Virus record (IMG/VR): IMGVR_UViG_3300029908_000004
Span: 1 to 64,000 of that record
Reading direction: 5' to 3' (one strand)
DNA length: 64,000 nt
This document shows, piece after piece, positions 1-64,000 of the stretch (position 1 is its first letter; each line of letters starts with the position of its first letter). The notes under the pieces are model-generated. The model searched no databases. It worked only from the letters and a program-made list of their open reading frames with translations, and had not been told where the DNA came from. A program made the position numbers and the translations under genes.

Positions 1-841
1 CGACGTGTTCGTATAATGGTAGTTTCAACTTAGCTAACTTGTCCCGCATAGCTTTTACTTTATCTGGGTATTTCTGTAGTCTATCTTGACCTACATCCAT
101 ACTCTCAGAGTCATCAAACCACCCCTCTAAAGCGGGGTCGAAAGCCGTCCATTCATGGCGAGCCCCAGCCCCAACCATACTTAATGTGGCTTTGGAAGAT
201 AACGAAGAGGTACCTATTACAACTAAGTCTCTTCCTTCACTACCCGTGGATAGAACCATGTATCTTTCACCGGGTTTGAACTTAACGTTCGTGCTACCGG
301 GTACTTTATATTCTTTATTACAACGTAGAACTGTACCCTCACAACATCTATCAAACAGAGGTGTGTCACCAGTTACCGGTGGCGGTGGGAAAGGTGTACT
401 TTCTATCTCTTGACGTCTAGCTTCTTTCTTAGCCCAGTTAGTTAGTGTGGGAGAAATATACACTTTTATCCCATAGCTTTCGAATATCTTTGCGTAGGGG
501 TGGTCCTTAAAATCATTCTTTAGATATAACCACAACTCCATATTTAGTTGGCTGTTGTCACAGCACCCAGAAACACCATAGAAAGCAGGATTACGCATTT
601 CCATAACGTGTTTACGCTCTTCTAACTCTCTCCATATATCAACAGCTTCGAGATCATTCGGCTGTATAACTAAATATCTTCCACCCTTATGGAACGTTAC
701 TGATGGGTGTTCTACAACTAATTTTGGAGCTGGTTTAGATGATTTTACTTTCTTCTTTGGTGGCTCCGGTGTTGGATCATTTACTACACTTACGGTCTCT
801 ACCAATCCTACGACTGGAACTTGGATCTTCGTTCTCCTCAA
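1..841 (-). CDS. Large phage protein, N-terminal part (runs off the window start); function unknown
   Basis: Manual translation: an open frame from TTG at 841 to position 1 with no stop (MRRTKIQVPVVGLVETV...KLAKLKLPLYEHV). Absent from the ORF track. Confidence 0.7.
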   Translation of the reverse strand, partial: MRRTKIQVPVVGLVETVSVVNDPTPEPPKKKVKSSKPAPKLVVEHPSVTFHKGGRYLVIQPNDLEAVDIWRELEERKHVMEMRNPAFYGVSGCCDNSQLNMELWLYLKNDFKDHPYAKIFESYGIKVYISPTLTNWAKKEARRQEIESTPFPPPPVTGDTPLFDRCCEGTVLRCNKEYKVPGSTNVKFKPGERYMVLSTGSEGRDLVVIGTSSLSSKATLSMVGAGARHEWTAFDPALEGWFDDSESMDVGQDRLQKYPDKVKAMRDKLAKLKLPLYEHV

Positions 842-846
842 CTTGA

Positions 847-978
847 CTATCCCCCTAAATTAGGGAAAAGCTGTATCTTAAATGGTAGCTTTCCCTTAGT
901 GGCTTGGTAATATAATAAAGCCACATCCATTATTACTGCAACCATTACTACTATAATGGTCACGAAAAACATTCGCAT
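847..978 (-). CDS. Small membrane protein (43 aa)
   Basis: Manual translation MRMFFVTIIVVMVAVIMDVALLYYQATKGKLPFKIQLFPNLGG; one hydrophobic helix. Confidence 0.5.
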   Translation of the reverse strand: MRMFFVTIIVVMVAVIMDVALLYYQATKGKLPFKIQLFPNLGG

Positions 979-987
979 TAACTTCCT

Positions 988-1281
988 TTACATCTTATCG
1001 GGCTTGAACACTATACGTTTCTTCCCTTTGAATTGTGTTACAATCTTTCCTAATCTCCACAATCTCCTTGATGTAGGAGCTTTACGGATGGAAAGAGTCC
1101 CGAGGTTAGGGATTATTATCTCTTCACCTCGGGATATTGCTGCCTGTAAGACAGAAAATACTATGGATACAATAGCCTTAGATTTCCTGATGGGCAAACC
1201 CATCGTTGATGATACTAGCTTTGCTAGTTCTTTCTTGGTTATAGTTCTAGGCTTTTGCCCAAATGTATTCAATTGCCACAT
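988..1281 (-). CDS. HU/IHF-like DNA-binding protein
   Basis: TKKELAKLVS...SKAIVSIVFSVLQAAISRGEEIIIPNLGTLSIRK...KRIVFKP matches the HU/IHF pattern. Confidence 0.8.
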   Translation of the reverse strand: MWQLNTFGQKPRTITKKELAKLVSSTMGLPIRKSKAIVSIVFSVLQAAISRGEEIIIPNLGTLSIRKAPTSRRLWRLGKIVTQFKGKKRIVFKPDKM

Positions 1282-2236
1282 CTACTTTATTCACAATGTC
1301 TGGAATGATATCATCGTAGGACTTTTGCATGTGTCTGCATAGTATCTCTTCGATGGGGCCTTTTACAAAGCCTCTACCATCCTTTATTCTAGCTTCTATC
1401 TCTTTATGTGTTAATATACTACCAGTCTCATCGTATCTTTCTGATAAGTCTTCTCTGGCAGACATAACTATTTCGTCATGGACGACAAATAGGATTCTAG
1501 CATCTTCAGGACCGTAGTTTTTCTCTATCAATTCGTTGTAAACGCCAGCCATTGCTGGTTTTAGCATGTCAACGTTTCCAGCTTGAATAGGTTGATTACC
1601 AGCCCATCTACGTATTTGTGCTAGTAAACCATCTGCGTCTCTATCTTCAGCGGAAGGTAAAGTATAATGTCTAATCCTACCACGAGGAGATGTAGAATAC
1701 CCATAACGTACAGCATTGTTACCTGTTTCTTCTAACCATCTCTTCAAGACATGGAATTTAGCAAAGAAAGCATTTATGAAGTCTTGCGCTGCCTCTGGTG
1801 TCATCCCAGTCATTGCTGCAATTCTAGCAGCACCGGCACCATAAGTAGTGCCAAAGGTTACAGTCTTAATGTTGTTACGGATAGTAGATAATTCTTGGTG
1901 CCTAGGATGTAACGGATCCTTACGAGCTATATTAATAGTGTCATAATCAAAATTTAGTGAGGCACCAAATACTTCTACTGAATTATAACAATGTATGTCT
2001 TTACCTGAGTTAATAGCGGCTATTAGAACTGGATCACGGCTTAGGTGAGCCATAAGCTTCACTTCTATCTGTGCATAATCAGCAGATAGAATCCTATGTC
2101 CTTCTTGTGCTCTAATAGCCTCTCTAATATCAGGAACTCTGGTATAGATATCTGGTGAAACTTTACCATTTTCTTCTATGCGCGCATAGTATTCTTTAAG
2201 GCCGATTTTACCTATTGGCTTATAATTATATTCCAA
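1247..2236 (-). CDS. polA: Family A DNA polymerase, C-terminal (palm/fingers) subunit
   Basis: Motif A ILSADYAQIEVKLMAHLS, motif B RNNIKTVTFGTTYG, motif C ILFVVHDEIV. Confidence 0.93.
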   Translation of the reverse strand: MEYNYKPIGKIGLKEYYARIEENGKVSPDIYTRVPDIREAIRAQEGHRILSADYAQIEVKLMAHLSRDPVLIAAINSGKDIHCYNSVEVFGASLNFDYDTINIARKDPLHPRHQELSTIRNNIKTVTFGTTYGAGAARIAAMTGMTPEAAQDFINAFFAKFHVLKRWLEETGNNAVRYGYSTSPRGRIRHYTLPSAEDRDADGLLAQIRRWAGNQPIQAGNVDMLKPAMAGVYNELIEKNYGPEDARILFVVHDEIVMSAREDLSERYDETGSILTHKEIEARIKDGRGFVKGPIEEILCRHMQKSYDDIIPDIVNKVDVAIEYIWAKA

Positions 2237-2819
2237 TTGCTCCTTCTATTACTAGTTTTACTTTATCTAATGTGTCCTCTATCATTTTTCTGTATTCTAC
2301 AACAGATTTAGTATGCCCAAAACGAGAACATAATTTCATCCATATGGCTACACGAAGTACATCGTCTGGGGACCCGTTACTTTTTATTGTATTAGCTTTA
2401 TGAGATATAACCCAAGAGTTATTTTGTGTGTACCCCTCAATCGGAATGAATTTATCTATCGTTGCCGATTCCGGTACAGGTTTTTCTGTACCAATCATAA
2501 AGCTTGTTCCAAATACGGGGCATGTCTGATTTAGATACTCGTTAACAAAGTCCAATGTTATATCTATTGGAACGTTCTCCAGTCCTGAACGACGTTTAGC
2601 ATTGTTTAGTAAATATCTGGGTTGTTCAGCTTTCCTAGACTTTCTGTAATGTTCTTGTTTCTTAGCCCTCAATTCTATTGCGTTGTTGTGGTGGTGATCC
2701 CTACAGTTACAACGTCTAAGAGTTTGATGGTGTGTTAACTTCCCAGACCTATATTCCTGTAGTAAATCAGGATATTTTTCTAGTCTGGATAATAACTTGG
2801 CTTCTGATAATTTTTGCAT
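2226..2819 (-). mobile_element. Free-standing HNH-type homing endonuclease gene (HEG1)
   Basis: CPVFG...ATIDKFIPIEGYTQNNSWVISHKANTIK beta-beta-alpha motif; insertion flanked by a 7-nt direct repeat AGAGTTC (2134-2140 and 2861-2867, minus strand). Confidence 0.8.
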
Positions 2820-2837
2820 TGGTAATTCTCGTATACC

Positions 2838-3002
2838 TTACATAGTATAGGAGAATTGGTGAACTCTCCAAACAATTTTCTTGTATTGGGTGTTAACAAC
2901 CTCTAGGCCAGTGTCATCCTTGACCACTGGCCTTAAATCATAGTAATATTCTTTACCGTCTTTGATGCCGAGTGGTTGACGTTCGGCTACTATACTACCC
3001 AT
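2838..3002 (-). pseudogene. Displaced original 5' end of the polymerase C-subunit gene (54 aa)
   Basis: MGSIVAERQPLGIKDGKEYYY...KKIVWRV aligns with the current N-terminus MEYNYKPIGKIGLKEYY...PDIYTRV and breaks at the AGAGTTC repeat. Confidence 0.7.
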
Positions 3003-3004
3003 TA

Positions 3005-3454
3005 CTATTCTTCACCCTTTGCTCCATTTGGATCTTCTGTGTCATCCTCGTACAAATCACTAGAGTTAGTGTTATCGTCATTGTTCTCAGCGAGTTGACG
3101 ACCAAGGAGTTCTTGCTGTGCCCTCATGTTATTACGTAGTAACCTCTCAGTAAATCCTTCGAAAGTAATAACACCATTGTTATCTTTGTATGGGATCCAA
3201 ACACGATCACCAGCAATTTGTGTGAAATGAGTAGCTGCAGCCATAAGTAGTTGCAATTCAGCGATTTGTGCGTTGCCCCTACGAATCTGAGCCTGACTAA
3301 CTGCTTTACCAGCTTCACGTTCTGCTGTTACAGCATCAGTCTTTGCTGCTTCTAGATTTAGGAATAGCTGTTCGATTTCCTGTTGTGCCTCTGGTGATAG
3401 TTCATTAATTCTAATCTTTGTGGTTCGAAATGCTTTGCGGAATTGGTTTCCCAT
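3005..3454 (-). CDS. Hypothetical coiled-coil protein between the polymerase halves
   Basis: 149-aa ORF with SD (AGGAG), an alanine/glutamate-rich helix and an acidic tail. Confidence 0.75.
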   Translation of the reverse strand: MGNQFRKAFRTTKIRINELSPEAQQEIEQLFLNLEAAKTDAVTAEREAGKAVSQAQIRRGNAQIAELQLLMAAATHFTQIAGDRVWIPYKDNNGVITFEGFTERLLRNNMRAQQELLGRQLAENNDDNTNSSDLYEDDTEDPNGAKGEE

Positions 3455-3466
3455 AGCTATATTCTC

Positions 3467-3556
3467 CTATTGATACTTCATCCAAACATCTTTGAATTGC
3501 TTTTTAACAAATGCTAACTCTTTTGGATCTTTCACTACTGCGTAGCGCTCTTCCGG
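3467..3556 (-). pseudogene. Displaced original 3' end of the polymerase N-subunit gene
   Basis: PEERYAVVKDPKELAFVKKQFKDVWMKYQ* parallels the current end PTERFCEVKGEELSEIQQLFSEKIKQFTS*; it has no start codon. Confidence 0.7.
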
Positions 3557-3597
3557 ACTATCTGAGTTTCAATTTCGCTTGTTTTCGCTGGATCTAC

Positions 3598-3608
3598 TAT
3601 ACTATATA
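3598..3608 (+). promoter_or_regulatory. TATACTATATA promoter motif of HEG2
   Basis: Lies just upstream of SD AAGGAG and ATG 3626; the same motif precedes all six endonuclease genes. Confidence 0.6.
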
Positions 3609-3625
3609 ATAGCAAGGAGATCAAT

Positions 3626-4261
3626 ATGCGAGGTACTAAGTTAAAGTTAGTTAAAAATCAGGTATTTGGTTACCTAGAAATAATAGAGGAAGACGGATTC
3701 AAACTTCAACCTAGCAACTCTAAGAAGAACTTGAAGGGGATCCGCAAATACCTCTGGAAATGTAGATGTACAGCGCCTAGTATAAAAACCGGAATAGTTT
3801 GTAACAAAATAGTAACTATAGCCGGCTCTGATATGGTTTCTGGACGTGTTATAAGTTGTGGTTGTTGTAGGGGCCATTTCGGTATGGGTGGTTTAGGAAA
3901 AGAGTATTCAAAACGCCGTAACGGAATAGGTAATCCTGCTTTTAGGACTTTGTTACGTAGATATAAGGGTGGTGCTAAAGATCGTAGTATAAAATGGACA
4001 TTAACTGATGAAGAATTCCTGGGATTAACGAGTTCTCCTTGCTTTTATACAGGGAGGTTACCAAGTTCCGAATCCAGATCTGAGAAGTCCAATTTAGGAT
4101 TATATTTATACAATGGCATAGATAGACTAGATAGTTCTAAGGGATATACAAAGGATAATTGCGTACCTTGTTGTAAACAGGCAAACTTCGCTAAACATAC
4201 TCAATCTTTTGATGAATTCATTGAGATGTGTAATATGGTTTCAGACCGTTTTAGGAAGTAA
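3626..4261 (+). mobile_element. Antisense HNH homing endonuclease gene (HEG2)
   Basis: N-terminal WKCRC..C/SCGC element plus CFYTG...NGIDRLDSSKGYTKDNCVPCCKQANFAK; own SD and promoter. Confidence 0.88.
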
Positions 4262-5570
4262 ACTGTTTTATCTTTTCAGAGAAGAGTTGTTGTATCTCAC
4301 TTAGCTCTTCTCCCTTCACCTCACAAAACCTTTCCGTTGGGCGAGGCATTTGCTGGAAGTCACTAGAGTATCTACCTGTAGCGATTGTTCCCTTCTTAGA
4401 TAAACTACCGTCTCCAGAACCTAGTTGATTAAATTCTGGGTGTAACCGTCCAGTCTTTGTATTGACCCTCTTTAGTAGGTTTTCACCGTAAGTCGAAGTA
4501 ACTTTCATTACGTTAGAATACTCTGCTAATGCTTTAGCAATAGGGTGATCAATAGATTCCAATGTTTCTCTCTGGACATTTTCTATATCAAAGTCTAGAT
4601 TTCTCAACGCTGCCAATTTCTGAGCAGGGGAATTAAGATCAAATACATTCTTAACTTCTGGTATTAGGGATAATTCTACTTTACCTTTGCTTTTTAGTTC
4701 CTTGTCATAAGAATTGAGTATTTCTATTTCTAATTCTTTCTGCCTACTCTCCCAATAGGAGAGAGCTAGTTTAAGAGTGTCCCTATCTAAATTAACTCCA
4801 TTGAGTTCCATGGAAGCAGTCACAGGTAGTACGTTAAACTCATCTTGTGCTACTACTTCTAGTTTCCAATGTTTCAGTTGTTCTTTTTGTTCATTCATTA
4901 CTGGAAATAGTAGAATAATATCTCTGGCAGCGTAGTAAGCCATATCTTTGGATATCTTTTCTCCACGTTCTTTGAAGTGGATAAAGTCAGCTCTAACTTC
5001 CTTTGATATCATCCTATAAGGCTTATATCTACGTGCTAGATCTGCTAATCCTACCTTTATTCCATTCAAACCAGAAGTTAGTAGTTGTTCGGCTAGCATA
5101 GTATCATACATATTATTTATATGTATTTTATACTTAACAAATAAGTATTTGAAGTCATATACTAGGTTTTGACCTAGATGTAGAAGTGTTTTATTTTCTA
5201 GGACATCGGCGAGGTAAGGCACTAGTCCGGGTTGTATTAGAAATACTTTACTTTCATTACCTAATTGCAACAGTAATAATTTAGAACCTTCCCGCCAAGG
5301 ATCTAAACCAGATTTCTTATCTTCACCAGTAGTTTCTGTGTCTAACCCAATCGTACCCATTTCAATTAGGGTATCAACTATCCAAGACAGTTGTTTACAT
5401 TCTCTACCTTCATCAATAATTATCCATTGAGAACGAGGGACGGCTTCTGTCTCGAAGCCGTCCTCTAACCATTCTTTATAGCCAACAACATAATAGTTGA
5501 TTGGTATTTTCTCTTCTATTTGATGGCTTACTATCTCTATAGATTTGCCCCGTATTGGAGCTCTACTCAT
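4251..5570 (-). CDS. polA: Family A DNA polymerase, N-terminal subunit (3'-5' exonuclease plus thumb)
   Basis: ExoI GLDTETTG, ExoII GQNLVYDFKYL, ExoIII YAARD, and RLHPEFNQ...TGRYSS. Confidence 0.92.
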   Translation of the reverse strand: MSRAPIRGKSIEIVSHQIEEKIPINYYVVGYKEWLEDGFETEAVPRSQWIIIDEGRECKQLSWIVDTLIEMGTIGLDTETTGEDKKSGLDPWREGSKLLLLQLGNESKVFLIQPGLVPYLADVLENKTLLHLGQNLVYDFKYLFVKYKIHINNMYDTMLAEQLLTSGLNGIKVGLADLARRYKPYRMISKEVRADFIHFKERGEKISKDMAYYAARDIILLFPVMNEQKEQLKHWKLEVVAQDEFNVLPVTASMELNGVNLDRDTLKLALSYWESRQKELEIEILNSYDKELKSKGKVELSLIPEVKNVFDLNSPAQKLAALRNLDFDIENVQRETLESIDHPIAKALAEYSNVMKVTSTYGENLLKRVNTKTGRLHPEFNQLGSGDGSLSKKGTIATGRYSSDFQQMPRPTERFCEVKGEELSEIQQLFSEKIKQFTS

Positions 5571-5583
5571 TACTTAACCTCAT

Positions 5584-6159
5584 TCACTTTTCATTGAAAG
5601 GTCTATAAAATAGGGAGCTATACACAACCTGTGTTGCCATATCTCTCAATAACTCTAGATTACCTGATACCACACCAATAACTAAATCAAATGGGTACCC
5701 GTCTAATTGTGTTTCAGATGCGTGATTAGGATCTCTTGATGGGTCAATGAATTGTGTCCCATCTGGATTAAGTCTAATGATATCAATTACCAATCCACCT
5801 AATGATTTAATCCAGTTCGCTTCATTAATAAATCTTACATCCGTTATCACGGCGATTCCGGGTTCTTCTTGTAGTATTCTAGCGTTTACCTTACTTATCC
5901 AGCAATCTGGGTCTCTTGCTCTTTCTACTTCAGTACCTATGTACTGAAGCATCTTCGGATAATTATAGATTGGATCTGGTTTAGTATCCAATTCAATAAA
6001 TGGATATTTTATTACTAGACTCTCGTGGTTATCCCTACAAAAGATCTTCAATTCCTTCGCAAATGAATAAGTTCTTGCGTATGAATACTCTTCTAATATA
6101 GACTTGGCAAACGTGTCTTTACCTTGTCTAGCTTTGTGTCCTAGACCTATGATTAGCAT
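5584..6159 (-). CDS. Deoxynucleoside monophosphate kinase
   Basis: IIGLGHKARQGKDT P-loop, LQYIGTE, VITDVRFINEA, HASE. Confidence 0.9.
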   Translation of the reverse strand: MLIIGLGHKARQGKDTFAKSILEEYSYARTYSFAKELKIFCRDNHESLVIKYPFIELDTKPDPIYNYPKMLQYIGTEVERARDPDCWISKVNARILQEEPGIAVITDVRFINEANWIKSLGGLVIDIIRLNPDGTQFIDPSRDPNHASETQLDGYPFDLVIGVVSGNLELLRDMATQVVYSSLFYRPFNEK

Positions 6160-6647
6160 TATTTATGTTTGGTTTGGTTATCAAGAACCTTTTGTATATT
6201 TGCTGGTGAGTATGTGTCTGGCGGTTTAATAACCTTACCGTCTTCCCTCTTGTGGATAGTTCCATCTGACCAGACTTTACTCATATTAGAGCGGTTCACT
6301 TCTTCGAATACTTCTTGTCCTTCTACCCCAGCTGCACTGAAGGCTCCATAAGTAACAACTAATTGGTCTGCACAAGCGTCAACGTACTCAACAAAGTCGG
6401 GTTCGAAATTGTCTGTATCAATATAAACATCCTGTGAACCAATTCTTAGGACTTGCCCAGCTCTATCATTAATGAATAAATTACATCCACAAGCTTTTAC
6501 AAATTCCATTGCCTCTTCATATACTAATCTTGCTCTGAGACGCAATGTATCTTTATCAGGCAATTCTGGGCTACTCTTAACCTCTTGGCCAAAGAGTTCC
6601 ATCATCTTATTAACATCGCCTTGTGGATTATATGGTTTTTCTGACAT
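6159..6647 (-). CDS. MazG/PRA-PH-like NTP pyrophosphohydrolase
   Basis: LRARLVYEEAMEF...DACADQLVVTYG...EVNRSNMSK...REDGKVIKP. Confidence 0.85.
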   Translation of the reverse strand: MSEKPYNPQGDVNKMMELFGQEVKSSPELPDKDTLRLRARLVYEEAMEFVKACGCNLFINDRAGQVLRIGSQDVYIDTDNFEPDFVEYVDACADQLVVTYGAFSAAGVEGQEVFEEVNRSNMSKVWSDGTIHKREDGKVIKPPDTYSPANIQKVLDNQTKHK

Positions 6648-7068
6648 CCTTTAATTCCTCTTTCCAAGCTTCAGTTGCTATCCATCCTCTGGATATCCCA
6701 TCTACTGCTATGTAGGCTTCTATTACACTAGACAGCCTCTCTCCCAGTGGACGATCACTATCTTCTATTATACTAGCATGCTCATCTAATCTCAAACCAT
6801 ATTCACGAAGAATATTTTGTAGGACTGGCATTACAATACCCACTCCTAATTTTTCCAAAGACCTTACAACTCTTCCAGCATCTGTTAGATACAGTTTTTT
6901 CCCTTTAGGTTTTTGATATGCATAAACTATGATTTGTTCGTTGTCTTTTGTTTTAAAAGGTAGTTGTATTTGATAGGTAAGGACGAGATCTTTGACTTCA
7001 CTTATGATAATGTGCTTGGCGTTGTATAGTGGCAAAGCTTCTTTTAATATTTTTGCTTCACGTCTCAT
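6628..7068 (-). CDS. DUF1828-like protein
   Basis: QLPFKTKDNEQIIVY...YLTDAGRVV pattern. Confidence 0.55.
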   Translation of the reverse strand: MRREAKILKEALPLYNAKHIIISEVKDLVLTYQIQLPFKTKDNEQIIVYAYQKPKGKKLYLTDAGRVVRSLEKLGVGIVMPVLQNILREYGLRLDEHASIIEDSDRPLGERLSSVIEAYIAVDGISRGWIATEAWKEELKDVRKTI

Positions 7069-7114
7069 TAGTTTCTTTGCACCAGTTGGCTATAGTTTAT
7101 CTAAACAAATGGAA

Positions 7115-7138
7115 GCGCTAGGTATTTAATTCTAGCGC
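7115..7138 (-). terminator. Probable intrinsic terminator hairpin
   Basis: GCGCTAG/CTAGCGC stem followed by a T-rich tract on the minus strand. Confidence 0.45.
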
Positions 7139-7151
7139 CTCCCGTAATAGT

Positions 7152-7418
7152 TTACATACGTTTTGTTTCATTATCCCGCTCCAATGGCGGCTTCACACCT
7201 TCAATATCCAAACTTACAGTAGTGGATGTGTTTAGAGCTTCATACAGGTCTTCAGATAGTGAATCTGATATAACTAACCTAAGGGCTACTTCCATAAACC
7301 TTGGCGCTTTTTCTATCTTAATCAATTGGATACGAGCTGGTACCTTCATATCTTGAAATAGAAAACCACCATTGTTATAAACAGCGTTTACATTGACGTG
7401 TACTTTCCCATTTGCCAC
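7152..7418 (-). CDS. Hypothetical protein
   Basis: 88-aa ORF, GTG start with SD. Confidence 0.55.
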   Translation of the reverse strand: MANGKVHVNVNAVYNNGGFLFQDMKVPARIQLIKIEKAPRFMEVALRLVISDSLSEDLYEALNTSTTVSLDIEGVKPPLERDNETKRM

Positions 7419-7509
7419 GTGTCACCTCTGTATGCGTTTAAATTGAGGATTACTACTTTTCTACAGTCTTAATGTATTTGAGCATAGAACAATCACTCCT
7501 AAAAAATGA

Positions 7510-10032
7510 TTACTTACATTTAGAGTAACCACACAACACACTACATTCTGTGCAGCCTGATATAAATCTTAGCTGTGCCCCACAATCAGGGCATTTAGGT
7601 GTATGTTTTGTTATATTTTCATCTTTGATAGCTGCTAGCTTTGTCTCAATAACAAATGGTATATTGGAAATCTTTGAGGCGAAGTATGGTGCTGCCTTCT
7701 CAAAGATGACTTCATCTATTAGCTGAACGGCAGAAGTAAAACACTTACCGTTATACCATAAAGCAGACTGCCCACCAACTCTTCTTAGTTGTTGGCGTAT
7801 CTCTTTGGAAGACACATTGGATCTAAGCAATAAACTTATTAATCTACCTGCTAATTCTATCCATTCATTACCAGCGTTCTCACGTAGAAATACTTCTATT
7901 ACTCTACCCTCAATCTGATGATTAACGGTTACGTATAGCTTACCATCTCTACCATCTGGGATAACATAAGTTCCCCCATCTAGGAAATCTGGACGCTCAA
8001 TAACTTCTTTCTCTTGTATCGGTTTTAGTACTGTTTTAAGAGATGTGGGCTTCTTCTCTTCTCTTATTAGTACACCTTCACGACATCCGTCTCTGTATAC
8101 AGTTATTCCTTTTAGCTTAAGCTTGAATGCTAGGTTATATACATAAGCAACGTCCTCTACTGTGGACGTAGTTGGCATATTAACTGTTTTGGATATAGCG
8201 TTATCACAATACTTCTGAAATGCAGCTTGCATTCTAACGTGTTGTTCAGGGGTTACTTGACTAGCATCTACAAAATAACTAGGAAGTTTATCTTCTTTGT
8301 GTTCAGCTAACCAAGCTTCTGCCCTTGAATCATAGTACTCTCTTACACCAATTGTATCCTGTCTAGTATATTTAAAAGCAAATATAGGCTCTATACCAGA
8401 AGAACATTCATCTATAAGAGAAATAGTCCCTGTTGGGGCTATAACAGTAACGTGACAGTTTCTAACTCCATGCTTTTTGTACAACGAGTATAAGGTTTGG
8501 TTTTGAGTAATATAACGATGAGCAGGATGACAATTTATATCCTTAGATAATTGTCCCATCTTATTATCAAAGAATTCTACATTATTCTCTAGCTCTGGAA
8601 AGGGTCCAAACTCCTTGGAAAGCATAGTAGATTCAATCCAAGCGTAGTATTGTATCCACTGTCCTATCCTTTCACCCACTTCATATGATTCATCACTACC
8701 ATAAGCGATATGTAAATCTAATAGTAAATCTGCTACTCCCATTACACCTAAACCAATAGGTCTAGAAGCTTTGGTAGTGTCAGTTATCTCTTGGATAGGA
8801 TATTCGTTTTTCTCTATAACCGCATCTAGGAATCTAGCGGCCTTACGGGCTGTAATTGCTAATCTCTTCCAGTCTACATAGTTATACCAAGCATCTGATT
8901 TATCAGATGCTTTAGCTGTAAAGAATTTACTTACATTAATAGAACCAAGATTGCAAGAATTGTGATCTACTTGATAGTATTCCCCACACGGATTGGAATT
9001 ATGTATAGGTCCTAAAGACTTGACTGGGTTATCATCGTTGACAATATCATCAAACATAATTCCGGGTTCGGCAGAGGACCATGCTGATTCTAATATCCTC
9101 TGCCATAACAGCTTAGCTCTAACATATTTGATACCATCCTTCTCGACAACGATGTTAGCGTCATTGCGAGGATCCAGAACTGGACCTCTCCAGGGCTCAT
9201 AGCGTACTTGTTTTGCCCGTGGACCATTCTCCGGGTCATCTACAATAGCTCGGCGCAACATAAAGAGTCCATCTTCTTCAAGTACTTTCATGAACTCATT
9301 AGTTACTTTAACAGAGATATTGAAACCAGAGAATGGGGAATGCCAAGTATCTTGCTGAACACTGTTTCCATGGTCGGTGACGTCAAGCCAACCGACATCC
9401 TGCGCTACCTGGCGAGCTTGCTCTAGGCTCAGACCGTACTGGTTTAGCAGGGTGTTCAACAACCAAGGCCCAGTCTTGACTTTGCAATCTATAAAAGCCA
9501 AGATTTCAGGGTGCCAGACAGCTAACATCCACATCATAGCGATGCGCCTTCTGCCTCCCTGAACAATCGCTTCGCTCATAGCCTGAAATGGACCCATGAA
9601 GCTTATAACACCTGAAGCGATTCCACCTGAATTAGTTAACGCACCATATGGTCGGATTTGAGACCCGTCCATGCCAATACCACCACCAGTCTTCCCAATA
9701 ATGGCACCGTCTTGAATTGCTTTGAAGATACCTGGTATATCATCTGGTACATGGAGGATATAACAAGCAGATAAAGACTTCTTACTTACATAAGGATTCC
9801 CAGCATTAAACCATGTTGGGGAATTAGGAGAAAACTCCTGATTATACATTAGTCTGAAGAAAGATTCTTCTAGACCCTGTGGTTCCCCTGATGGATAAGC
9901 GCTGGAAATATCTTTTGCTACACGACGACAACAATGCTCCCATTCCGTCTCGATTTTATTGCCTTGTGGATCACGGAGATAGTAGCGTTCACTTAACACC
10001 TTTTCGGTGTTAGGTTTTAAAACTCTTCCCAT
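7510..10032 (-). CDS. nrdJ: Class II (adenosylcobalamin-dependent) ribonucleotide reductase with C-terminal TSCPD/zinc-ribbon domain
   Basis: PNSPTWFNAG, SACYIL, SNPCGE, CNLGSIN, RPIGLGVMG, IAPTGTIS, DNAISKTVN, LKGITVYRDG, terminal CPDCG...CSVLCGYSKC; no NrdB nearby. Confidence 0.92.
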   Translation of the reverse strand: MGRVLKPNTEKVLSERYYLRDPQGNKIETEWEHCCRRVAKDISSAYPSGEPQGLEESFFRLMYNQEFSPNSPTWFNAGNPYVSKKSLSACYILHVPDDIPGIFKAIQDGAIIGKTGGGIGMDGSQIRPYGALTNSGGIASGVISFMGPFQAMSEAIVQGGRRRIAMMWMLAVWHPEILAFIDCKVKTGPWLLNTLLNQYGLSLEQARQVAQDVGWLDVTDHGNSVQQDTWHSPFSGFNISVKVTNEFMKVLEEDGLFMLRRAIVDDPENGPRAKQVRYEPWRGPVLDPRNDANIVVEKDGIKYVRAKLLWQRILESAWSSAEPGIMFDDIVNDDNPVKSLGPIHNSNPCGEYYQVDHNSCNLGSINVSKFFTAKASDKSDAWYNYVDWKRLAITARKAARFLDAVIEKNEYPIQEITDTTKASRPIGLGVMGVADLLLDLHIAYGSDESYEVGERIGQWIQYYAWIESTMLSKEFGPFPELENNVEFFDNKMGQLSKDINCHPAHRYITQNQTLYSLYKKHGVRNCHVTVIAPTGTISLIDECSSGIEPIFAFKYTRQDTIGVREYYDSRAEAWLAEHKEDKLPSYFVDASQVTPEQHVRMQAAFQKYCDNAISKTVNMPTTSTVEDVAYVYNLAFKLKLKGITVYRDGCREGVLIREEKKPTSLKTVLKPIQEKEVIERPDFLDGGTYVIPDGRDGKLYVTVNHQIEGRVIEVFLRENAGNEWIELAGRLISLLLRSNVSSKEIRQQLRRVGGQSALWYNGKCFTSAVQLIDEVIFEKAAPYFASKISNIPFVIETKLAAIKDENITKHTPKCPDCGAQLRFISGCTECSVLCGYSKCK

Positions 10033-10068
10033 TAAAACCTTCCTGATATTACGAGATGTATACCTTTA

Positions 10069-10079
10069 TAGTATACTTT
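10069..10079 (-). promoter_or_regulatory. TATACTATAAA promoter motif upstream of nrdJ
   Basis: Same core as the HEG promoter motif, located just upstream of the ATG at 10032. Confidence 0.45.
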
Positions 10080-10282
10080 TACCAGTCTCAGGCTGGTTAA
10101 TTACTCTTTTGACTTCCCATTCTAATATAGCGGTTTCCTTAGGACAGCCACAAGGGATAGGTCTACAATTACAAGTCCTCCAGAGGACTGATACCCCATT
10201 CTCAGAGGCTTTTATAGCCTCTATCAAAGGTACATAAATAAATTTACGATCTAAATTATCTTCCGCAGAAGGAAAGATATAC

Positions 10283-11335
10283 TTACACTTTGGTTCCGGC
10301 ATTCTCGGAGTCTTCCTTTTTAGCAGCAACTATCATAGAACATATTTTGTAGATACTAGCTGCTGTGGAAGACAACGTTAAGCCGTCTTCCCATGATTGA
10401 TATAAAGATAGTTCATGGATAGCATTAGCGCATCTCATAGCGCGTTTACCATCTGATTGGAGTAGTAACCATTTAAATCTATTAGCTAATACAGAACGAA
10501 TAGCTTTACCATCCCCTGTATTAGCTTTGTTTAGGATACCACGAGTCTTTATCCAATCACCAGTTACAACTGCTTGCCATAGTTCAGAGACATTAACACC
10601 AATAAGATCAACAGGTTGAGCAGCTTCTTCTGGACTAGCACCAGCTAAACACTTCTCCATAGCCATCACAGCTAACCCCGGGCTAGTTATACCATTAGCT
10701 TTGAGAGCTATTATTAGCTTATCAGAGACTTTGTCTGGTAACATAGGTTGATTAGCTGCTGCCAAATGTAGATTAACACAGGTTACCAATTCTGCTAGTC
10801 CGTCTTCATTGACCCCCGGCAGAACAAAAGTTAGACATCTCCGCTTTATCGCTGGTAATAACTTGGCAGGATTCGTGGTACAAAGTATCCATATAGTATT
10901 ACTGGATTCCTCTTCAAATGACTTCAACAACACAGTTTGAGCTGGTTCAGTCGTTTTATGAACTTCATCTAGTATAATTATCCTGTGATCACCTTCTAAG
11001 GGGTATCTCCCAGCTAAGCTAACCAATGCCCTAGCATCATCTATACCATTGTTATCTGGTACATTTTGTTCGGTGATACTAAATGAGTTCTCATCATATT
11101 TTTTTATACATTCTATACAAGGCTCACCAAACTCTTTTACATGTTTACATTGTAAAGATACAGCTATGATCCTAGCTATAGTGGTTTTCCCAGAGCCCGG
11201 CTCTCCAATGAAAAGCCAGACTTTGGGGATTCTACCATTGGCTATTTGATTACGAATTTGATCTGTTATACCACGCGTGCCAACCATCATGTCTAAACGT
11301 TTAGGTCGACACGTTATACTAAGATTTTGGTCCAC
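10283..11335 (-). CDS. dnaX: DnaX (gamma/tau)-like clamp loader AAA+ subunit
   Basis: GEPGSGKTT Walker A, C..PCIECI zinc motif, IIILDEVH Walker B, CTTNPAKLLPAIKRRC. Confidence 0.88.
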   Translation of the reverse strand: MDQNLSITCRPKRLDMMVGTRGITDQIRNQIANGRIPKVWLFIGEPGSGKTTIARIIAVSLQCKHVKEFGEPCIECIKKYDENSFSITEQNVPDNNGIDDARALVSLAGRYPLEGDHRIIILDEVHKTTEPAQTVLLKSFEEESSNTIWILCTTNPAKLLPAIKRRCLTFVLPGVNEDGLAELVTCVNLHLAAANQPMLPDKVSDKLIIALKANGITSPGLAVMAMEKCLAGASPEEAAQPVDLIGVNVSELWQAVVTGDWIKTRGILNKANTGDGKAIRSVLANRFKWLLLQSDGKRAMRCANAIHELSLYQSWEDGLTLSSTAASIYKICSMIVAAKKEDSENAGTKV

Positions 11336-11553
11336 TACGGTTCCTCTATATTAAAATCATCAAAATATTTAACATCAGCATCAGTTTCACTGGAAAGAGT
11401 GTCTCTATTATTAGCTATTTTTATCAAGTCGTTGAGTGATGTACCCTCAGGAATGATAATTATCTCTTCGGTGTTGTTACCTTTTATACCAATATGTACA
11501 GGTAACCCAGCTACCAATAGCATTACGTCTGCTGCAGTTATACGTATATTCAT
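11335..11553 (-). CDS. Hypothetical protein
   Basis: 72-aa ORF translationally coupled to dnaX. Confidence 0.55.
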   Translation of the reverse strand: MNIRITAADVMLLVAGLPVHIGIKGNNTEEIIIIPEGTSLNDLIKIANNRDTLSSETDADVKYFDDFNIEEP

Positions 11554-11588
11554 TTAAACTAAACTTCTCCCTACAACTATTCCTAATC

Positions 11589-12347
11589 TTAAATGAGCGA
11601 TCTGCCTAGTATTTGTGAACTATAAGAATCTAACATAGCTGTAAATGTAGCCAATGGATTACGTTTATAAACACTTTCACTTGTAGTAACCGCTCTACCA
11701 AAACCAAAGTGTTCAGATGAGAAGCCACCTTCAGCAAAGCAGACAGCTGACCACTGTTCCTCTGTTGTTGGTATGCCCCTCTTCATTAACTCTACTGCTG
11801 TCTTTGCTTCTGGAGTAAGAATGTCATAGACATTTTCCCTATAAGTAAACACTTGTGCAGGTAGAAACTTTTTACTATTTCTCTGTCTATCTTCATCTGT
11901 AATCTCACGGTATAGCCACACCTTAGCAAAATCATGAAGGAAGATAGTTATAATTAAGTCTGTTTTAGAGAAGGTAAAGTCCCCTGGATATAGTTCCATG
12001 ATGTCTAACCCCATACCTAACATCTCACAACAGTGTTGGTCTAGTCCACCTACCCACCAGTGATGATGCTTAGCACCAGCACATAATTTTCTGAATGCTG
12101 GGTAGGCGTCATGGAGTTCTAAGTATTTCTGCTGTAGTTCTATTGGCTCTATCTGTAATAGGTACTCACGCATATTAGTTTCTAAGTACCTCTTACGGAT
12201 CAGTCTAGCATTCTCTTGCTTAAGCTTGGGTATAACCTCACGTATGTGATATTTAGTTACTTCCACTTTCTCAGGCTCCGGCTGGACTACTGGTACTACC
12301 TCTTTTTCCTTCTCATTCTCCATTTTAATCCTCGTCCCATTCTCCAT
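11589..12347 (-). CDS. HD-domain phosphohydrolase (YhaM-like)
   Basis: AGAKHHHWWVGGLDQHCCEM...IFLHDFAKV. Confidence 0.75.
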   Translation of the reverse strand: MENGTRIKMENEKEKEVVPVVQPEPEKVEVTKYHIREVIPKLKQENARLIRKRYLETNMREYLLQIEPIELQQKYLELHDAYPAFRKLCAGAKHHHWWVGGLDQHCCEMLGMGLDIMELYPGDFTFSKTDLIITIFLHDFAKVWLYREITDEDRQRNSKKFLPAQVFTYRENVYDILTPEAKTAVELMKRGIPTTEEQWSAVCFAEGGFSSEHFGFGRAVTTSESVYKRNPLATFTAMLDSYSSQILGRSLI

Positions 12348-12708
12348 AATTCAATGGTATACATTCATCAAAGTCTGAGTAAGCATCTGATGATAAGTAT
12401 ACAGAAACTCCTTTATCCCCTATGTATGCTATGACTGCTGGTTCACCATTGAAATAAGGAGCTTTAAGATTTATGATAATTTTCTGTCCGACATAAGGCT
12501 CACACATAGCATCTCCTATTTATTGCTTATCTACTCCCTACGTAATGGATAGAGGGCACCTTGGTAATCTGTATACGCTTGATCTGGGTCATCATCTACC
12601 CTTATTGTCTCATCATCTATCTCTACTGCATTGCTCTCAGCATCTACATCTTCTGAGTCAGCTACTCTTAGTGATACATTTACATAGTAGATTTTCATTT
12701 CCTATTAC

Positions 12709-12963
12709 CTAATCCTTCTTCAGGGCGTCGTTTATTTGGCAGCGTAGGCACCCAGCGTCTTCATAATTATCGTGTTTAATTTCAATTAATGCCTCACGTA
12801 GAAGCTCTTCCAATCTTTCTATACGTAGCTCAGCAGCCTTGGTCTCTGCCGTCCTAGCAGCTTTTACTAGCTCTCGTAAACATGACCACTCCGCATTGTT
12901 TAGATGATCGGCATTACGATATTTCTTAAGTAAATCAGATAGTTCTTTCTCAGTAGTTTCCAT
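12709..12963 (-). CDS. Hypothetical protein
   Basis: 84-aa ORF in the gene string. Confidence 0.55.
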   Translation of the reverse strand: METTEKELSDLLKKYRNADHLNNAEWSCLRELVKAARTAETKAAELRIERLEELLREALIEIKHDNYEDAGCLRCQINDALKKD

Positions 12964-12973
12964 ATTTCCAGTA

Positions 12974-13870
12974 TTATTTGTCTAACCTCAAACGATTAAA
13001 TACAGGAAATCTCATGGATTTATCTTCTGTTATTTCCTGAAACTTTACTTCAAATATTTGATCGATTAGCTTGCCTTCTTTATACATTTTCCAGAAGGTT
13101 TCCCTCTGGGTGTCATCAAAACCAGTGCCACATTCGGAGATAACGTGGTAAGATTTGTCATTCCACTCTACATCCCCTTCAAGTAGAACCTTGCCTAACC
13201 TTCCTACATGCTTACCATTACCCTCATAGGCTTCAGTAACAAATAAATCAGCGTCTGTCCATGGCTTAATCTTTAACCAATATGGGGAGCGTCTGCCTAG
13301 TTCATAAGGTCCGTCAGGATCCTTAACCATTCCACCTTCATAGCCCTTCTCTAACAAGTGAACGTACTCTTCTTGTATCTGAGCATAAGATGTAACTATT
13401 TGGTGTTCAACAAGTATCACACCATTAGGGTTAGCAGAACTCAAAGCATTTTCTAGCTTAGCATATCTATCTCGTAGTGGGGCATCTGTCCCACACAACT
13501 GGCCATGTACTAGGGGTACCATATCAAAGATATTAAACCTAATGTTAGCAGCGTCAGGATGTGGTTCTCTCTGTCTCTTCAGAATAGACATGGATTTATT
13601 CCAATTCTCACTGAAGAATTCACCATCGAGGAAATGATTAGCAAACTGTTTGCGAGTAAGTTGTTCTAGTATATGATCAATGTTCCAGAATGGCTTACCA
13701 TTACGGCTAAATCCAACTGCCTTACCTTTATTATCTACGATAACACCACGTAAACCATCTAGTTTTGGTTCCAACCACCATGGCTTGGTAATTTTAAATC
13801 TCTTTGGATTCAGTGTCTTAGCTAGCTGTGGATTTATAAGGAAAGAATGTTCTGGAGTTGTATCGCTCAT
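12974..13870 (-). CDS. lig: ATP-dependent DNA ligase
   Basis: EPKLDGLR adenylation motif, LDGEF, FDMV, EGGMVK, WLKIKP, ECGTGF, RFPVFNRLRLDK. Confidence 0.95.
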   Translation of the reverse strand: MSDTTPEHSFLINPQLAKTLNPKRFKITKPWWLEPKLDGLRGVIVDNKGKAVGFSRNGKPFWNIDHILEQLTRKQFANHFLDGEFFSENWNKSMSILKRQREPHPDAANIRFNIFDMVPLVHGQLCGTDAPLRDRYAKLENALSSANPNGVILVEHQIVTSYAQIQEEYVHLLEKGYEGGMVKDPDGPYELGRRSPYWLKIKPWTDADLFVTEAYEGNGKHVGRLGKVLLEGDVEWNDKSYHVISECGTGFDDTQRETFWKMYKEGKLIDQIFEVKFQEITEDKSMRFPVFNRLRLDK

Positions 13871-13881
13871 TTTATAACCTC

Positions 13882-14532
13882 TTAGAAAGAAATATCAATT
13901 TCTGTTATTATAGGTCCAGTACGTAGAAAGGATTCTGGAGAAAAGTCTTCTACTGTCCTAAATTCACCAATAGCTAGGTATAATGAAGAACATAGAGAAA
14001 ACACATCTACTTTTGATCCGTATATAGATATTGGGTACCCTCCACCACGAGCATTGTTATGGAAGTCAATTCTACTCATGATAGGCTTATCTAGAACCGG
14101 GATATCAGGAGAAACTAATATTCTTTTACATATAAAGTAGCTACGTCTACCTAGACCACACCTATAACATTGTATACCACATTCCTTAAGCTCAACAGAT
14201 GGTAGGTATTGTCGTTTTCTATACAAAGGCCAATTAGTTGGGGTCTCACACTTTATTTCTAACTGCATTGCGTTATACATATCATTTACAAGGTCACGGA
14301 GAGCCCAATCATTACCTTCAAAGTATACAGATGTCTCTGGTACTGACTCTTTCGAATGAAAACCTATTTGATAAAATATAGATTCGTATCTATCTTTTAT
14401 TTTTATGTGAGGCTCAACTTCATTAATAGATATGCTAGCTACTTTAAATCTATCTCTCCAATTTGTGGAGTAGTTATTTCTTTGCACAATTACATTTAGA
14501 CCAGACATATCAAGCTTATCCATTTGTTTCAC
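13882..14532 (-). CDS. Hypothetical protein
   Basis: 216-aa ORF in the operon. Confidence 0.65.
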   Translation of the reverse strand: MKQMDKLDMSGLNVIVQRNNYSTNWRDRFKVASISINEVEPHIKIKDRYESIFYQIGFHSKESVPETSVYFEGNDWALRDLVNDMYNAMQLEIKCETPTNWPLYRKRQYLPSVELKECGIQCYRCGLGRRSYFICKRILVSPDIPVLDKPIMSRIDFHNNARGGGYPISIYGSKVDVFSLCSSLYLAIGEFRTVEDFSPESFLRTGPIITEIDISF

Positions 14533-15211
14533 TAATCTCTTTCATTAAATCTAGTATCTTATTTGAATCTAAGTATTCTCTCTTAAATAGGAGTAAGTTT
14601 TGTTCCACTCTACCAGTCTTCTCTGGAGAAGGCTCTCTAAGTAGATAAGCTGGGTGTACCATGCAGAATACAGCGATGTTTGGTAAAATAGAAGTAGTAA
14701 ACCACCGTCCTTCATGAGTGTTTCCTTTCGGTTCCCCTCCAAGTATGGTTTTAGCCGCTACCCAGCCTAAAGTTATAACCACTTCTAAGTTTGGCATAGC
14801 AGTAAGCACACGAAGGGTTCTACTACCAAAGCAGGCTTTTATTTCATCTTTATCTGGAGGTTTCTGTGAAAGTCTGCCATCTACCCTTTGTTTTCCCGGT
14901 TGACATTGAACTACATTTGTTAATAAACATCTGTTCTGGTCTAGATTTATGAATCTTGCCCACTTATCCCACTCTCTACCTGATACACCTACTAACGGCT
15001 GCCCACGTTCTGTTTCTGTATCGCCCGGCGCTTCGCCTATGACCGCTACATTTCCATCTGGGTTACCACGTAGAATTAATCCCCTATTGTCTGGGTGTAA
15101 ATAAGATAACCTACATTCATTACAGGTTTTGGATAGTTCTTTGATTACTACCCTAGGGTCCTCTTTTATATTCGATTTTGTATCTGTTACAAGGAATGTT
15201 AATTGCCCCAC
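14516..15211 (-). CDS. Uracil-DNA glycosylase, family 4
   Basis: CNECRL, VIGEAPG..E...G.PLVG.SG, LTNVVQC, KAC, MVHPAYLLR. Confidence 0.9.
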   Translation of the reverse strand: MGQLTFLVTDTKSNIKEDPRVVIKELSKTCNECRLSYLHPDNRGLILRGNPDGNVAVIGEAPGDTETERGQPLVGVSGREWDKWARFINLDQNRCLLTNVVQCQPGKQRVDGRLSQKPPDKDEIKACFGSRTLRVLTAMPNLEVVITLGWVAAKTILGGEPKGNTHEGRWFTTSILPNIAVFCMVHPAYLLREPSPEKTGRVEQNLLLFKREYLDSNKILDLMKEISETNG

Positions 15212-15365
15212 GTTCGTTTTCTCCTACCAATTGTAGCTGAAGCGTCCCAGAATATTTCGTCTCTTAATTGGAACCTCCATGACGTCATCAGCACCATTGT
15301 AAAGCTACAAAGTACAAGCATCCAGAACTTCTTTGTGGCTAGTATTGACACAATGAAGTCGATCA

Positions 15366-16526
15366 CTATGGTTTTATCCCCATAACAACATATTTAGTTG
15401 TTATTTCATCCTCACCATCAGTAATAACTAATGGCTGTAACGGACCAGTAATCCCAACTTTCAGAGTTAGAGACTTAGATACACTAACTATATTAGACAA
15501 GTAGTCTATACCAATAGCTATCTTTATTGGTTCCTCTGTGTTAACATCCGCTGGTAACATTACTGGTAGAACATCATAAGAGTCACCTACCCCAGAGTCA
15601 TTCTTGGTAGTTATATATAATTCCGCTTTCTTTAACTCTATGTCTACGTATCCCTTGGAGTTCCGAAAGGTATTTGCCCTATCTAAGGCAGCTTTAAAAG
15701 CCATCCTATCGATAGTGAAAGTGATATTCCCCTTCTTCTCAAACACACTAGTTAGATTAGGATATTTACCAGACAATAAGATAGTGCCATACATAGTGTC
15801 ACCACATTTAAACACTATTTTATTGTTCCCATACCTAATTATGTTTATTACTTCTGTGGATCTCTTACCTAATAGTTTACCTAAAGGGGCTAGGGAAGCT
15901 TGAGGTAACTTAATTCCTTCTAATTCCCCCGGTTGTGCTTTAGATGCTTTAACGATTACACTTACAGCTATACAGTTATCTGTAGCTTGACCTTCATACC
16001 CAGTAGATGTACTTACTACATTCAAACAACTAAATATGTTACTTTGTCCAGTGTTATCTGTTGGTATACAGAACTGAGCACGACGAATGAACTCTGCCAT
16101 GTCTTTACCATTAACCTTGAAGATAGAAGGTTCCGTAAATGGTAACTTCTTTAGCTGATTTTCAACAGCAATAACGTTTATATCTGCAGTAACATGGAAT
16201 TTAGCCTTACCAAAGGCTACCTTTATTTTCTTGCCTTCTGATTCTAACGTAAGAGCAATCTCGTCGTCTCTTGGTCTGCCTTGCAAGCCACCTATTAATT
16301 GATCTGGGTTAAGAAGAACTTTACCCTCTTCCTCAATGATAGCTGGTATTTTAGTTAGGGTTTCTGAAAGTAGATTTGTAGAATAGATATATAAAAACTG
16401 CTGATCTGCTGATTTCTTCACCGCTTGTATATACACACAAGCAGTGGAGGTAGCACGTTTATCCGCAGTAGCAAAAACCTGGTTGACAGCGTCAACCAGG
16501 CTTCCAATGTTTACTTTGAGCCTCAT
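15366..16526 (-). CDS. dnaN: DNA polymerase III beta sliding clamp
   Basis: 386 aa with three-domain clamp features: QATDNCIA, LSGKYPNL, IGIDYL, C-terminal YVVMGIKP. Confidence 0.85.
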   Translation of the reverse strand: MRLKVNIGSLVDAVNQVFATADKRATSTACVYIQAVKKSADQQFLYIYSTNLLSETLTKIPAIIEEEGKVLLNPDQLIGGLQGRPRDDEIALTLESEGKKIKVAFGKAKFHVTADINVIAVENQLKKLPFTEPSIFKVNGKDMAEFIRRAQFCIPTDNTGQSNIFSCLNVVSTSTGYEGQATDNCIAVSVIVKASKAQPGELEGIKLPQASLAPLGKLLGKRSTEVINIIRYGNNKIVFKCGDTMYGTILLSGKYPNLTSVFEKKGNITFTIDRMAFKAALDRANTFRNSKGYVDIELKKAELYITTKNDSGVGDSYDVLPVMLPADVNTEEPIKIAIGIDYLSNIVSVSKSLTLKVGITGPLQPLVITDGEDEITTKYVVMGIKP

Positions 16527-16541
16527 AAGGCTTCTCCCACT

Positions 16542-17378
16542 TTAATTACTTAGTCTATCGTGACTCTCTTGAGAAACACTTGATATATGACGTTTCTTCT
16601 GACAAGAAACACAAAGATTCGCGTTGTACTTTTGCTTACTATTCGAAAGAACTTCTGGTATAGTAAGAGTAACTTCCCTGTTATTCACGGTTAGAATTGT
16701 AGTAGTTATAGGTTCACTGCAATCTTCACACTTCTGTGTGGGTATAAAGTGATCTGGTAGCTTAGGTTCTACTACCCACTTCCTTGCATCAGAATCGTAT
16801 GGAAATTCCATTGCTTCCATCTGATAGAAGTACTTTCCCGGACCGAAGGTAGATATACATCTTTTAACAGCCTGTGCAAAGGCAGAAGTAAAGGCATTCT
16901 CATCGCTACCTTCCTTCTCTCCTGTATCGCTAGCTACGCCTAATCCATCGATCCATACGGTTACCACACAACCTATCTTGTTACCGGGGTATACCTTATC
17001 TTCTGTAGCTGGTGAGCTACCATAACCCTTCTTACCCTTAACTAACTTCTGATAGTCAGTTGGGTACATGTTTTCGATCTTTACGCCCCAGTTCCAACGA
17101 CCAACTACTTTATTAAGTCGATCGTAGTACACACGGGTATCTGCGTATGCTGCTGCTACTGCTGTCTTAGCTCTATAGTTAACACTCTGTGGTCTAAATG
17201 AAACTTCTGAAGGTTCGAAATATTCTTCTAACTTTCTTAGTACTTCTTCGCGATTCTCCTCAGTAACTTTGTCTACTGGGAATCTAATTTCTGGCATCTG
17301 TTTTCTATGGCTCCGGGTAATTAAATAAAAACTTGGTACCTTTTCGATCTCTGATCGTGAAAGTAGCAAGTTCCCCAC
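16542..17378 (-). CDS. Rad52/Rad22-family ssDNA annealing protein
   Basis: AYADTRVYYDRLNKVVGRWNW...FAQAVKRCISTFGPGKYFY, plus a C-terminal zinc finger. Confidence 0.8.
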   Translation of the reverse strand: MGNLLLSRSEIEKVPSFYLITRSHRKQMPEIRFPVDKVTEENREEVLRKLEEYFEPSEVSFRPQSVNYRAKTAVAAAYADTRVYYDRLNKVVGRWNWGVKIENMYPTDYQKLVKGKKGYGSSPATEDKVYPGNKIGCVVTVWIDGLGVASDTGEKEGSDENAFTSAFAQAVKRCISTFGPGKYFYQMEAMEFPYDSDARKWVVEPKLPDHFIPTQKCEDCSEPITTTILTVNNREVTLTIPEVLSNSKQKYNANLCVSCQKKRHISSVSQESHDRLSN

Positions 17379-17480
17379 ACTTTGAACAAGGTTCTTTTTT
17401 ATCTGTATCGTAGTGGGCCACGATTACTTCAAAGGTTTCTTTACATTTAGGGCATATATATTCGTATATAGGAATTTTAT

Positions 17481-17849
17481 TTATCCTTTTACGGCTGGTT
17501 CTTCCACAGCCCCAACACTAGACACACGGTACCTAGTATTAAACTTGAACTTTCCTAGCTTCTTTACATGTTCCATAGCGCGTAGAGCTTTGGTACAAAT
17601 CTCTGTATCAATGGACCCAGAGAAGGCAGTAACAACTTCTTTACTGCCATTCCTATATTGTACCGTATTTGGGCTCTGAAAAGCAAATACTTTAGACGCT
17701 ATTTTCTTGTATGGGATACCTCTTATAGCATTCCCATCTTCCACAATACAAAGATCAACGTAAGCTAGTACACCAGTATTTTTATAGACTTCCTCTGTGC
17801 AAGTTGTTACTATTGCATGTGTTACACCTACCAATAATGGTGGCATCAT
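17481..17849 (-). CDS. Hypothetical protein
   Basis: 122-aa ORF in the operon. Confidence 0.55.
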   Translation of the reverse strand: MMPPLLVGVTHAIVTTCTEEVYKNTGVLAYVDLCIVEDGNAIRGIPYKKIASKVFAFQSPNTVQYRNGSKEVVTAFSGSIDTEICTKALRAMEHVKKLGKFKFNTRYRVSSVGAVEEPAVKG

Positions 17850-17859
17850 ACCCTCCTAG

Positions 17860-20094
17860 TTATGGGGTTAAGGCTTTTCTTAATCTCTGCATAAGAAATG
17901 TGTTTCTTTTACGGACTTCACCATTGTTCACTGCGAAGTTAATCGCTTCTTGTGTCCCCAGAAATAAAGCCATTCTCTTAGCTCTGGTAGTAGCTGTGTA
18001 TAATAGGTTTCTCTCTAACATAGGGCGATGTTGCCATAACATAACAACTATAGTCACTGGGTATTCGCTACCTTGTGACTTATGTATAGTAGTAGCATAG
18101 GCTAACTGTAATTCCTTTTCATCTTCATCATCATAGTTTACAGTAACGTTATCTATTTCTACTTGCATAGTATCTTCAGTATGGTCATAGCCCATCACAA
18201 AGCCTATGTCCCCATTGAAAACCTCTAACTTGTAGTTGTTCTTCATCTGCATAACTCTGTCACCAATACGGAAGCCAGCTTTACCAACTAGACAACCCTC
18301 TGGGTTCAGTGCTGTTCTTAACACTTCATTTAGTTCTATTACACCAGCAGAGTTTTTCTTCATTGGTACTAGAACTTGTACATCTCTTATGGAATTAAGG
18401 AATAGTTTCTGTGGTATGTACTTAGTTACCAGTGAAATCAAAGTCTCCTTTAACCAATGGACATCTTCCATTTTCTTTCCAGCATCTTCACTATAAGTAC
18501 GTGGTACACTCATTAGATACATGTTAGATACTACATCCTTTGGAAAGAATACTGGAGCCTCACCCCTACGTATATGATGGGCATTCTTTATGATAAGAGA
18601 GCCTTCCGCTTGTCTGAATACAGTATCTAGTACTGTCATTGGGAGCTTTCCACAGTCTATGATATCACGTAGCACCATCCCGGGCCCTACAGCAGGTAAC
18701 TGATCTACATCCCCAATAATAATCACTGAACAATGAGGTGGAACAGCATCAAATAGTTTATTAGCTAGGTCAAGATCTACCATTGAGAACTCGTCTAAGA
18801 TCAATAGATCAGCATCAATAGGATCCCAAGCATTGTGTGTAAACTGTCCTGTTATCTTATTGAATCCTAATAATCTATGAATAGTAGATGCTTCTCTTTC
18901 ACTTACTTCTGCTAGCCTCTTGGCTGCTCTACCTGTGGGACAAGCTAAAACTACATTCAATCCTAGTCTCTCTGCCACACGTACAATAGTCAAGGTGGTT
19001 GTCGTTTTCCCGGTACCCGGACCACCAGTAATAATAGATCCATGGTAGGAAAAGGCTTTTAATACAGCTTCTTTCTGTTCAGAACTAAGAACCATGTTAT
19101 GTTCCTTCTGAACAGCTTGTAACCTATCTTCTAGGTTAGGATTAGGTGTAAACCTATGAGTGGCCATTTCCACCAATCTTTTGGTGAGGTCTACCTCAGC
19201 TTTATGTATCATAGGTAAGTAAAGAATCTTTAATTCATTGCCAGCTCGATCTTTAATTGTTTCTTGGATTAAAGTCCCTGAAGATATAACATTATCTAGT
19301 TCTACATTAGTAATTTCACTGCTAGCACCAGTGAATACTATTACTTCTTCTATAAGCTTACCTCTATCTAAGAAGCAATGCCCATTTACCGTGGCTTCTT
19401 GTAGTACAAAGGTGAAAGCTGCCCTAACTCTTTCTGGGGATGTAGCCCAGCTAGAACTTATTAGCAGCGCCATTTTATCAGCAGTTTTAAACCCAATACC
19501 CTCTACTTGTGTTAGTCTATAAGGGTTTTCGATGAGTGTGACCTGTGCGTTAGCTCCAAACTCATTAGTAATTTTCCTAGACCAATCAGGACTAATCCCA
19601 TGATGAGCTAGGAAAATCTTCAATGGCTGTTGTGGTACAGTCATCGCCCAGTTATCTGCTATTTTCTTTGCCTTGGCTTGTGTTATCCCGACTACTTCAG
19701 TTAACCTATTTGGGTTATTGTCCAGTATGAACTTCAGCTCACTACCGAAGTGTACAGCCATTCTTCTTGCTATGACTGGTCCTACTCCCTTTATCTCTTT
19801 GTATAGGAACTTTTCTAAACCAGCGGTAGATGTAGGAATAAGTCTAATGGAACTAGTTGCTTTAAACTGTCTTCCATATATTTTATGGTCTTCCCAATTA
19901 CCAGTAAATTCTATGCACTCATCGATATCTGCTTCTGGCATGTACCCAGTTACTGTAATCTCTTTATGCTTTGACTTACATGTAGTGTAATCTAGCTCTC
20001 TAACGACACCTATCTTCCACAATCCCTCTGGTTGTCGGTACACAACACGGAGTATGTTCCCACGAATCGTTTCTATGTTATTTGTAGTTGCCAA
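17860..20094 (-). CDS. recD2: RecD2-like SF1B helicase
   Basis: N-terminal OB/HhH region (GVGPVIA), GGPGTGKTT, ILDEFSMVD, GDVDQLPAVGPG, YATTIHKSQGSEY, LLYTATTRAK. Confidence 0.95.
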   Translation of the reverse strand: MATTNNIETIRGNILRVVYRQPEGLWKIGVVRELDYTTCKSKHKEITVTGYMPEADIDECIEFTGNWEDHKIYGRQFKATSSIRLIPTSTAGLEKFLYKEIKGVGPVIARRMAVHFGSELKFILDNNPNRLTEVVGITQAKAKKIADNWAMTVPQQPLKIFLAHHGISPDWSRKITNEFGANAQVTLIENPYRLTQVEGIGFKTADKMALLISSSWATSPERVRAAFTFVLQEATVNGHCFLDRGKLIEEVIVFTGASSEITNVELDNVISSGTLIQETIKDRAGNELKILYLPMIHKAEVDLTKRLVEMATHRFTPNPNLEDRLQAVQKEHNMVLSSEQKEAVLKAFSYHGSIITGGPGTGKTTTTLTIVRVAERLGLNVVLACPTGRAAKRLAEVSEREASTIHRLLGFNKITGQFTHNAWDPIDADLLILDEFSMVDLDLANKLFDAVPPHCSVIIIGDVDQLPAVGPGMVLRDIIDCGKLPMTVLDTVFRQAEGSLIIKNAHHIRRGEAPVFFPKDVVSNMYLMSVPRTYSEDAGKKMEDVHWLKETLISLVTKYIPQKLFLNSIRDVQVLVPMKKNSAGVIELNEVLRTALNPEGCLVGKAGFRIGDRVMQMKNNYKLEVFNGDIGFVMGYDHTEDTMQVEIDNVTVNYDDEDEKELQLAYATTIHKSQGSEYPVTIVVMLWQHRPMLERNLLYTATTRAKRMALFLGTQEAINFAVNNGEVRKRNTFLMQRLRKALTP

Positions 20095-20096
20095 AA

Positions 20097-20351
20097 TTAT
20101 CTAGCTTCCTCTATCCTATTAGCGCTTATTATATGCTTTGATGTTATAGACATTGGGTCTATAGCTATTTTACCATTAACTGCCCCGCCTGTCACTGGCA
20201 CGTCTATAAAGCCTTCATTATCTATGGTTTCTAACATAGCCCGTCTGGCTCTATCAACAGCCTCCAACTCTCCACTAGCACAAATATCGAAGGAGAAATC
20301 TACTATCTCTCCTTCGTCTCTGAATCTAATGTGGTATAAAAACATTGACAC
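20097..20351 (-). CDS. Hypothetical protein
   Basis: 84-aa ORF with SD. Confidence 0.55.
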   Translation of the reverse strand: MSMFLYHIRFRDEGEIVDFSFDICASGELEAVDRARRAMLETIDNEGFIDVPVTGGAVNGKIAIDPMSITSKHIISANRIEEAR

Positions 20352-20368
20352 TTCTATTGGTTCCTTTC

Positions 20369-21142
20369 CTATATCTCGAACTCTGACTTTGGGTATTCTT
20401 CGTTATATAGCTCAAGTGGGTACCCAATAGCATTGCACAATAGTCTAGTATTATGCTCTGTAAAGTCTCTACGTGAATGTGTGTGTCCAAATATCCATAC
20501 ACTTGGTTCATTAGCAGTAATAATATCTTTCATATCACTTACAAAGTAGGGGCTAGTTTCGTGGTTTCTAAATTGAACCGGTTGACATTCATTGGTAGGA
20601 AGGTGATGAGTTATAACAATATCACCTTTCCTACATTCCTTACTAACCCAATTCCTAAAATCTGTGTTCTTATTATATGCCCACGGTAGTAAATCTTTGA
20701 TTAGGAAGGTGTCATTAATGCAACCTTTATTAATCTCAACCTCTGGGATATTTGGAAACCACATCGTGTCTCCTATGAAACGCTTATCTTCATATAGAAA
20801 CACCTCATTAGTTCGTAACACTTTGAGGTTTGTGAGCTCTGACTCTATCTCACTTATCCTATCATCTACATAAGCAGTTGACACAGCTTTATAATACTCA
20901 TGATTACCGGGTAGATATATTACCATTGGTGCTTGATCACAAAGATAATCCAATATTGTTTCTGGTTCCCATCTAGAATAACTAGGTGTACGAAAAGTAG
21001 TAAGATCCCCCGGTATTATCAATGGCATATCTTTACTAATCTTAAATTCTTCCAAATGTTTACGTTCACTTCCGCCCCAAAACTCAAGGTGTAGATCTGA
21101 TAGCAATGTTACAAACAATTTAACTCCTATCGTGCAAACCAA
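20369..21142 (-). CDS. Metallophosphoesterase
   Basis: SDLHLE, PGDL, PGNHEYY, ITHHLP, WIFGHTH. Confidence 0.9.
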   Translation of the reverse strand: MVCTIGVKLFVTLLSDLHLEFWGGSERKHLEEFKISKDMPLIIPGDLTTFRTPSYSRWEPETILDYLCDQAPMVIYLPGNHEYYKAVSTAYVDDRISEIESELTNLKVLRTNEVFLYEDKRFIGDTMWFPNIPEVEINKGCINDTFLIKDLLPWAYNKNTDFRNWVSKECRKGDIVITHHLPTNECQPVQFRNHETSPYFVSDMKDIITANEPSVWIFGHTHSRRDFTEHNTRLLCNAIGYPLELYNEEYPKSEFEI

Positions 21143-21486
21143 CTAAATCCAAGTTCGCCTTCAAACTTCTTATCAATTTCTTCAGTATGTGTATACCAAT
21201 TATAACGACATAGAATGACATAATCTTTCATTAGGGTTTTGTATAATTCAGGACTTTCTTTCTTTATCACAGAGATTACAGAGGCTCTTGGTCTTACTCT
21301 AATCTTCCTACCAGATATAACAGCTCTGATTAAAGCCAACGCTACTTCTCTTGCTTTTGGGTTCATACCACTGGTGTATCTAGTTGCTAGTATTATTCTT
21401 TCTATTAACTGATACTTTTGTTCTTCGTTTAAAGGCCGGCTTGTTACGCCTAAGTTTGTCTGGTTTTCTATTAAAGGTAGTGGCAT
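21127..21486 (-). CDS. Hypothetical protein (related to ORFs at 39476 and 40414)
   Basis: ALALIRAVIS...VISVIKKESPELY resembles the other two ORFs. Confidence 0.55.
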   Translation of the reverse strand: MPLPLIENQTNLGVTSRPLNEEQKYQLIERIILATRYTSGMNPKAREVALALIRAVISGRKIRVRPRASVISVIKKESPELYKTLMKDYVILCRYNWYTHTEEIDKKFEGELGFSWFAR

Positions 21487-21656
21487 TCGTTCTTTCTAAG
21501 AGCCCACCTAAATACCTCCTAACTCTGTTGTAGTACCATATAAAATCATAATCATACGGTCTCCATAACTCAAGAGAGTACTCTAATGGGAGAGATTTAA
21601 AACAAGGGTTACATATAGTTAGGAACTCTTCTTTCCTTCCTAAGCAAACACATTTA

Positions 21657-21950
21657 TTAGATCGTATTATTTGGATCGCCTGCTCTAGGCTGATTGACTT
21701 CTTCAAGACTTCCGCTAATGGAATTGGGATTTTCTCCATTTAATAGCTCTCTTCTCTTGAGTTCTTCTTTTACCTGTTCTTGTATACTCTTTTCAACTGG
21801 TAAAGACTCAAAGATAAATAACATACCTTGAGGTGTGCTCTCAATAAACTTTAATGAGAACCCTTCTGAAGCAATGTTATTCAAGGAAGCTTCCAATGAC
21901 GTTGCTTGGGTGTTCGTATATAAAAAACGTTTATAGGTAGGTCCCTTCAT
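21657..21950 (-). CDS. Hypothetical protein
   Basis: 97-aa ORF. Confidence 0.55.
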   Translation of the reverse strand: MKGPTYKRFLYTNTQATSLEASLNNIASEGFSLKFIESTPQGMLFIFESLPVEKSIQEQVKEELKRRELLNGENPNSISGSLEEVNQPRAGDPNNTI

Positions 21951-21960
21951 ATTATGTCCT

Positions 21961-22281
21961 TTATTCGATATCGGATCTAGTCATTTGATTATTTGTGCTG
22001 GCATGCTCGTATAGACACTCTTCAATTATTTGTTCCACGTCTACTACCGCTTGCATATAAACAAGGTCCTTAGATGTAAGAGCCATTGTCTTTCTAAGTA
22101 CCTTCCTTAGAACTTCTACAATAGCTTTATCCTTACAATCTTCCAAAGCATGATAAAGTCTAGCGCTAACGTCCGAGATACTAACTTGTTCCATCTCTGG
22201 CGAGCGTAATATCTCTCTTGCTACCTCTGGTCTGTCCTCAATGAAAGCTATTACAGCGTTCAGAGTTTTATTGTAAGACAT
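21961..22281 (-). CDS. Hypothetical protein
   Basis: 106-aa ORF. Confidence 0.6.
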   Translation of the reverse strand: MSYNKTLNAVIAFIEDRPEVAREILRSPEMEQVSISDVSARLYHALEDCKDKAIVEVLRKVLRKTMALTSKDLVYMQAVVDVEQIIEECLYEHASTNNQMTRSDIE

Positions 22282-22490
22282 TTTAACCTTCTTCGTCTTC
22301 TACGATATCACCAAAGAAATCATCTAATCTATCAGATAAATCTACCAATTCTTCTTCTTGTAGCTCAGTTCTCCCAAGCTCTTGCCATTTAAGGTTCAGG
22401 TATCCTATGCTCTCTTCTATAAAACTATCGAACTGTTCGTTATCCATCTATAAACGGGCAGAGAAGGCCAACTCCTCTGCCCAATCCTCT

Positions 22491-22892
22491 CTAAAAGGGT
22501 ATATCGTCGGGTGAAATACCACCAGCAGCCCCGGTTGATGCTACTGCAGTTGCTGTTTGTTCACTTACCTTACTAGCGCCTTCTCCAGAACGAGACAAGT
22601 TCTCTACACGATTAACAATAATCTTAGGGGCAACATGCTTAACGTTGTCCTTTGTATATTCTTCAATCTTGAGTTCACCCTCGACATATACCATTGAGCC
22701 TTTCTTCAAGTTGTTGCCTATATATTCTGCAGTCTTGTTAAAAGCTACCATGTTAATCCAAGTCGTTTCTTTCTTCTCTCCGCTGCCTTTATTCACAGCT
22801 ATAGAGAAAGTACAGAAAGGCGTTCCTGATTGACTTGTCTTGAGCTCGGGATCCTTGCCTATATTCCCGATGAACGTACATAAATTTGCCAC
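22491..22892 (-). CDS. ssb: Single-stranded DNA-binding protein
   Basis: IGNIGKDPEL...FSIAVN...WINMVAF...GSMVYVEGEL, C-terminal DDIPF; GTG start. Confidence 0.95.
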   Translation of the reverse strand: MANLCTFIGNIGKDPELKTSQSGTPFCTFSIAVNKGSGEKKETTWINMVAFNKTAEYIGNNLKKGSMVYVEGELKIEEYTKDNVKHVAPKIIVNRVENLSRSGEGASKVSEQTATAVASTGAAGGISPDDIPF

Positions 22893-23121
22893 GTAACTAC
22901 CTCATAATAAAATGTTTATTGGTTGTACTTCTTGTTGATGTTTATTGTGCAGCACTGTATACAGTATGCCTTCTCGCGGCATGCACAATTTAATGACAGA
23001 TTGCCTATGTCAACTCGAACAATCTGTCCTTTAATTGTATCTAATTGACATATTAGATACAAATTCTACGCTCTACTAACAGTCCGGATATATCGCAACG
23101 GGGTAATAGAAGCAGAAGAAA

Positions 23122-24009
23122 TTATGAATAACTGTAAGAAGACCTCTCCCTAGGTGGGGTAGGAGGCACAGGCTTAGAAAGTTTCTCAAGGGTAGGCTTG
23201 TTTCCTTGTTGCATTCTTTCTATTTCTAAGAATAATTCTGCCTTCAATGCAGACCTATCTACTTCACCTAAACACTTGATAGAACTGATACTCCACGTAA
23301 GTATATTAGCCAAGTCATTAGGACCTATGCTATAACCTCTTGCTATGAATTTAAGTAGCCTTGCTATATGCCCAGCACCTTCGTTACCGGGTACTCCACT
23401 AGAGTAGACTATCCTCTTGGCAGCTAGGTCTTGATAGTATGTATCACATACTAAACCACACCAATCACTACCATTATACCATATAACCGCTTTGGCGATT
23501 GTGAAATCAAACTTGTCTATTAAGTCCTTTGCATCTGTGAACTTCCATCGCCAAATGAATTGGATCGGGGGACAATCTAATCTCTTTGGTATAAGGAAAG
23601 AGTTTTCTGTTTCCTCAATCCCAGCTAGATCCGCAGAAGGTGACCATGTATGTAGATGACTTTGTAAATTAGCTTTGTCATAGGAAAAAAAGATATCATA
23701 ATCAGATATAGGTTCATTACCAATTACTGATCTTAAGTACCCACCAGCCAAATAAGCTTTGTTTGAATTAACTTTTAAGAAGTGAACAATCTTGTCTGGT
23801 AGAAGTAGAACAGCATTATACAAGTCTGTTTCATTCATATCTATTGTAATAGTAGCAGATGGTTTTTCTACCTCTTCCATAAAACATCTTACACATCCAC
23901 TACCTTCTCCATGAGGACAAGCGTCTTTCTTAGGCTTAACCTTTGCTTTGGCTCCAGCATTAGCTACTCTCTTTATCTCGTCTTCACTTTTCTTGTTGAA
24001 CCAAGTCAT
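23122..24009 (-). CDS. Nucleotidyltransferase (CCA-adding/poly(A) polymerase head-like)
   Basis: YLAGGYLRS...DYDIFF and FDFTI motifs. Confidence 0.65.
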   Translation of the reverse strand: MTWFNKKSEDEIKRVANAGAKAKVKPKKDACPHGEGSGCVRCFMEEVEKPSATITIDMNETDLYNAVLLLPDKIVHFLKVNSNKAYLAGGYLRSVIGNEPISDYDIFFSYDKANLQSHLHTWSPSADLAGIEETENSFLIPKRLDCPPIQFIWRWKFTDAKDLIDKFDFTIAKAVIWYNGSDWCGLVCDTYYQDLAAKRIVYSSGVPGNEGAGHIARLLKFIARGYSIGPNDLANILTWSISSIKCLGEVDRSALKAELFLEIERMQQGNKPTLEKLSKPVPPTPPRERSSYSYS

Positions 24010-24030
24010 AATGCTGCCTCCAAAGGGAAA

Positions 24031-24050
24031 GGGAACCAGTTAAGGTTCCC
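24031..24050 (-). terminator. Hairpin downstream of tRNA-Pro, probable terminator
   Basis: GGGAACC/GGTTCCC stem followed by TTT on the minus strand. Confidence 0.45.
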
Positions 24051-24057
24051 TTATAAA

Positions 24058-24134
24058 TGGTCGGAAAGGAGAGGCTCGAACTCCCAATTGTTCTCGGACC
24101 CAAACCGAGTGCCATACCATTAGGCGACTTTCCG
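24058..24134 (-). tRNA. tRNA-Pro(TGG)
   Basis: Cloverleaf; anticodon arm CTCGG-TT TGG GT-CCGAG; encoded CCA. Confidence 0.92.
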
Positions 24135-24150
24135 ATTAAACTGAATAGCT

Positions 24151-24543
24151 TTAAATATGAGGAGGTATGATACTATCATAGTCTTCCATCTCATGCGTTT
24201 GTTTGAACTTCTTAGCGGTTACAAATCCAACCTTATCACCTTTGTTAACTAGGATTAGAGCCATCTTCTGCATTTGATATAGATCTGGTTTACCCTTCTC
24301 TACGTATTCAGAACACTCTTTAACATTACAAGTGATCTCCAGTGGACCACCATAAATGCCAGTGAACTCTCTACAGAAGAAGTGCCTTTCGCTCTCAGAT
24401 TCACCAATTATCTTTGAACAATGCTCACAACTCATACAAAGGCTAGATTTACTATATTGTGGAGTTCCGTCTCTAATGTGTCTTTTCATTGGATACTCTA
24501 ATCCTTTAATCTTGGAGCGAGGGGTGAGAATTGAACTCACCAT
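24151..24543 (-). CDS. Cys-rich hypothetical protein (probable start at MKRHIRDG)
   Basis: CMSCEHC...C...C..C pattern; the upstream extension overlaps tRNA-Cys. Confidence 0.55.
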   Translation of the reverse strand: MVSSILTPRSKIKGLEYPMKRHIRDGTPQYSKSSLCMSCEHCSKIIGESESERHFFCREFTGIYGGPLEITCNVKECSEYVEKGKPDLYQMQKMALILVNKGDKVGFVTAKKFKQTHEMEDYDSIIPPHI

Positions 24544-24589
24544 TTATTAGTTTTGCAGACTAAGCCCTGAAGCCGATTGGATCCCCCGC
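24513..24589 (-). tRNA. tRNA-Cys(GCA)
   Basis: TTAGT-CT GCA AA-ACTAA; U73; CCA. Confidence 0.88.
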
Positions 24590-24937
24590 TTATGAAATTC
24601 TATAATACACGAGGACAGTAACCTCACTGTCCTCAGTTAGTTCGTTTCTATACGCACTCTTAAGAGAAGAAAGTAATGAGGAATAACTCCTGTCCTCTAC
24701 TATCTGTTCCATCTCCACATATCTAGCCGGTATATCCCTAAATATTCCTACCCAACGATCAAGTATCCTAGCGGTACCTATTACTTCATGTTGTTTCCCA
24801 CTAGGGGAACATATACAGATATCAACTATTTCTTCTAACCCAGCTAGCTCCAACCATTTTTGACCAAGGCGCACAGTAGAACCCTCGAACCCTACCTGAG
24901 TGTCAATGCTCCTTCTAGTGTGAAGAATCTTATTCAT
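24590..24937 (-). CDS. Hypothetical protein
   Basis: 115-aa ORF with SD. Confidence 0.6.
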   Translation of the reverse strand: MNKILHTRRSIDTQVGFEGSTVRLGQKWLELAGLEEIVDICICSPSGKQHEVIGTARILDRWVGIFRDIPARYVEMEQIVEDRSYSSLLSSLKSAYRNELTEDSEVTVLVYYRIS

Positions 24938-24982
24938 GTCGTCTCCAACAAGTTATAACTACTGTGTTTATTATACCATAGC

Positions 24983-25303
24983 CTAGTAAACTTCTCTGTC
25001 TAATCTTTCATTTGTTTTAACAGAAGTCTCTTCCGCACTCTTAGCTATAAGATCCCCTACAGAATTATGTTCAGGATAGTATTTCCTAAAGTGTATTATC
25101 AATGCTTGTCTAGAAGTTTCATATTTTTTAGTGTACTCTTCTAGTTCTTTATTATACTTCGCCAAGATCTGTTGTTCTCTGCTTATTACGTCTTGTATTC
25201 TAATGATGTTAGACGCTTCTGATGATAGTGTACCTGATAGACCTTGTTCCACTTTCAGTAGGCTTACACCGTCTAATTTTACGTCCTCTTTCTTGTGAGA
25301 CAT
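24983..25303 (-). CDS. Coiled-coil hypothetical protein
   Basis: Ends ERLDREVY, like the adjacent ORF (NRLDREVF). Confidence 0.6.
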   Translation of the reverse strand: MSHKKEDVKLDGVSLLKVEQGLSGTLSSEASNIIRIQDVISREQQILAKYNKELEEYTKKYETSRQALIIHFRKYYPEHNSVGDLIAKSAEETSVKTNERLDREVY

Positions 25304-25689
25304 TAGAACACCTCTCTATCTAGCCTGTTACTAATCTTCTGTTCTATAGCTATCACTGAGGTTTCCGTAGGTCTAAGAGGGTTAATTGAATGGAATACAA
25401 TTAATTCAGCTCGCAACTTTTCAGCTTCGTTTATTAAATCATCGAGCTCTTTCCTCTTGGTATTTAACACTTCGTTCAGTTGTGCGATCTTCTTTATGCA
25501 GGTATCCGCGTTACTCTCATACTCCGTTATAACAGCTATCTTTGTGGAAATGTTACCAAGCTTTTCATAGATGGAGCCTATCAATGCGCGCTCTTTATCA
25601 GCTATTTCTTTTAATGAGAAGGGTTTAACACTTACATCTGTGTTAGTACCCCCAGTAGGGCCCTCTGTTGCTTTGGAGTTCTCTGTCAT
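25303..25689 (-). CDS. Coiled-coil hypothetical protein (start MTENSK)
   Basis: SD GAGGAG precedes this ATG; the track's longer start overlaps tRNA-Leu. Confidence 0.6.
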   Translation of the reverse strand: MTENSKATEGPTGGTNTDVSVKPFSLKEIADKERALIGSIYEKLGNISTKIAVITEYESNADTCIKKIAQLNEVLNTKRKELDDLINEAEKLRAELIVFHSINPLRPTETSVIAIEQKISNRLDREVF

Positions 25690-25714
25690 GATAGACTCCT
25701 CTCTATTAATAAGT

Positions 25715-25797
25715 TGGTACTGGCGGAGGGACTCGAACCCCCAATCCCGAAGGCATCCGATCTTAAGCCGGATGTGTATGCATTCCACCACGCCAGC
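25715..25797 (-). tRNA. tRNA-Leu(TAA)
   Basis: TCCGG-CT TAA GA-TCGGA; long variable arm; CCA. Confidence 0.92.
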
Positions 25798-25803
25798 ACA
25801 TTG

Positions 25804-26124
25804 TTATAATGCTATAGTACCTGTACGGAAGGCATCCTGAGGTAAACCTTGTGCCTTTGCTCTACCTTCTTCAGCTACACCATCGTTAGGTGGTGGTGCT
25901 AATTGGAAGGAATTCCTAATCGTTTCTACTAACCCCGGTAGATCTTCAGCAGCTTGATCAACGAAAGATTGTGCTGCTTGATAATCAGATGCGTTTATAG
26001 CTATTACTGACCCATCTGAAGTATGAATACGTAGTTCAATGGCATCTCCTGATACCTTTGTTATAGTCGCTGTAACAATACAATGAAACTTTCCATTGTT
26101 TAACACTAAGTTAATAGTCTGCAT
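25804..26124 (-). CDS. Hypothetical protein
   Basis: 106-aa ORF with SD. Confidence 0.6.
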   Translation of the reverse strand: MQTINLVLNNGKFHCIVTATITKVSGDAIELRIHTSDGSVIAINASDYQAAQSFVDQAAEDLPGLVETIRNSFQLAPPPNDGVAEEGRAKAQGLPQDAFRTGTIAL

Positions 26125-26144
26125 TTTATCCTTTGTTTAATTTG

Positions 26145-26347
26145 TGGTGCTCACGGCGAGATTCGAACTCGCGACCCACACATTAGATTGTGTGTCTAAG
26201 TAGCTATAACGCGCTTTCCTACACATTTCAGTGATAGGAGTTAATCCTATCTCGGTTACGATGTACCTTTCGGGGCCTCCGCAACTCACTACCTATGACG
26301 AGCTTCCTAAGTTTGCTCCGCTCTTTCCATTCTAAGCTATCGTGAAC
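26145..26347 (-). ncRNA. 203-nt tRNA-like RNA: acceptor, D and T arms intact, anticodon region replaced by a long insertion
   Basis: GTTCACG/CGTGAGC-A-CCA acceptor; GCTT..GAGC D arm; GCGAG-TTCGAAT-CTCGC T arm. Confidence 0.7.
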
Positions 26348-26353
26348 AATATT

Positions 26354-26404
26354 TGGTACCGACGACGGGGATCGAACCTGCAACGGCTTTCGCCTCAACT
26401 GATT
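26354..26404 (-). pseudogene. Orphan 3' half of a type II tRNA (Leu-like)
   Basis: Variable arm GGCGAAAGCC, degenerate T arm, CGTCGGT-A-CCA; abuts the CCA of tRNA-Leu(TAG). Confidence 0.7.
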
Positions 26405-26481
26405 TGGTCCGGGAGGTCGGACTTGAACCGACAGAATCGAGTTCCTAAGACTCGCACGTTTGCCAATTACGTCACCCCCGG
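26405..26481 (-). tRNA. tRNA-Leu(TAG) with a short variable loop
   Basis: CGAGT-CT TAG GA-ACTCG; 5-nt variable region; CCGGGGG/CTCCCGG-A-CCA. Confidence 0.85.
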
Positions 26482-26508
26482 TTATTGGTTTCTATAGCAT
26501 GGCAATTT

Positions 26509-26733
26509 TTAGTTAGGTTTAGAGTATAGAAAAACTTGTTCGTTGTTCGGATTACCAAGGTTCATTAAACCATTCTGTATATTTCTCCCCAAGTCATTGG
26601 CTTCTTGGTCCGAATCGGTAGCCCATATCTTATGGGCCCATTCACCCTTACCTAATACTACCAGATGAACTTCATTCTTCAATAACTTTGTTAATTCATT
26701 ATTATTGGTATACTTGATGTGTCTAATAGACAT
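26509..26733 (-). CDS. Hypothetical protein
   Basis: 74 aa; its SD AGGAGG overlaps the anticodon loop of the tRNA 5' fragment just upstream. Confidence 0.6.
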   Translation of the reverse strand: MSIRHIKYTNNNELTKLLKNEVHLVVLGKGEWAHKIWATDSDQEANDLGRNIQNGLMNLGNPNNEQVFLYSKPN

Positions 26734-26740
26734 TGTAGTC

Positions 26741-26779
26741 CTCCTAAGCGTGCGCGTCTTTCAGTTCCACCATCTGGGC
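26741..26779 (-). pseudogene. Orphan 5' half of tRNA-Leu(TAG)
   Basis: GCCCAGATGGTGGAACTGAAAGACGCGCACGCTTAGGAG; stops at the anticodon loop. Confidence 0.65.
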
Positions 26780-26782
26780 TTA

Positions 26783-26974
26783 CTACGCTATCCTTATAAT
26801 TTGGAGCAATTCTTCTTTGCTTCTACAAAAATCGGTGTACAGTTTAGCAAAATCATTTGCTGCCATACAAGTACATCCAGAGAAACTACAACTTACTTTA
26901 TGAGTTCTAGTATGTATTACTTTAATAGCTAAGTCAAGAGTCTCTAGAACTTTCTCGTGTTCATCAAGTGTCAT
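26783..26974 (-). CDS. Hypothetical protein
   Basis: 63-aa ORF with SD. Confidence 0.5.
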   Translation of the reverse strand: MTLDEHEKVLETLDLAIKVIHTRTHKVSCSFSGCTCMAANDFAKLYTDFCRSKEELLQIIRIA

Positions 26975-26983
26975 AAATAACTC

Positions 26984-27366
26984 CTAGAAGTATTCTATTT
27001 TTATATTCTCTTGGGACATCATCTGGTCTACCTTCTTCCAGATTTCTTCATCAGTCATTTCTATGATAACATTACTTTGACCTAGTCTACGTGCTACTTC
27101 TATTTTATGCCAAGCTTTGAACGCAGAGGTATTAACACACTTAACGAACGCCTGTTCTTTGTTCTTGGCTTGGTCTCTACCATCTCTATGCTCAGCTGTT
27201 GCTCCAGAATCAATGTGGATACACCTTACACCATTCTGTTTGGCGTTTCTGTGAATATAGGTCTCCCGACCTAATGCTGACCGCCGTTACCGCCCGTGCA
27301 GAAAGTCTCAAAGGTAAAATCCTTGCGAGTGAGAGTAAATAATAGGTGCTTTTCTTTTTTAGACAT
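26984..27366 (-). CDS. GGQ peptide-release-factor-like protein (RF-1 domain, ArfB-like), interrupted by a 20-nt coding gap
   Basis: Frame 1, 27366-27274: MSKKEKHLLFTLTRKDFTFETFCTGGNGGQH then TAG. Frame 2 resumes at CAC 27253: HRNAKQNGVRCIHIDSGATAEHRDGRDQAKNKEQAF...IKIEYF*. The joined product would be 119 aa. Confidence 0.85.
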
Positions 27367-27949
27367 CTTGATTCCCCTTCTTGTGTTTAGCTAGGTAAGC
27401 AATGGCTTCTTCTAGGAGATGCTCATCTTCATTCAATAAACCTATGGCTGTGTTGCATTTGCTACATAGTAATCCTCTATGCTTCCCAGAGGAGTGGCAG
27501 TGATCCAGAGACAATCTAATCAATTTACCTTGTCTTGTCTTTGTTTCTTTCTCTTTACAGATAGCACACTTGCCTTCCTGTGCTTCATGAAGGTTATTAT
27601 ATTCCTGCCTTGTGACTCCGTACTTAGTTTTCAAGCAACTATTATAAGACTGCTCATATATCTTATCTTTGTTCTTGTGTCTGTTTCTAGTTGTTATCAG
27701 TCCTGTAGACTTGCTCCAGCAGGTTTTACAGATATGCCTTTTTCCTAATCTATCCCTCCGGTCGTAAAATTCACCTGATGTTTTATCAAGCTTGCATTTA
27801 GTACATATTCTTCCGGTTGGAGTTTCCAGTATAGATTTCTGGTATAGATTAAAGCAATTAGTAGAACAGAATGATTTACGGTTTGGTTTTATTTGACTGG
27901 GCTTCTTGGGGTGTACTTTCGTACAGTAGGTACATATTACATTCATCAT
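27359..27949 (-). mobile_element. Endonuclease VII-like HNH homing endonuclease gene (HEG3)
   Basis: LKTKYGVTRQEYNNLHEAQEGKCAIC...LSLDHCHSSGKHRGLLCSKCNTAIG; N-terminal zinc fingers. Confidence 0.9.
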
Positions 27950-28074
27950 GTACCTATATAGTATGTGACCTCCGTTACCTTTCTGTGTTGTCCACCCTTA
28001 CCGCCTGTACAGAAGGTCTGAAACTCAAAGTCTTTCCTTGTCAGAGAGAATAAGAGGTGTTTCTCCTTAGACAT
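27946..28074 (-). pseudogene. Original 5' part of the release-factor-like gene, truncated by HEG3
   Basis: MSKEKHLLFSLTRKDFEFQTFCTGGKGGQHRKVTEVTYYIGT*; breaks at CACAGAAA, which is repeated at 27246-27253. Confidence 0.85.
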
Positions 28075-28093
28075 AACTAACTCCTGTTGGGAG

Positions 28094-28333
28094 CTAGCTT
28101 AACCCCCCAACCTTCCAGTCCGTATGTAATAAGTCTTTATGTCGTAAGGTTGTAAACATACGGGAAACTTTCCATAGACGAGAGTCATCCATAAGTGAGA
28201 TTATACTATCTACTTGATAACCTTTTGTCTTTGGCAACCATACAACCACTTTTACTCCAGTTGGTTGATAATACTTAGCATCCAATTCTTGGAGTTCACA
28301 CTGAACATATAGCTCTTCTTCTTTTCCAATCAT
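28094..28333 (-). CDS. Hypothetical protein
   Basis: 79-aa ORF. Confidence 0.55.
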   Translation of the reverse strand: MIGKEEELYVQCELQELDAKYYQPTGVKVVVWLPKTKGYQVDSIISLMDDSRLWKVSRMFTTLRHKDLLHTDWKVGGLS

Positions 28334-28336
28334 ACA

Positions 28337-28639
28337 CTAGCTGTCCTTATCCTTAGACATATTCTTTATGTTTTCTATTAGTTCATCCACTAAATGGATC
28401 TTCACCCCATTGTTCTTATCCATGGCAATGATCCCCGACATAACTATTTCCTGATTCTCTGTGTGTTCCTTCAGCAAGTCTTTTTTGTTTAGTAAATCTA
28501 GCATTGCCTGTCCACCAGCCTGAACACCATCCCTTATACCTATTTTAAACCCCATCAGCAACCCCCTCCTTCTACCCTCAAAGAAGCAGGCCACTCCACC
28601 TACAATGTAGATAGCCATTATCATAAATACCTGTGTCAT
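28337..28639 (-). CDS. Membrane-anchored hypothetical protein
   Basis: N-terminal hydrophobic helix; SD. Confidence 0.6.
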   Translation of the reverse strand: MTQVFMIMAIYIVGGVACFFEGRRRGLLMGFKIGIRDGVQAGGQAMLDLLNKKDLLKEHTENQEIVMSGIIAMDKNNGVKIHLVDELIENIKNMSKDKDS

Positions 28640-28659
28640 AAATTCTCCTTGGTGGAAGC

Positions 28660-28735
28660 TGGTGGGAACGAAGAGATTCGAACTCTTATGGTCGACGCTT
28701 AAAAGGCGTGTGCATCACCCTTCTGCCACGTTCCC
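28660..28735 (-). tRNA. tRNA-Lys(TTT)
   Basis: ACGC-CT TTT AA-GCGT; CCA. Confidence 0.9.
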
Positions 28736-28761
28736 CAGTTTAAAAGAATAGTCTAGGTAGT

Positions 28762-29583
28762 CTACCACCCAAGCCATCTATCATTGTTTGATGTTTCACT
28801 TATTGAAGCGGACCTCTTACCATACTTAAGGATATATCCGCGTTCTTTCTCAAGTAGTTCTTCTATCCTTAATAGTTCTCTGGAGTTAGCCAGACGGGAA
28901 CCGACAAGAATTTTCTCCCCAACTTCATAGATACGTGATTCTCCGATATTTGGATCCCATCGCATCTCTGGCTTGGTAAGGGTTACCCAGCTATTCTTAC
29001 GCCATCTTTCTTCATTGACCTTATTAACGTAGTTGTACCCACGAATTAATCTATACTCACAAGCAGAGTCTACCCACAAGGTCCGAATGTTCTTCGCCAT
29101 CTGCTTTGTTATATTGTGGTTATCGATATAACTATACTTCTTATAGCAAAGGAGATTAGTTATTGGATGAACATAGAAACCAGAGACCTCCATTTTATGT
29201 AAATGGGAAGGTATTGCCATAACGGTTTTACCATCTTTTCCCATGAAGCAATTGGTGGTAACGTTCCATTTAATCCAGTGTAAGATAAAATTATTCACAT
29301 TGGTACGGGCGTCTACTACTTCCCGAATCTCACTGTATATTTTATCCCATGGTTTTCCAACACTCTTGTGTAAAAATCTTGTCAAAGGGGTTGTATATTC
29401 TATCTTGTCGTTACAATCCCATCCGTAGACACGGCCTCTCAAAGACAGGTGCGTGATGTTATCACTCGTACCTTCTTCATATTTTGAAACGTCTTTGGTA
29501 TCGAGCTTCTTTGCAGTCTTCGCAGTGGGGTATTTGTTGACACGACCACGTTCATAGACTATTTTGCCAAAGTCTTTACGCAT
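28762..29583 (-). CDS. Hypothetical protein
   Basis: 273-aa ORF with SD; PLTRFLHKSVGKPWDKIYSEI motif. Confidence 0.75.
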   Translation of the reverse strand: MRKDFGKIVYERGRVNKYPTAKTAKKLDTKDVSKYEEGTSDNITHLSLRGRVYGWDCNDKIEYTTPLTRFLHKSVGKPWDKIYSEIREVVDARTNVNNFILHWIKWNVTTNCFMGKDGKTVMAIPSHLHKMEVSGFYVHPITNLLCYKKYSYIDNHNITKQMAKNIRTLWVDSACEYRLIRGYNYVNKVNEERWRKNSWVTLTKPEMRWDPNIGESRIYEVGEKILVGSRLANSRELLRIEELLEKERGYILKYGKRSASISETSNNDRWLGW

Positions 29584-29598
29584 ATTATCCTTTAAGTA

Positions 29599-29675
29599 TG
29601 GTGCCCATGACTAGATTCAAACTAGCACCCTCTGTCTTCGGAGGACAGTGCTCTATTCATTTGAGCTACACGGGC
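29599..29675 (-). tRNA. tRNA-Arg(CCG)
   Basis: CTGTC-CT CCG AA-GACAG; CCA. Confidence 0.92.
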
Positions 29676-30042
29676 GATATGGGTCAATAATGAAACGACA
29701 GTGCCCTCTTAATTCATTGGCTATGTTCATAGCACCAACTGGGTTTAGCGAGTGTATTATTATCAGTGGTGGTGGTACACCTTGCTTGTCTATAACTCTT
29801 AATAGGTACCTAGCACAATCAAGACCAGTCTTCTCATTGTAAGTGGTATATGGAACAGGTCTATTTGGGTCGCCCTCGCCCTCAATGTACTCAAAGTAAT
29901 GTTCCATAGATAAATCATGATCAAGGCTAACAATATCTGGCATCCCATTTTCATCTATAAACTTAACAAATGCTTTATAATCTCTTACCACGATCCATGT
30001 TTTATCATAGGGATCACGAATGTCATCTAGGAATAAATTCAT
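29653..30042 (-). CDS. Cyclic-phosphate-processing receiver-like domain protein
   Basis: NLFLDDIRDP...IVSLDHDL...TGLDCARYL...IIHSLNPVGA. Confidence 0.75.
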   Translation of the reverse strand: MNLFLDDIRDPYDKTWIVVRDYKAFVKFIDENGMPDIVSLDHDLSMEHYFEYIEGEGDPNRPVPYTTYNEKTGLDCARYLLRVIDKQGVPPPLIIIHSLNPVGAMNIANELRGHCRFIIDPYRPCSSNE

Positions 30043-30335
30043 ATTTTTACCTCTTTAAACAAACCTAATTTATTATATCCATGACAAGGACGAGTGTAGC
30101 TATGTGGTTCCCCATGACTGTGGTATGTAACAATCTTTGGGAGTTTACAGATGATATAGCGATCTTTGGAAAAGATTCCGCAAAGTACGGAATTAAAGGT
30201 AGGTGCACGCCCACGATGTTTAACTCTTTCCTTAAAGAAACAAGTATTATTTAAAACCGTAAACTTGTCTCCATCCAGTTCGATGAATAGATAACCACCA
30301 CAAGTACTACATTTTCTGCTTAGAATCGTCAGCAT
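30039..30335 (-). CDS. Cys-rich hypothetical protein
   Basis: 98-aa ORF. Confidence 0.5.
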   Translation of the reverse strand: MLTILSRKCSTCGGYLFIELDGDKFTVLNNTCFFKERVKHRGRAPTFNSVLCGIFSKDRYIICKLPKIVTYHSHGEPHSYTRPCHGYNKLGLFKEVKI

Positions 30336-30552
30336 TTTTTATACTCTCTAAGATACCTTCCACTGAACCAGAGAAATTATACATGTAGTCAAAGAGTTTA
30401 TCATCTTGGAGGGAACCTCTTTCATTCTTCACTCCCTCTTTAATGTTTAACTCTTTACAACATTTAGAGTATATCTCATCTCGTTTCTTGGTGATACCAC
30501 GAATCTTCTTGGAATACTTACTTATGATTTTGGTTTTATCCTTCTTATCCAT
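30307..30552 (-). CDS. Hypothetical protein
   Basis: 81-aa ORF. Confidence 0.5.
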   Translation of the reverse strand: MDKKDKTKIISKYSKKIRGITKKRDEIYSKCCKELNIKEGVKNERGSLQDDKLFDYMYNFSGSVEGILESIKNADDSKQKM

Positions 30553-31111
30553 CTATCACCTCTGGGGTGTACCCATCAAACTTAGGATGTTCCCCAATAG
30601 TTCTAGTGTCCATATAAACTTTCAACTCTTCGAAACTTACTGGAGAAAAGTTCCAACAATCAACACCTATATCACAGGACTTCCCGTATGGTGGTAACCC
30701 TCCATGAGAGTGCCCATATAGATGCCAAGTTCCCCTCAGATCATGTCGCCAAGTACGCATAGCATAGTGACACAGCACTATACTCTGAGCCCCTACTGTG
30801 ACTTCTAACATAGAGTAACAGCCAATGAAAGGACTAGTTTTAGCTCTTATCCGCATAAGTAGGTTGTCATGGTTACCATCTACCAAAATGATACGACCAT
30901 GTAGTTTACGAATTATGGGTTCTAAGTCTACTGGTTTCATCTTCATAGCAAAATCACCAAGATGATATACCAAATCGTTTGGTTTGATCTTACTATTCCA
31001 ATTTTCTATGAGCTTGCTGTTCATCTCTGATACATCAGCAAATGGGCGCTTACAAAGTCTTATGATATTTTCGTGACCGAAATGGGTATCGGCAGTGAAG
31101 AAAGTGTTCAT
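30545..31111 (-). CDS. Calcineurin-like phosphoesterase
   Basis: TADTHFGHENI, YHLGDF, GNHD, LCHY, HLYGHSH, DIGVD. Confidence 0.92.
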   Translation of the reverse strand: MNTFFTADTHFGHENIIRLCKRPFADVSEMNSKLIENWNSKIKPNDLVYHLGDFAMKMKPVDLEPIIRKLHGRIILVDGNHDNLLMRIRAKTSPFIGCYSMLEVTVGAQSIVLCHYAMRTWRHDLRGTWHLYGHSHGGLPPYGKSCDIGVDCWNFSPVSFEELKVYMDTRTIGEHPKFDGYTPEVIDG

Positions 31112-31141
31112 ACGAGTCTCTCAAATTCTAGATTTTTATGT

Positions 31142-31218
31142 TGGGAGCCCTAGTAGGATTCGAACCTACCTAATCCATCTACAGTAAACTGTTTAGGAAA
31201 CAGTGCTGGTATAGGGCC
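31142..31218 (-). tRNA. D-armless tRNA-Arg(CCT)-like RNA with a long variable region
   Basis: GGCCCTA/TAGGGCT acceptor; only TACCAGC before ACTGT-TT CCT AA-ACAGT; canonical T arm; CCA. Confidence 0.65.
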
Positions 31219-31244
31219 TTATCAATTATTGTGGTCTCTTAGAA

Positions 31245-31321
31245 TGGTGCACCCGGAGAGAGTCGAACTCCCGGCCTTTTCGTTCGTAGCGAATTGCTCT
31301 TGTCCACTGAGCTACGGGTGC
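31245..31321 (-). tRNA. tRNA-Arg(ACG)
   Basis: TTCG-CT ACG AA-CGAA; CCA. Confidence 0.92.
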
Positions 31322-31837
31322 TTATTTCTCACTACGGGCTAACCAACCAGCTAGGTACTTAGAATACTTAGCGGGATCAGTGCTTACCAGATGTTCATAG
31401 TAAACCTTTTGCTGTAGCCTAATAATTGGTAGTAAATAATTTCTTTCTAATTCAGTATATCCTATTGTAGAAGGATTTAAACTACCATCTGCTTTTATCT
31501 TGGCACCTAGTGAAATCAAAGCTTTCTGTAATATTAGTATTGCCTCCTTGGGAGAAGCATTAACAGCTATATCAAATATCTTGTTTGCTATGTCTTGCGT
31601 TGGTAATCTATTAATAGCTGTAGCTAACCAATAATCATTGGAATATATCTTCTTAGCATATTCTAATGCTTCAGCAGTGTCCATGGTATAGAAACCATCA
31701 CTAACTGCCTTAGGATGTGCACTACTGTTGATACCAAATCTAGCCTGAGCTCCATCGGGTTCTGTGGTAACTACACCAGTTCTGGCATAGTCCTCGGATA
31801 ACATCATGAAATCGAATGCTGAATCAAAGGTGTTCAT
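31322..31837 (-). CDS. Glycoside hydrolase family 108-like peptidoglycan hydrolase
   Basis: FDFMMLSED...DGAQARFGI...IYSNDYW...FDIAVN...ILQKAL...DG...GWLARS. Confidence 0.8.
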   Translation of the reverse strand: MNTFDSAFDFMMLSEDYARTGVVTTEPDGAQARFGINSSAHPKAVSDGFYTMDTAEALEYAKKIYSNDYWLATAINRLPTQDIANKIFDIAVNASPKEAILILQKALISLGAKIKADGSLNPSTIGYTELERNYLLPIIRLQQKVYYEHLVSTDPAKYSKYLAGWLARSEK

Positions 31838-31867
31838 ATCTTTGATTAGTATACTTATTTCTTGATA

Positions 31868-31953
31868 TGGTGCACGCAGGAGGACTCAAACCTCCGAAGG
31901 TCTAAGACCGACGGGTTTACAGCCCGTAGTAATTGTCGCTATACGATACGTGC
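31868..31953 (-). tRNA. tRNA-Tyr(GTA)
   Basis: ACGGG-CT GTA AA-CCCGT; long variable arm; CCA. Confidence 0.92.
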
Positions 31954-31957
31954 ATTT

Positions 31958-32362
31958 CTATTCCTTAACTCTATACTTTTCTATCTGGTTTTCCTGCACT
32001 ATTTTCTGTCTTGCTTCGTCTAAATATAGTAGGGCCACGGCTCGCTTTTTAAACTCATCAGGGTCCCAATAACCAACGAAGTTTGAGTTAGGGTTCATTC
32101 CTAATGAGTCTACCTCATCGTTGTTCCATTGACTTCTAGTGGGTATATGCCCACAATCCTTTAGAACGTGGATGATAGCAGCTCTACGCCCCATCTCACC
32201 AAACAATTCTTCTGCTTTGTTTATGCCTTCATCATGGTGGCGATCGAACCTATGTCTTGGCCCATATCTATCAAAAGCGGAGTCCATCCAAAGGTTTGCT
32301 TCTTCGCACCTATCACCTAGTATACGCTCACAATCTCTACAATGCTCATCAAAGTGTGCCAT
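31958..32362 (-). CDS. His-rich conserved hypothetical protein (DUF6915-like)
   Basis: HFDEHC...WMD...HRFDRHHDEGI...HVLKDCGHIPT. Confidence 0.6.
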   Translation of the reverse strand: MAHFDEHCRDCERILGDRCEEANLWMDSAFDRYGPRHRFDRHHDEGINKAEELFGEMGRRAAIIHVLKDCGHIPTRSQWNNDEVDSLGMNPNSNFVGYWDPDEFKKRAVALLYLDEARQKIVQENQIEKYRVKE

Positions 32363-32678
32363 TATTAGTCTCTTTCATTTGCTCGAACTTAGATATTGAT
32401 GCTTTCCTATTACAAGAACTACACCTCACATATTTAATAGGAACATCAATTAGCCCTAAAGATAATGGATGTTGTCTGCACTTGCCAACCACTGTCTTAT
32501 CTACCTTTGTTACACCACAACAATGAAATGCAGTGTCACCAGAGATCAAGTCTCTAGCTCGTGGTCTCCACCAGTGATATTCTACATCTATAATTATTGG
32601 ACGATAGGAGCTTATCCTTAAAATCTCTCCACAACTACATTTACGAGCGTACCATATCTTTTCCATGAGAGTTTTCAC
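32349..32678 (-). CDS. Cys-rich paralog family member 1
   Basis: WYARKCSCGEILRI...CSSC..KASISKF. Confidence 0.7.
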   Translation of the reverse strand: MKTLMEKIWYARKCSCGEILRISSYRPIIIDVEYHWWRPRARDLISGDTAFHCCGVTKVDKTVVGKCRQHPLSLGLIDVPIKYVRCSSCNRKASISKFEQMKETNNGTL

Positions 32679-32985
32679 TATCCACCATTAATTCAAATTT
32701 AGATATATGTGCCCTCTTAGAACAAGACATACAATTTAAATTTAAGATACCTACACAAGATTTATGCATGTAATGGATCGTATTACAATCTTTAAGTGTT
32801 TTTTTATCTACCTTAGTTAATTCGCATCCATAAAAACTAATATCCCCATTTATAAGTTCTTTATGGCTAGGTATCCAAATTTTAATACCAATTAGATTTA
32901 AACGATGGAGTGATAATGGATGGGGAGTCTTTATTCTAAGAACCTCCCCACAACTACATTTACGGGCGTACCATAATTCTTTCGT
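32641..32985 (-). CDS. Cys-rich paralog family member 2, with ACG at the start position
   Basis: Manual translation (T/M)KELWYARKCSCGEVLRI...CMSCSKRAHISKF; SD AAGGAG lies 6 nt before the ACG; no in-frame ATG upstream. Confidence 0.6.
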   Translation of the reverse strand, partial: TKELWYARKCSCGEVLRIKTPHPLSLHRLNLIGIKIWIPSHKELINGDISFYGCELTKVDKKTLKDCNTIHYMHKSCVGILNLNCMSCSKRAHISKFELMVDSENSHGKDMVRS

Positions 32986-33001
32986 ATGATTCTCCTTAGA
33001 A

Positions 33002-33078
33002 TGGAGTTCCCGGAGAGGCTCAAACTCTCAACCTAAGGGTTAGAAACCCTTTGCTCTGTTCAATTGAGCTACGGGAAC
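33002..33078 (-). tRNA. tRNA-Arg(TCT)
   Basis: AAGGG-TT TCT AA-CCCTT; CCA. Confidence 0.93.
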
Positions 33079-33084
33079 TTATAT

Positions 33085-33408
33085 CTATACATCAGGCAAT
33101 GAGTTAAACTTTGATACCGAAACTCTACTTTTACAGCTAGAGCAAACGAAGTTAAAAAACCGATAATAACTCTCTGGGTATAGTTTATGCATTGTCTTAT
33201 CTATTTCTGTTAGTTCACAGTCAAATAGTTTAGCGTGTTTATTAAAGCTTTTCATTTCGGGTCTCCAAACACATAGTCCTTTTCTACCAGCAGTAGTGTC
33301 TAGATTACTAAATAAAGGCTCATGCATACATATTCTTATTATTTGACCACATTTACAAATAGCTGCCATCCAATGTTCTTGCATATAAACTCTTTGTGGC
33401 GGAGACAC
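33085..33408 (-). CDS. Cys-rich paralog family member 3
   Basis: WMAAICKCGQIIRI...CSSCKSRVSVSKF. Confidence 0.65.
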   Translation of the reverse strand: MSPPQRVYMQEHWMAAICKCGQIIRICMHEPLFSNLDTTAGRKGLCVWRPEMKSFNKHAKLFDCELTEIDKTMHKLYPESYYRFFNFVCSSCKSRVSVSKFNSLPDV

Positions 33409-33485
33409 CCGGGCTCGAACCGAGACTGCCTTTACAGGTCAGGATGGGTTAGCAACCCACTGCAATGCCATTATGCCATGTCTCC
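33397..33485 (-). tRNA. tRNA-Ser(GCT)
   Basis: GTGGG-TT GCT AA-CCCAT; long variable arm; G73; CCA. Confidence 0.9.
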
Positions 33486-33851
33486 ACTTTTCTCTCTTAA
33501 GTATTGTATTTCTGGGTAAGTCTTAAACTTCTCTTCCGCTTCTAAGTATAGGTCATTAAGCTCTTTAGCTTCTTCATTAACTTTTCCTCTATACTTATCA
33601 ATATCACGTAGCATATAAGTTTTTACTATATCAGAGGTACCTTTTGCCTTTCCAGTAAGCCATAGCACCCTTACTTCAGAGACGTATATACTCATGTAGA
33701 GGTTTGTGTCCTCAGAATCAGCTGGGGTTATCCCAATTATTATCCCAATGTTCTTCTTATGAGTGGAACGACAAACATGTTTACCCATTAGACTCTGTGC
33801 GTTAGCATGGGGTATCCATCCTAATCTACATCCAGTTATCAATGTACCCAT
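33471..33851 (-). CDS. Hypothetical protein
   Basis: 126-aa ORF. Confidence 0.6.
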   Translation of the reverse strand: MGTLITGCRLGWIPHANAQSLMGKHVCRSTHKKNIGIIIGITPADSEDTNLYMSIYVSEVRVLWLTGKAKGTSDIVKTYMLRDIDKYRGKVNEEAKELNDLYLEAEEKFKTYPEIQYLREKSGDMA

Positions 33852-33862
33852 TATATAATCCT

Positions 33863-33889
33863 TGGCTCCGACTTAGGGATTCGAACCCC
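33863..33889 (-). pseudogene. Orphan tRNA 3' end (Gln-like)
   Basis: GGGGTTCGAATCCCTAAGTCGGAGCCA. Confidence 0.65.
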
Positions 33890-33900
33890 AATAAACAGCT

Positions 33901-33986
33901 TGGCTGGGAAGGAGGGACTCGAACCCACACGTCTTTCGACACTGGTTCCAAAGACCAGCGCGTCTAATCCATTTCGCCACTTCCCA
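33901..33986 (-). tRNA. tRNA-Gln(TTG) with a long variable arm
   Basis: CTGGT-CT TTG GA-ACCAG; U1-A72, G73; variable arm TGTCGAAAGACG. Confidence 0.85.
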
Positions 33987-34177
33987 ATTATTAAGGCTTC
34001 TCGCCTTTCTTCACTACTACTACAGTGAGAGGTCTATTATTCCCAAGTGCAGAGAACCTTTTCCTCTGTAAGTCTTCTAAACTACCTTCTACTATTGGTT
34101 CTGGCTTAGCAGTAGGTTCAAAGTGAACCACCTTCTTCTTCTTTTCCCTAGCCTTCTTCTTCATACACCTTCCTAAT

Positions 34178-34252
34178 TGGTAGCACTAATGAGCTTCGAA
34201 CTCATATTCTCACTGTGAAGGAGTGGCGACCTAACCCTTAGTCGATAGTGCT
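34178..34252 (-). tRNA. tRNA-Glu(TTC), C33 variant
   Basis: CCACT-CC TTC AC-AGTGA; CCA. Confidence 0.8.
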
Positions 34253-34255
34253 ATA

Positions 34256-34846
34256 TTAATGTTTCTTAACTTCTTTCACATTGACGCTGCTAACATCTAT
34301 ATCTTTAGGACACCAATTAAAGACTGGGCTTTTAGACACTTCATTTAACGCCATCATTTGGGCATGTCCTGCGTTATACGCACTTTTTATTATTACCAAA
34401 CGTGAGATAGTAGTCATTGTTTCTACAGTCACATAGTAATCACCAGTTTCCTCTGTGATTCCCATTTCTTCAAGGACACTGTTCGCCCAGTTAACTTCCT
34501 TATCAGTTGCTGTGGTAGCAGTGAACTCGAAGTAATGATCAGGAATATATTGACACTTGGGAAACTGTTCCCTAGTACGTCTCACAATTAATCTTTGATG
34601 TGGATGAGTCTTAGGATAGACATGTTCGTCTGTTGTTAAATTAGACGTCCCACTTGTATCAGACCAGTTCCAACTACTACGTGATTTACTTTTCATGAAA
34701 AATATAACTTTTACAGACTTCACCTTATGATTAATGGTGTTACCTATCGTAAGATTTAAGTCCAATATTGCCAGAGCTTTCACTCTCTTTTGTATCTCTG
34801 TACCTATCTTGATACGTTCTTCTTCAGTCATTCTTGCTATTGCCAT
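34256..34846 (-). CDS. Hypothetical protein
   Basis: 196-aa ORF with SD. Confidence 0.7.
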   Translation of the reverse strand: MAIARMTEEERIKIGTEIQKRVKALAILDLNLTIGNTINHKVKSVKVIFFMKSKSRSSWNWSDTSGTSNLTTDEHVYPKTHPHQRLIVRRTREQFPKCQYIPDHYFEFTATTATDKEVNWANSVLEEMGITEETGDYYVTVETMTTISRLVIIKSAYNAGHAQMMALNEVSKSPVFNWCPKDIDVSSVNVKEVKKH

Positions 34847-34861
34847 GATTTCCTTTGTATC

Positions 34862-34938
34862 TGGTGGTGCTAGTGAGATTCTAACTCACATTCTGTATCT
34901 TGAGAGGATACCTACCTATCCAGTTAGTAGATAGCACC
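34862..34938 (-). tRNA. tRNA-Glu(CTC)
   Basis: GTATC-CT CTC AA-GATAC; T loop TTAGAAT; CCA. Confidence 0.78.
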
Positions 34939-34950
34939 TTTTATAAGAAT

Positions 34951-35025
34951 TGGTAGTCCCGGTTGGAATTGAACCAACAACCTTTCCGTTATCAGCAGAA
35001 TGCTCCACCCTTGAGCTACGGAACT
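34951..35025 (-). tRNA. tRNA-Ile(GAT)
   Basis: TTCTG-CT GAT AA-CGGAA; CCA. Confidence 0.93.
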
Positions 35026-35256
35026 ACGAGATTAAATAATGCTGGGGACTTAAGTGTTATATCTAATTGGTAAATACCCTACATACACAGTAGTTAACTT
35101 ATTTAATTCCTCACAACAAATTGAGCAAGCGTTAACATAATAATAAATCTTAGGTTCATTGTTAAACGTACCCAAAGATTGTCTTACTATTTGTTTAGTC
35201 CCATTACACTTCCAACATATTCTTGAATGTATAGTTTTTCTATCGAACATAACTCT

Positions 35257-35330
35257 TGGCTCCGACCGGTGGATTCGAACTACCATAACAACTTCCAGAG
35301 AGTTGTGTCCTACCATTAAACGAGGTCGAA
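35257..35330 (-). tRNA. tRNA-Gln(CTG)
   Basis: CAACT-CT CTG GA-AGTTG; U1-A72; G73; CCA. Confidence 0.88.
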
Positions 35331-35933
35331 TTAATTCTTTAACACAGCCCAAGCGTTTACTAATGTTTCAAATGTTTCTTCTACCCTAGTAATCTTAGAA
35401 ACTCTTGGTACTTCCTTAAGATCTTTTATAGCTTCCTCATGGGCTAGCAAAGCTTCTAGTAGCCTCTGATCAACTTCAGAACGCCTGTCAAGTGCTATTA
35501 CCTCTGGCTTCATACCTCTATCCATTGCTAGATTAGCTAATGAATCGGCATGTTTATTCTGTTCTCTAGGTACCCACTTCAATGTAAGATTAACTCCAAG
35601 CTTCTTCAGCTTGGCCATTCTAATACGGGCTGCTTTGTATAGCTCTAATAAGTCTACACTTTTAACATTCCAGTTACCGCTCAGTTGCTCGATTATTAGC
35701 TTGGAATCAGAGTGAACTACAACAATATTATAGTTCATTTCTATAGCATAATCCAGAGCTCTAATAAGTGCTGTGTACTCGGCATAGTTATTACTTTTAT
35801 CTTTAAGATAGTCGCTCTTCTCAAGGATACAAGTCTTCTTATTACCCTCTACAAGTATACCTGATACGCCTATCCCTGCTGCTCCCGGGTTAGCTCTTGA
35901 ACCACCATCACAGTAGAGCCAAAGCTCAGGCAT
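35331..35933 (-). CDS. rnhA: Ribonuclease HI
   Basis: YCDGGSRANPG.AGIG...NNYAEYTAL...HSDSKL...WVPREQNKHADSLAN. Confidence 0.93.
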   Translation of the reverse strand: MPELWLYCDGGSRANPGAAGIGVSGILVEGNKKTCILEKSDYLKDKSNNYAEYTALIRALDYAIEMNYNIVVVHSDSKLIIEQLSGNWNVKSVDLLELYKAARIRMAKLKKLGVNLTLKWVPREQNKHADSLANLAMDRGMKPEVIALDRRSEVDQRLLEALLAHEEAIKDLKEVPRVSKITRVEETFETLVNAWAVLKN

Positions 35934-35952
35934 CTTGTACCTCTACTTTCCT

Positions 35953-36026
35953 TGGAGAGATGTATCGGGTTCGAACCGATGATTACGCGTTGGCAACGCA
36001 TTATTTTGCCCCTAAATTAACATCTC
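35953..36026 (-). tRNA. tRNA-Gly(GCC)
   Basis: ATGCG-TT GCC AA-CGCGT; U73; CCA. Confidence 0.8.
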
Positions 36027-36282
36027 GTATCTGTTCTACACTAAACTTAGATTTAAGGCGTATGACACCCTCTAAATCTGTAGTAAATTTAAAGAAGATC
36101 CCACGTCTATTCAATTTATCTATTAGGGTATCGATATGTATTTTACGAGATTCATCATCCCCACCAACATGGCTTATTACATCACGTAATGTACGTATCT
36201 CATCATAACTAAGTACAATAGAATAGAGTTCTACATTAGAATCAGCCTTAGAACGGAAGATATTTATCCTTGTACTCTTCAT
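36001..36282 (-). CDS. Tandem paralog family (RINIF...VGG...R) member 1
   Basis: LRDVISHVGG; similar to the ORFs at 36331 and 36533. Confidence 0.6.
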   Translation of the reverse strand: MKSTRINIFRSKADSNVELYSIVLSYDEIRTLRDVISHVGGDDESRKIHIDTLIDKLNRRGIFFKFTTDLEGVIRLKSKFSVEQIRDVNLGAK

Positions 36283-36330
36283 GATTAAGCCTCAGTGAAG
36301 TATATGGAATCCTTCATATCCTCTCATCCA

Positions 36331-36555
36331 CTATTGTAGATACCACTTTGAAATTCGTATGTTATCAACATACTTCCTACGACTTGTAATAGCAGACCCA
36401 CCAACAGACCCCAGTATATCACGTAATACTTGCGCTTCTTCGAAGTTGAGGGTTATAGTGTAGTAGGTTGTTTCATTAGGTATGCTTATACGAATGGAAT
36501 TGAATACATTTATTCTTATATGTTTCATAATGTTACCTGAAATAAATAGCGCCAA
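36331..36555 (-). CDS. Tandem paralog family member 2
   Basis: RINVF...LRDILGSVGG...SRRKYVD. Confidence 0.55.
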   Translation of the reverse strand: MALFISGNIMKHIRINVFNSIRISIPNETTYYTITLNFEEAQVLRDILGSVGGSAITSRRKYVDNIRISKWYLQ

Positions 36556-36796
36556 AATCCATATCAGATCTTCTGCGTCCGACGTTATCTTTTATTCCAC
36601 TTGCGTCAAGGCTTCTTAGTACCTCATCGGCATAGCACCTTCGAGTGGTGCGAGGGCCGCCGACACTCATTAAGATATCAAACAAAGTCTCAGCTTGCTT
36701 AGTATTCAACTTCAGTATAATAGGAGCTTCTTCTTTCACAGGTCTATTATTCTGCAAAAATATATTCAATCTATCGGTTAAATGTGGATTTTCCAT
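36533..36796 (-). CDS. Tandem paralog family member 3
   Basis: RLNIF...LFDILMSVGG...TRRCYAD. Confidence 0.55.
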   Translation of the reverse strand: MENPHLTDRLNIFLQNNRPVKEEAPIILKLNTKQAETLFDILMSVGGPRTTRRCYADEVLRSLDASGIKDNVGRRRSDMDFGAIYFR

Positions 36797-37029
36797 TTGT
36801 GTCCGTTTTTACAAGAACCAACCTTCGTTTTGGTTTGACATACGACTTGTGGATTCGTTTCAGGACGAGCTGGGTTACATGATGCGGGGGACTCACTTGG
36901 ACAATGAGGACAGTAGCTAACTATTCTCATTCTACCTCTTGCTCCTCCCGGGGAACTATGCGCTCTACCATTCATTTGTTTCAACTTACGTTTCGTAACC
37001 GTTGAATGTTTAACTACCCCTGCTGCCAT
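36778..37029 (-). CDS. Small Cys-containing hypothetical protein
   Basis: CPHC...C...CKNGH. Confidence 0.5.
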   Translation of the reverse strand: MAAGVVKHSTVTKRKLKQMNGRAHSSPGGARGRMRIVSYCPHCPSESPASCNPARPETNPQVVCQTKTKVGSCKNGHKWKIHI

Positions 37030-37056
37030 ATTTTCCTTCCCTGTGTTAAGTCATAC

Positions 37057-37191
37057 GGATATAGTTTGAACAAGATGTTTTTCGATGCTACCATTACACC
37101 AAGCTGGCATAAATTATTAAATGGTGCCAGCCCTGGGATTTGAACCCAGACCCGTTCGTTATGAGTGAAGATAACCTTGCTCTGTCGACCC
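37057..37191 (-). ncRNA. YrlA-like Y RNA 1 (permuted tRNA-like domain)
   Basis: GGGTCGA-N8-GGTTATC, then T arm CTGGG-TTCAAAT-CCCAG, acceptor GGCTGGC/GCCAGCT closed by a loop, D arm GTGT-AATGGTA-GCAT, and 3' CTTGTTCAAACTATATCC pairing with the 5' end. Confidence 0.85.
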
Positions 37192-37214
37192 GTATGATTT
37201 GAATTTAATGATGA

Positions 37215-37348
37215 GGATATGGGGTGGAATTGGGTAAGCCTTTCGGCTGACGGATGTTCTACCATTTGAACTACATCCACTCGATTGAATGGAAGATTGG
37301 ACTCGAACCAATAACATTCTGTTTGAGATAACCAATTTCTATCGACCC
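37215..37348 (-). ncRNA. YrlA-like Y RNA 2
   Basis: GGGTCGA-N8-GGTTATC; ATTGG-TTCGAGT-CCAAT; acceptor hairpin; GTTC-AAATGGTA-GAAC; 3' CCAATT...ATATCC. Confidence 0.85.
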
Positions 37349-37359
37349 TCATCTAATAC

Positions 37360-37824
37360 TTATTGTGTAGCTTCCTTTTCGTTCCTTGATGGTGAGGTGC
37401 ACTCCTTGCGCGTGTTGGCCACCATCTCCTCGTACATGTGACCAAGCTGCTCTGATTCTTGGGCATGAGCTTCTGCCACTTCATCTACCACTACAGCTTC
37501 TGCCTGTGGTTGAGTACGTGGTGTCTTCAGCCAAAGAAGAGCAGCTTCCTGCGTACGCTGTGGGAACTTATCGTAACACAAGATTGCAGAAAGGATATTT
37601 ACTTTGATATCCCCTTCAACCTTTACAGTATCAGAGAGCCAGCTACCATTGGTCAGTCTTGATACAGCGATATGACGCCCCAACTTCTTGTTGAAACAAT
37701 CCTTTGGGTTGTGTGTGGAAACGGCGAAGATAGCTTCGTCTTCGGTCTGGGTATAAGCAACGCAAGCAACGGGGAAGCGATTCTCGTTGCGAAGAGAAAA
37801 TACCTTTACTGTTGGTTCAGTCAT
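37360..37824 (-). CDS. Conserved phage hypothetical protein
   Basis: 154 aa with SD; FAVSTHNPKDCFNKKLGRHIA motif. Confidence 0.65.
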   Translation of the reverse strand: MTEPTVKVFSLRNENRFPVACVAYTQTEDEAIFAVSTHNPKDCFNKKLGRHIAVSRLTNGSWLSDTVKVEGDIKVNILSAILCYDKFPQRTQEAALLWLKTPRTQPQAEAVVVDEVAEAHAQESEQLGHMYEEMVANTRKECTSPSRNEKEATQ

Positions 37825-37846
37825 ACTACTTCTCCTTTGGGGTTAA

Positions 37847-37920
37847 TGGTGGGACTAGGAGGAGTCGGACCTCCCTCGACGAATTAAGAATCCGCTGCAT
37901 GGCCGATGTGCTATAATCCC
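37847..37920 (-). tRNA. tRNA-Lys(CTT)
   Basis: GCGGA-TT CTT AA-TTCGT; CCA. Confidence 0.85.
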
Positions 37921-38119
37921 TTATTGTTTAGTCCTGTACTGCTATCACGTATTCTAAGAGACCTATTAGATCCTGAGCTATGCTTTTTAGCATAGCGGCT
38001 CCAACAACATCTCCTTTTTCTCGTAAATGTTTATCTAACAGCTCAAATCCATTGACAAACATTTCCGCTTGAGCTTCTGCTTCTTCTTGGGTTAACTCTG
38101 GCATATCATATCCTTTGTA

Positions 38120-38197
38120 TGGTGGCTAGAGAGGGAGTTGAACCCCCGACACACGGATTTTCGGTCCGCTGCTCTACCGAGACTGAGCTATCTAGCC
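38120..38197 (-). tRNA. tRNA-Phe(GAA), C33 variant
   Basis: GCGGA-CC GAA AA-TCCGT; CCA. Confidence 0.9.
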
Positions 38198-38380
38198 ATA
38201 TTTAAACTACGATTTTCTGTTAAGGAATCGTTCTAACACTACGAAAATAATGAACATAACTAATACTAAAACAATAGTCATAATTACCTTTATGTATTAA
38301 GTCTTATGTTGTAGTAGTTATAGTACAGATTCTGGATGGGCCTGAGGTCTAGAATTTATAACTACAACTACTACAAGCTC

Positions 38381-38899
38381 TTACAAGCTCTGGCGTTGGG
38401 AGATAGGTACTGCTGAGTTACATAACCACAAAGGTAAGTAGTCTGTTATACCTACTAGCCTAGAACTTTCTATTGGTTCTGTACAAATAGCTGTTAGTAC
38501 TAGTCCATCTATTCCATATATCTTCGGATTCTGATCATGGAAGGCATGGATAGGTATAAAAGCTTTGTTTAATAATGTTACTACATGCCATAGTTCATCA
38601 CTATTTCTGGCACCTAGTATCACTGTTGTAATAGGTATTATATCATCGGCCCTAGAGAATTTCATTAAACTAATAAGTCCTGGAGCGATACCCTTCTTCT
38701 TTCCCTTAGTTCTAGCATTATGTTCTTGAACTCTATCTAGGGAAACTCTCATCTTAGATACGACATGAGCTACTTGAGCAGCCGCTCTACCCCAATCTTG
38801 AGGTATGGTTCTACGAATTCTACGTGTAGTAAGGTGAGAAAATATTTCTACTTGTACTGTCTCAGCAACCACTACTACTATTCTTTTCTCTTCTGTCAT
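38381..38899 (-). CDS. Peptidyl-tRNA hydrolase PTH2-like protein
   Basis: GRAAAQVAHV...VILGARNSDEL...HAFHDQN...LTAI...P...ITDYLPLW. Confidence 0.75.
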   Translation of the reverse strand: MTEEKRIVVVVAETVQVEIFSHLTTRRIRRTIPQDWGRAAAQVAHVVSKMRVSLDRVQEHNARTKGKKKGIAPGLISLMKFSRADDIIPITTVILGARNSDELWHVVTLLNKAFIPIHAFHDQNPKIYGIDGLVLTAICTEPIESSRLVGITDYLPLWLCNSAVPISQRQSL

Positions 38900-38901
38900 A
38901 T

Positions 38902-39111
38902 CTAATCCTTGAAGGAAGAAGGAGAGTCAGATATTATTATTTCTGTTGGTGGTTCTACAGGATAAGCATTTACCGCGTCAAGAATAAACTTCATTACATG
39001 ACTACGATCACAGGCAAGTCCAACTGGTTCTCCATCGGCTGAAATGATTTCCATTCCTTCTTGCTTCCATGGTCGTGGTGGTACCTTAGGTAGTCGTATT
39101 GTTCTACTCAT
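38902..39111 (-). CDS. Hypothetical protein
   Basis: 69-aa ORF. Confidence 0.5.
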   Translation of the reverse strand: MSRTIRLPKVPPRPWKQEGMEIISADGEPVGLACDRSHVMKFILDAVNAYPVEPPTEIIISDSPSSFKD

Positions 39112-39127
39112 AAATCCTTTGAAGTAA

Positions 39128-39156
39128 TGGCGGTAGAGAGGAGAGTCGAACTCCTA
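39128..39156 (-). pseudogene. Orphan tRNA 3' end (Ser-like, G73)
   Basis: TTAGGAGTTCGACTCTCCTCTCTACCGCCA, just downstream of tRNA-Ser(TGA). Confidence 0.6.
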
Positions 39157-39181
39157 AGTCCGGTTAGGGTACTATAGTTTA

Positions 39182-39274
39182 TGGAGGAAGCGGTCCGATT
39201 CAAACGGACGGACCCCATCATTGGGCATCGGAAGTTTTCAGGACTTCTGCATTAGTTCGCTCTGCCACGCTTCC
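39182..39274 (-). tRNA. tRNA-Ser(TGA), C33 variant
   Basis: GAAGT-CC TGA AA-ACTTC; long variable arm; CCA. Confidence 0.87.
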
Positions 39275-39397
39275 AATAACCGGTAACCTCTGTTTCTAAC
39301 TGAAAATTGGACCCCTCAGTTATGCGTCGGACTAGCTAGAACGAGTTGATGCTACGCCCCATCACCGGTTACTACAACAACTCTAATTACTTATAAT

Positions 39398-39485
39398 TGG
39401 AGGAAGGAGAGGGAGTCAGACTCTCAAGTCCCTTACGGGCACCCTGAGTTTCTAGCTCAGTTGGCTTATCGATGCCTACCCTTCC
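39398..39485 (-). tRNA. tRNA-Ser(AGA)-like, degenerate D and T loops
   Basis: CTGAG-CT AGA AA-CTCAG; long variable arm; GGAAGGG/TCCTTCC-T-CCA. Confidence 0.6.
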
Positions 39486-39859
39486 TTTAATTCTAATTTC
39501 TTACAATTACATTCATTACATGCAGAATTATCATAATTATGAGACCAATAGAAATGTCCACAAATACATGTGTCTATTCCTATTGACATGAATGGTGTTA
39601 TTTGATGAAGAAGCACTTGATCTTGTTTCAAGAACCTATATAGAGAAGATCGCTTCTCTGTTCGACATCTTTTTGCATTAGGATTAAGTATTGTATGCAT
39701 CAAATCTAACAAATCTAATCCTAATGTTCTAGAACCACAGAACTTTTTATCCTTACTAACTTTCTTTAACAAGTGTAAGGCTAAAGTATCCCTGTCCTCT
39801 TGTGGTAATTGTATACGCTTCTGACTATAAAAATTCGCTAATATCTCTAATCTTTTCAT
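39476..39859 (-). CDS. Hypothetical protein (paralog of the ORF at 40414)
   Basis: LALHLL...TILNP...LKQDQVLLHQITPF...CICGH. Confidence 0.6.
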   Translation of the reverse strand: MKRLEILANFYSQKRIQLPQEDRDTLALHLLKKVSKDKKFCGSRTLGLDLLDLMHTILNPNAKRCRTEKRSSLYRFLKQDQVLLHQITPFMSIGIDTCICGHFYWSHNYDNSACNECNCKKLELKEG

Positions 39860-40167
39860 GGTGTTATAGATGTTATCTTTGGTAGAGTTGGTAGTTCTCT
39901 AGGTGATAGTGTTGGTAAACAAGGTTCATGTAATACTAATGTGGGCTGGATAAGGAGCGTCTTGTTCTTAGAGAATCGTTTGTAATATTCGATCCAAATA
40001 GCAGCATCCTGATTGGAACTTTCTAAAGCTGCATCCCAAACAAGGCTACATTCAGCCCAATGTCCGTGCCCAACGAACCCTGTGACACCTTCCATCCAAA
40101 CCACTCTGCACTTATTTTTGGCGAACGCAGAAGAACATAGTAGAAGTATAATTAATAGTTTTTTCAT
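39856..40167 (-). CDS. Secreted hypothetical protein
   Basis: Signal peptide MKKLLIILLLCSSAFA. Confidence 0.6.
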   Translation of the reverse strand: MKKLLIILLLCSSAFAKNKCRVVWMEGVTGFVGHGHWAECSLVWDAALESSNQDAAIWIEYYKRFSKNKTLLIQPTLVLHEPCLPTLSPRELPTLPKITSITP

Positions 40168-40493
40168 TTACTAGACCCTATCTTACAATCACAACCAAAT
40201 GTTTCTGGTTGTGATACCTCAGTTATGAAGCGGTCTGGGGCTCTTCTTGGTTTATCACATACCGAACAAACTTTTCCTGCTCCACAACAATCCTCGCAGG
40301 TAGTGGTCTTACCATGACAGTAGACACACACTTTTGTTGGTGGGAGTAACACGTCTAACTCATCTACTTGAATGGCAAGATTATCCAAAGTAATCCATTC
40401 ATTTTTGTCGTAGTTAGCAGGCCTCTCTGATGTACACCCACGAGCTTTCCCCCATAGATGTACTACTAAGCTGTGCATACTTTGTTTGTTCAT
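40164..40493 (-). CDS. Cys-rich hypothetical protein
   Basis: CVYCHG...CEDCCGAGKVCSVC. Confidence 0.55.
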   Translation of the reverse strand: MNKQSMHSLVVHLWGKARGCTSERPANYDKNEWITLDNLAIQVDELDVLLPPTKVCVYCHGKTTTCEDCCGAGKVCSVCDKPRRAPDRFITEVSQPETFGCDCKIGSSK

Positions 40494-40926
40494 GAGGTTT
40501 CTCCCTAGAACCCAGACTTGATTTTGAGCTCTTCACACTTACCCTTGGCTTTACCGCGTGTTCACAACCAGTGCACTTCCATTTTTTACCTATGTAATCA
40601 TGATTAAAGGATATATGCCCACATTCACAATATGGATCGTAATCACATATGAAAGGGCTTAGTTGTCCTAATAACACTGGGTCGTCTTTCTTTAGCTGAC
40701 GGATAAAGTTAGATTGTTTAAATAATAAAACTTTACTCTGTGTTGGATCTAGTATAGCCCTCGTCGTCTCTGCTAAGTCTTTTATAGAGGCGTTGGTGTC
40801 CCAGATATGCTCGTTGGTTAAAGACCACTTGAACAAGAATAACGCTAAGGCTTCCCTAAGTGCAGTGTCCATTACTATAGTCTGTTTACTATAGTCTTCC
40901 ATAATTTGTTGATATTTAGATTTCAT
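40414..40926 (-). CDS. Hypothetical protein (paralog of the ORF at 39476)
   Basis: ALALFL...AILDP...LKKDDPVLLGQLSPF...CECGH. Confidence 0.6.
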   Translation of the reverse strand: MKSKYQQIMEDYSKQTIVMDTALREALALFLFKWSLTNEHIWDTNASIKDLAETTRAILDPTQSKVLLFKQSNFIRQLKKDDPVLLGQLSPFICDYDPYCECGHISFNHDYIGKKWKCTGCEHAVKPRVSVKSSKSSLGSREKPHEQTKYAQLSSTSMGESSWVYIREAC

Positions 40927-40936
40927 AATATATGTT

Positions 40937-40966
40937 TGGAGCTATCGAAGAGTCTCGAACTCTTGA
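40937..40966 (-). pseudogene. Degenerate tRNA 3' part
   Basis: AAGAG-TTCGAGA-CTCTT-CGATAGC-T-CCA with no matching 5' acceptor or D arm. Confidence 0.5.
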
Positions 40967-41006
40967 GTTTTATTTGTAGATTAAAATTGTAGCTGAACTC
41001 CCTCAA

Positions 41007-41270
41007 CTATAAAACCATTATCTTGTCACATTCAGCTTTGTTCTTTTCTTCTTTTAGTCTTGCATCTTCTACAAGGAATGGAAGATATAATCGTTCGGCA
41101 TATTCTAGCTTAGCATTTAGCTGGGCTATTTTGTAGTTGTACGCCTCTACTTCAAGGATATCCGGGCCTACTACACTCCATGCACTAGGATTATATAATT
41201 CTCTTATTTCTTTACGACAGTTAACTATCGTTGTTCCTAATTCTTTTCTTATTGATTCAAGTGTCCACAT
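41007..41270 (-). CDS. Hypothetical protein
   Basis: 87-aa ORF. Confidence 0.55.
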   Translation of the reverse strand: MWTLESIRKELGTTIVNCRKEIRELYNPSAWSVVGPDILEVEAYNYKIAQLNAKLEYAERLYLPFLVEDARLKEEKNKAECDKIMVL

Positions 41271-41277
41271 ATATGTA

Positions 41278-41301
41278 TGGAGCTGAGAGTCGTGATTGAA
41301 C
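41278..41301 (-). pseudogene. Orphan tRNA 3' end (Thr-like)
   Basis: GTTCAATCACGACTCTCAGCTCCA, downstream of tRNA-Thr. Confidence 0.55.
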
Positions 41302-41319
41302 GGACGCTAGCTTATAAGT

Positions 41320-41394
41320 TGGAGCTACCAGAGAGATTTGAACTCCCGATTGACTGATTACAGATCAGTTGCTGTTCCACTGAGCCATGGTAGC
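41320..41394 (-). tRNA. tRNA-Thr(TGT), C33 variant
   Basis: ACTGA-TC TGT AA-TCAGT; GCTACCA/TGGTAGC-T-CCA. Confidence 0.82.
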
Positions 41395-41426
41395 TAATAA
41401 GACTTTCCTTTTGGTGACCGGTGGGT

Positions 41427-41448
41427 TGGGGTGCATGATGGGAGTCGA
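41427..41448 (-). pseudogene. 3' fragment of the original tRNA-His
   Basis: TCGACTCCCAT-CATGCAC-C-CCA pairs at all 8 positions (one G-U) with the 5' fragment GGTGCGTG at 42278-42285. Confidence 0.8.
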
Positions 41449-41488
41449 TTGACACTTTCGACTAAGTTATTCTATACTATATAGTTAT

Positions 41489-42154
41489 ATGATAACCCTA
41501 AGTATGGAACAATTTACCAAACTAAATAGTCGCTCACCAGTAGAATGTAAATGTGAACAATGTAACAGTCTTTTCTACAGAGTAAAACATGATTTACAGA
41601 CAGCTATTCGTAGGAAAGAACCAATATCATTTTGTTCGCCGAAGTGTTATGGTTTATACAGAAACACTAAGACTACTGTCAAATGTTTATGGTGTAAGTC
41701 TGAAGTAGTTAGAATACCAACTACTAAGAATGTCTTCTGTTCGAGATCGTGTTCTGCAAAATATAATAACACACATAAAACATTTGGGACTAGAAGATCG
41801 AAACTTGAGAGATTTCTAGAAGAACAAATAAAATTATCGTACCCCAATTTGGAGCTTATATGCAATAGCAAATCAGTCATCGGTTCAGAGTTAGATTTCT
41901 ATTTCCCGAGGCTCAGATTGGCGATAGAACTCAATGGTATTCTGCACTACGAACCAATCTATGGGACAGATAAATTCTCTAAAATTGTTGACAATGATAG
42001 ACAAAAAGTTAGATTATGTGAAGCTATGGGTATTGAGCTAGCAGTTATTAATTCTTCGTCATGTTCACGCATGAGCGCAGTATTTAAAACTAAGTATTTG
42101 GGGATAACACGTGAATTAATAGACTCTGTTATTGATAGAGGAAATTTGGGGTAG
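41489..42154 (+). mobile_element. Antisense PD-(D/E)XK/Vsr-like homing endonuclease gene with zinc fingers (HEG4)
   Basis: ELDFYFPRLRLAIELNGILHY; CSPKC/CSRSC repeats; TTGACA-18nt-TATACT promoter at 41449-41478. Confidence 0.8.
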
Positions 42155-42221
42155 ATAGAGAGGTTCAAACTCTCGCTAAGGGAGCCACAGACCCTCGTGC
42201 TTTCATTACACTATACCTACC
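42147..42221 (-). tRNA. tRNA-His(GTG), replacement copy
   Basis: G-1:C73; AGGGT-CT GTG GC-TCCCT; CCA. Confidence 0.88.
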
Positions 42222-42244
42222 ATACTAAAAACTCCGTCGTCAGA

Positions 42245-42285
42245 GGTGCCACAGACCAGCGCCTCACCGTTTGGCTTCACGCACC
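42245..42285 (-). pseudogene. 5' fragment of the original tRNA-His
   Basis: GGTGCGTGAAGCCAAACGGTGAGGCGCTGGTCTGTGGCACC. Confidence 0.8.
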
Positions 42286-42288
42286 ATG

Positions 42289-43393
42289 TTAATATTTTGA
42301 AAGTTGTTCCATATTTCTATGTACTATTGACTTATTTGTTAGTTTAACATAACAGTAACCCGGATTACTGGAATAGTACATAACCTTACCTACCCGACCC
42401 CTCAGATTATCATTGTCACCTATGAGTATTACGTCATCACTAATATTTAGCTTGGGGAGTATTGGATTAGTCCAAATTATTATACGATCAATGTTATACC
42501 TTTTTGGCAATGGAACTCAAATATTCTATACAATCTTTGTCAAGTTCTACTGCGTATTGATAAGCAAACAAAGCTAATACGTGGGACAGCCTTTGTTCAT
42601 TATCAGTCCCTTCATGTCTTATAACTAAATCCCTTATACCGCCTCGCTTTAAGAAAGATTCTGCTTCTTTTATTAACTTACCTTCTAAAACTGTGGTAGG
42701 AAATGGTTCGCCTAGTCTCCACATATCTATCCTATATTCTCTCCAGAAATTCTTCTGGGACACAATATACCTTTGAATTAAAGAATGCATCATAGTACTC
42801 AACATAATAGTTACAATTTAAGTTGATTGGACCATTGTATGTAGGAGAGTAGGTACGAGAACATATAATCTTTACTAGTGAGTGTGATGGTATTTGTGTA
42901 TATCCTGTTTTCGTTAACGCGAAGGCACCATAACGAAAGGGTTCAGGCTTGATTAATATACATATCCTATCCATGGCACGCCCTCTCTAACTGTTCAGCC
43001 GCCACCAAGAGACACCTTCCTGTCCGTAATTCTTCAATCAAGAAAAGAATATTACTAATACTATCATTGAGGGGAAATTGTACTATAAAAATACTGCCTT
43101 TATTAGGTCCACTTATAAAAGTTACTGCTTCTCCAGCTTCCAGTTTGGTAGGTCTTGGACCATTATATAAACAAATTCTATCCATATCACAATCTTTCTA
43201 TATACTTAGATGGAATAATATACCTCTGGCCATTTCTTATGATTTCACAGCATTCATCATTTAAATATATGAGGCCCTTTAGATAAATGTCTGTTATTAC
43301 CCCAGTAAATTCATAGCCAGATCCTGCTCGTACGTTTACTCTAAGACCAACTTCAAGATTCTTCGGTATATGCCAGATACACATACGGTCCAT
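42289..43393 (-). other. Tandem array of small DRIC/DRMC-motif paralogs (42289-42510, 42732-42974, 42967-43185, 43187-43393) plus an unrelated ORF at 42494-42805
   Basis: N-termini IDRIIIW, MDRICIL, MDRICLY and MDRMCIW; SH3/KOW-like beta pattern; ends E(Q)LS/LERI/LERA/IERL. Confidence 0.65.
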
Positions 43394-43591
43394 AGCATGC
43401 CTCTGGTTACCTCTTTTGCAAGTCCTTAATCAGTGAGTTTAAGGCTTTATTCTCGAAGAAACCAGAAGGATCAAATTCTAGTTCAGCAACTGTGTCGTCC
43501 TGTAAGTAGAAGATTTGTGTCTTACCTTGGGTGTTCTTTACGATCTTGATATGTCCTGTCCATAGTGTCTGTTCATCCATAATTATCTCCT

Positions 43592-43667
43592 TGGAGCTAC
43601 CGCCGGGGATCGAACCCGGGACCTCTACTATACCAAAGTAGCACTCTACCGACTGAGCTACAGTAGC
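43592..43667 (-). tRNA. tRNA-Thr(GGT)
   Basis: CTACT-TT GGT AT-AGTAG; CCA. Confidence 0.93.
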
Positions 43668-44042
43668 TTATACTTCATTCCTTGATTCCAATTCGTCAAC
43701 AACAGTTCGTTCTTTATTAGCATGAACTGGCTTTTTATTAATCTTTACTTTATCTATATTAATCTTCTGAAGACAGGCTATTATTCGCTTCTTGTCTGAA
43801 TCAACTTTTTTCATAGCAGCTTCGACTTGTCCTTGTATCTTATTAACTTCAGACTGTCGCTGCTCCAGATTCTTCTCGGCTTGCGCGAAGCTGGCAAGTG
43901 CCCGTTTATTTTCGTAATCCAGATTTGCTATTTCACTTAAATGAGATTGGATACTATCCAACATTCTCCTACCCGTTGGATCGATGATCCTGTCAAGGAT
44001 TGATCCTTTCGCTACACTTTTCTTTACTATCTTTTTCATCAT
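43668..44042 (-). CDS. Coiled-coil hypothetical protein
   Basis: 124-aa ORF. Confidence 0.6.
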   Translation of the reverse strand: MMKKIVKKSVAKGSILDRIIDPTGRRMLDSIQSHLSEIANLDYENKRALASFAQAEKNLEQRQSEVNKIQGQVEAAMKKVDSDKKRIIACLQKINIDKVKINKKPVHANKERTVVDELESRNEV

Positions 44043-44178
44043 TGTGCCACCGCCTCTGAAAATGTAAGAATCGAAATTAGTGAATCTGGAAAAATAAGTG
44101 CTATACCACTAAATCTGAAGATTAAAGAAGAGCTTTTTTGTCTCGCGTGTTGACTTTAGGACAACCTCTCTAGTTAGC

Positions 44179-44514
44179 TTACTTAGGCAACTTACCCTTG
44201 CTTCTAAGCTTTTCTTCAGATTCATCAAATTCGTGTTTTAGCTGTTGCCCCTGAACTGCCACTTTTACGCATAATTCCAAATATTCATCAAAATCTGACC
44301 AGTAGTCATAAGACATGGGTTCGGATTTACGACCAGAGGTGTAAGTTACAACTATATTAGGGGAACCATACACCCCGTTTTTCTTTATTTCTGTTATAAC
44401 ACCATTTTTTGTAGGATAACACGTCTTGTAAACACGTTTACCAATTTTCAACTGGTCATTTTTTATGTGAGCTCTGCTTTTCAGAATTACTTGTGATGGA
44501 AGAAGTTTTGCCAT
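44179..44514 (-). CDS. Hypothetical protein
   Basis: 111-aa ORF. Confidence 0.6.
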   Translation of the reverse strand: MAKLLPSQVILKSRAHIKNDQLKIGKRVYKTCYPTKNGVITEIKKNGVYGSPNIVVTYTSGRKSEPMSYDYWSDFDEYLELCVKVAVQGQQLKHEFDESEEKLRSKGKLPK

Positions 44515-44559
44515 AAACTAGAAACCTTTTGTCTATACTATATAATAGTGAGGTGATCA

Positions 44560-44781
44560 ATGAACGATAATTTGATTAAAATCTGCCGTAAATGTAAAAT
44601 CCCTAAAGATCGTGACGAATTCCCGTGGAAGAACAAATCCAAAGGAATTCGCCATAATACTTGTAAGCATTGTACACGGGACTATAGTGAAAACTATTAC
44701 AAGTCAAATCAAAATGAACTATCAGAGAAAGCTAAACTACACCAAAGGGAGAAAAGAGCTGCTAAACCAAATGTGGTTTAA
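44560..44781 (+). pseudogene. Truncated antisense homing endonuclease (N-terminal zinc finger only; HEG5)
   Basis: KICRKCKIPK...EF...TCKHC; promoter TATACTATATA at 44534-44544 and SD GAGGTG; no nuclease domain. Confidence 0.65.
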
Positions 44782-46502
44782 GCTTCTAATTCCTTCTCTC
44801 GTGGTTCAGCATCATAGCTATCAATAGACAGTTTCATGTCCTCAGAGAACTTTATAGCCACTTCTACTGATCTCTTGATATCTCCTATTCTAATCTCACG
44901 ACCATTATCTGCCCGAGCTAGTGTTTGTGACAAACGGATGGCATTTTTGATTTGTCGTCCGTTTAGATTATAAACACTCATCTCTTTCGACCACTGTGCA
45001 TTCATTTTGGCCGCTTCTAGTAGGTTGTACCAGATTTTCTCTCTCTTTTCCTGTCCGTTGTTACAGAAATGAAGTGCTACAGAGATGCGGCTATAAAATG
45101 CCTTATCAATATTCTTGACACGATTGGTGGTAAGGAAAAGTACTCCGTTGTGATATTCTAGCAAACGAAGGAAAACACCAACCATAGCATTTCTTTCGAT
45201 GTCGTGCTCATCACGAGCTTCCAAGAAGATATCTGCCTCATCCAGAAGGATAACAGCATCCCAAATCGTTGCTACCTCCAAGATATTGCGTAAATGAGAT
45301 TCCAAGTGTTCTGTATCTGTTCCCAATTCTCCTACTGAGACTGAATACAGTGGCTTGTGAAGAATTTCTGCAACTGCTTCAGCAGAAGCAGTTTTACCTA
45401 ACCCCGGTTCTCCATGAAGCAGGAAGATGCAGCCTCCACCTTTACCTTCAATGATATCGGTGAATCCGCCACCATGGTATTTAACCAGAGAGTAAATCAA
45501 ATCCTTACTGTCTTGATCCAACACCAGTCGATCAAAAGCATCCTCACGGAAATTGATCTCGCTCAAGCCAGAAAGTCTTAGACGTCCCCATTCCTTAACT
45601 TGTAAGCTAAACCCCAGAAGATATGGATAACAGCGCCAATAGTCTTCTTCTTTTAACTTGGTTTCATCTTTTTGGGTAACTTCTACTTCATCGTCGTCTT
45701 CCAAATTGATACCCAACATACGTCCACATTGGCCCCAAACGTCAGGTTTTAATCTGGAGAAGGAAACTGGATCGATTACCACACGACCAGAAGCTCTCGT
45801 TATCTTGTTCCCGAGCCAACTTGGTGATATCATGTTGCCTTCGTAATGAAGGTACCTACCCGGTTTAGACATTGATAGAATCTTCTCTCCACGTTCGGAC
45901 ATGGACTTCTTCTCAGAGTCAGTGACCAACCGAATTGGTAACGAACTAATTGGTACGCTACCCGGGAATCCGTTTATTCCGAATGAATAATCATTCTCCA
46001 CGATTTTGCCGCATAACCCATGTATAACCCTTAGGGAGATCCTGAATACAGGACCCATCCATGTATAATCTATTCTTGACTTCCTGACGATACCACCAAT
46101 GGCTTCTTCCCCTTGGATAACAACTTCTTTCTCTTCTGGGAAATATCTTATCATATCGTTAAGGGTAAGAACTCCGTTATCGATTCTTGCTAAGAATAAT
46201 TTCTCTAACAATTCCCCCATCGACTGAATATATTTATAAAGGTCTTTACCCTTTTTGTCAGTTTTCAGCGATGTCCCCTCGTTTGATACATAGCCGTGAT
46301 AAAACTGACACAATACATAGATAGGGTATCTATGACGATATATAATTGCGGCTTCGTAATCCCATACTTTTGTTAGATCGCTAAACACTAAAGTCTTTAT
46401 ATATTGGTCTTTAACAGATCGGAAACAGACCACTTCTTCACCAGAAATATCAAGAATTGTGTAGAAGTCTGTTGCATTAATTAATTTCTCTGCGATTTCC
46501 AT
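44778..46502 (-). CDS. AAA+ ATPase
   Basis: LLHGEPGLGKTASAEAVAE, ILLDEADIFLE, LFLTTNRV..IDKAFYSRI; start placed at MEIAEK because the longer frame overlaps two tRNAs. Confidence 0.88.
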   Translation of the reverse strand: MEIAEKLINATDFYTILDISGEEVVCFRSVKDQYIKTLVFSDLTKVWDYEAAIIYRHRYPIYVLCQFYHGYVSNEGTSLKTDKKGKDLYKYIQSMGELLEKLFLARIDNGVLTLNDMIRYFPEEKEVVIQGEEAIGGIVRKSRIDYTWMGPVFRISLRVIHGLCGKIVENDYSFGINGFPGSVPISSLPIRLVTDSEKKSMSERGEKILSMSKPGRYLHYEGNMISPSWLGNKITRASGRVVIDPVSFSRLKPDVWGQCGRMLGINLEDDDEVEVTQKDETKLKEEDYWRCYPYLLGFSLQVKEWGRLRLSGLSEINFREDAFDRLVLDQDSKDLIYSLVKYHGGGFTDIIEGKGGGCIFLLHGEPGLGKTASAEAVAEILHKPLYSVSVGELGTDTEHLESHLRNILEVATIWDAVILLDEADIFLEARDEHDIERNAMVGVFLRLLEYHNGVLFLTTNRVKNIDKAFYSRISVALHFCNNGQEKREKIWYNLLEAAKMNAQWSKEMSVYNLNGRQIKNAIRLSQTLARADNGREIRIGDIKRSVEVAIKFSEDMKLSIDSYDAEPREKELEA

Positions 46503-46519
46503 ACGAATTGTCCTTTTCT

Positions 46520-46595
46520 TGGAGCTGGTGACCGAAGTCGAATCGATAACCTCTACTTTACGAAAGTATTGCTCTTCCAATTGAGCTACACCAGC
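46520..46595 (-). tRNA. tRNA-Thr(CGT)
   Basis: TACT-TT CGT AA-AGTA; CCA. Confidence 0.88.
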
Positions 46596-46604
46596 GTTGA
46601 TATC

Positions 46605-46689
46605 TGGAGCGAGAGACGGGATTTGAACCCGCATGTCTTTCAACGGTAGCTTGGAAGGCTACTGACCAACCGAGTAGGTCATCTCCCGC
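46605..46689 (-). tRNA. tRNA-Gly(TCC) with a long variable arm
   Basis: GTAGC-CT TCC AA-GCTAC; variable region CGTTGAAAGACAT; U73; CCA. Confidence 0.82.
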
Positions 46690-46959
46690 TTATGTATTCG
46701 CTGTTGCTTCTGTGAAATCCAGATATACGTACTTTCCGGTACAGGAGGCAGTATCTGGCCCCAACTTCTCGAAAAACTCGATAGCCGCTGGGTTGGTAAG
46801 CGTCAGCTCGACGCTTCCTGATGGTGTAGAATTGGAAAAGCTCTCGTTTTCCGGGTTAGATTCGTCGCCCTTGTAAACGGCATAAAGCTTGACTACCACA
46901 TTCCCATATTGATCCTTGAGAATGTTGCTTACGGTGAACTTTGCTCGTACTCTTTCCAT
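46690..46959 (-). CDS. Conserved hypothetical protein
   Basis: VRAKFTVS...ENESFSNSTPSGSVELTLTNPAA...YVYLDF. Confidence 0.75.
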   Translation of the reverse strand: MERVRAKFTVSNILKDQYGNVVVKLYAVYKGDESNPENESFSNSTPSGSVELTLTNPAAIEFFEKLGPDTASCTGKYVYLDFTEATANT

Positions 46960-47546
46960 TTGATTTTCCTTTTCCCGTAGTTACGGGAGTCAAGTGTGTA
47001 ATTCCCAAAAATAAGATGGTGGGACCACGAGCGCGAACACAGCTCAAGCTGTATCCCACCATCAATAAAGCTATTCAGTTGTCAAATATCTATAATAGAC
47101 TGCCTAGGCAACCTATTGGTAAGCGTTAAGATTTATCATAATTCACTAGATGATCAAGCTCGCCTAAATCTAGTTCGTCTATATCTTCGGACTCATAGCC
47201 CTGTTCTTTGGCTAAAGCTAACATTGAGTATACTTGTTCATCCGAGTATTCCCAATGTCCCTTCCCTCTTATCTTGTGGTAAATTCCAAATCCCATTTGC
47301 CTACCTAAACTAAAAGGGAGAATGATTAACATTCTCCCTCTGTGATACAGAAACTTGTATGCTTAAGCTACAAGATTTTACCAAGAGGGTTCGTAGTGTT
47401 AATATGGGTGAATGAACTACCCGAATACACGAGTCCTGTGCGCCCCGTAAAGGGTGTTTCACTGGATAATACGAATTGATATCTTGGTTTCATTTTTGCT
47501 TAACTCTGATTAGTATAGCACTTCTTAGTACAAAGTCCAGAACTAT

Positions 47547-48095
47547 TTATCCAATACTTTCGGGGTCATCATCAACATAGTTTACTGTAGCCATAGAAGC
47601 AGGCATACAAAACTCATTCACTGACATTTTGTAACCACGGTTTGAGATTGTGAATGAATCTTTCCAGTTCCATTCGTCCATTACATAATTACGGAAATCT
47701 TCTTCCGTTACTTCAATGATCGTGTCAGAAGACATTTCTAGCATTGTAATCGCTCTGTCGTAGGACCTAAGATAACAACATGGGGCTGATTCAGATATGC
47801 TTAGTGAACTTATTTGTTTTGAAATGTCAATCTTAGCATCAGGCTCTTTGACTTTTGAGACTGCCCAAGTAAGTTTCTTCTTACACAGAGTCCGGAAATC
47901 GGCTACTGCTTCACGATATTCCTTCTCGTGTTTGATCCTGTTTGATTTCAGTTTCGTAACAAGGTCGGAGACCTTCATTTTTACGGATTTCATTTGAATC
48001 TCTTCTCCTAAGGTATATGGTTTGAAAGGACGATATTGTTGGTAGTTAGTAGGCTGTATATCAGTGAATTCAGCGAATAATATTGGATTTGGCAT
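47547..48095 (-). CDS. Hypothetical protein
   Basis: SYDRAITMLEMSSD...FRNYVMDEWNWK. Confidence 0.7.
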   Translation of the reverse strand: MPNPILFAEFTDIQPTNYQQYRPFKPYTLGEEIQMKSVKMKVSDLVTKLKSNRIKHEKEYREAVADFRTLCKKKLTWAVSKVKEPDAKIDISKQISSLSISESAPCCYLRSYDRAITMLEMSSDTIIEVTEEDFRNYVMDEWNWKDSFTISNRGYKMSVNEFCMPASMATVNYVDDDPESIG

Positions 48096-48121
48096 ATGAC
48101 AGGGAGTACACCACTGTATTC

Positions 48122-48316
48122 CTAGTTATCTTTAGATCCACATTTCAAAACGTTCTGAAATATATTTATTAATAACTGTCTATTAAGTTCTTGTTGTTCA
48201 ATTATACTCTTCAAAGCTGCCCTTGAGTAGGAGTTATGGAAATACAAAGTTACTATCAAAGCTACAAACCATGCAGTTGTAGGTAGTACAAAGACCCAAA
48301 ATTCATGAGCGGTCAT
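48122..48316 (-). CDS. Small membrane protein
   Basis: N-terminal transmembrane helix. Confidence 0.55.
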   Translation of the reverse strand: MTAHEFWVFVLPTTAWFVALIVTLYFHNSYSRAALKSIIEQQELNRQLLINIFQNVLKCGSKDN

Positions 48317-48853
48317 TTATATCTTCTCTCCTTGACCCTTCTCTGCGGATTCTTCTTTAGTACCTACCAAACCAATGTGAGTTAATCTCCCCGGGGTGTC
48401 AGCTTCAGTTAGAACCTTCTTCATAACTCCCAATAGGAGAAGAGCACTTTCACGTTGACCTTCTGTTATATCCTCGTGCGTATCAACTGAACGCTTAACT
48501 AATAGTTCCTTAAGAACTATACGTTCGTCGTCACTGATAGTTAGAGTATCTAATTTCTCTAATAACTTGTCCATTTGAAGATATCGAGGGTGAGGATGAT
48601 GCAAATCAGCTGTTAATTTAGCTTGGACTGTCGCCCATAACGGTGTGACTTGAGTATTTAGAACTGTTAGTTGTTTATCGATATCTTGTTTCCATACCAA
48701 CAACGCGTCCTCAGCTTCTTTTCTGTCTTTTTTAGCTTGTACATATAACGTATACACCAAGCCAAGTGTAGCAGAAAACCCAGCTAGTAAAAAACTGAAC
48801 CACCAATTTCCTGTTGTTGCTAACTCTGTAAATACTATTGTAAAAAGTAACAT
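48317..48853 (-). CDS. Membrane-anchored coiled-coil protein
   Basis: Transmembrane helix followed by a helical region. Confidence 0.6.
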   Translation of the reverse strand: MLLFTIVFTELATTGNWWFSFLLAGFSATLGLVYTLYVQAKKDRKEAEDALLVWKQDIDKQLTVLNTQVTPLWATVQAKLTADLHHPHPRYLQMDKLLEKLDTLTISDDERIVLKELLVKRSVDTHEDITEGQRESALLLLGVMKKVLTEADTPGRLTHIGLVGTKEESAEKGQGEKI

Positions 48854-48929
48854 AACTCAATGTCCCCGTCTATCCATTAAATGCTTGGAACTCTGGGGTT
48901 CACTGGTTGTAATGGGTCTTTCTGTTCCC

Positions 48930-49260
48930 AGGTAGACCCTAACCCGGTTAATCAACTAAGAAGATTAACAATACGCTGGGGCAGAAACACTGGCTAGGCT
49001 GGAAATCATCCAGGCTGGCAGAGTGTCGATACCAACAGCGTTTACGTTAACAGTTTTGCCTGTTATTGTTGTATAGTCGTTTAACGTGAGCCTATAGCAC
49101 GACCTGTCATTATTTGCAATTCATACCAAGCGAACCCGGGAGCGGCCCCTATGGTGGACACTCGGGATTCAACCTCCGTGCCCTTATAATTGGTGGACCG
49201 CGAGGGAGTTGAACCCTCGTTAATGGTCATGCTTACAAATAAATCATACAGGTTTAACCG
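48930..49260 (-). ncRNA. ssrA: Circularly permuted two-piece tmRNA
   Basis: The acceptor piece (49260-49191: T arm GAGGG-TTCAACT-CCCTC, GCGGTCC-A-CCA) precedes the coding piece starting GGGCCGC at 49148 (G3:U70). Helix 2 TTGCAAATAA/TTATTTGTAA; pk1-like element; AATAACA-GGC resume context; tag ORF 49060-48965. Confidence 0.85.
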
Positions 49261-49746
49261 TTAGAACTTAAATACTATTCCACCGCTATAACGAAACCCA
49301 GAGACCCCTTTACCATCATGAATTGAATATATGTGGTCTAGGTCAATGGCTCTAATAGCAACATGTTTAAATAGGTTGTAATCAACTGCTCCGCCAGTGG
49401 CTATAGCAAATCCAGAATCCGAAAACTTATTAATCTCTGCACGTTCCCAGCCTAGTAATACGTGGCTGGATACGTCTATGTTTCCTACTGAGAATAACTT
49501 TACAGTAGGACCAACAGAGTATACATAAGCTCGCTTACCGTCTGAGAAATTGCCACTTAGGTCTACTGTTGCACCAAACCTAGGAGTGAAGAAGTAAGTT
49601 CCATCTGCTTGATACCCAAGCACGTTGGAAAACTGACTTACATCTGTATGGCGATATTGAATACCACCGTAGACCTCGACCTTGTCTTGGGCGAGTGCGA
49701 AAGTACTTAATAGTACCATAGCAACAGCTAACATGAAATTACGCAT
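49261..49746 (-). CDS. Outer-membrane beta-barrel protein (8-stranded, OmpX/Ail-like)
   Basis: Signal peptide, amphipathic strands, C-terminal GIVFKF. Confidence 0.75.
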   Translation of the reverse strand: MRNFMLAVAMVLLSTFALAQDKVEVYGGIQYRHTDVSQFSNVLGYQADGTYFFTPRFGATVDLSGNFSDGKRAYVYSVGPTVKLFSVGNIDVSSHVLLGWERAEINKFSDSGFAIATGGAVDYNLFKHVAIRAIDLDHIYSIHDGKGVSGFRYSGGIVFKF

Positions 49747-49863
49747 TTATATTTCTCTCCTTGGAAATCTTATGGGAATCAGGTGCAGGGCTTTAGGCTA
49801 CAATCCCATCTTGTAGTAGCTCCTAAAGTGTCTAGTGTTACCTAGAGCCTACACCCTCACTAT

Positions 49864-49938
49864 TGGCGATCCAGATCGGATTTGAACCGACACAAACTTC
49901 AGAGACAGTGAAGTGCACTGCCGTTATGCTACTGGACC
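49864..49938 (-). tRNA. tRNA-Asp(GTC)
   Basis: CTTCA-CT GTC TC-TGAAG; G73; CCA. Confidence 0.9.
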
Positions 49939-49950
49939 AAAATCTTAGGT

Positions 49951-50213
49951 GGATATAATTGGAATTGGATATTTCGGATATCTTAGTCCAGCAAACATCA
50001 CCAGCGTCAAATATCCTACACCTTTATGTGGTCAAAGGTAACCGCACTGACTTCTCAATACTAGTAGTGTCTTAACCAGACACAGGCTTATAACTATTTA
50101 ACCTCTGTGTTTGCTATTCTTTCAAATAGCTCTTCTCTATCAGAGAAGGTTTAATTGTCCCCGAGGTAACGGGTACTTGCACGGTTATAGAGATAACCAA
50201 GTTCCGGCGACCC
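49951..50213 (-). ncRNA. Long Y-RNA-family member (about 263 nt)
   Basis: GGGTCGC-N8-GGTTATC at the 5' end; GGAACTTGG pairs with the 3' CCAATTCC; ends TATATCC; several internal hairpins. Confidence 0.65.
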
Positions 50214-50223
50214 ACCAAAGGTC

Positions 50224-50394
50224 TTAATGCTTTATTGTTACTCCTGCTGTGTTTACAAAACCTAATAACACGGTTAGAGCCCAGAAGAATAACCCCCAAG
50301 CTAGCATATTAAATCTAGGATTGGGGAAATTAACACCACAAGCTGCGATCAATAAACAAACCACAGCTAAAATCATTAGAACTAAACCTACCAT
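50224..50394 (-). CDS. Small membrane protein with two transmembrane helices (56 aa)
   Basis: MVGLVLMILAVVCLLIAACGVNFPNPRFNMLAWGLFFWALTVLLG... Confidence 0.65.
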   Translation of the reverse strand: MVGLVLMILAVVCLLIAACGVNFPNPRFNMLAWGLFFWALTVLLGFVNTAGVTIKH

Positions 50395-50445
50395 TGTAAA
50401 ACCCCCATATTTACCTTCTAGAGGTTCAACGAACGTAGTTTGTTG

Positions 50446-50667
50446 TTATTGCAATCCAAGTAGTGGAAGTTTTGCTCCACCACTCTTACCTCTTGTCTTC
50501 TTGCCGGGCTTGAACTTAGCCTTGGCATATCTGACAGAGGGTGGGTATGCTTTCATTACCCTTTCACGATGAGCTTCACGTTCAGCTGCCTTACGAAGTC
50601 TCGTAGCTTCTTTCTGCTCTTCAGTCCTTGGGAGATGTACAGTTTCTCCATTCACTCGACAGCGCAT
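50446..50667 (-). CDS. Small basic protein
   Basis: 73 aa, K/R-rich; SD AAGGAG. Confidence 0.55.
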   Translation of the reverse strand: MRCRVNGETVHLPRTEEQKEATRLRKAAEREAHRERVMKAYPPSVRYAKAKFKPGKKTRGKSGGAKLPLLGLQ

Positions 50668-50709
50668 ATGTAGCTCCTTTTAATGTTTGGAACTATTTAT
50701 TCATCTCTC

Positions 50710-50784
50710 GGATATGGATTGACAAAGGTATTGCCTGCACGCAGGCTGTCATTTTAATTGTAGATAACCTTTATACTTCGACCC
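50710..50784 (-). ncRNA. Short Y-RNA-family member
   Basis: GGGTCGA-N8-GGTTATC...CCTTTGTCAATCCATATCC; ends pair. Confidence 0.8.
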
Positions 50785-50802
50785 GAGATTCTTTGTTGCT
50801 TA

Positions 50803-50904
50803 AGATGTAGATTGATAAGGGAATGCCTTTTCCCGAGATGGATCCGGGAACCACTGTAGGCAACAGCTAGCTTGCGCTTTTAGATAACCCTTGTCGTTCG
50901 ACCC
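50803..50904 (-). ncRNA. Y-RNA-family member
   Basis: GGGTCGA-N8-GGTTATC...CCCTTATCAATCTACATCT. Confidence 0.8.
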
Positions 50905-50926
50905 TAAGCGGAATTTATATTGTTAT

Positions 50927-51026
50927 GGATATGGATTGATAAGGTTATGCCTTATTTGGGTATCGAAACCCGCTGCAGGCGACAGTTAGACTTTCGTCCA
51001 TCCAGATAATCCTCGTCGGTCGACCC
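50927..51026 (-). ncRNA. Y-RNA-family member with a T-loop-like hairpin
   Basis: GGGTCGA-N8-GATTATC...GGGTTTCGATACCC...CCTTATCAATCCATATCC. Confidence 0.8.
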
Positions 51027-51044
51027 ATAACAAAGTTGTTAAAA

Positions 51045-51188
51045 CTACTTCTTTTTACCACCCTTACCACGGTTACCACCAACGGTTGTGGTGGCTGTCT
51101 TGTTCAATGACTCGAAGCCGCCCTTTTTACTTGGTTTGCCAGTGCTACCGATCTTACCCTGACCCGGATCTTTACCCTTGTGAATCAT
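51045..51188 (-). CDS. Gly/Lys-rich basic peptide (47 aa)
   Basis: MIHKGKDPGQGKIGSTGKPSKKGGFESLNKTATTTVGGNRGKGGKKK; SD upstream. Confidence 0.55.
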   Translation of the reverse strand: MIHKGKDPGQGKIGSTGKPSKKGGFESLNKTATTTVGGNRGKGGKKK

Positions 51189-51219
51189 CGTACTCTCCCT
51201 TATTTGTACTACTTAATAT

Positions 51220-51240
51220 TGGTGGACCCAGCGAGAATTG
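51220..51240 (-). pseudogene. 3' fragment of the original tRNA-Ala
   Basis: CAATTCTCGC-TGGGTCC-A-CCA (U70) pairs with the 5' fragment GGGCTCT. Confidence 0.72.
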
Positions 51241-51283
51241 CACCTTTGTAAATGTTATACTATATAGATACGAAAGGATTTGT

Positions 51284-51362
51284 TGGTGGATCGTATGAGA
51301 ATCGAACTCATCTGAAATCTTCTTTGCAAAAGAAGTGACCACCCCGTGCAGTCCCACAACCC
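51284..51362 (-). tRNA. tRNA-Ala(TGC), replacement copy
   Basis: CTTCT-TT TGC AA-AGAAG; G3:U70; CCA. Confidence 0.88.
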
Positions 51363-51368
51363 ATTTAT

Positions 51369-51899
51369 ATGCCAATTCGTAACTGTTTATATTGTAACAA
51401 ACTATTTGATGCTCCACAACGTGATATTACCAGAGGTAATGGTAAATACTGTTCCAGGAAATGCTCTGGAAACTATAAGAGCTCTCTTCCTAGTAAAGCT
51501 CCTATTATAGAGCTTACTTGTGCTTATTGTAATAGTACATTTACTAAGCCTTCCAGATACGTTAGAAAAGCCAATTCTAGAAGCGGATTGCGCTTTTGTA
51601 ACCGTAAGTGTAAAGAACTTGGACAGCGATTAGACGGTGGTAACATAAAAGCTATACAACCATCTCATTTTGGCACAGGTACCGGAGAACACCATTATAG
51701 AGCAAAAGCTCTAAACGCATTCCCAAATAAGTGTAATAGATGTGGATATGATGAATTAATAGGGATCCTTGTTGTACACCACAAGGATCGTAACCGTTCC
51801 AATTCTCATCTATCAAACTTAGAGATTCTGTGCCCAAATTGTCACGCTAAAGAACATTACATTAATCACGATGGATCGTATAGCTCAAAGAGAAAATGA
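51369..51899 (+). mobile_element. Antisense HNH homing endonuclease gene (HEG6)
   Basis: CNRCG...VHHKDRNRSNSHLSNLEILCPNCHAKEH; CSRKC repeats; promoter motif at 51256-51266. Confidence 0.9.
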
Positions 51900-51900
51900 T

Positions 51901-51944
51901 GCTGCTTTGCAAGAGCATTGCTCTCCCGAATGAGCTAAGAGCCC
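51901..51944 (-). pseudogene. 5' fragment of the original tRNA-Ala(TGC)
   Basis: GGGCTCTTAGCTCATTCGGGAGAGCAATGCTCTTGCAAAGCAG, abutting the HEG6 stop codon. Confidence 0.8.
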
Positions 51945-52284
51945 ACGTCGTGCTTTCCTATTTAGTATACCACCAAATGTTGGAAAACACTAGAATCTTT
52001 AATCTCTTTCTCTTTCTCTTTCGCGACTCAACGCCTTCTGTTCGCGAGACCACCAGAACTTCCATGAAACACTTCTACCATCGTAGTACCAGCCAAGCGC
52101 TTTCAAACGTTCGTACGTTTCTGGTGAGGTTCCTGTCTTCTTAAGTTCTTCTGGCATTTTCTTTTCCTCATCTTGGGATTTTAGTGGAGTAGCCCGGCTA
52201 TCCGCGTCGGGCTACCCCGGTTAATTTGATGTCAAACCTAAATGGTTTTAACAAATTACGGTAGTTGTATAAACACGTGTCTGG

Positions 52285-52465
52285 AACTACGATTGTTTAC
52301 GTTAATCTCGGTGCTTTACCATTGAGCTACTCAGGCATATGTTTTGGGGCCCGAGGAGAGCATCGAACTCTCATACCCGATTTTGAAAGAAATCGTCTAC
52401 CAGATGTTGTTTCTACCAAGTGAACCTCTTGGGTAATAGATTAACGTTAAACTTAATCGTTTATT
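52285..52465 (-). ncRNA. Permuted tRNA-like RNA with a long closing stem and no GGGUCGA motif
   Basis: T arm GAGAG-TTCGATG-CTCTC, CTCGGGC-C-CCA, short linker, GCCTGAG, D arm GCTC-AATGGTA-AAGC; flanks ACGTTAATCT/AGATTAACGT pair. Confidence 0.7.
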
Positions 52466-52790
52466 TAACCTGACCCTGAGGTTGAAAGAATCCTTGCGGA
52501 CTCTTCCCAAGCTTGTTAGTTATTAGCCACTTTGTCTTTGTACTTAAGACCGGGCTTATTGCGTTTGTCCATCTTTTTCTTTGCTGATGCAATGTGTTTC
52601 TGCTTGTTACTGAACTTCATTGTACCACCTCTATAAAACATTTCTCCTACGGCAAGAAGACGAATCTTCTAGGTGGTAACATCGCATTAAACCCACGACT
52701 CTTGTTGGTTATGACCCAACCTCCGTTTACTACGTCCGTGCGACTAGTTCGTAGCGACCTCGGGGATTCCGTCCTATAGGAGAAAACTTA

Positions 52791-53549
52791 TTATGCTAAT
52801 GGAACAAGGATATAATCCATCAGCTTCTTGCCAATCTTTGAGCTTGATACGTCAATGTCCTGCTCATTGGCGCGGGCTCTTGCCTTCTTGACGAATCTTG
52901 ACAGGTTTTCAACCCTCTCCAGAAGTGAAGCTTTCATAACTGGAGTCAACATTGAGGACCATTCCTGAGTTCTCAATAGACCTGTTGCAATGGTTTCTTC
53001 CAGAATTTGACACTGTGCTGGATGTTTGTCTGTAGCCGGGTACAGAACTAGTGGTTTCTTTACAAGTGTTTTGCGCTCTGATTCCACGTCTCTCGCTTGA
53101 TAGATTCCTACTGAGCGGTTATCGTCTTGCTTGAACCCTTTTGTTGGATCAAGTGTTGGAATAGCTGTCAGAAGAACCTGAACTTCCTTCAACCTCTTTT
53201 CCAACTGCAATAGACTTGTGGCGGGGACATCCTTCAGGATTGTGTTTCCGTCATCGTCTACCACATCTGCTCTTGCTTGAGTATTTGCTACATCAACCTG
53301 ATGTGACAGGTCAATACTCTTGATCTGGAATGCCGACCACCACAACAGTTCATCTTTCACTGTTGTCTGAATCTCTGACACTTCCTCGATCTTGACTGGT
53401 GCACCTTCTGTATAAGCAGAGTAGGTCTTACGAATCTCACTGAAATGAGATCTTTTCTTCTCGAAGGTGGCCTCTAATTCAGTCCGTGTTTTTGCGGCTT
53501 GATTTTCCAAATTCTTCTCAACCGCTAGTAACTCATGTAGCTTTGGCAT
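52791..53549 (-). CDS. Conserved phage coiled-coil protein
   Basis: MPKLHELLAVEK...VPATSLLQLEK...IPTLDP...YPATDKHPAQ...KKARARAN. Confidence 0.8.
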   Translation of the reverse strand: MPKLHELLAVEKNLENQAAKTRTELEATFEKKRSHFSEIRKTYSAYTEGAPVKIEEVSEIQTTVKDELLWWSAFQIKSIDLSHQVDVANTQARADVVDDDGNTILKDVPATSLLQLEKRLKEVQVLLTAIPTLDPTKGFKQDDNRSVGIYQARDVESERKTLVKKPLVLYPATDKHPAQCQILEETIATGLLRTQEWSSMLTPVMKASLLERVENLSRFVKKARARANEQDIDVSSSKIGKKLMDYILVPLA

Positions 53550-53610
53550 ATCTGAACCTCACTTGGGTTTCTCTTTGTAAGTTTGAGTTTAGTTAAAAGG
53601 GCATGGTACT

Positions 53611-53844
53611 TTAGTACATGTCCTGATCTTGTGGTGATATAAAAGGAGGAGGTGGTGCGCCCGGTTCCCCAGTGGCTAATGCATTGCGACCAGCAGCTAA
53701 GATAATACGAATTTCTTGTATTACTCTCCAGTTCTCGTATGAGAATCTTTGAGCTGCTGTTTGGTCGTATTCAGTCATTACTTCTTCTATCATATCAAAC
53801 TGAATACGATTAAATGTTACTGTAATCTGTTCTTCCTGTCCCAT
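53611..53844 (-). CDS. Hypothetical protein
   Basis: 77-aa ORF. Confidence 0.55.
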   Translation of the reverse strand: MGQEEQITVTFNRIQFDMIEEVMTEYDQTAAQRFSYENWRVIQEIRIILAAGRNALATGEPGAPPPPFISPQDQDMY

Positions 53845-53872
53845 TTTACCTTTGTTTAGAATTGCAGATTGT

Positions 53873-54016
53873 CTAGATATTTCTGCCAGAGAATAGCCCT
53901 ATCATTAATACTATAAAGGCTAGTACTAGTAAAAGGTGGATTAAACCGCCTGCTATATGGAGACCGAAACCAAGTAACCATAAAAATAGTAAAATTATTA
54001 ATATCGTCCAAAGCAT
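53873..54016 (-). CDS. lmo0937/DUF5670-like small membrane protein (47 aa)
   Basis: MLWTILIILLFLWLLGFGLHIAGGLIHLLLVLAFIVLMIGLFSGRNI. Confidence 0.8.
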   Translation of the reverse strand: MLWTILIILLFLWLLGFGLHIAGGLIHLLLVLAFIVLMIGLFSGRNI

Positions 54017-54068
54017 ATGAATCCTTCACGTTATTGTAGGGTGGTTCCCCACCCTACAATGTTGAATG

Positions 54069-54224
54069 TTAGAGCCTACCCAATACTAGAAGTATAATGA
54101 GGATTAAAAGAACTAATCCTATTCCTCCACTTGGAAAGTATCCCCAATTCTGACTGTGTGGCCAAGAAGGCAACGCACCGACGAAGAAGAAGATCAATAG
54201 TATTACTAGGATTATTCCTAACAT
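54069..54224 (-). CDS. DUF3309-family small membrane protein (51 aa)
   Basis: MLGIILVILLIFFFVGALPSWPHSQNWGYFPSGGIGLVLLILIILLVLGRL. Confidence 0.85.
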   Translation of the reverse strand: MLGIILVILLIFFFVGALPSWPHSQNWGYFPSGGIGLVLLILIILLVLGRL

Positions 54225-54235
54225 CTGTTACTCCT

Positions 54236-54895
54236 TTACATTGATACGTTTATTGCTATTGCTACACCAGCATGTCTACTATCATATAGATAATACCCAC
54301 CACCTTCATAAACAATATAGCAATCATCTGTATCATACCAGTTATCGCCCCAGTCCCCGGGATAAGGGTCAGCTAGTACAAACCAAAAACCGTTATATTG
54401 GAAGCTTGGGAACCCATTAACCAATCTATATGGGTAGCTGCCAATTCTGAATGAGTGTTCTCTTCCGAATGACGTTCTAAACCTATCATCTGGAATATGA
54501 TACCCGTTATACCCGCCACGAGCTGCCCAAGTCTTATGTTCACCAGCCCAATTACCTGACTTGTGAGCTTGCCAATCACTTCTTTGTTCTTTTGGTCTCT
54601 GTTCTTGTTTAGGCTGTTGAGCTTGCTTCGGAGCATGTTGTTGTTTAGGCTGTTGATCTCTTTGTTCTACTCGTTGAGCGCTCGGCTTCGACATCTGAGA
54701 AGGCTGGCTGCGTGGATGTGATTGAGGACGCTGTTGGTCCATATTATGTTGTGGTTTCGCACTCTGTTGTGATTTAACTTGTTCGTGCTGTTGAGCTGGC
54801 TTTTCTTGCTTTTCACCAGACTTCTGTGCGTATACTGGGGCTATCCCAATAAGTGCACACATCAAGATACCTAAGTATCTACTTTTCATGAACAT
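54236..54895 (-). CDS. Secreted Q/P-rich protein with an aromatic beta-rich C-terminal domain (RcnB-like)
   Basis: Signal peptide, low-complexity QQP region, HIPDDRFRTSFGREHSFRI...WYDTDDCYIVY. Confidence 0.7.
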   Translation of the reverse strand: MFMKSRYLGILMCALIGIAPVYAQKSGEKQEKPAQQHEQVKSQQSAKPQHNMDQQRPQSHPRSQPSQMSKPSAQRVEQRDQQPKQQHAPKQAQQPKQEQRPKEQRSDWQAHKSGNWAGEHKTWAARGGYNGYHIPDDRFRTSFGREHSFRIGSYPYRLVNGFPSFQYNGFWFVLADPYPGDWGDNWYDTDDCYIVYEGGGYYLYDSRHAGVAIAINVSM

Positions 54896-54974
54896 TGTTC
54901 TCCATTGCTACTAATAAAAGCTCAATGGCTTTCACTTGTTTCAGTCCTACATGTTTAATTAGTATACGATAATT

Positions 54975-55373
54975 CTATCCATCTATGTTAGTGTTTTGTT
55001 TCTTCTTCCAGTCACGTATTGCAGCCGCTATCGCGTCTTGGGCAAGAACCGAGCAATGAATCTTGACCGGAGGCAGTGACAGCTCTTTCACTATGTCGGT
55101 GTTCTTGATCTGCAGAGCCTCGTCCACCGTCTTGCCTTTTACCCACTCGGTCGCCAGCGATGACGATGCGATCGCCGAGCCGCAGCCGAACGTCTTGAAC
55201 TTCGCGTCCTCGATGATCCTGGTCTGCGGGTTTACCCGGATTTGCAGCTTCATGACGTCGCCGCATTCCGGAGCGCCGACCAGCCCGGTGCCAACCTCAT
55301 CTGCATTCTTGTCCATGGTGCCGACGTTGCGCGGATTGGTGTAGTGATCCAGTACCTTATCGCTGTAAGCCAT
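54975..55373 (-). CDS. iscU: Fe-S cluster scaffold protein IscU/NifU
   Basis: YSDKVLDHYTNPRNVG...GAPECGDVMKLQI...KFKTFGCGSAIASSS...LPPVKIHCSVLA. Confidence 0.97.
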   Translation of the reverse strand: MAYSDKVLDHYTNPRNVGTMDKNADEVGTGLVGAPECGDVMKLQIRVNPQTRIIEDAKFKTFGCGSAIASSSLATEWVKGKTVDEALQIKNTDIVKELSLPPVKIHCSVLAQDAIAAAIRDWKKKQNTNIDG

Positions 55374-56067
55374 CCATCTCCTCTACTTGTTGCAAAACAC
55401 TTCTTACCTTGTTTATATCTAAGCTACTATCATCTTCAGTTCTAACTCTACGCTGCATGTCGATCCAATATGGAGCACGGCAAACGTCATTAATTCTTGA
55501 GATCTCTTCCTTCACGTTATCTGGTCCTAATCCACCAGCAAACCCTATCGGGAATGCAAACGTTGGTGACGGCCATTTGTCTGGGATGATACCCCTTCCA
55601 CCGGATTTGTCAAATAATCCTTGAGCTCTGAATCCACAAGATTTCAGTGCATAAGGTAGTAGGTTATTTACCCCGTCCAACTGAAAGATAAACTTTTTCT
55701 GACTAAGCTCCTTAAGTCTGTTTACCATACTAAATGTGGAACTGTGTGTTTCGCTGTGAGTGTTAATCTGAATTCTATCGCTTATATTAACACAAGCAGG
55801 TAGAGCTGTCCAGTCTAACTCACCAATCAGTAATTCTTTAACCCATGCACCACAGATATGTGTAGCTACCTGAAGTTCATTTATCTCAGCAGCTTTGGAG
55901 AATTGTGATATCCAATGATTGAATGGAAATCTAGGCTCACCGAAGTGGTCTCTAGATACTAAGATCCCCCATTCTACGAATGGGAACTCTTTACTAAGCT
56001 CAACCAGATCGTTGATATTGGTAGCATCATCAGCTCCAGTGATTGTTACTGTGTGTGGATAAAACAT
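55357..56067 (-). CDS. TIM-barrel protein (phosphoribosylanthranilate isomerase-like)
   Basis: VTITGADD...VEWGIL...LFDKSGGRG...GFAGGLGPDNV...YWIDM; start placed at MFYPH. Confidence 0.65.
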   Translation of the reverse strand: MFYPHTVTITGADDATNINDLVELSKEFPFVEWGILVSRDHFGEPRFPFNHWISQFSKAAEINELQVATHICGAWVKELLIGELDWTALPACVNISDRIQINTHSETHSSTFSMVNRLKELSQKKFIFQLDGVNNLLPYALKSCGFRAQGLFDKSGGRGIIPDKWPSPTFAFPIGFAGGLGPDNVKEEISRINDVCRAPYWIDMQRRVRTEDDSSLDINKVRSVLQQVEEMDGLQR

Positions 56068-56116
56068 AAACTCCTTTGTTTGGCATGGGCACGAGGGCGG
56101 AGATAGAACTAAGTTT

Positions 56117-56143
56117 TGGCACCAGATGGAAGAATCGGACTCC
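56117..56143 (-). pseudogene. Orphan tRNA 3' end (Trp-like)
   Basis: GGAGTCCGATTCTTCCATCTGGTGCCA, downstream of tRNA-Trp. Confidence 0.55.
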
Positions 56144-56166
56144 TGAGTCCTGATACTTAAATTCTT

Positions 56167-56240
56167 TGGCACAAGCACCAGGATTTGAACCCGTACGAAC
56201 TGTTTTGGAGACAGTCATGCTACCGTTACATCATGCTTAT
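56167..56240 (-). tRNA. tRNA-Trp(CCA)
   Basis: ACTGT-CT CCA AA-ACAGT; G73; CCA. Confidence 0.92.
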
Positions 56241-56282
56241 GCGATAGCCTTTTACTACATGGAAAGGCCTTCCATGTCCATA

Positions 56283-56603
56283 TTACTTCTTAAACAGTCT
56301 TTCTAATTCTCTTACATCCGGGTTAATAGGCTCTGGTTCATCCATGTTGTCATCATCATCATCATCATCGTCATCGTCATCATTGTCAAAGTATCGGTCG
56401 TAGACATATACTTGACAATTACACCTTGTAAGTGCATTTTCCATTACACAACAACCATGTTTACCTTCAGTGTGACGACATCTGAAGTGCCCACATTGAC
56501 ATACACCCGGTTTGAGTCTCAAGAGTTCTTTTATAAGTAATAATATAACAATAATCATCATTATTGCTACTACAATGATAAACAACTGAGTTATCAAGGT
56601 CAT
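56283..56603 (-). CDS. Membrane-anchored protein with a Cys/His motif and a poly-Asp tract
   Basis: Transmembrane helix, CQCGH..C.H, and a long Asp run encoded by GAT/GAC repeats. Confidence 0.65.
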   Translation of the reverse strand: MTLITQLFIIVVAIMMIIVILLLIKELLRLKPGVCQCGHFRCRHTEGKHGCCVMENALTRCNCQVYVYDRYFDNDDDDDDDDDDDNMDEPEPINPDVRELERLFKK

Positions 56604-56621
56604 AATAGCCTCTCTTTACAT

Positions 56622-56696
56622 TGGTACGCCGTGAGAGATTTGAACTCCCAACCTCTTGCTTGTAACGCAAATACTCTACCATTGAGCTAACGGCGT
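56622..56696 (-). tRNA. tRNA-Val(TAC)
   Basis: TTGC-GT TAC AA-GCAA; CCA. Confidence 0.9.
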
Positions 56697-56698
56697 AT

Positions 56699-56956
56699 TT
56701 ATTGTATCTCGTTATCGGTTATGTGGATCTTGCCTTTTTCCGTTGGTTCCACTCGGATATGTGGTTTGATGTAGCTTTTATCAATCAGTCCATTATTTAA
56801 CAGTGTAACATGAATTCTCATGTTATCTTGGATTACATCCGTTAGAACGTCATTCTGTACGATTACTGCTTCGTTTAAGTTACGAAGGGTAAGGTATTGT
56901 GAGATATTAATTAAAGCTAACCCAATCATTGAAATGATCATAATTCTCTTTGCCAT
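56699..56956 (-). CDS. Membrane-anchored hypothetical protein
   Basis: N-terminal hydrophobic segment. Confidence 0.55.
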   Translation of the reverse strand: MAKRIMIISMIGLALINISQYLTLRNLNEAVIVQNDVLTDVIQDNMRIHVTLLNNGLIDKSYIKPHIRVEPTEKGKIHITDNEIQ

Positions 56957-56986
56957 TACCCTACCCTTCTTTCTTAAGAGGCGGAT

Positions 56987-58687
56987 TTACTCCGCTTCTG
57001 CTTCTTCAGTTTCCAATACTTCCGTTTTCCCTGAAACGAATTGGGCAATCAACGAAGGCACATTGGTATCGAATCCAACCACGTCCAACGAACGTACATC
57101 GTTTGGATCTGCGATCGAGAATCCAGTTGCTGTCATCCCGATGACAATCTGATGAGCGTTACGTCCAGAACTCTGACGATAGCTCTCCAAAGCGCTAAAT
57201 ACGTGTTTAGGTCCTGCCCAAGTCTCGTTGTCAGTGATGTTGACAAACACATCGACTGGCATCTTCTTTTCTTGTGCATCCTTATATGGAAGTGAACAAT
57301 CTGTTCCTCCCCACCCTGTGCGTAGTGCCTTGGATATTGCTGCGTCTAGCTTCATGGATTTAACCAATCCAACATCAATCATCTTGGTGTTGTAGGAAGC
57401 AACGTGATGCCATGGCTCATTATGCATGATTACCATAGCCATTGCTACTGCACCCATGATTGGTGACATGTTTGGACAACCAACAAGATTTCCCCATCCC
57501 ATTGAGCCGGAACAATCCAAGCCAATGTAATAGTTCAAATTGGTGGTTTCAGCATTCTTAAACGTCTTATAGAACGCTGCGTCCATAGCATCCAAAACTG
57601 GTTTCACCACTGTCCAAGTCAACGAGCCACGAATGCCATGACCAGTTTGATAGGTTAACATAGCATTCAGAACAGTTAGTGGGTGAACACGACTACGTTG
57701 CAGATATTCCTGATCCGACAGACGTGTTACTACTAGCTTTGACGCCTCTGATAGAGGAGCTAACAGCTTGATGCTACTCATCTTACCAAGGTTCCTGATC
57801 ATTGCGTTCATGGGCATTTTCTGAAGCAATGCCTCCCAAACTGCAACGTGGTTCAATGCCTCTGTAGGGATCATTTCGCGAGTGAGGTTGTACTTCTGAA
57901 TCGCTGAAATGATTACCTTTGGGTCTTTTTCATTCTTCATTGCCTCGAACTGCTTAATCAGTTCTGGCAAGTCCTTCTCTAAATCGGTTGCTCCGTGCAG
58001 ACCTTTGGTAGCCCAATCAAACAAGGCTTTCTGCCCATTCGACAACGTAGCATGGGTACCTGCATGGGTGGCACGAAGGATGTCGCGATGGCTCCATCCT
58101 TGTGTTCCATCCACACGCCGTGATTGGTATTTCACCATCTGATAAGCCAGTTTCTGCTCATCTTTCTGTGTGTACCAATCTGCTACGCCGTTGCGTAGTG
58201 ACCTATTCCAACGCATCTTTGCGGCACCTTCGGCCTGTTTTGACCGCATGCCTTTCAGATATTCCATTAGTTGGAACAAATGCGTTCCGATACGTGCTAC
58301 GTCTGGCAGTTTATCCAAGGCGTAACCACGAGTGGATTTGTCACCGAATGCTATACACTGTGCCAACGCGAACAGGGCATAGTCATTCTTTGGAGCCCGG
58401 CCAGATACAGAGATATCGACAATCGTTTTTACTGTCTTCTCTCCATCTGCCGAAATACAGCGTTCAACGCACTTTGCGTTGTCACGCGTCAACTTGTCGG
58501 CACCAACATAATAAGTGCCACCTTCGCTTCCAAGAATTATAAATCTCTGGAGTCGGTCCCAGTCACTCAGTTCAAAAACATAACCTCCAGCGTTATTCTG
58601 AACTTGATTCTTTTCTGGGAATGGTTCACTTTGAGGAATTGTTGGCTTCATCGCCCCATACACATTTGTTAGGTTGGGTTTCTTCAT
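56987..58687 (-). CDS. rsr: Ro60/Rsr TROVE-domain RNA-binding protein with a vWA domain
   Basis: QVQNNAGGYVF...DRLQRFIILGSEGGTYY...KYQSR..GWSHRDILRATH...MIRNLGKMS...SRVHPL...LDCSGSM...GGTDCSLP...TDNETW...VVGFDTNVP. Confidence 0.96.
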   Translation of the reverse strand: MKKPNLTNVYGAMKPTIPQSEPFPEKNQVQNNAGGYVFELSDWDRLQRFIILGSEGGTYYVGADKLTRDNAKCVERCISADGEKTVKTIVDISVSGRAPKNDYALFALAQCIAFGDKSTRGYALDKLPDVARIGTHLFQLMEYLKGMRSKQAEGAAKMRWNRSLRNGVADWYTQKDEQKLAYQMVKYQSRRVDGTQGWSHRDILRATHAGTHATLSNGQKALFDWATKGLHGATDLEKDLPELIKQFEAMKNEKDPKVIISAIQKYNLTREMIPTEALNHVAVWEALLQKMPMNAMIRNLGKMSSIKLLAPLSEASKLVVTRLSDQEYLQRSRVHPLTVLNAMLTYQTGHGIRGSLTWTVVKPVLDAMDAAFYKTFKNAETTNLNYYIGLDCSGSMGWGNLVGCPNMSPIMGAVAMAMVIMHNEPWHHVASYNTKMIDVGLVKSMKLDAAISKALRTGWGGTDCSLPYKDAQEKKMPVDVFVNITDNETWAGPKHVFSALESYRQSSGRNAHQIVIGMTATGFSIADPNDVRSLDVVGFDTNVPSLIAQFVSGKTEVLETEEAEAE

Positions 58688-58771
58688 TTTCTTTTGACCT
58701 CTTACGAGACTACCAAGATAATCTGGCTTCTCGCATCCTTTATATTTGCTTTGGAGATTTTGGTTTACCCT

Positions 58772-58930
58772 TTAAGAACGATTTTCTTTGGTGAGCAGCT
58801 GGGCAACCGTTTCCAGTGAATTGAAGCTTGGGACGTGGGCGTCTGGAGGCGCTGGGTGCAAACCCTTTGCCACAGCCGTCATCTCCTCACGCAACGATTT
58901 CAGCGATTGAATTTTCAACTTGCTCGTCAT
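58772..58930 (-). pseudogene. Truncated bacterial HTH regulator (HVO_A0114/MarR-like N-terminus)
   Basis: MTSKLKIQSLKSLREEMTAVAKGLHPAPPDAHVPSFNSLETVAQLLTKENRS*; stops before the HTH. Confidence 0.5.
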
Positions 58931-58940
58931 CCTACACCCC

Positions 58941-58993
58941 GGATATGATGTTGCATAGGGTTTGTTGTCAAGGTAACCCTACGCGTTCGACCC
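58941..58993 (-). ncRNA. Minimal Y-RNA-family member (53 nt)
   Basis: GGGTCGA-N8-GGTTACC...CCCTATGCAACATCATATCC. Confidence 0.75.
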
Positions 58994-59014
58994 GTGGTCG
59001 AATTTTGTTGCTAT

Positions 59015-59076
59015 GGATATAATACGATTGAAGGCGTTTTTATCTGCAATGATTGATAACCTTCATTCTTCGACCC
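59015..59076 (-). ncRNA. Minimal Y-RNA-family member
   Basis: GGGTCGA-N8-GGTTATC...CCTTCAATCGTATTATATCC. Confidence 0.75.
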
Positions 59077-59096
59077 ATAGCCGATATTAATAGAGT

Positions 59097-59164
59097 GGAT
59101 ATAAACAACTTTGCTGGGATATTGTTTAAATTAGCAGTTTAAGGTAACCCAACGATCTCGACCC
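59097..59164 (-). ncRNA. Minimal Y-RNA-family member
   Basis: GGGTCGA-N8-GGTTACC...CCCAGCAAAGTTGTTTATATCC. Confidence 0.75.
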
Positions 59165-59331
59165 ACTCCATGATTTGATGGTGGAAAGAGGTATTGTATG
59201 TTTGGCCCAACACCGGCCTAGATATATCCGCAGTGCTGGTTTCCTCTCTTACAAATTACCTAGTTCTAGGCACCAAATAACCGTAAGCCACCAAACTTTA
59301 TTACTTCGTTTCAAAATCTTTAATATCTAGT

Positions 59332-59452
59332 AGATATAAATTTGACTGGATGTTTTAGAGTGTCCTGCCAATTAGACGATGCCGGTTACCCGGTAGAGAG
59401 ATTCGAACTCCCATAACCCGCTCCATAGGCGATAACCCAATCGGGTCGACCC
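59332..59452 (-). ncRNA. YrlA-like Y RNA 3
   Basis: GGGTCGA-N8-GGTTATC; GGGAG-TTCGAAT-CTCTC; acceptor hairpin ACCGG-GTAA-CCGG; D arm GTCT-AATTGGC-AGGAC; 3' ATATCT. Confidence 0.85.
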
Positions 59453-59502
59453 ACTAGATAAATTCATTTGCTCCCTAGGAGCGCTTTACATTCTTATGGT
59501 GT

Positions 59503-59565
59503 GGATATAAACAACTTAGTCAGGAAGTTTATCAAAGTAATAAGGTAATCCTAACTATTCGACCC
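59503..59565 (-). ncRNA. Minimal Y-RNA-family member
   Basis: GGGTCGA-N8-GATTACC...CCTGACTAAGTTGTTTATATCC; shares its 3' 17 nt with the 59097 copy. Confidence 0.75.
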
Positions 59566-59688
59566 AAACCATTTCCTATGCGAGGAGCAATAACAATATA
59601 ATAAAGAGAACTGGGTGAAGGTTCCAGAAAGCCAGAATTAGTGCTCCCTTTCCTAGTAGGGCAAGTAGAATTAGAATTAATATCATAA

Positions 59689-59919
59689 TTACCTCTCAAT
59701 TGTTGTTTCTTCTTCTTCTTTGTGTTTATTTCTTAGAGAGAGAATCATACGGGAAACTTCTTCTGCCGTTAACATTACGTCTCCCATCCTTCTGAACGCT
59801 TCTGCTAAGTTAGTAAGTGTTAGGTCGTAAAGGGTATCCATCCCATTTTCCACAATTTCCTTTACTCCACTTTCTTTCTTTTGATCCACAAACCATTTAT
59901 CCCAAAACATAGTATTCAC
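59689..59919 (-). CDS. Hypothetical protein
   Basis: 76-aa ORF. Confidence 0.55.
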   Translation of the reverse strand: MNTMFWDKWFVDQKKESGVKEIVENGMDTLYDLTLTNLAEAFRRMGDVMLTAEEVSRMILSLRNKHKEEEETTIER

Positions 59920-59955
59920 CTTAAGTGTTTCTACTTCCCGTAGTATTCTCTAAAT

Positions 59956-60032
59956 TGGCTGAGAGGGAGGGATTCGAACCCTCGGAATCTCTGGCTTAAC
60001 AGGCCAGCGCATTACCACTTTGCTACCTCTCA
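59956..60032 (-). tRNA. tRNA-Asn(GTT)
   Basis: CTGGC-CT GTT AA-GCCAG; G73; CCA. Confidence 0.93.
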
Positions 60033-60454
60033 TCATTGTTACAACTTTCTTTCTCACGTGGTAACTTTATGATACCTTTTGGTTTATTAGATTTGTATTT
60101 AGTATTGAGTTCATCAGTACCCATACATATATAATGTCCATTAAGTGGATGTTCTGGTAATTCATCTAACATAGCCATAGCTAACCTATTGAAAATGAAG
60201 TCTTTAAGGTATTTAGATTTCTTCAATTTCCCTAAATTGTGAAAGCTATAGCCGAGTCTAGAGGAACCATTTGTTCTATGTTCCCATCTACGAAACATCT
60301 TACCATTAACTATCTTACCGTCTATCTCAGCTATGAATAGATGTTCAGCTCTCATTCCTGTACGTTGTATATAAGAATGGGCTAATATCTTTACCTTGTG
60401 ACCATCTTTGGTAATGTACTTTTCTTTATTCATAATGAGGAATAAACTTTTCAT
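60023..60454 (-). CDS. Hypothetical protein
   Basis: 143-aa ORF. Confidence 0.55.
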   Translation of the reverse strand: MKSLFLIMNKEKYITKDGHKVKILAHSYIQRTGMRAEHLFIAEIDGKIVNGKMFRRWEHRTNGSSRLGYSFHNLGKLKKSKYLKDFIFNRLAMAMLDELPEHPLNGHYICMGTDELNTKYKSNKPKGIIKLPREKESCNNDER

Positions 60455-60680
60455 TTGCTTCGTTACGTAATGTAACTCTACCAGTTAAACCAGATTTTAC
60501 GCTGGTTAGGGTATAGACACCTTTAGTTTCAGATCTGGTTATAGTTACTTCCTCTTCTATATGGAAGGGTAGACGTTTGTAATAGTCCATGTCAACTATT
60601 ATTTCCATTCCATTGTCACTTAATAGTTGAACTGTTACATCACCCATTGCACCTATGTACATTATTCCACCTATAAACAT
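60426..60680 (-). CDS. Hypothetical protein
   Basis: 84-aa ORF. Confidence 0.5.
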   Translation of the reverse strand: MFIGGIMYIGAMGDVTVQLLSDNGMEIIVDMDYYKRLPFHIEEEVTITRSETKGVYTLTSVKSGLTGRVTLRNEANEKFIPHYE

Positions 60681-60687
60681 GTTGTAC

Positions 60688-60978
60688 CTACTGACGTTTC
60701 AACTCTACATCTTCAAGCCAGAACGTAACTGTCTGTAATACTTTTGTAAAATCATGAGTTATACTTGATACTCTTCCAATACCGTGACCTCTTTCACTAG
60801 GCATCGCATCAAACACTGCTAGTGAAACAGAATCTGGTATCGTAAATCTTAGATTATCCCCAATTGCTGGTATGGCTTCAATTGTGGGCGTTAGTTCCGC
60901 TTCCATATATACACTTGAGTGTTTGTGATCGCTCTGCTTCCAACCAACAATGGCTTTCATATTCCCCCTATGCAACAA
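60688..60978 (-). CDS. Hypothetical protein
   Basis: 96-aa ORF. Confidence 0.5.
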   Translation of the reverse strand: MLHRGNMKAIVGWKQSDHKHSSVYMEAELTPTIEAIPAIGDNLRFTIPDSVSLAVFDAMPSERGHGIGRVSSITHDFTKVLQTVTFWLEDVELKRQ

Positions 60979-61028
60979 ATCCCTCTAATTATAGAGGGAT
61001 TGGTAGAGTTAACTCATCTACACCCTCA

Positions 61029-61634
61029 TTATTTACGCAAGTTCCCCCATACGCTTGAACTGGCGTTGAGATCGACGGTATTGTAGGTTTCCATTCCCAT
61101 GTCTTTACTATTTAGTATAGTATGATTTTGTGTAAATTGGAAATCATGATAATCATTTACTAAATGTATGCTTGTGCCTTCGTACGCGGCGGTCTCTTTT
61201 AACCCGATAGCCGCACCAGAAAAGGTGAAATCTTTTACTATCAGTATATCAAGATCTTCATAAATTTCTGTCTGTACATTAACTATTTCATAGCTCATTC
61301 CTAATCTTGAGCTGTGGTCCTCTAATTCACGAACAACCAGTGGAAAGTTAACAGCAAATATATAACCATATACCTTTACATAGGTTATATCGTCTTTAAC
61401 TTCCAGACTTCCAAAGTTAATGATACCAACCGGTCTTTCCGCGTTATGAGAACGAAAGTCATAATTACAGTTGACTGGTGTTCCCTCCAAGGTCGGCAAT
61501 GCCTTGATTGTGCCTGACTCTGTTAGGATAACCTTTTTACCGTTGGTTCCCTTTGGTGTTCTTGTTGAGACAACGCCAATAACTGTTAATATTCCTTCAA
61601 AATATCTCTTGTTAGGATGAGCTTCTGTGAGCAT
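61029..61634 (-). CDS. Prohead-protease-like protein
   Basis: LPTLEGTPVN...H...VGII...GYIFAVNFP...LGMSYEI...FTFSGAAI.LKETAAY..TSI; start placed after the tRNA remnant. Confidence 0.55.
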   Translation of the reverse strand: MLTEAHPNKRYFEGILTVIGVVSTRTPKGTNGKKVILTESGTIKALPTLEGTPVNCNYDFRSHNAERPVGIINFGSLEVKDDITYVKVYGYIFAVNFPLVVRELEDHSSRLGMSYEIVNVQTEIYEDLDILIVKDFTFSGAAIGLKETAAYEGTSIHLVNDYHDFQFTQNHTILNSKDMGMETYNTVDLNASSSVWGNLRK

Positions 61635-61652
61635 TGTAACAGTCCTCAAGAT

Positions 61653-61679
61653 TGGGAGCGGAGGTTGGATTTGCACCAA
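61653..61679 (-). pseudogene. Orphan tRNA 3' end (Met-like)
   Basis: TTGGTGCAAATCCAACCTCCGCTCCCA shares the CCGCTCCCA end with the adjacent tRNA. Confidence 0.65.
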
Positions 61680-61683
61680 ATTA

Positions 61684-61757
61684 TGGGAGCGGGTTCTGGT
61701 AACGATCCAGCTTTTGGGCTTATGAGGCCCACGTAGCAACCTGTCTACTTACCCGCA
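61684..61757 (-). tRNA. tRNA-Met/Ile2(CAT), atypical T loop and 1-72 mismatch
   Basis: TGGGC-CT CAT AA-GCCCA; T loop ATCGTTA; CCA. Confidence 0.75.
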
Positions 61758-61808
61758 TATTGTTTGTCTAAATCACTTCCGTTAGGAAGTGATTTTAGTC
61801 TTAGAAGT

Positions 61809-62084
61809 TTAGAGTAAATCGTCCTCTGTCCCTTTTGGACTTGATGGTACAATTGCAAATCTCTTATTTTCAATGAATCTATGAATAATTTCGTGGATCT
61901 GATCTGCATCTAACACGTCAAGGTCACCACCTTGAGTCCTTTGATGTACAGGACTTAGTGCTGTAGATATGTTGTTTATCTCTAAGTATCCAAAGGGTAC
62001 ACCGAAACGGAGTATTTCTACTCTTAGACACGTAGTTAAATGATAAGTTATCGTACCATTCTTTAACTCTTCTTTTGTATTCAT
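61809..62084 (-). CDS. Hypothetical protein
   Basis: 91-aa ORF. Confidence 0.55.
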   Translation of the reverse strand: MNTKEELKNGTITYHLTTCLRVEILRFGVPFGYLEINNISTALSPVHQRTQGGDLDVLDADQIHEIIHRFIENKRFAIVPSSPKGTEDDLL

Positions 62085-62338
62085 TATTTCTTTACCACCA
62101 ACACTACACTTAATGCATTACTGGATATACGTCTCCATTTAGCTTTGAGTGGGTCTGATGCCTCTTCCCATATTTCGACAGAGCAAAATCCGTTAAATGC
62201 TGCTTCTGCAGCTTTTTCTATCACCGCTAGTAACATTTCTTTTGATACTTCTATCTTCAAAGAGCTTTCTTTTCGATATCTTTGTCACTTGGATAATCAT
62301 CTTCTATACTTAGACTGAATTTTTTGTCTACCATAGTG

Positions 62339-62590
62339 TCACTTCTTCTTTTTTATTAGTGGTTCCAAGACAAGTCTGACTATTTTTATCCACAGATCTC
62401 TGTTGTATGGTGAACACTCTTGCCAATCGTGTTCAGAAAGACCAGTATGGCCCATATACGCTCTACGAGCAGCTTCTTCTATAAAATCCTCTACATTATC
62501 TACTACTAAAGATAATAAATCTTTGGCATTAACTACTTCCTTCTTAATAGGATAGTCTCGTTCTATCTCTAAACTGTTTTTATCTGCCAT
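62339..62590 (-). CDS. Hypothetical protein
   Basis: 83-aa ORF. Confidence 0.55.
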   Translation of the reverse strand: MADKNSLEIERDYPIKKEVVNAKDLLSLVVDNVEDFIEEAARRAYMGHTGLSEHDWQECSPYNRDLWIKIVRLVLEPLIKKKK

Positions 62591-62909
62591 GGATCATTAC
62601 ACCTATTCTTAATCCTAAAGCTGTTACCTGTATTATTAAACAAGCAAAGAAAAGTAAAGCAGACCACCACATATCCCTTTGAATACACTTTCTCATACTT
62701 ATTAGGGCAAGGACACTGAATGAACCACACCATACTATCCAAAATATGTTCATATCATTCTTTCCACCACTCAGGTTTAACCTTCGCTAAGATTAGCGCA
62801 AGTGTACTTGGATACACAACAGCATGGTCTGATAGGATATCGTGGTTAAAGGTTAAATAAGCTACTTCTTTAAAGAAGATTCTTAATAATCTTAACTCTT
62901 CTTCTTCTG

Positions 62910-63176
62910 TCATAACCCTACCTTATTGTGATATTTATTCTTATGGACATTTTCTTTCTGGTTACCTATATGATAATGCCCACAATCACAACCATAGACC
63001 AAGCACTTACAATCTGGGTCTTTCCTTAGCATCCCTCTCAGATGTGCTTTTGCTTGACCTATGGTATCGTGACAATGCTTGTGTAATTGACAACTACAGG
63101 AGGTATTCATAAACCCTCTTGATATGATTATTTCAAAGAACTTTGTGAGGCAGGGAATTTCCAACCATGCCCACAC
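62910..63176 (-). CDS. Cys/His-rich hypothetical protein
   Basis: CSC..HKHCH...AKAH...VYGCDCGHYHIG. Confidence 0.55.
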   Translation of the reverse strand: MWAWLEIPCLTKFFEIIISRGFMNTSCSCQLHKHCHDTIGQAKAHLRGMLRKDPDCKCLVYGCDCGHYHIGNQKENVHKNKYHNKVGL

Positions 63177-63358
63177 TCAACCCACCAAGCTGGTGAAGTA
63201 AGGTATTTGTCTCCATCTTTTGATACTGAATATTTGGAGAGAATGGTTACTTCTTCTCCTATAGATGGATACTTTACCTTATCGCCCACTTTCATTGTGC
63301 GAGTATTTACTTTGTTTTTCATTGAATCTCCAATCGGTAGAGCTTCCCGATTCTCCAA
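63128..63358 (-). CDS. Hypothetical protein
   Basis: MKVGDKVKY SH3-like pattern. Confidence 0.5.
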   Translation of the reverse strand: MENREALPIGDSMKNKVNTRTMKVGDKVKYPSIGEEVTILSKYSVSKDGDKYLTSPAWWVECGHGWKFPASQSSLK

Positions 63359-63595
63359 CTCTACATGGTTTTCTGTCCTTTCGGACTGGGCCGTAACCCT
63401 CGAAGCTGAAAAACCTCGTGTTCAGGATGGAGTATCATCCTACGATTAGATTAGTGAGGTCGCATCAGAGCCCTAATCTAATCTTCACTTAGCGTCTAAT
63501 TTATTGATCGTATCTTTTCCGCCACGATTGGAGCATCTAAGGTGGAAATGTGAAAGCACATTTTATGGTTGATGAGACCAACCACCTAAGACATT

Positions 63596-63826
63596 TTACT
63601 TCTTCTTCTTCTTTTCTTCCAATGCAACTTCCCTGATACGCAACTCATTGGGTTTGGTCCCAACATCAGTGATGTGGTCGCCAAGGTGCTTACGCAAGCC
63701 ACTTCCCCTGCGCTTGGAATGAACCTGACCAGACGGATCAATCTTGCCACGATATTTCTTGTGGATCCCGTCAACTTTTGCTTCGTTTCTTTCCTGCTTC
63801 GGGTTGAACAACGTCAAGTCGGACAT
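63596..63826 (-). CDS. Small basic protein
   Basis: 76 aa; SD AAGGGA; poly-Lys tail. Confidence 0.6.
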   Translation of the reverse strand: MSDLTLFNPKQERNEAKVDGIHKKYRGKIDPSGQVHSKRRGSGLRKHLGDHITDVGTKPNELRIREVALEEKKKKK

Positions 63827-63843
63827 AATTTCCCTTCTGTTGT

Positions 63844-64000
63844 TTAAAGTTTGTTGTAAAGGTTGTTTAAGGTTGTTATTTCTTCTTGAGCTGTGTGAGG
63901 CATCCCAATAAGATCTCTTAGTTCTCTTTCTTGTTTACATATTGGACAAGGTTGCCCCATAACGTAGCCATTTATACATAGGCTACAATTGTGGTAGGAT
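63844..64000 (-). CDS. 3' end of an ORF that begins beyond the window
   Basis: ...SYHNCSLCINGYVMGQPCPICKQERELRDLIGMPH...YNKL*. Confidence 0.5.
   Translation of the reverse strand, partial: SYHNCSLCINGYVMGQPCPICKQERELRDLIGMPHTAQEEITTLNNLYNKL

What the first reader, a model, noticed from the sequence alone, without database searches (positions are those of the whole stretch)
52285..52465. Permuted tRNA-like RNA without the Y motif
Seen: the 3' half (T arm, CTCGGGC-C-CCA) precedes the 5' half (GCCTGAG, canonical D arm) with an 8-nt linker. The anticodon stem is replaced by a long stem joining the flanks (ACGTTAATCT/AGATTAACGT plus ACGATT/AATCGT). The topology matches YrlA and two-piece tmRNA but it has neither signature. 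Inference: a further class of permuted tRNA mimic.
Basis: partly seen in the sequence, partly recalled or inferred. Interest (0 to 1): 0.6.

Follow-up and report, generated by a model that had tools for sequence, protein, structure and literature searches.

The report
Permuted tRNA mimic linked to DUF7873
The flagged stretch is the tRNA-shaped core of a roughly 300-base phage RNA that sits just behind an uncharacterised phage gene (DUF7873) in nearly every phage carrying that gene, so it looks like an undescribed protein-RNA pair related to, but separate from, the known Ro60/Y-RNA system.

Summary
The permuted tRNA-like element is real (minus strand, core 52386..52297). It has a T arm, a 7-bp acceptor hairpin (CUCGGGC/GCCUGAG), an encoded C-CCA, an 8-nt linker, a D arm and a 4-bp anticodon-stem analogue. 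It is not a dead tRNA. Homologues with compensatory changes at every acceptor and T-stem pair lie 96-536 nt downstream of DUF7873 (PF25283) homologues, on the same strand. A strict scan finds them in 59 of 78 IMG/VR loci. My covariance model finds them in all but two loci, and in cultured Rhizobium, Ralstonia, Klebsiella and Vibrio phages. The family is distinct from Ro60-linked YrlA. Rfam YrlA scores 26.6 bits (cut-off 69), the Ro-binding motif is at chance level, and NCCA follows the 3' acceptor strand in 49/56 members versus 2/31 for Ro60-linked modules. DUF7873 phages almost never carry Ro60, and vice versa. The whole RNA (about 52511..52186) also holds a conserved stem, a GNRA hairpin and UYAR repeats with 6-nt spacing. 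Best reading: a two-part DUF7873-RNA cassette whose tRNA-like end is opened by RNase P. Function is inferred, not shown. No expression data could be obtained.

The parts
52791..53549 (-). DUF7873 protein gene (252 aa), the conserved partner gene directly upstream of the RNA
   Evidence: Pfam PF25283 E 9e-64. Homologues precede the RNA in nearly all loci. Predicted homodimer, ipSAE 0.68 versus best control 0.00.
52506..52511 (-). P1 5' strand (CUUGGG), likely start of the structured RNA
   Evidence: Aligns with UUCGGGUG / UUUGGGUG of relatives. Pairs with 52433..52428. There is a C-G to U-A compensatory change at the third pair.
52488..52503 (-). P2 hairpin with GNRA tetraloop (GCAA)
   Evidence: Conserved hairpin position in alignment A3; all 3 counted pairs show changes on both sides.
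52435..52487 (-). Repeat domain: UYAR-type units at 6-nt spacing (UCAGGG, UCAGGU, UUAAGU, UUAACG, UUAAUC ...).
   Evidence: Across 57 family members, spacing of 6 between successive UYAR occurs 70 times versus 2.6 expected, and spacing of 12 occurs 25 times versus 2.1.
52428..52433 (-). P1 3' strand (CCCAAG)
52391..52403 (-). 5' strands of the proximal closing helix (CUGG 52403..52400; ACGAUU 52396..52391)
   Evidence: Complementary to CCAG 52284..52281 and AAUCGU 52294..52289. Near-flank pairing is general in the family (mean z -2.68, 38/57 below -2). The Rfam YrlA alignment uses the same strands.
52373..52385 (-). CAAAA, then the anticodon-stem analogue 3' strand UCGG (52380..52377), then the 4-nt variable loop GUAU
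   Evidence: The 'CAAA' and the 4-bp stem are conserved; the stem is 98.7% paired with changes on both sides at all 4 pairs.
52356..52372 (-). T arm (5 bp, loop UUCGAUG)
   Evidence: 100% paired in 19 relatives, with compensatory changes at all 5 pairs.
52330..52355 (-). Acceptor hairpin: 3' strand CUCGGGC, C73-CCA, linker AAACAUAU ending in U at -1, 5' strand GCCUGAG
   Evidence: 7/7 pairs. 100% paired in relatives, with compensatory changes at all 7 pairs. NCCA in 49/56 family members and linkers ending AU in 31/56.
52313..52327 (-). D arm (GCUC / AAGC, loop with GG)
52299..52311 (-). Anticodon-stem analogue 5' strand CCGA (52311..52308), G, then the unit AUUAACGU that matches the family motif AU(U/C)A(G/A)(G/A)CU
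52281..52294 (-). 3' strands of the closing helix (AAUCGU, CCAG)
52186..52218 (-). GC-rich 11-bp hairpin about 95 nt after the D arm; probable 3' end or terminator of the RNA (weak U tract)
   Evidence: Seen in the sequence. By eye, relatives carry a GC-rich terminator-like hairpin or the next tRNA gene at a similar distance. The consensus terminator scan did not call it.

Best explanation
The flagged element is the tRNA-like domain of a structured RNA of about 325 nt (roughly 52511..52186, minus strand). Together with the upstream gene DUF7873 it forms a self-contained two-part cassette found in many unrelated phages. SHOWN: (1) the RNA is conserved with covariation; (2) it is tied to DUF7873 and not to Ro60; (3) its hallmarks are a 7-bp acceptor hairpin with encoded NCCA, an A-rich linker that usually ends in U at -1, a short anticodon-stem analogue flanked by CAAA and AU(U/C)ARRCU, and an upstream domain (P1 stem, GNRA hairpin, UYAR units every 6 nt). 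INFERRED: the RNA is transcribed with DUF7873, because in several relatives P1 starts 3-10 nt after the stop codon. The acceptor hairpin is built like an ideal bacterial pre-tRNA junction, so RNase P would cut before G+1 and 3' trimming would expose a CCA end. That would give two base-paired pieces, as reported for M. smegmatis YrlA (PMC4201824). DUF7873, predicted to be at least a dimer, would bind the 6-nt repeats, one unit per subunit, much as TRAP and HutP read triplet repeats (my own knowledge). The tRNA-shaped, CCA-ended domain would dock the particle on tRNA-handling machinery, in the way a Y RNA tethers Ro60 to an effector. The cellular target and benefit to the phage are unknown.
For: Core anatomy. 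Homologue L124 follows a DUF7873 gene of 33% identity (E 5e-42). It has the same 8-nt linker and an identical D arm but different, still complementary, acceptor and T stems. A strict scan finds a 7/7-acceptor module 96-536 nt downstream of DUF7873, same strand, in 59/78 IMG/VR loci. Model R1 finds a hit of 42 bits or more in all but L192 (20 bits) and L166 (only 98 nt of downstream sequence). That includes 17 of 19 loci not used for training and four cultured phages: RHph_TM30 72.9 and D505 66.0 bits (both in the training alignment A4), phiRSL1 53.6, and for KpLz-2_45 a 57.1-bit hit at L130:3055-3164, outside the L130 stretch that was in A4, which itself scores 37.7. Covariation on 19 relatives: 91.3% paired versus 68.9% in shuffles (0/500), covariation score 0.636 versus 0.201, slid controls 37-50%. 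Independence from Ro60: TROVE in 2/49 DUF7873 phage records, DUF7873 in 0/44 Ro60 phage records. Class differences in NCCA and the Ro motif. 6-nt periodicity. No other conserved protein gene within 2.5 kb in 70 loci. DUF7873 homodimer: ipSAE 0.68 versus best control 0.00, runs agree in at least 97% of contacts, partner pLDDT at least 87. That mark was reached by 20 of 30 proteins solved as pairs and 1 of 23 solved as single chains, and the counts hold only roughly because my own alignment was used. In the window R1 scores the candidate 73.6 bits, far above all other hits, but the candidate was in the training set.
Against: Nothing shows that DUF7873 binds RNA. Its fold matches nothing informative, and linkage could simply reflect co-transcription. 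About a third of family members have long linkers in which CCA pairs with UGG, which is a poorer RNase P substrate. The discriminator base varies (C 17, G 16, U 10, A 6), so a uniform aminoacylation identity is unlikely. This phage also encodes Ro60 4.5 kb upstream on the same strand, so Ro60 binding of this RNA is not excluded here. The complex prediction supports dimerisation but does not demonstrate it.
Confidence: 0.5

Rival explanations
1. It is a cis-acting 3' UTR element of the DUF7873 mRNA. RNase P cleavage at the tRNA-like junction would punctuate the transcript and leave the mRNA with a compact, CCA-ended tRNA-like 3' end that resists exonucleases. This would resemble tRNA punctuation or plant-virus tRNA-like ends (my own knowledge). 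No stable RNP would be needed.
For: In several relatives P1 starts 3-10 nt after the DUF7873 stop codon, leaving no room for a separate promoter. Strand and order are strictly conserved. The features favour RNase P: a 7-bp acceptor, NCCA and U at -1.
Against: It does not explain the conserved 6-nt repeat domain, P1 or P2. In the window and other loci extra small ORFs sit between DUF7873 and the RNA (offsets 340-540 nt), so the RNA is not always the immediate UTR. The two readings are not exclusive.
Confidence: 0.2
2. It is a decoy or sponge. A tRNA-shaped, CCA-ended RNA carrying many copies of an anticodon-loop-like unit (U-YAR-R) would soak up a host factor that attacks or modifies tRNA, such as an anticodon nuclease or a toxin targeting the CCA end. 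DUF7873 would have a separate or helper role.
For: The cassette sits in tRNA-rich accessory regions of phages. The unit next to the anticodon-stem analogue repeats in tandem upstream. The cassette moves between unrelated genomic contexts, as accessory or counter-defence genes do.
Against: No defence-related family matches DUF7873 or its neighbours. No specific nuclease is implicated. The strict pairing with one protein gene is unexplained by a pure decoy.
Confidence: 0.15
3. It is this phage's YrlA-type Y RNA and works with the phage Ro60/Rsr encoded at 58687..56987.
For: Full-length Rfam YrlA alignment, E 0.0056 in a 2-kb scan. It is on the same strand and 4.5 kb downstream of rsr. Chen et al. 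found YrlA mostly within 4 kb of rsr on the same strand (PMC4201824). Environmental phage YrlA hits also score below the cut-off, at 20-55 bits.
Against: 26.6 bits versus a cut-off of 69. No GNCGAAN0-1G motif: only GACGAU, at a position that is not conserved in relatives. The family occurs almost only in phages without Ro60 (2/49). The window already has 11 elements carrying the Ro-type motif, 5 of them directly upstream of rsr.
Confidence: 0.08
4. It is a true permuted tRNA gene. The paired flanks would be cut and ligated to close an anticodon loop, and RNase P and 3' processing would then open the acceptor end, giving a decoding tRNA. This is the route known for permuted tRNA genes of the red alga Cyanidioschyzon merolae (my own knowledge).
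For: The break lies exactly at the anticodon-loop position. The 3' side starts A-U-Y-A-R-R and the 5' side ends C-A-A-A, like the two halves of an anticodon loop. The tRNA core is complete, with encoded CCA.
Against: No splicing endonuclease or ligase gene is linked. The flanks form ordinary helices with large asymmetric loops, and no conserved bulge-helix-bulge was seen. The unit at the 'anticodon' position also repeats upstream, so it behaves as a binding motif.
Confidence: 0.04
5. It is a two-piece (permuted) tmRNA.
For: The topology is the same: T arm and CCA-ended 3' acceptor strand, then a spacer, then the 5' acceptor strand.
Against: No tmRNA family matches here even at E up to 10. Pair 3:70 is C-G, not the G-U alanine identity pair. 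The D arm is complete. No conserved tag reading frame exists among close relatives (inspection). A separate permuted-tmRNA candidate lies at 49253..49010 (42.5 bits, cut-off 47).
Confidence: 0.02
6. It is a dead, rearranged tRNA (the junction of a tandem tRNA duplication) with no function.
For: The phage's tRNA genes encode CCA, and the element looks like the 3' two-thirds of one tRNA copy followed by the 5' third of the next. This may well be how the family arose.
Against: It is conserved across phages whose DUF7873 proteins are only 33-60% identical. Every stem pair shows compensatory changes, with 100% pairing in the acceptor and T stems.
Confidence: 0.01

Closest known systems
YrlA, the bacterial/phage Y RNA with a tRNA-like domain (Rfam RF02553; Chen et al. 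2014, PMC4201824)
   Same: The order is the same permuted one: T arm, acceptor hairpin, D arm, closed by a short anticodon-stem analogue and by pairing of the flanks. Rfam aligns the full model. Ro60-linked YrlA-type RNAs score 30-58 bits with my model of this family. M. smegmatis YrlA also has a 7-bp acceptor stem, is cut by RNase P and receives CCA (PMC4201824).
   Different: The score is far below the Rfam cut-off (26.6 versus 69). The Ro60-binding motif is missing (1/56 versus 13/31). CCA is encoded (49/56 versus 2/31). The RNA follows DUF7873 instead of neighbouring rsr. The family is found in phages without Ro60. It has an extra upstream domain with 6-nt repeats.
Two-piece (circularly permuted) tmRNA (Rfam RF01849, RF04321)
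   Same: The gene order is permuted, with a CCA-ended 3' acceptor strand before the 5' acceptor strand. The expected maturation is excision of the spacer into two paired RNAs.
   Different: There is no G3-U70 pair, the D arm is full, no tag frame is conserved, and no tmRNA model matches. The phage has a separate candidate at 49253..49010.
Permuted tRNA genes of Cyanidioschyzon merolae and other algae (my own knowledge, not tested here)
   Same: The 3' half lies upstream of the 5' half, a short linker joins the acceptor ends, the break is at the anticodon loop, and the flanks are paired.
   Different: Those genes mature by a eukaryal/archaeal splicing endonuclease and a ligase acting on a bulge-helix-bulge. 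No such motif or enzyme is linked here, and the setting is a bacterial virus.
TRAP and HutP, oligomeric proteins that read (G/U)AG or UAG triplet repeats at fixed spacing (my own knowledge)
   Same: Tandem short units containing a YAR triplet at a fixed 6-nt spacing, next to a gene for a protein predicted to self-associate.
   Different: DUF7873 shows no sequence or fold similarity to TRAP or HutP. RNA binding by DUF7873 is untested.

Membership tests
YrlA (RF02553) | Permuted tRNA-like domain: T arm, acceptor hairpin, D arm, closed by a short stem | tested here: met
YrlA (RF02553) | Score at or above Rfam's gathering cut-off (69 bits) | tested here: not met
   26.6 bits. Relatives score 32-37 bits.
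YrlA (RF02553) | Ro60/Rsr recognition motif GNCGAAN0-1G in the 5' strand (PMC4201824) | tested here: not met
   Only GACGAU at 52397..52392, which is not conserved in alignment A3. Family: full motif 1/56 and GNCGA 5/56 (chance level), against 13/31 and 18/31 in Ro60-linked modules.
YrlA (RF02553) | Encoded next to rsr (mostly within 4 kb, same strand) | tested here: inconclusive
   In the window rsr is 4.5 kb upstream on the same strand. At family level TROVE is present in only 2/49 phage records, and DUF7873 in 0/44 Ro60 phages.
YrlA (RF02553) | Bound by Ro60/Rsr in vivo | not testable with these tools
   Needs immunoprecipitation.
Two-piece tmRNA | Match to a tmRNA covariance model | tested here: not met
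   No tmRNA family among matches up to E 10 at 51300..53300.
Two-piece tmRNA | G3-U70 alanine identity pair and a reduced D arm | tested here: not met
   Pair 3:70 is C-G, and the D stem and loop with GG are complete.
Two-piece tmRNA | Conserved tag reading frame ending in a stop codon | tested here: not met
   Reading frames through the repeat domain differ between the closest relatives (inspection).
DUF7873-linked permuted tRNA-like RNA (family proposed here) | Lies downstream of a DUF7873 gene on the same strand | tested here: met
   The T arm starts 419 nt after the stop codon of 53549..52791. In the family the offset is 96-536 nt.
DUF7873-linked permuted tRNA-like RNA (family proposed here) | 7-bp acceptor hairpin, encoded NCCA, A-rich linker ending in U | tested here: met
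   CUCGGGC / C-CCA / AAACAUAU / GCCUGAG.
DUF7873-linked permuted tRNA-like RNA (family proposed here) | CAAA before, and AU(U/C)ARRCU after, the anticodon-stem analogue | tested here: met
   CAAAA-UCGG and CCGA-G-AUUAACGU. The unit has CG where most members have GC.
DUF7873-linked permuted tRNA-like RNA (family proposed here) | Upstream domain: P1 stem, GNRA hairpin, UYAR units at 6-nt spacing | tested here: met
DUF7873-linked permuted tRNA-like RNA (family proposed here) | High score with covariance model R1 | tested here: met
   73.6 bits, the top hit in the window. The candidate was in the training alignment. Independent support comes from 17 of 19 untrained loci scoring 42-65 bits.
Permuted tRNA gene (algal type) | Bulge-helix-bulge at the flank junction and a linked splicing endonuclease or ligase | tested here: not met
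   No conserved neighbouring protein other than DUF7873. The flank helices have large asymmetric loops. No formal bulge-helix-bulge search was run.

The most novel reading that the evidence does not exclude
DUF7873 and this RNA form a previously unrecognised phage ribonucleoprotein. A self-associating protein would load onto 6-nt repeat units of an RNA whose other end is a two-piece, RNase P-matured, CCA-ended tRNA mimic. It would be a Ro60-independent counterpart of Y-RNA particles that phages use to engage or subvert the host's tRNA or translation machinery.
Probability: 0.4. Interest if true: 0.85.

Novelty: new variant of a known kind. Interest (0 to 1): 0.75.

Why it matters
Permuted tRNA mimics in bacteria and phages have been known only as YrlA-type partners of Ro60, and what their tRNA-like domain does is still open. 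Here the same kind of domain is coupled to a different, uncharacterised protein family. The pair behaves as a portable two-gene cassette: 257 of 339 candidate stretches in IMG/VR encode a DUF7873 relative. It also occurs in cultured phages of Klebsiella, Vibrio, Ralstonia and Rhizobium, where I confirmed the RNA. DUF7873 is further present in phages of Gordonia and other hosts, where I did not check the RNA. This assigns a likely RNA partner to a domain of unknown function. It shows that the tRNA-like module is reused independently of Ro60. The near-universal encoded CCA and pre-tRNA-like linker make a clear, testable prediction of RNase P maturation into a two-piece RNA. It also gives tractable laboratory systems for asking what tRNA mimicry buys a phage.

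Tried and rejected
(1) blastn of the region against cultured phage genomes found no match. (2) Single-protein searches for close Rsr relatives in IMG/VR found nothing. The 70-75% identical Rsr relatives lie on contigs that are too short or have no DNA on hand. (3) An acceptor-specific DNA pattern in IMG/VR found only a near-identical copy. A looser pattern in metagenomes gave the first true homologue, L124. (5) DUF7873 function: the PDB search by Foldseek had no match at E 0.001 or better. Its top rows were Cas7-type backbone subunits at E 0.02-0.1 with TM about 0.12, which I do not count as evidence. The wide VIA search gave only generic helical matches, best Z 9.4. The PDB sequence profile, ESM Atlas, BFVD and PADLOC gave nothing informative. 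PHROGs had no family. No paper mentions DUF7873. (6) I read the repeat domain as a tmRNA-like tag frame and rejected that: the frames and stop codons are not conserved between close relatives. (8) RNAalifold did not recover P1 or the closing helix from the MAFFT alignment. P1 was supported only after I set the register by hand. The closing helix rests on duplex-energy z-scores, not on column-wise covariation. (9) complex prediction failed twice before it ran.
Full report
SETTING. The window is the first 64 kb of a 215-kb IMG/VR phage record. It carries 28 tRNA genes, all on the minus strand. It also carries a Ro60/Rsr orthologue (TROVE plus vWA_Ro60 domains, 566 aa) at 58687..56987. The finding lies on the same strand, 4.5 kb downstream of rsr. 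It is directly downstream of a 252-aa DUF7873 gene (53549..52791, Pfam E 9e-64).

THE OBSERVATION. Read on the minus strand, the element has these parts:
- T arm, 52372..52356.
- 3' acceptor strand CUCGGGC, then C-CCA.
- 8-nt linker AAACAUAU.
- 5' acceptor strand GCCUGAG, giving 7/7 pairs with the 3' strand.
- U8-A9 and a D arm, 52327..52313.
A genome-wide scan for this arrangement found it here and at two further sites near 37 kb. The other hits were ordinary tRNA 3' ends. That scan also shows that the phage's tRNA genes encode CCA.

KNOWN FAMILIES. At gathering thresholds Rfam reports only tRNAs in the window. In a permissive 2-kb scan the only relevant match is YrlA: 26.6 bits against a cut-off of 69, E 0.0056, over the full model. 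No tmRNA model matches. According to Chen et al. 2014 (PMC4201824), YrlA is defined by three things:
- a permuted tRNA-like domain;
- a 5' motif GNCGAAN0-1G thought to bind Ro60;
- a position mostly within 4 kb of rsr on the same strand.
They also report that M. smegmatis YrlA has a 7-bp acceptor stem, is cut by RNase P in vitro, and receives CCA in vivo.

A SEPARATE Y-RNA FAMILY IN THE WINDOW. A repeat search turned up about 11 elements on the minus strand that share GGGUCGA(A)..GGUUAUC at the 5' side and ..UCAAUCCAUAUCC at the 3' side. Each folds as a lower stem, an internal loop and an upper stem. Several carry the exact GNCGAAN0-1G motif. Five lie directly upstream of rsr, and two (near 37.3 and 37.2 kb) carry permuted tRNA-like modules. 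The flagged element lacks it.

RELATIVES AND THE LINK TO DUF7873. Near-identical copies of the phage carry an identical RNA. A degenerate pattern that left the acceptor free found a metagenome contig, L124. Its module has a different but complementary T stem (GUUGG/CCAAU) and acceptor stem (CUGGGUC/GACCCAG). It has the same C-CCA, an 8-nt linker ending in AU, and an identical D arm. Immediately upstream is a DUF7873 gene that is 33% identical to the window's (E 5e-42). I then checked DUF7873 loci from IMG/VR and from cultured phages (Rhizobium RHph_TM30, Klebsiella KpLz-2_45, Vibrio D505). All showed a 7/7-acceptor permuted module 100-300 nt behind the gene, within unannotated gaps.

A profile search then fetched 79 IMG/VR loci. 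A strict scan found the module 96-536 nt downstream, on the same strand, in 59 of 78 loci, giving 56 unique sequences. NCCA directly follows the 3' acceptor strand in 49 of those 56. The linker ends in AU in 31 of 56. In a minority of members the linker is long and CCA pairs with an upstream UGG.

I built a covariance model of the core, R1, from 61 sequences with 20 base pairs. It finds a hit of 42 bits or more downstream of DUF7873 in every locus except L192 (20 bits) and L166 (only 98 nt of downstream sequence). That includes 17 of 19 loci not used in training, and phiRSL1 at 53.6 bits. In the window the candidate scores 73.6 bits. The next hits are the two 37-kb modules (44.9 and 38.6 bits) and a tRNA dimer (41.6 bits).

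COVARIATION. Nineteen relatives, whose DUF7873 proteins are 46-60% identical to the window's, align with the window over the whole RNA. RNAalifold predicts the T arm, acceptor stem, D arm, anticodon-stem analogue and a GNRA hairpin. Of 23 predicted pairs, 22 show compensatory changes. After adding a long-range stem, P1, the 32-pair structure is 91.3% paired against 68.9% in shuffles (0/500). Its covariation score is 0.636 against 0.201, and slid controls give 37-50%. The acceptor and T stems are 100% paired. Its two 5' strands lie inside the upstream repeat domain. Their complementarity to the 3' flank in this phage comes from a palindromic UUAACGUUAA-like repeat unit.

Duplex-energy tests on 57 members agree. 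The near flanks pair (mean z -2.68, 38/57 below -2). The far-upstream domain does not pair with the 3' tail (mean z 0.01).

ANATOMY OF THE WHOLE RNA. In window coordinates, minus strand:
- P1 5' strand, 52511..52506.
- P2 GNRA hairpin, 52503..52488.
- Repeat domain, 52487..52435.
- P1 3' strand, 52433..52428.
- A spacer of about 40 nt holding the 5' strands of the closing helix.
- CAAAA, the anticodon-stem analogue and a 4-nt variable loop.
- T arm, acceptor hairpin and D arm.
- The other strand of the stem analogue, then the unit AUUAACGU.
- The 3' strands of the closing helix.
- About 60 nt of tail.
- A GC-rich hairpin, 52218..52186.
In relatives the same distance ends at a terminator-like hairpin or at the next tRNA gene.

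The repeat domain is a family hallmark. Successive UYAR motifs are 6 nt apart 70 times against 2.6 expected, and 12 nt apart 25 times against 2.1. The same unit, AU(U/C)ARRCU, follows the anticodon-stem analogue. In several relatives P1 starts 3-10 nt after the DUF7873 stop codon, so the RNA is probably co-transcribed with the gene. In the window a 41-aa lysine-rich ORF (52641..52516) lies between the gene and the RNA.

INDEPENDENCE FROM Ro60.
- TROVE occurs in only 2 of 49 DUF7873 phage records, and in 0 of the 29 that are at least 90% complete.
- DUF7873 occurs in 0 of 44 Ro60 phage records.
- In Ro60-linked permuted modules, GNCGA lies 20-50 nt before the T arm in 18/31, the full motif occurs in 13/31, NCCA in 2/31, and a 7-bp acceptor in 15/31.
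- In DUF7873-linked modules the figures are 5/56 (chance level), 1/56 and 49/56. All 56 have a 7-bp acceptor, but the scan required that.
The cores are nevertheless of one kind. DUF7873-linked RNAs hit Rfam YrlA at 32-37 bits. Ro60-linked RNAs hit R1 at up to 57.8 bits.

THE PROTEIN. DUF7873 has an invariant H176-P177..Q179 within a nearly invariant ATDKHPAQ block. Its AlphaFold model (pLDDT 82.9) shows long helices and a long beta hairpin. No search gave an informative relative, and no paper mentions the family. No other protein gene is conserved within 2.5 kb across 70 loci, so gene and RNA form a two-part cassette.

A homodimer is predicted with ipSAE 0.68 against a best control of 0.00. 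The runs agree in at least 97% of contacts and the partner pLDDT is at least 87. In calibration that mark was reached by 20 of 30 proteins solved as pairs and by 1 of 23 solved as single chains. Those counts hold only roughly here, because my own alignment was used. The result supports self-association but does not show it.

INTERPRETATION. Three things are shown: a conserved, covarying structured RNA; its coupling to DUF7873; and its separation from Ro60-linked YrlA and from tmRNA. The mechanism is inferred. The acceptor hairpin has the features of a good bacterial RNase P substrate: a 7-bp stem, a T arm, encoded RCCA-like NCCA and U at -1. By analogy with M. smegmatis YrlA it should be opened into a CCA-ended, two-piece tRNA mimic. 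The periodic units would be a platform for a self-associating DUF7873. The tRNA-like end would dock the particle on tRNA-handling machinery.

Three alternatives remain open: a cis-acting 3' UTR processing or stabilising element, a decoy for tRNA-targeting host factors, and Ro60 binding in this particular phage. A dead tRNA and a tmRNA are effectively excluded. No expression data could be obtained.

VERDICT. I extend it with a partner gene and a second RNA domain. I found no published description. I rate it a new variant of a known kind, with high interest.

Noticed in passing
window minus strand; motif starts at 59563, 59450, 59162, 59074, 58991, 51024, 50902, 50782, 50211, 37346, 37189: A family of about 11 Y-RNA-like elements. 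Each has a lower stem (..GGGU / AUAUCC..), an internal-loop motif GGGUCGA(A) matching the published Ro60 motif GNCGAAN0-1G, an upper stem and a variable module. Five sit directly upstream of rsr. Rfam YrlA misses most of them.
   Followed up: partly
window 37326..37240 and 37162..37070 (minus): Two further permuted tRNA-like modules, embedded in Y-motif elements. The second has GGCUGGC-A-CCA, a 13-nt AT-rich linker and GCCAGCU. They score 38.6 and 44.9 bits with R1 and 26.6 bits with Rfam YrlA (core only). The first shares about 70% identity over 115 nt with a YrlA-type RNA next to rsr in another phage (L030/L093).
   Followed up: partly
window 49253..49010 (minus): Probable two-piece (permuted) tmRNA in the gap between ORFs 49746..49261 and 48853..48317. 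Rfam tmRNA_permuted scores 42.5 bits (cut-off 47), with weaker tmRNA and alpha_tmRNA matches alongside. ARAGORN did not call it.
   Followed up: partly
window 51944..51872 (minus): Degenerate tRNA-like sequence (Rfam tRNA 19.6 bits, below the cut-off of 29) with mismatched acceptor and T stems; possibly a decayed tRNA gene.
   Followed up: no
window 42220..42150 (minus): A tRNA found by Rfam (50 bits) but not listed by ARAGORN.
   Followed up: no
window 52641..52516 (minus): A 41-aa lysine-rich ORF between DUF7873 and the RNA; an internal in-frame AUG at 52620 with a good ribosome-binding site would give 34 aa. Other family members also have unrelated small ORFs inserted at this spot (offsets 340-540 nt).
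   Followed up: no
Ro60 phage records G016, G012/G013, G019, G025, G026, G032, G040: Many environmental Ro60 phages carry tandem arrays of 3-6 YrlA-like hits. In 435-465 kb megaphages these lie more than 100 kb from rsr. None of the 44 records reaches Rfam's YrlA cut-off (best 54.9 bits), so the Rfam model under-detects phage Y RNAs.
   Followed up: no
window 55373..54975 and 54619..54464 region (minus): The phage encodes a NifU-like Fe-S scaffold protein (Pfam E 7e-55). Per precomputed calls on L003, it also encodes a DUF3309 peptide (window about 54223..54068) and a ferritin-like protein in the same tRNA-rich region.
   Followed up: no

What the first reader, a model, noticed from the sequence alone, without database searches (positions are those of the whole stretch)
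58941..59565. Array of minimal Y RNAs just upstream of ro60
Seen: four elements of 53-68 nt consist of little more than the conserved helix and a small loop, and they are interleaved with one full YrlA. Two share an identical 17-nt 3' segment (GTGGATATAAACAACTT on the plus strand), which suggests recent duplication. Inference: minimal Ro60 ligands could titrate or gate host or phage Ro60, or mark processing sites in a polycistronic transcript.
Basis: partly seen in the sequence, partly recalled or inferred. Interest (0 to 1): 0.62.

Follow-up and report, generated by a model that had tools for sequence, protein, structure and literature searches.

The report
Phage Y-RNA gene array beside ro60
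A 215-kb peat-bog phage carries four short hairpin Y RNAs, one tRNA-like Y RNA and one unknown structured RNA just upstream of its Ro60 gene, plus five more Y-RNA genes further away; these are new, unusually numerous members of the known bacterial and phage Y-RNA family.

Summary
On the minus strand, 58936-59572 holds four short elements (63-78 nt), one 135-nt YrlA-type element and one unrelated conserved structured RNA. They lie 248-885 nt upstream of an intact Ro60 gene (56987-58687).

Each short element has three parts:
- a 9-bp basal helix whose 5' strand ends in GGGUCGA
- an 8-bp upper stem
- a loop that starts with UUAYC

A covariance model of these elements hits Ro60 loci widely. All 186 hits lie on the ro60 strand. 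In 101 bacterial genomes, 21 of 25 with a TROVE (Ro60) gene have a hit and 0 of 76 without one do. 37 of the 38 hits lie within 1.7 kb of ro60. Pairing is 91%, with compensatory changes at every pair.

So these are YrlB-like short Y RNAs. They amount to the Ro60-binding module of YrlA without its tRNA-like domain.

The phage has ten such genes in three clusters, the others at 50.7-51.0 kb and 37.05-37.35 kb. This is at the top of the range seen, but arrays are common. Mycobacteriophage Catera has an unannotated short-long-short array.

Binding, processing and function are inferred, not shown. The "recent duplication" idea is not supported.

Verdict: new member of a known kind, of moderate interest.

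The parts
56987..58687 (-). ro60 (566 aa, TROVE + Ro60 vWA domains), intact
   Evidence: Pfam TROVE E=1.3e-39 and vWA_Ro60 E=2.3e-47. PDB matches: human RO60 9nen E=7e-109, Xenopus 1yvp E=2e-104, D. radiodurans Rsr 2nvo E=1e-95.
58772..58930 (-). 52-aa ORF between the array and ro60. It is probably a small inserted gene, not part of the Y-RNA system.
   Evidence: No Pfam or PHROG match. Its only homologue (68% identity, 54 aa) lies in a bacterial contig with no Ro60. It is absent at this position in relatives L002 and L003.
58936..58998 (-). Short Y RNA E (63 nt). Motif GUCGAACG, loop begins UUACC. Its 3' end is 5 nt from the ATG of the 52-aa ORF.
   Evidence: R1 63.9 bits, R2 57.1 bits.
59010..59081 (-). 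Short Y RNA D (72 nt). Motif GUCGAAG, loop begins UUAUC.
   Evidence: R2 56.9 bits. Fold z-score -3.5.
59092..59169 (-). Short Y RNA C (78 nt). Motif GUCGAG, loop begins UUACC. Shares a 17-nt 3' block with A.
   Evidence: R2 50.4 bits. 17-mer located.
59178..59295 (-). U: conserved structured RNA of unknown class, predicted as a three-way junction. It lacks the Ro60 motif.
   Evidence: It sits at the same place in the array of relative L002 (3701-3839). The two copies share a 22-nt invariant block, and 5 of 25 predicted pairs show compensatory changes. There is no Rfam match. Model R3 finds it nowhere else in 88 sources.
59325..59459 (-). Long Y RNA B (135 nt), YrlA type: basal helix with GGGUCGA, second stem, UUAUC, T-arm, closed acceptor-like hairpin, D-arm.
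   Evidence: R2 27.7 bits, E=2.7e-4. Fold. Aligns with the L002 orthologue. Not detected by Rfam YrlA RF02553.
59496..59572 (-). Short Y RNA A (77 nt), beginning 3 nt after the stop codon of the small upstream ORF.
   Evidence: R2 57.5 bits. Weak Rfam YrlB match, 16.6 bits. Fold z-score -3.1.
59576..59686 (-). 36-aa hydrophobic ORF directly upstream of the array. It is likely part of the same transcript.
   Evidence: Read from the sequence. No family match.
50705..51031 (-). Second cluster: Y-like RNAs F (50922-51031, 110 nt), G (50798-50909, 112 nt) and H (50705-50789, 85 nt).
   Evidence: R2 39.0, 38.2 and 47.5 bits. Folds.
37052..37353 (-). Third cluster: two YrlA-type RNAs, I (37210-37353) and J (37052-37196), each with T-arm, acceptor-like hairpin and D-arm.
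   Evidence: R2 33.1 and 35.9 bits. Folds, z-score -4.3 for J. Rfam YrlA gives a partial 26.6-bit match to I.

Best explanation
The stretch 58936-59572 (minus strand) is a cluster of Y-RNA genes. It is most likely transcribed together with the downstream ro60 gene and cut into separate small RNAs.

Shown here:
- Each short RNA (A, C, D, E) carries only the Ro60-binding module: a 9-bp basal helix whose 5' strand ends in GGGUCGA, an asymmetric internal loop, an 8-bp stem, and the invariant UUAYC at the start of an A/U-rich loop of 16-29 nt.
- B adds a tRNA-like domain and is of the YrlA type.
- The elements belong to a Ro60-linked RNA family.
- Their structure is supported by covariation.
- They lie on the same strand as ro60.

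Inferred by homology with characterised Y RNAs:
- Each RNA binds one phage Ro60 ring through the GGGUCGA strand.

Inferred without direct evidence:
- The RNAs are processed from one precursor.
- The phage makes several different Ro60 particles. In the short-RNA particles the RNA gates the ring, or presents its A/U-rich loop to a host single-strand RNA-binding nuclease. Host PNPase is the likeliest candidate, because the phage has none of its own.
- The YrlA-type particles engage a tRNA-binding factor.
For: Family membership and specificity:
- Model R1, built from the 4 window elements and 3 elements of relative L002, gave 79 hits in 99 Ro60 loci. All lie on the ro60 strand.
- The broader model R2 gave 186 hits, again all on the ro60 strand.
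- Among 101 genomes of one bacterial phylum, 21 of 25 with a TROVE gene have an R2 hit and 0 of 76 without one do (Fisher p=5e-18). 37 of 38 hits lie within 1.7 kb of ro60 on its strand.

Structure:
- 91.4% of cells are paired and all 17 pairs show double changes, against 32-46% paired in slid controls.
- In the MAFFT-only alignment, the basal helix is 96.8% paired and 7 of 9 pairs show double changes.

Motifs:
- The CG of GNCGA, and the UUA and C of UUAYC, are invariant in 44 of 44 sequences.
- These correspond to the GNCGAAN0-1G and YUAY motifs described for bacterial Y RNAs (PMC4201824).

Partner protein: Ro60 is intact and full length.

Conservation: a syntenic array lies upstream of a 72%-identical Ro60 in L002.

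Transcription unit:
- Spacers between elements are 8-36 nt.
- No terminator-like or promoter-like site was found on this strand inside the array.
- Exact-match contigs from three peat metatranscriptome studies bridge neighbouring elements.

Precedents:
- M. smegmatis YrlA and YrlB lie upstream of rsr and are cut from one precursor (PMC4201824).
- Thermus phage phiLo Ro60 binds two upstream Y-like RNAs, and a complex forms with host PNPase (PMC12135203).

The phage has no RNase PH-domain gene, and hence no PNPase, and no RtcB.
Against: - There is no direct evidence of Ro60 binding, of discrete 60-80-nt RNA species, or of any effector.
- The metatranscriptome data are assembled contigs. They cannot show RNA ends or strand, and DNA carry-over is not excluded.
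- Rfam YrlA and YrlB models do not reach their gathering scores.
- The exact GNCGAAN0-1G motif is met by only D and E in this array. A, B and C have GUCGA followed by other bases.
- Five of the ten elements lie 6-20 kb from ro60, outside the usual definition of a Y-RNA locus.
- The host, and whether it has PNPase or its own Ro60, is unknown.
Confidence: 0.72

Rival explanations
1. The array is a cis-acting leader. The elements stay in the ro60 mRNA as Ro60-binding sites, and Ro60 uses them to regulate its own translation or mRNA stability. They would not be free small RNAs.
For: - The array lies directly upstream of ro60 on the same strand, with no terminator-like site in between.
- Element E ends 5 nt before an ATG.
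- In relatives L002 and L003 the last element ends 8-16 nt before the ro60 ATG.
- Metatranscriptome contigs join elements to neighbouring sequence.
Against: - Five elements of the same family lie 6-20 kb away and are not upstream of ro60.
- In some bacteria the elements lie downstream of ro60.
- Characterised homologues are stable, processed RNAs (PMC4201824).
- Contigs cannot distinguish a precursor from its products.
Confidence: 0.12
2. The short RNAs are decoys aimed at the host. They soak up host Ro60 (Rsr), or a host nuclease that recognises the UUAYC or A/U-rich loop, and so disable host RNA quality control.
For: - Copy number is high: ten genes.
- The minimal form keeps only the binding module.
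- The phage lacks PNPase and RtcB, so any enzymatic partner must come from the host.
Against: - The phage encodes its own intact Ro60 next to the array.
- The same short RNAs accompany ro60 in bacterial genomes, where a decoy role makes no sense.
- The host is unknown.
Confidence: 0.1
3. The elements are non-functional repeats, either decayed tRNA-derived or REP-like sequences or chance hairpins in an A/T-rich intergenic region.
For: - The region lies in a tRNA-rich island.
- Rfam finds no Y RNA at gathering thresholds.
- The GGGTCGA heptamer alone is not over-represented in the genome.
Against: - Co-occurrence with Ro60 is strict (p=5e-18).
- All 186 hits lie on the ro60 strand.
- Compensatory changes occur at every pair.
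- Loop motifs are invariant.
- There is a clean score gap between the ten elements and background.
Confidence: 0.02

Closest known systems
YrlB of Salmonella Typhimurium (Rfam RF02565) and YrlB of Mycobacterium smegmatis
   Same: - They are short Ro60-bound hairpin RNAs encoded next to rsr together with a YrlA.
- The Rfam YrlB consensus printed has the same layout: basal helix, GCGAA, stem, loop starting UUAC, and a U-rich 3' internal loop.
- M. smegmatis YrlA and YrlB lie upstream of rsr and come from one precursor (PMC4201824).
   Different: - Sequence similarity is too low for the Rfam model: 16.6 bits against a gathering score of 97.
- There are four copies in one array here, against one per species in those bacteria.
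- M. smegmatis YrlB is reported to have a possible T-arm, which these elements lack.
YrlA (Rfam RF02553; Chen et al. 2014, PMC4201824; structure preprint 10.1101/312249)
   Same: - Elements B, I and J have the Ro60-binding module followed by T-arm, closed acceptor-like hairpin and D-arm.
- The short elements equal the YrlA Ro60-binding module plus the conserved YUAY.
   Different: - None reaches the Rfam gathering score. The best is 26.6 bits against 69, and B is not detected at all.
- The short elements lack the tRNA-like domain entirely.
Yrl1 and Yrl2 of Thermus phage phiLo (PMC12135203)
   Same: - They are phage-encoded Y-like RNAs upstream of a phage ro60.
- They have a CGAA motif in an internal loop flanked by a 5'-3' stem.
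- They were shown to bind the phage Ro60, and a complex forms with host PNPase.
   Different: - phiLo has two RNAs; this phage has ten.
- No binding data exist for this phage.
Ro60 locus of Mycobacterium phage Catera and other Bxz1-like phages
   Same: R2 finds a short (75 nt), long (146 nt), short (72 nt) arrangement in the unannotated 485-nt gap upstream of the Ro gene. Short Y RNAs flank a YrlA-type RNA, as here.
   Different: - Catera has three elements near ro60; this array has five plus the extra RNA U.
- Ro60 is only about 40% identical.
- Distal clusters were not looked for in Catera.
Metazoan Y RNAs and nematode stem-bulge RNAs (from general knowledge, not tested here)
   Same: - They have a conserved basal helix whose 5' strand (GGUCCGA in vertebrates) is contacted by Ro60.
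- They form small multigene families with differing loops.
   Different: - Those genes are independently transcribed by RNA polymerase III.
- They have no UUAYC motif and no tRNA-like domain.

Membership tests
Bacterial/phage Y RNA (criteria of Chen et al. 2014) | Encoded within about 4 kb of a Ro60 orthologue, on the same strand | tested here: met
   A-E lie 248-885 nt upstream of the ro60 ATG on the same strand. This is not met by the distal elements: F-H are about 6 kb and I-J about 20 kb from ro60, though on the same strand.
Bacterial/phage Y RNA (criteria of Chen et al. 2014) | GNCGAAN0-1G motif near the 5' end | tested here: inconclusive
   The motif is exact in D (GUCGAAG) and E (GUCGAACG), and also in G and H. 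A, B and C have GUCGA followed by AUAG, CCCG and GAUC. The core CG is invariant in 44 of 44 family members.
Bacterial/phage Y RNA (criteria of Chen et al. 2014) | 5' and 3' ends pair to form a basal helix carrying the motif | tested here: met
   The 9-bp helix is 96.8% paired with 7 of 9 pairs showing double changes in a MAFFT alignment. Pairing is 91-94% in 44 and 150 sequences.
Bacterial/phage Y RNA (criteria of Chen et al. 2014) | Bound by Ro60 in vivo or in vitro | not testable with these tools
   Needs EMSA or RNA immunoprecipitation. The only indirect evidence is strict genomic co-occurrence with TROVE genes.
YrlA | T-arm, closed acceptor-like stem-loop and D-arm in that order, after a conserved YUAY | tested here: met
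   B, I and J show these features by inspection and minimum-free-energy folds. UUAUC is present. Tertiary pairs were not checked.
YrlA | Rfam RF02553 gathering score (69 bits) | tested here: not met
   The best score is 26.6 bits (I, partial match). B is not reported at E<=10. The model scores below its gathering cut-off in every genome searched, including all 14 named control genomes.
YrlB (Rfam RF02565) | Rfam gathering score (97 bits) | tested here: not met
   Only A matches, at 16.6 bits and E=5. BLASTN searches with Salmonella YrlB found orthologues only in other S. enterica serovars (PMC4201824). The architecture agrees but sequence-level membership fails.
Short Ro60-linked hairpin RNA family defined here (model R2) | Basal helix + GNCGA + 8-bp stem + UUAYC at the start of the loop, 60-80 nt | tested here: met
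   A, C, D and E score 50-57 bits. A, C, D and E were among the sequences used to build R1 and R2, so their own scores are partly circular. The independent support is the set of hits in other loci and genomes.

The most novel reading that the evidence does not exclude
The phage uses one Ro60 protein with a repertoire of about ten interchangeable RNA adaptors: four minimal, three intermediate and three tRNA-like, possibly with the unknown RNA U and a motif-less tRNA-like RNA at 52.3 kb. These would form a set of distinct particles, each aimed at a different host RNA-processing enzyme or RNA class. The system sits inside the phage's tRNA island and would act as a virus-encoded, modular RNA-surveillance or RNA-takeover toolkit. 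The invariant UUAYC would be a second, so far uncharacterised contact point shared by all bacterial and phage Y RNAs.
Probability: 0.2. Interest if true: 0.7.

Novelty: new member of a known kind. Interest (0 to 1): 0.45.

Why it matters
Bacterial Y RNAs have been characterised in only a few species, with about two per species. The short, non-tRNA-like class was known from single examples that resisted homology search.

This locus yielded a covariance model that finds short Y RNAs next to Ro60 genes in many phages and bacteria with near-perfect specificity. It shows three things:
- The short form is the most common size class.
- Arrays of three or more elements are frequent.
- A jumbo-sized phage can carry ten.

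This gives a concrete set of RNAs, and two invariant motifs (GNCGA and UUAYC), for testing what phage Ro60 particles do during infection.

Well-studied phages such as Catera carry unannotated Y RNAs that could be tested in a laboratory host.

Tried and rejected
Searches that found nothing or too little:
- Rfam at gathering thresholds found only tRNAs in the window. At E<=10 it gave one weak YrlB match and no YrlA match in the array.
- Megablast of the locus against 50,697 phage records found nothing.
- A single-protein scan of viral contigs found no relative. An alignment-based scan was needed.
- The contig of the closest Ro60 relative (75% identity) has no DNA on file.
- Seven other contigs of the same phage from other samples are 100% identical across the array, so they give no variation to analyse.
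- The genome-contig scan returned only 5 loci.

The unknown RNA U:
- An exact 18-mer of its invariant block is absent from viral contigs.
- Model R3 finds it only in its two training sequences.
- It remains unexplained.

Enzymes sought in the phage:
- RtcB and RNase PH-domain genes were not found.
- For T4 Rnl1-type ligase the control rang nowhere, so that blank says nothing.
- One sub-threshold RNA_ligase match (23 bits) was found at 84.9 kb.

The 52-aa ORF was tested as a possible Ro60 partner and rejected. It has no family match, and its one homologue lies in an unrelated bacterial context.

Limits of the tools and data:
- Two reviews on bacterial Y RNAs (PMC10870794, PMC6047535) are not held.
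- The first look of the genome search misses the long elements, so whole-genome counts of YrlA-type RNAs are lower bounds.
- The reads tool offered only assembled contigs, so RNA ends, strand and processing could not be examined. No silent control stretch could be laid, because only one call was allowed.

Full report
**Where the window comes from.** The window is the first 64 kb of a 215,291-bp IMG/VR virus record, rated complete by CheckV, from a peat or bog metagenome. Its GC content is 41%. All 28 tRNA genes of the window lie on the minus strand. The 566-aa ORF at 56987-58687 is also on the minus strand. It has a TROVE domain (E=1.3e-39) and a Ro60 vWA domain (E=2.3e-47). It aligns over its full length with human RO60, Xenopus Ro60 and D. 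radiodurans Rsr (E=7e-109 to 1e-95). Ro60 is therefore real and intact.

**What is in the flagged stretch.** Reading the minus strand from 59572 down to 58936 gives, in order:
- A: 59572-59496, 77 nt
- a 36-nt spacer containing a small palindromic hairpin
- B: 59459-59325, 135 nt
- U: 59295-59178, an unrelated structured RNA
- C: 59169-59092
- D: 59081-59010
- E: 58998-58936

Spacers are 36, 29, 8, 10 and 11 nt. E ends 5 nt before the ATG of a 52-aa ORF (58930-58772), and ro60 starts at 58687. A starts 3 nt after the stop codon of a 36-aa hydrophobic ORF.

**Anatomy of the short elements.** A, C, D and E share the following parts:
- a 9-bp basal helix formed by the two ends, whose 5' strand ends in GGGU
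- CGA(A) opening an asymmetric internal loop
- an 8-bp upper stem
- an A/U-rich loop of 16-29 nt that always begins UUAYC
- a 3' internal-loop strand ending UAU, just before the AUCC of the basal helix

B has the same 5' and 3' modules. Between them lie a T-arm (5-bp stem, loop UUCGAAU), a closed 4-bp hairpin and a D-arm (loop UAAUUGGCAG). This order defines YrlA (PMC4201824).

The full elements are 63-78 nt rather than 53-68 nt.

**Is it more than chance, and is it linked to Ro60?**

I built covariance model R1 from the four window elements and three elements found upstream of a 72%-identical Ro60 in metagenome contig L002.
- In 99 Ro60 loci fetched from metagenomes and viral contigs (Ro60 33-48% identical), R1 gave 79 hits at E<=1. 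All are on the ro60 strand.

I then rebuilt the model from 44 hits to give R2.
- R2 gave 186 hits at E<=0.01, again all on the ro60 strand.
- With filters off, R2 gives exactly ten hits in the window (27.7-57.5 bits). All are on the minus strand, and background is at or below 13.4 bits.

A whole-genome test that does not depend on how the loci were collected gave the same answer.
- Among 101 genomes of one bacterial phylum, 25 have a TROVE gene.
- 21 of those 25 have an R2 hit at a genome-wide E<=0.01. None of the 76 genomes without TROVE has one (Fisher p=4.9e-18).
- 37 of the 38 hits lie on the ro60 contig and strand within 1.7 kb, 34 of them upstream.

Structure is supported as follows.
- 91.4% of cells are paired and every one of the 17 pairs shows double changes, against 32-46% paired when partners are slid.
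- Those alignments are fitted to the model. The plain MAFFT alignment gives 96.8% pairing for the basal helix, with 7 of 9 pairs covarying.

**What it is.**
- The invariant positions are the CG of GNCGA and the UUA and C of UUAYC, in 44 of 44 sequences.
- They correspond to two motifs already described for bacterial Y RNAs: GNCGAAN0-1G, the likely Ro60 contact resembling vertebrate GGUCCGA, and the conserved YUAY that begins the variable loop of YrlA (PMC4201824).
- The short elements are therefore the Ro60-binding module of YrlA closed by a simple loop. In other words they are YrlB-like short Y RNAs.
- The Rfam YrlB consensus, built from Salmonella, shows the same layout, including a loop starting UUAC. 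It scores only 16.6 bits on A against a gathering score of 97.
- Rfam YrlA does not detect B.
- Membership of the biological family is well supported. Membership of the two Rfam models is not met.

**How unusual is the array?**
- The lengths of the 150 best R2 hits are bimodal: 91 are 60-80 nt and 29 are 130-150 nt. The short form is the commonest size class among these hits.
- 24 of the 64 sources with a hit (63 loci and the window) have three or more. One viral contig (L092) has 9 among these 150 best hits and 13 among all 186 hits at E<=0.01.
- Other 200-kb viral records have 2-5.
- The cultured Mycobacterium phage Catera has a short-long-short trio in the unannotated gap upstream of its Ro gene. 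Gordonia phage Cashline has two long elements.
- The published picture is at least two Y RNAs per species, one tRNA-like and one hairpin, cut from a common precursor (PMC4201824). Two Y-like RNAs lie upstream of the Ro60 of Thermus phage phiLo (PMC12135203).
- This phage is at the top of the range with ten: five beside ro60, three of 85-112 nt at 50705-51031, and two YrlA-type at 37052-37353.
- It is a quantitative extreme of a known arrangement, not a new kind.

**Evolution of the array.**
- In L002 the order is two short elements, YrlA, U, one short element, then ro60. In the window it is one short element, YrlA, U, three short elements, the 52-aa ORF, then ro60. Copy number therefore changes between relatives.
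- The window's short elements are 52-76% identical to each other and to those of L002.
- A and C are the closest pair within the window, at 73%. Their identical 17 nt cover the most constrained segment.
- "Recent duplication" is therefore not supported.

**Transcription.**
- No sigma-70-like promoter or intrinsic terminator was found on the minus strand within the array. One weak promoter-like site lies at 59772-59744.
- Seventeen peat or permafrost metatranscriptome runs from 16 studies hold parts of the 3.2-kb stretch.
- In the four runs that were laid, exact-match contigs cover ro60 and bridge neighbouring elements: 59228-59533, 59114-59443, 59374-59602 and 58782-58988.
- This fits a polycistronic precursor. 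However, these are contigs, so ends and strand are unknown and DNA carry-over is not excluded.

**Likely mechanism.**
- Shown: family membership, structure, and linkage and co-orientation with an intact ro60.
- Inferred from characterised homologues: each RNA binds a Ro60 ring through the GGGUCGA strand, and the RNAs are cut from a common transcript.
- Inferred more loosely: the short RNAs gate the ring or present their A/U-rich loops to a host single-strand RNA-binding nuclease. The phage lacks RNase PH-domain genes (and so PNPase) and RtcB, and it has a CCA-adding enzyme at 74.4 kb. The YrlA-type RNAs would engage a tRNA-binding factor.
- The main rival is that the array acts in cis as a Ro60-responsive leader. 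The distal clusters, and bacterial loci with the RNAs downstream of ro60, argue against it.

**Unexplained.** U (59178-59295) is conserved in L002, including a 22-nt invariant block and compensatory changes in its predicted three-way junction. It has no Rfam match and no other relative in the loci searched.

**Verdict.** The finding is a real feature and is correctly recognised as minimal Y RNAs beside a YrlA. It is a new, copy-rich member of the known bacterial and phage Y-RNA kind. Function is untested.

Noticed in passing
window 59178-59295 (-); L002 3701-3839: A conserved structured RNA (U) lies between the YrlA-type element and the downstream short Y RNAs. Its predicted three-way junction shows compensatory changes and includes a 22-nt block identical in two phages whose Ro60 proteins are 72% identical. 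It has no Ro60 motif, no Rfam match and no other relative found.
   Followed up: partly
window 50705-51031 (-) and 37052-37353 (-): Two further clusters of Y-RNA-like genes lie in the tRNA island: three of 85-112 nt, and two YrlA-type of about 145 nt. They are 6 and 20 kb from ro60, beyond the 4-kb limit used in published Y-RNA searches.
   Followed up: yes
window 52272-52405 (-): A permuted tRNA-like RNA (T-arm, closed acceptor-like hairpin, D-arm) is enclosed by two helices. It gives the best Rfam YrlA score in the genome (26.6 bits, below cut-off). It lacks GGGUCGA and UUAYC and is not hit by R2. It may be a divergent Y RNA.
   Followed up: partly
window 58772-58930 (-): A 52-aa ORF lies between the array and ro60. 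It is absent at this position in relatives. Its only homologue (68% identity) is in a bacterial contig with no Ro60.
   Followed up: partly
L126 2559-2906 (Mycobacterium phage Catera NC_008207, about 126976-127323): Three R2 hits (short, long, short) fill the unannotated gap between gp222 and the Ro gene gp223. The record annotates no RNA gene there.
   Followed up: partly
window 24058-60032 (-): 28 tRNA genes, all on one strand, are interspersed with small ORFs that have no family match. The Y-RNA clusters are embedded in this island. A CCA-adding enzyme gene lies outside the window at G000 74375-74752 (-).
   Followed up: no
window 54975-55373 (-): A 132-aa ORF about 1.6 kb downstream of ro60 carries a NifU_N (Fe-S scaffold) domain according to the precomputed Pfam hits for the same contig (L005 6315-6713).
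   Followed up: no
L003/L013 161-265: In a relative whose Ro60 is 70% identical, the element directly upstream of ro60 is an intermediate form of 105 nt. It has a T-arm-like hairpin and a D-arm-like sequence. This suggests that short and tRNA-like forms interconvert.
   Followed up: no
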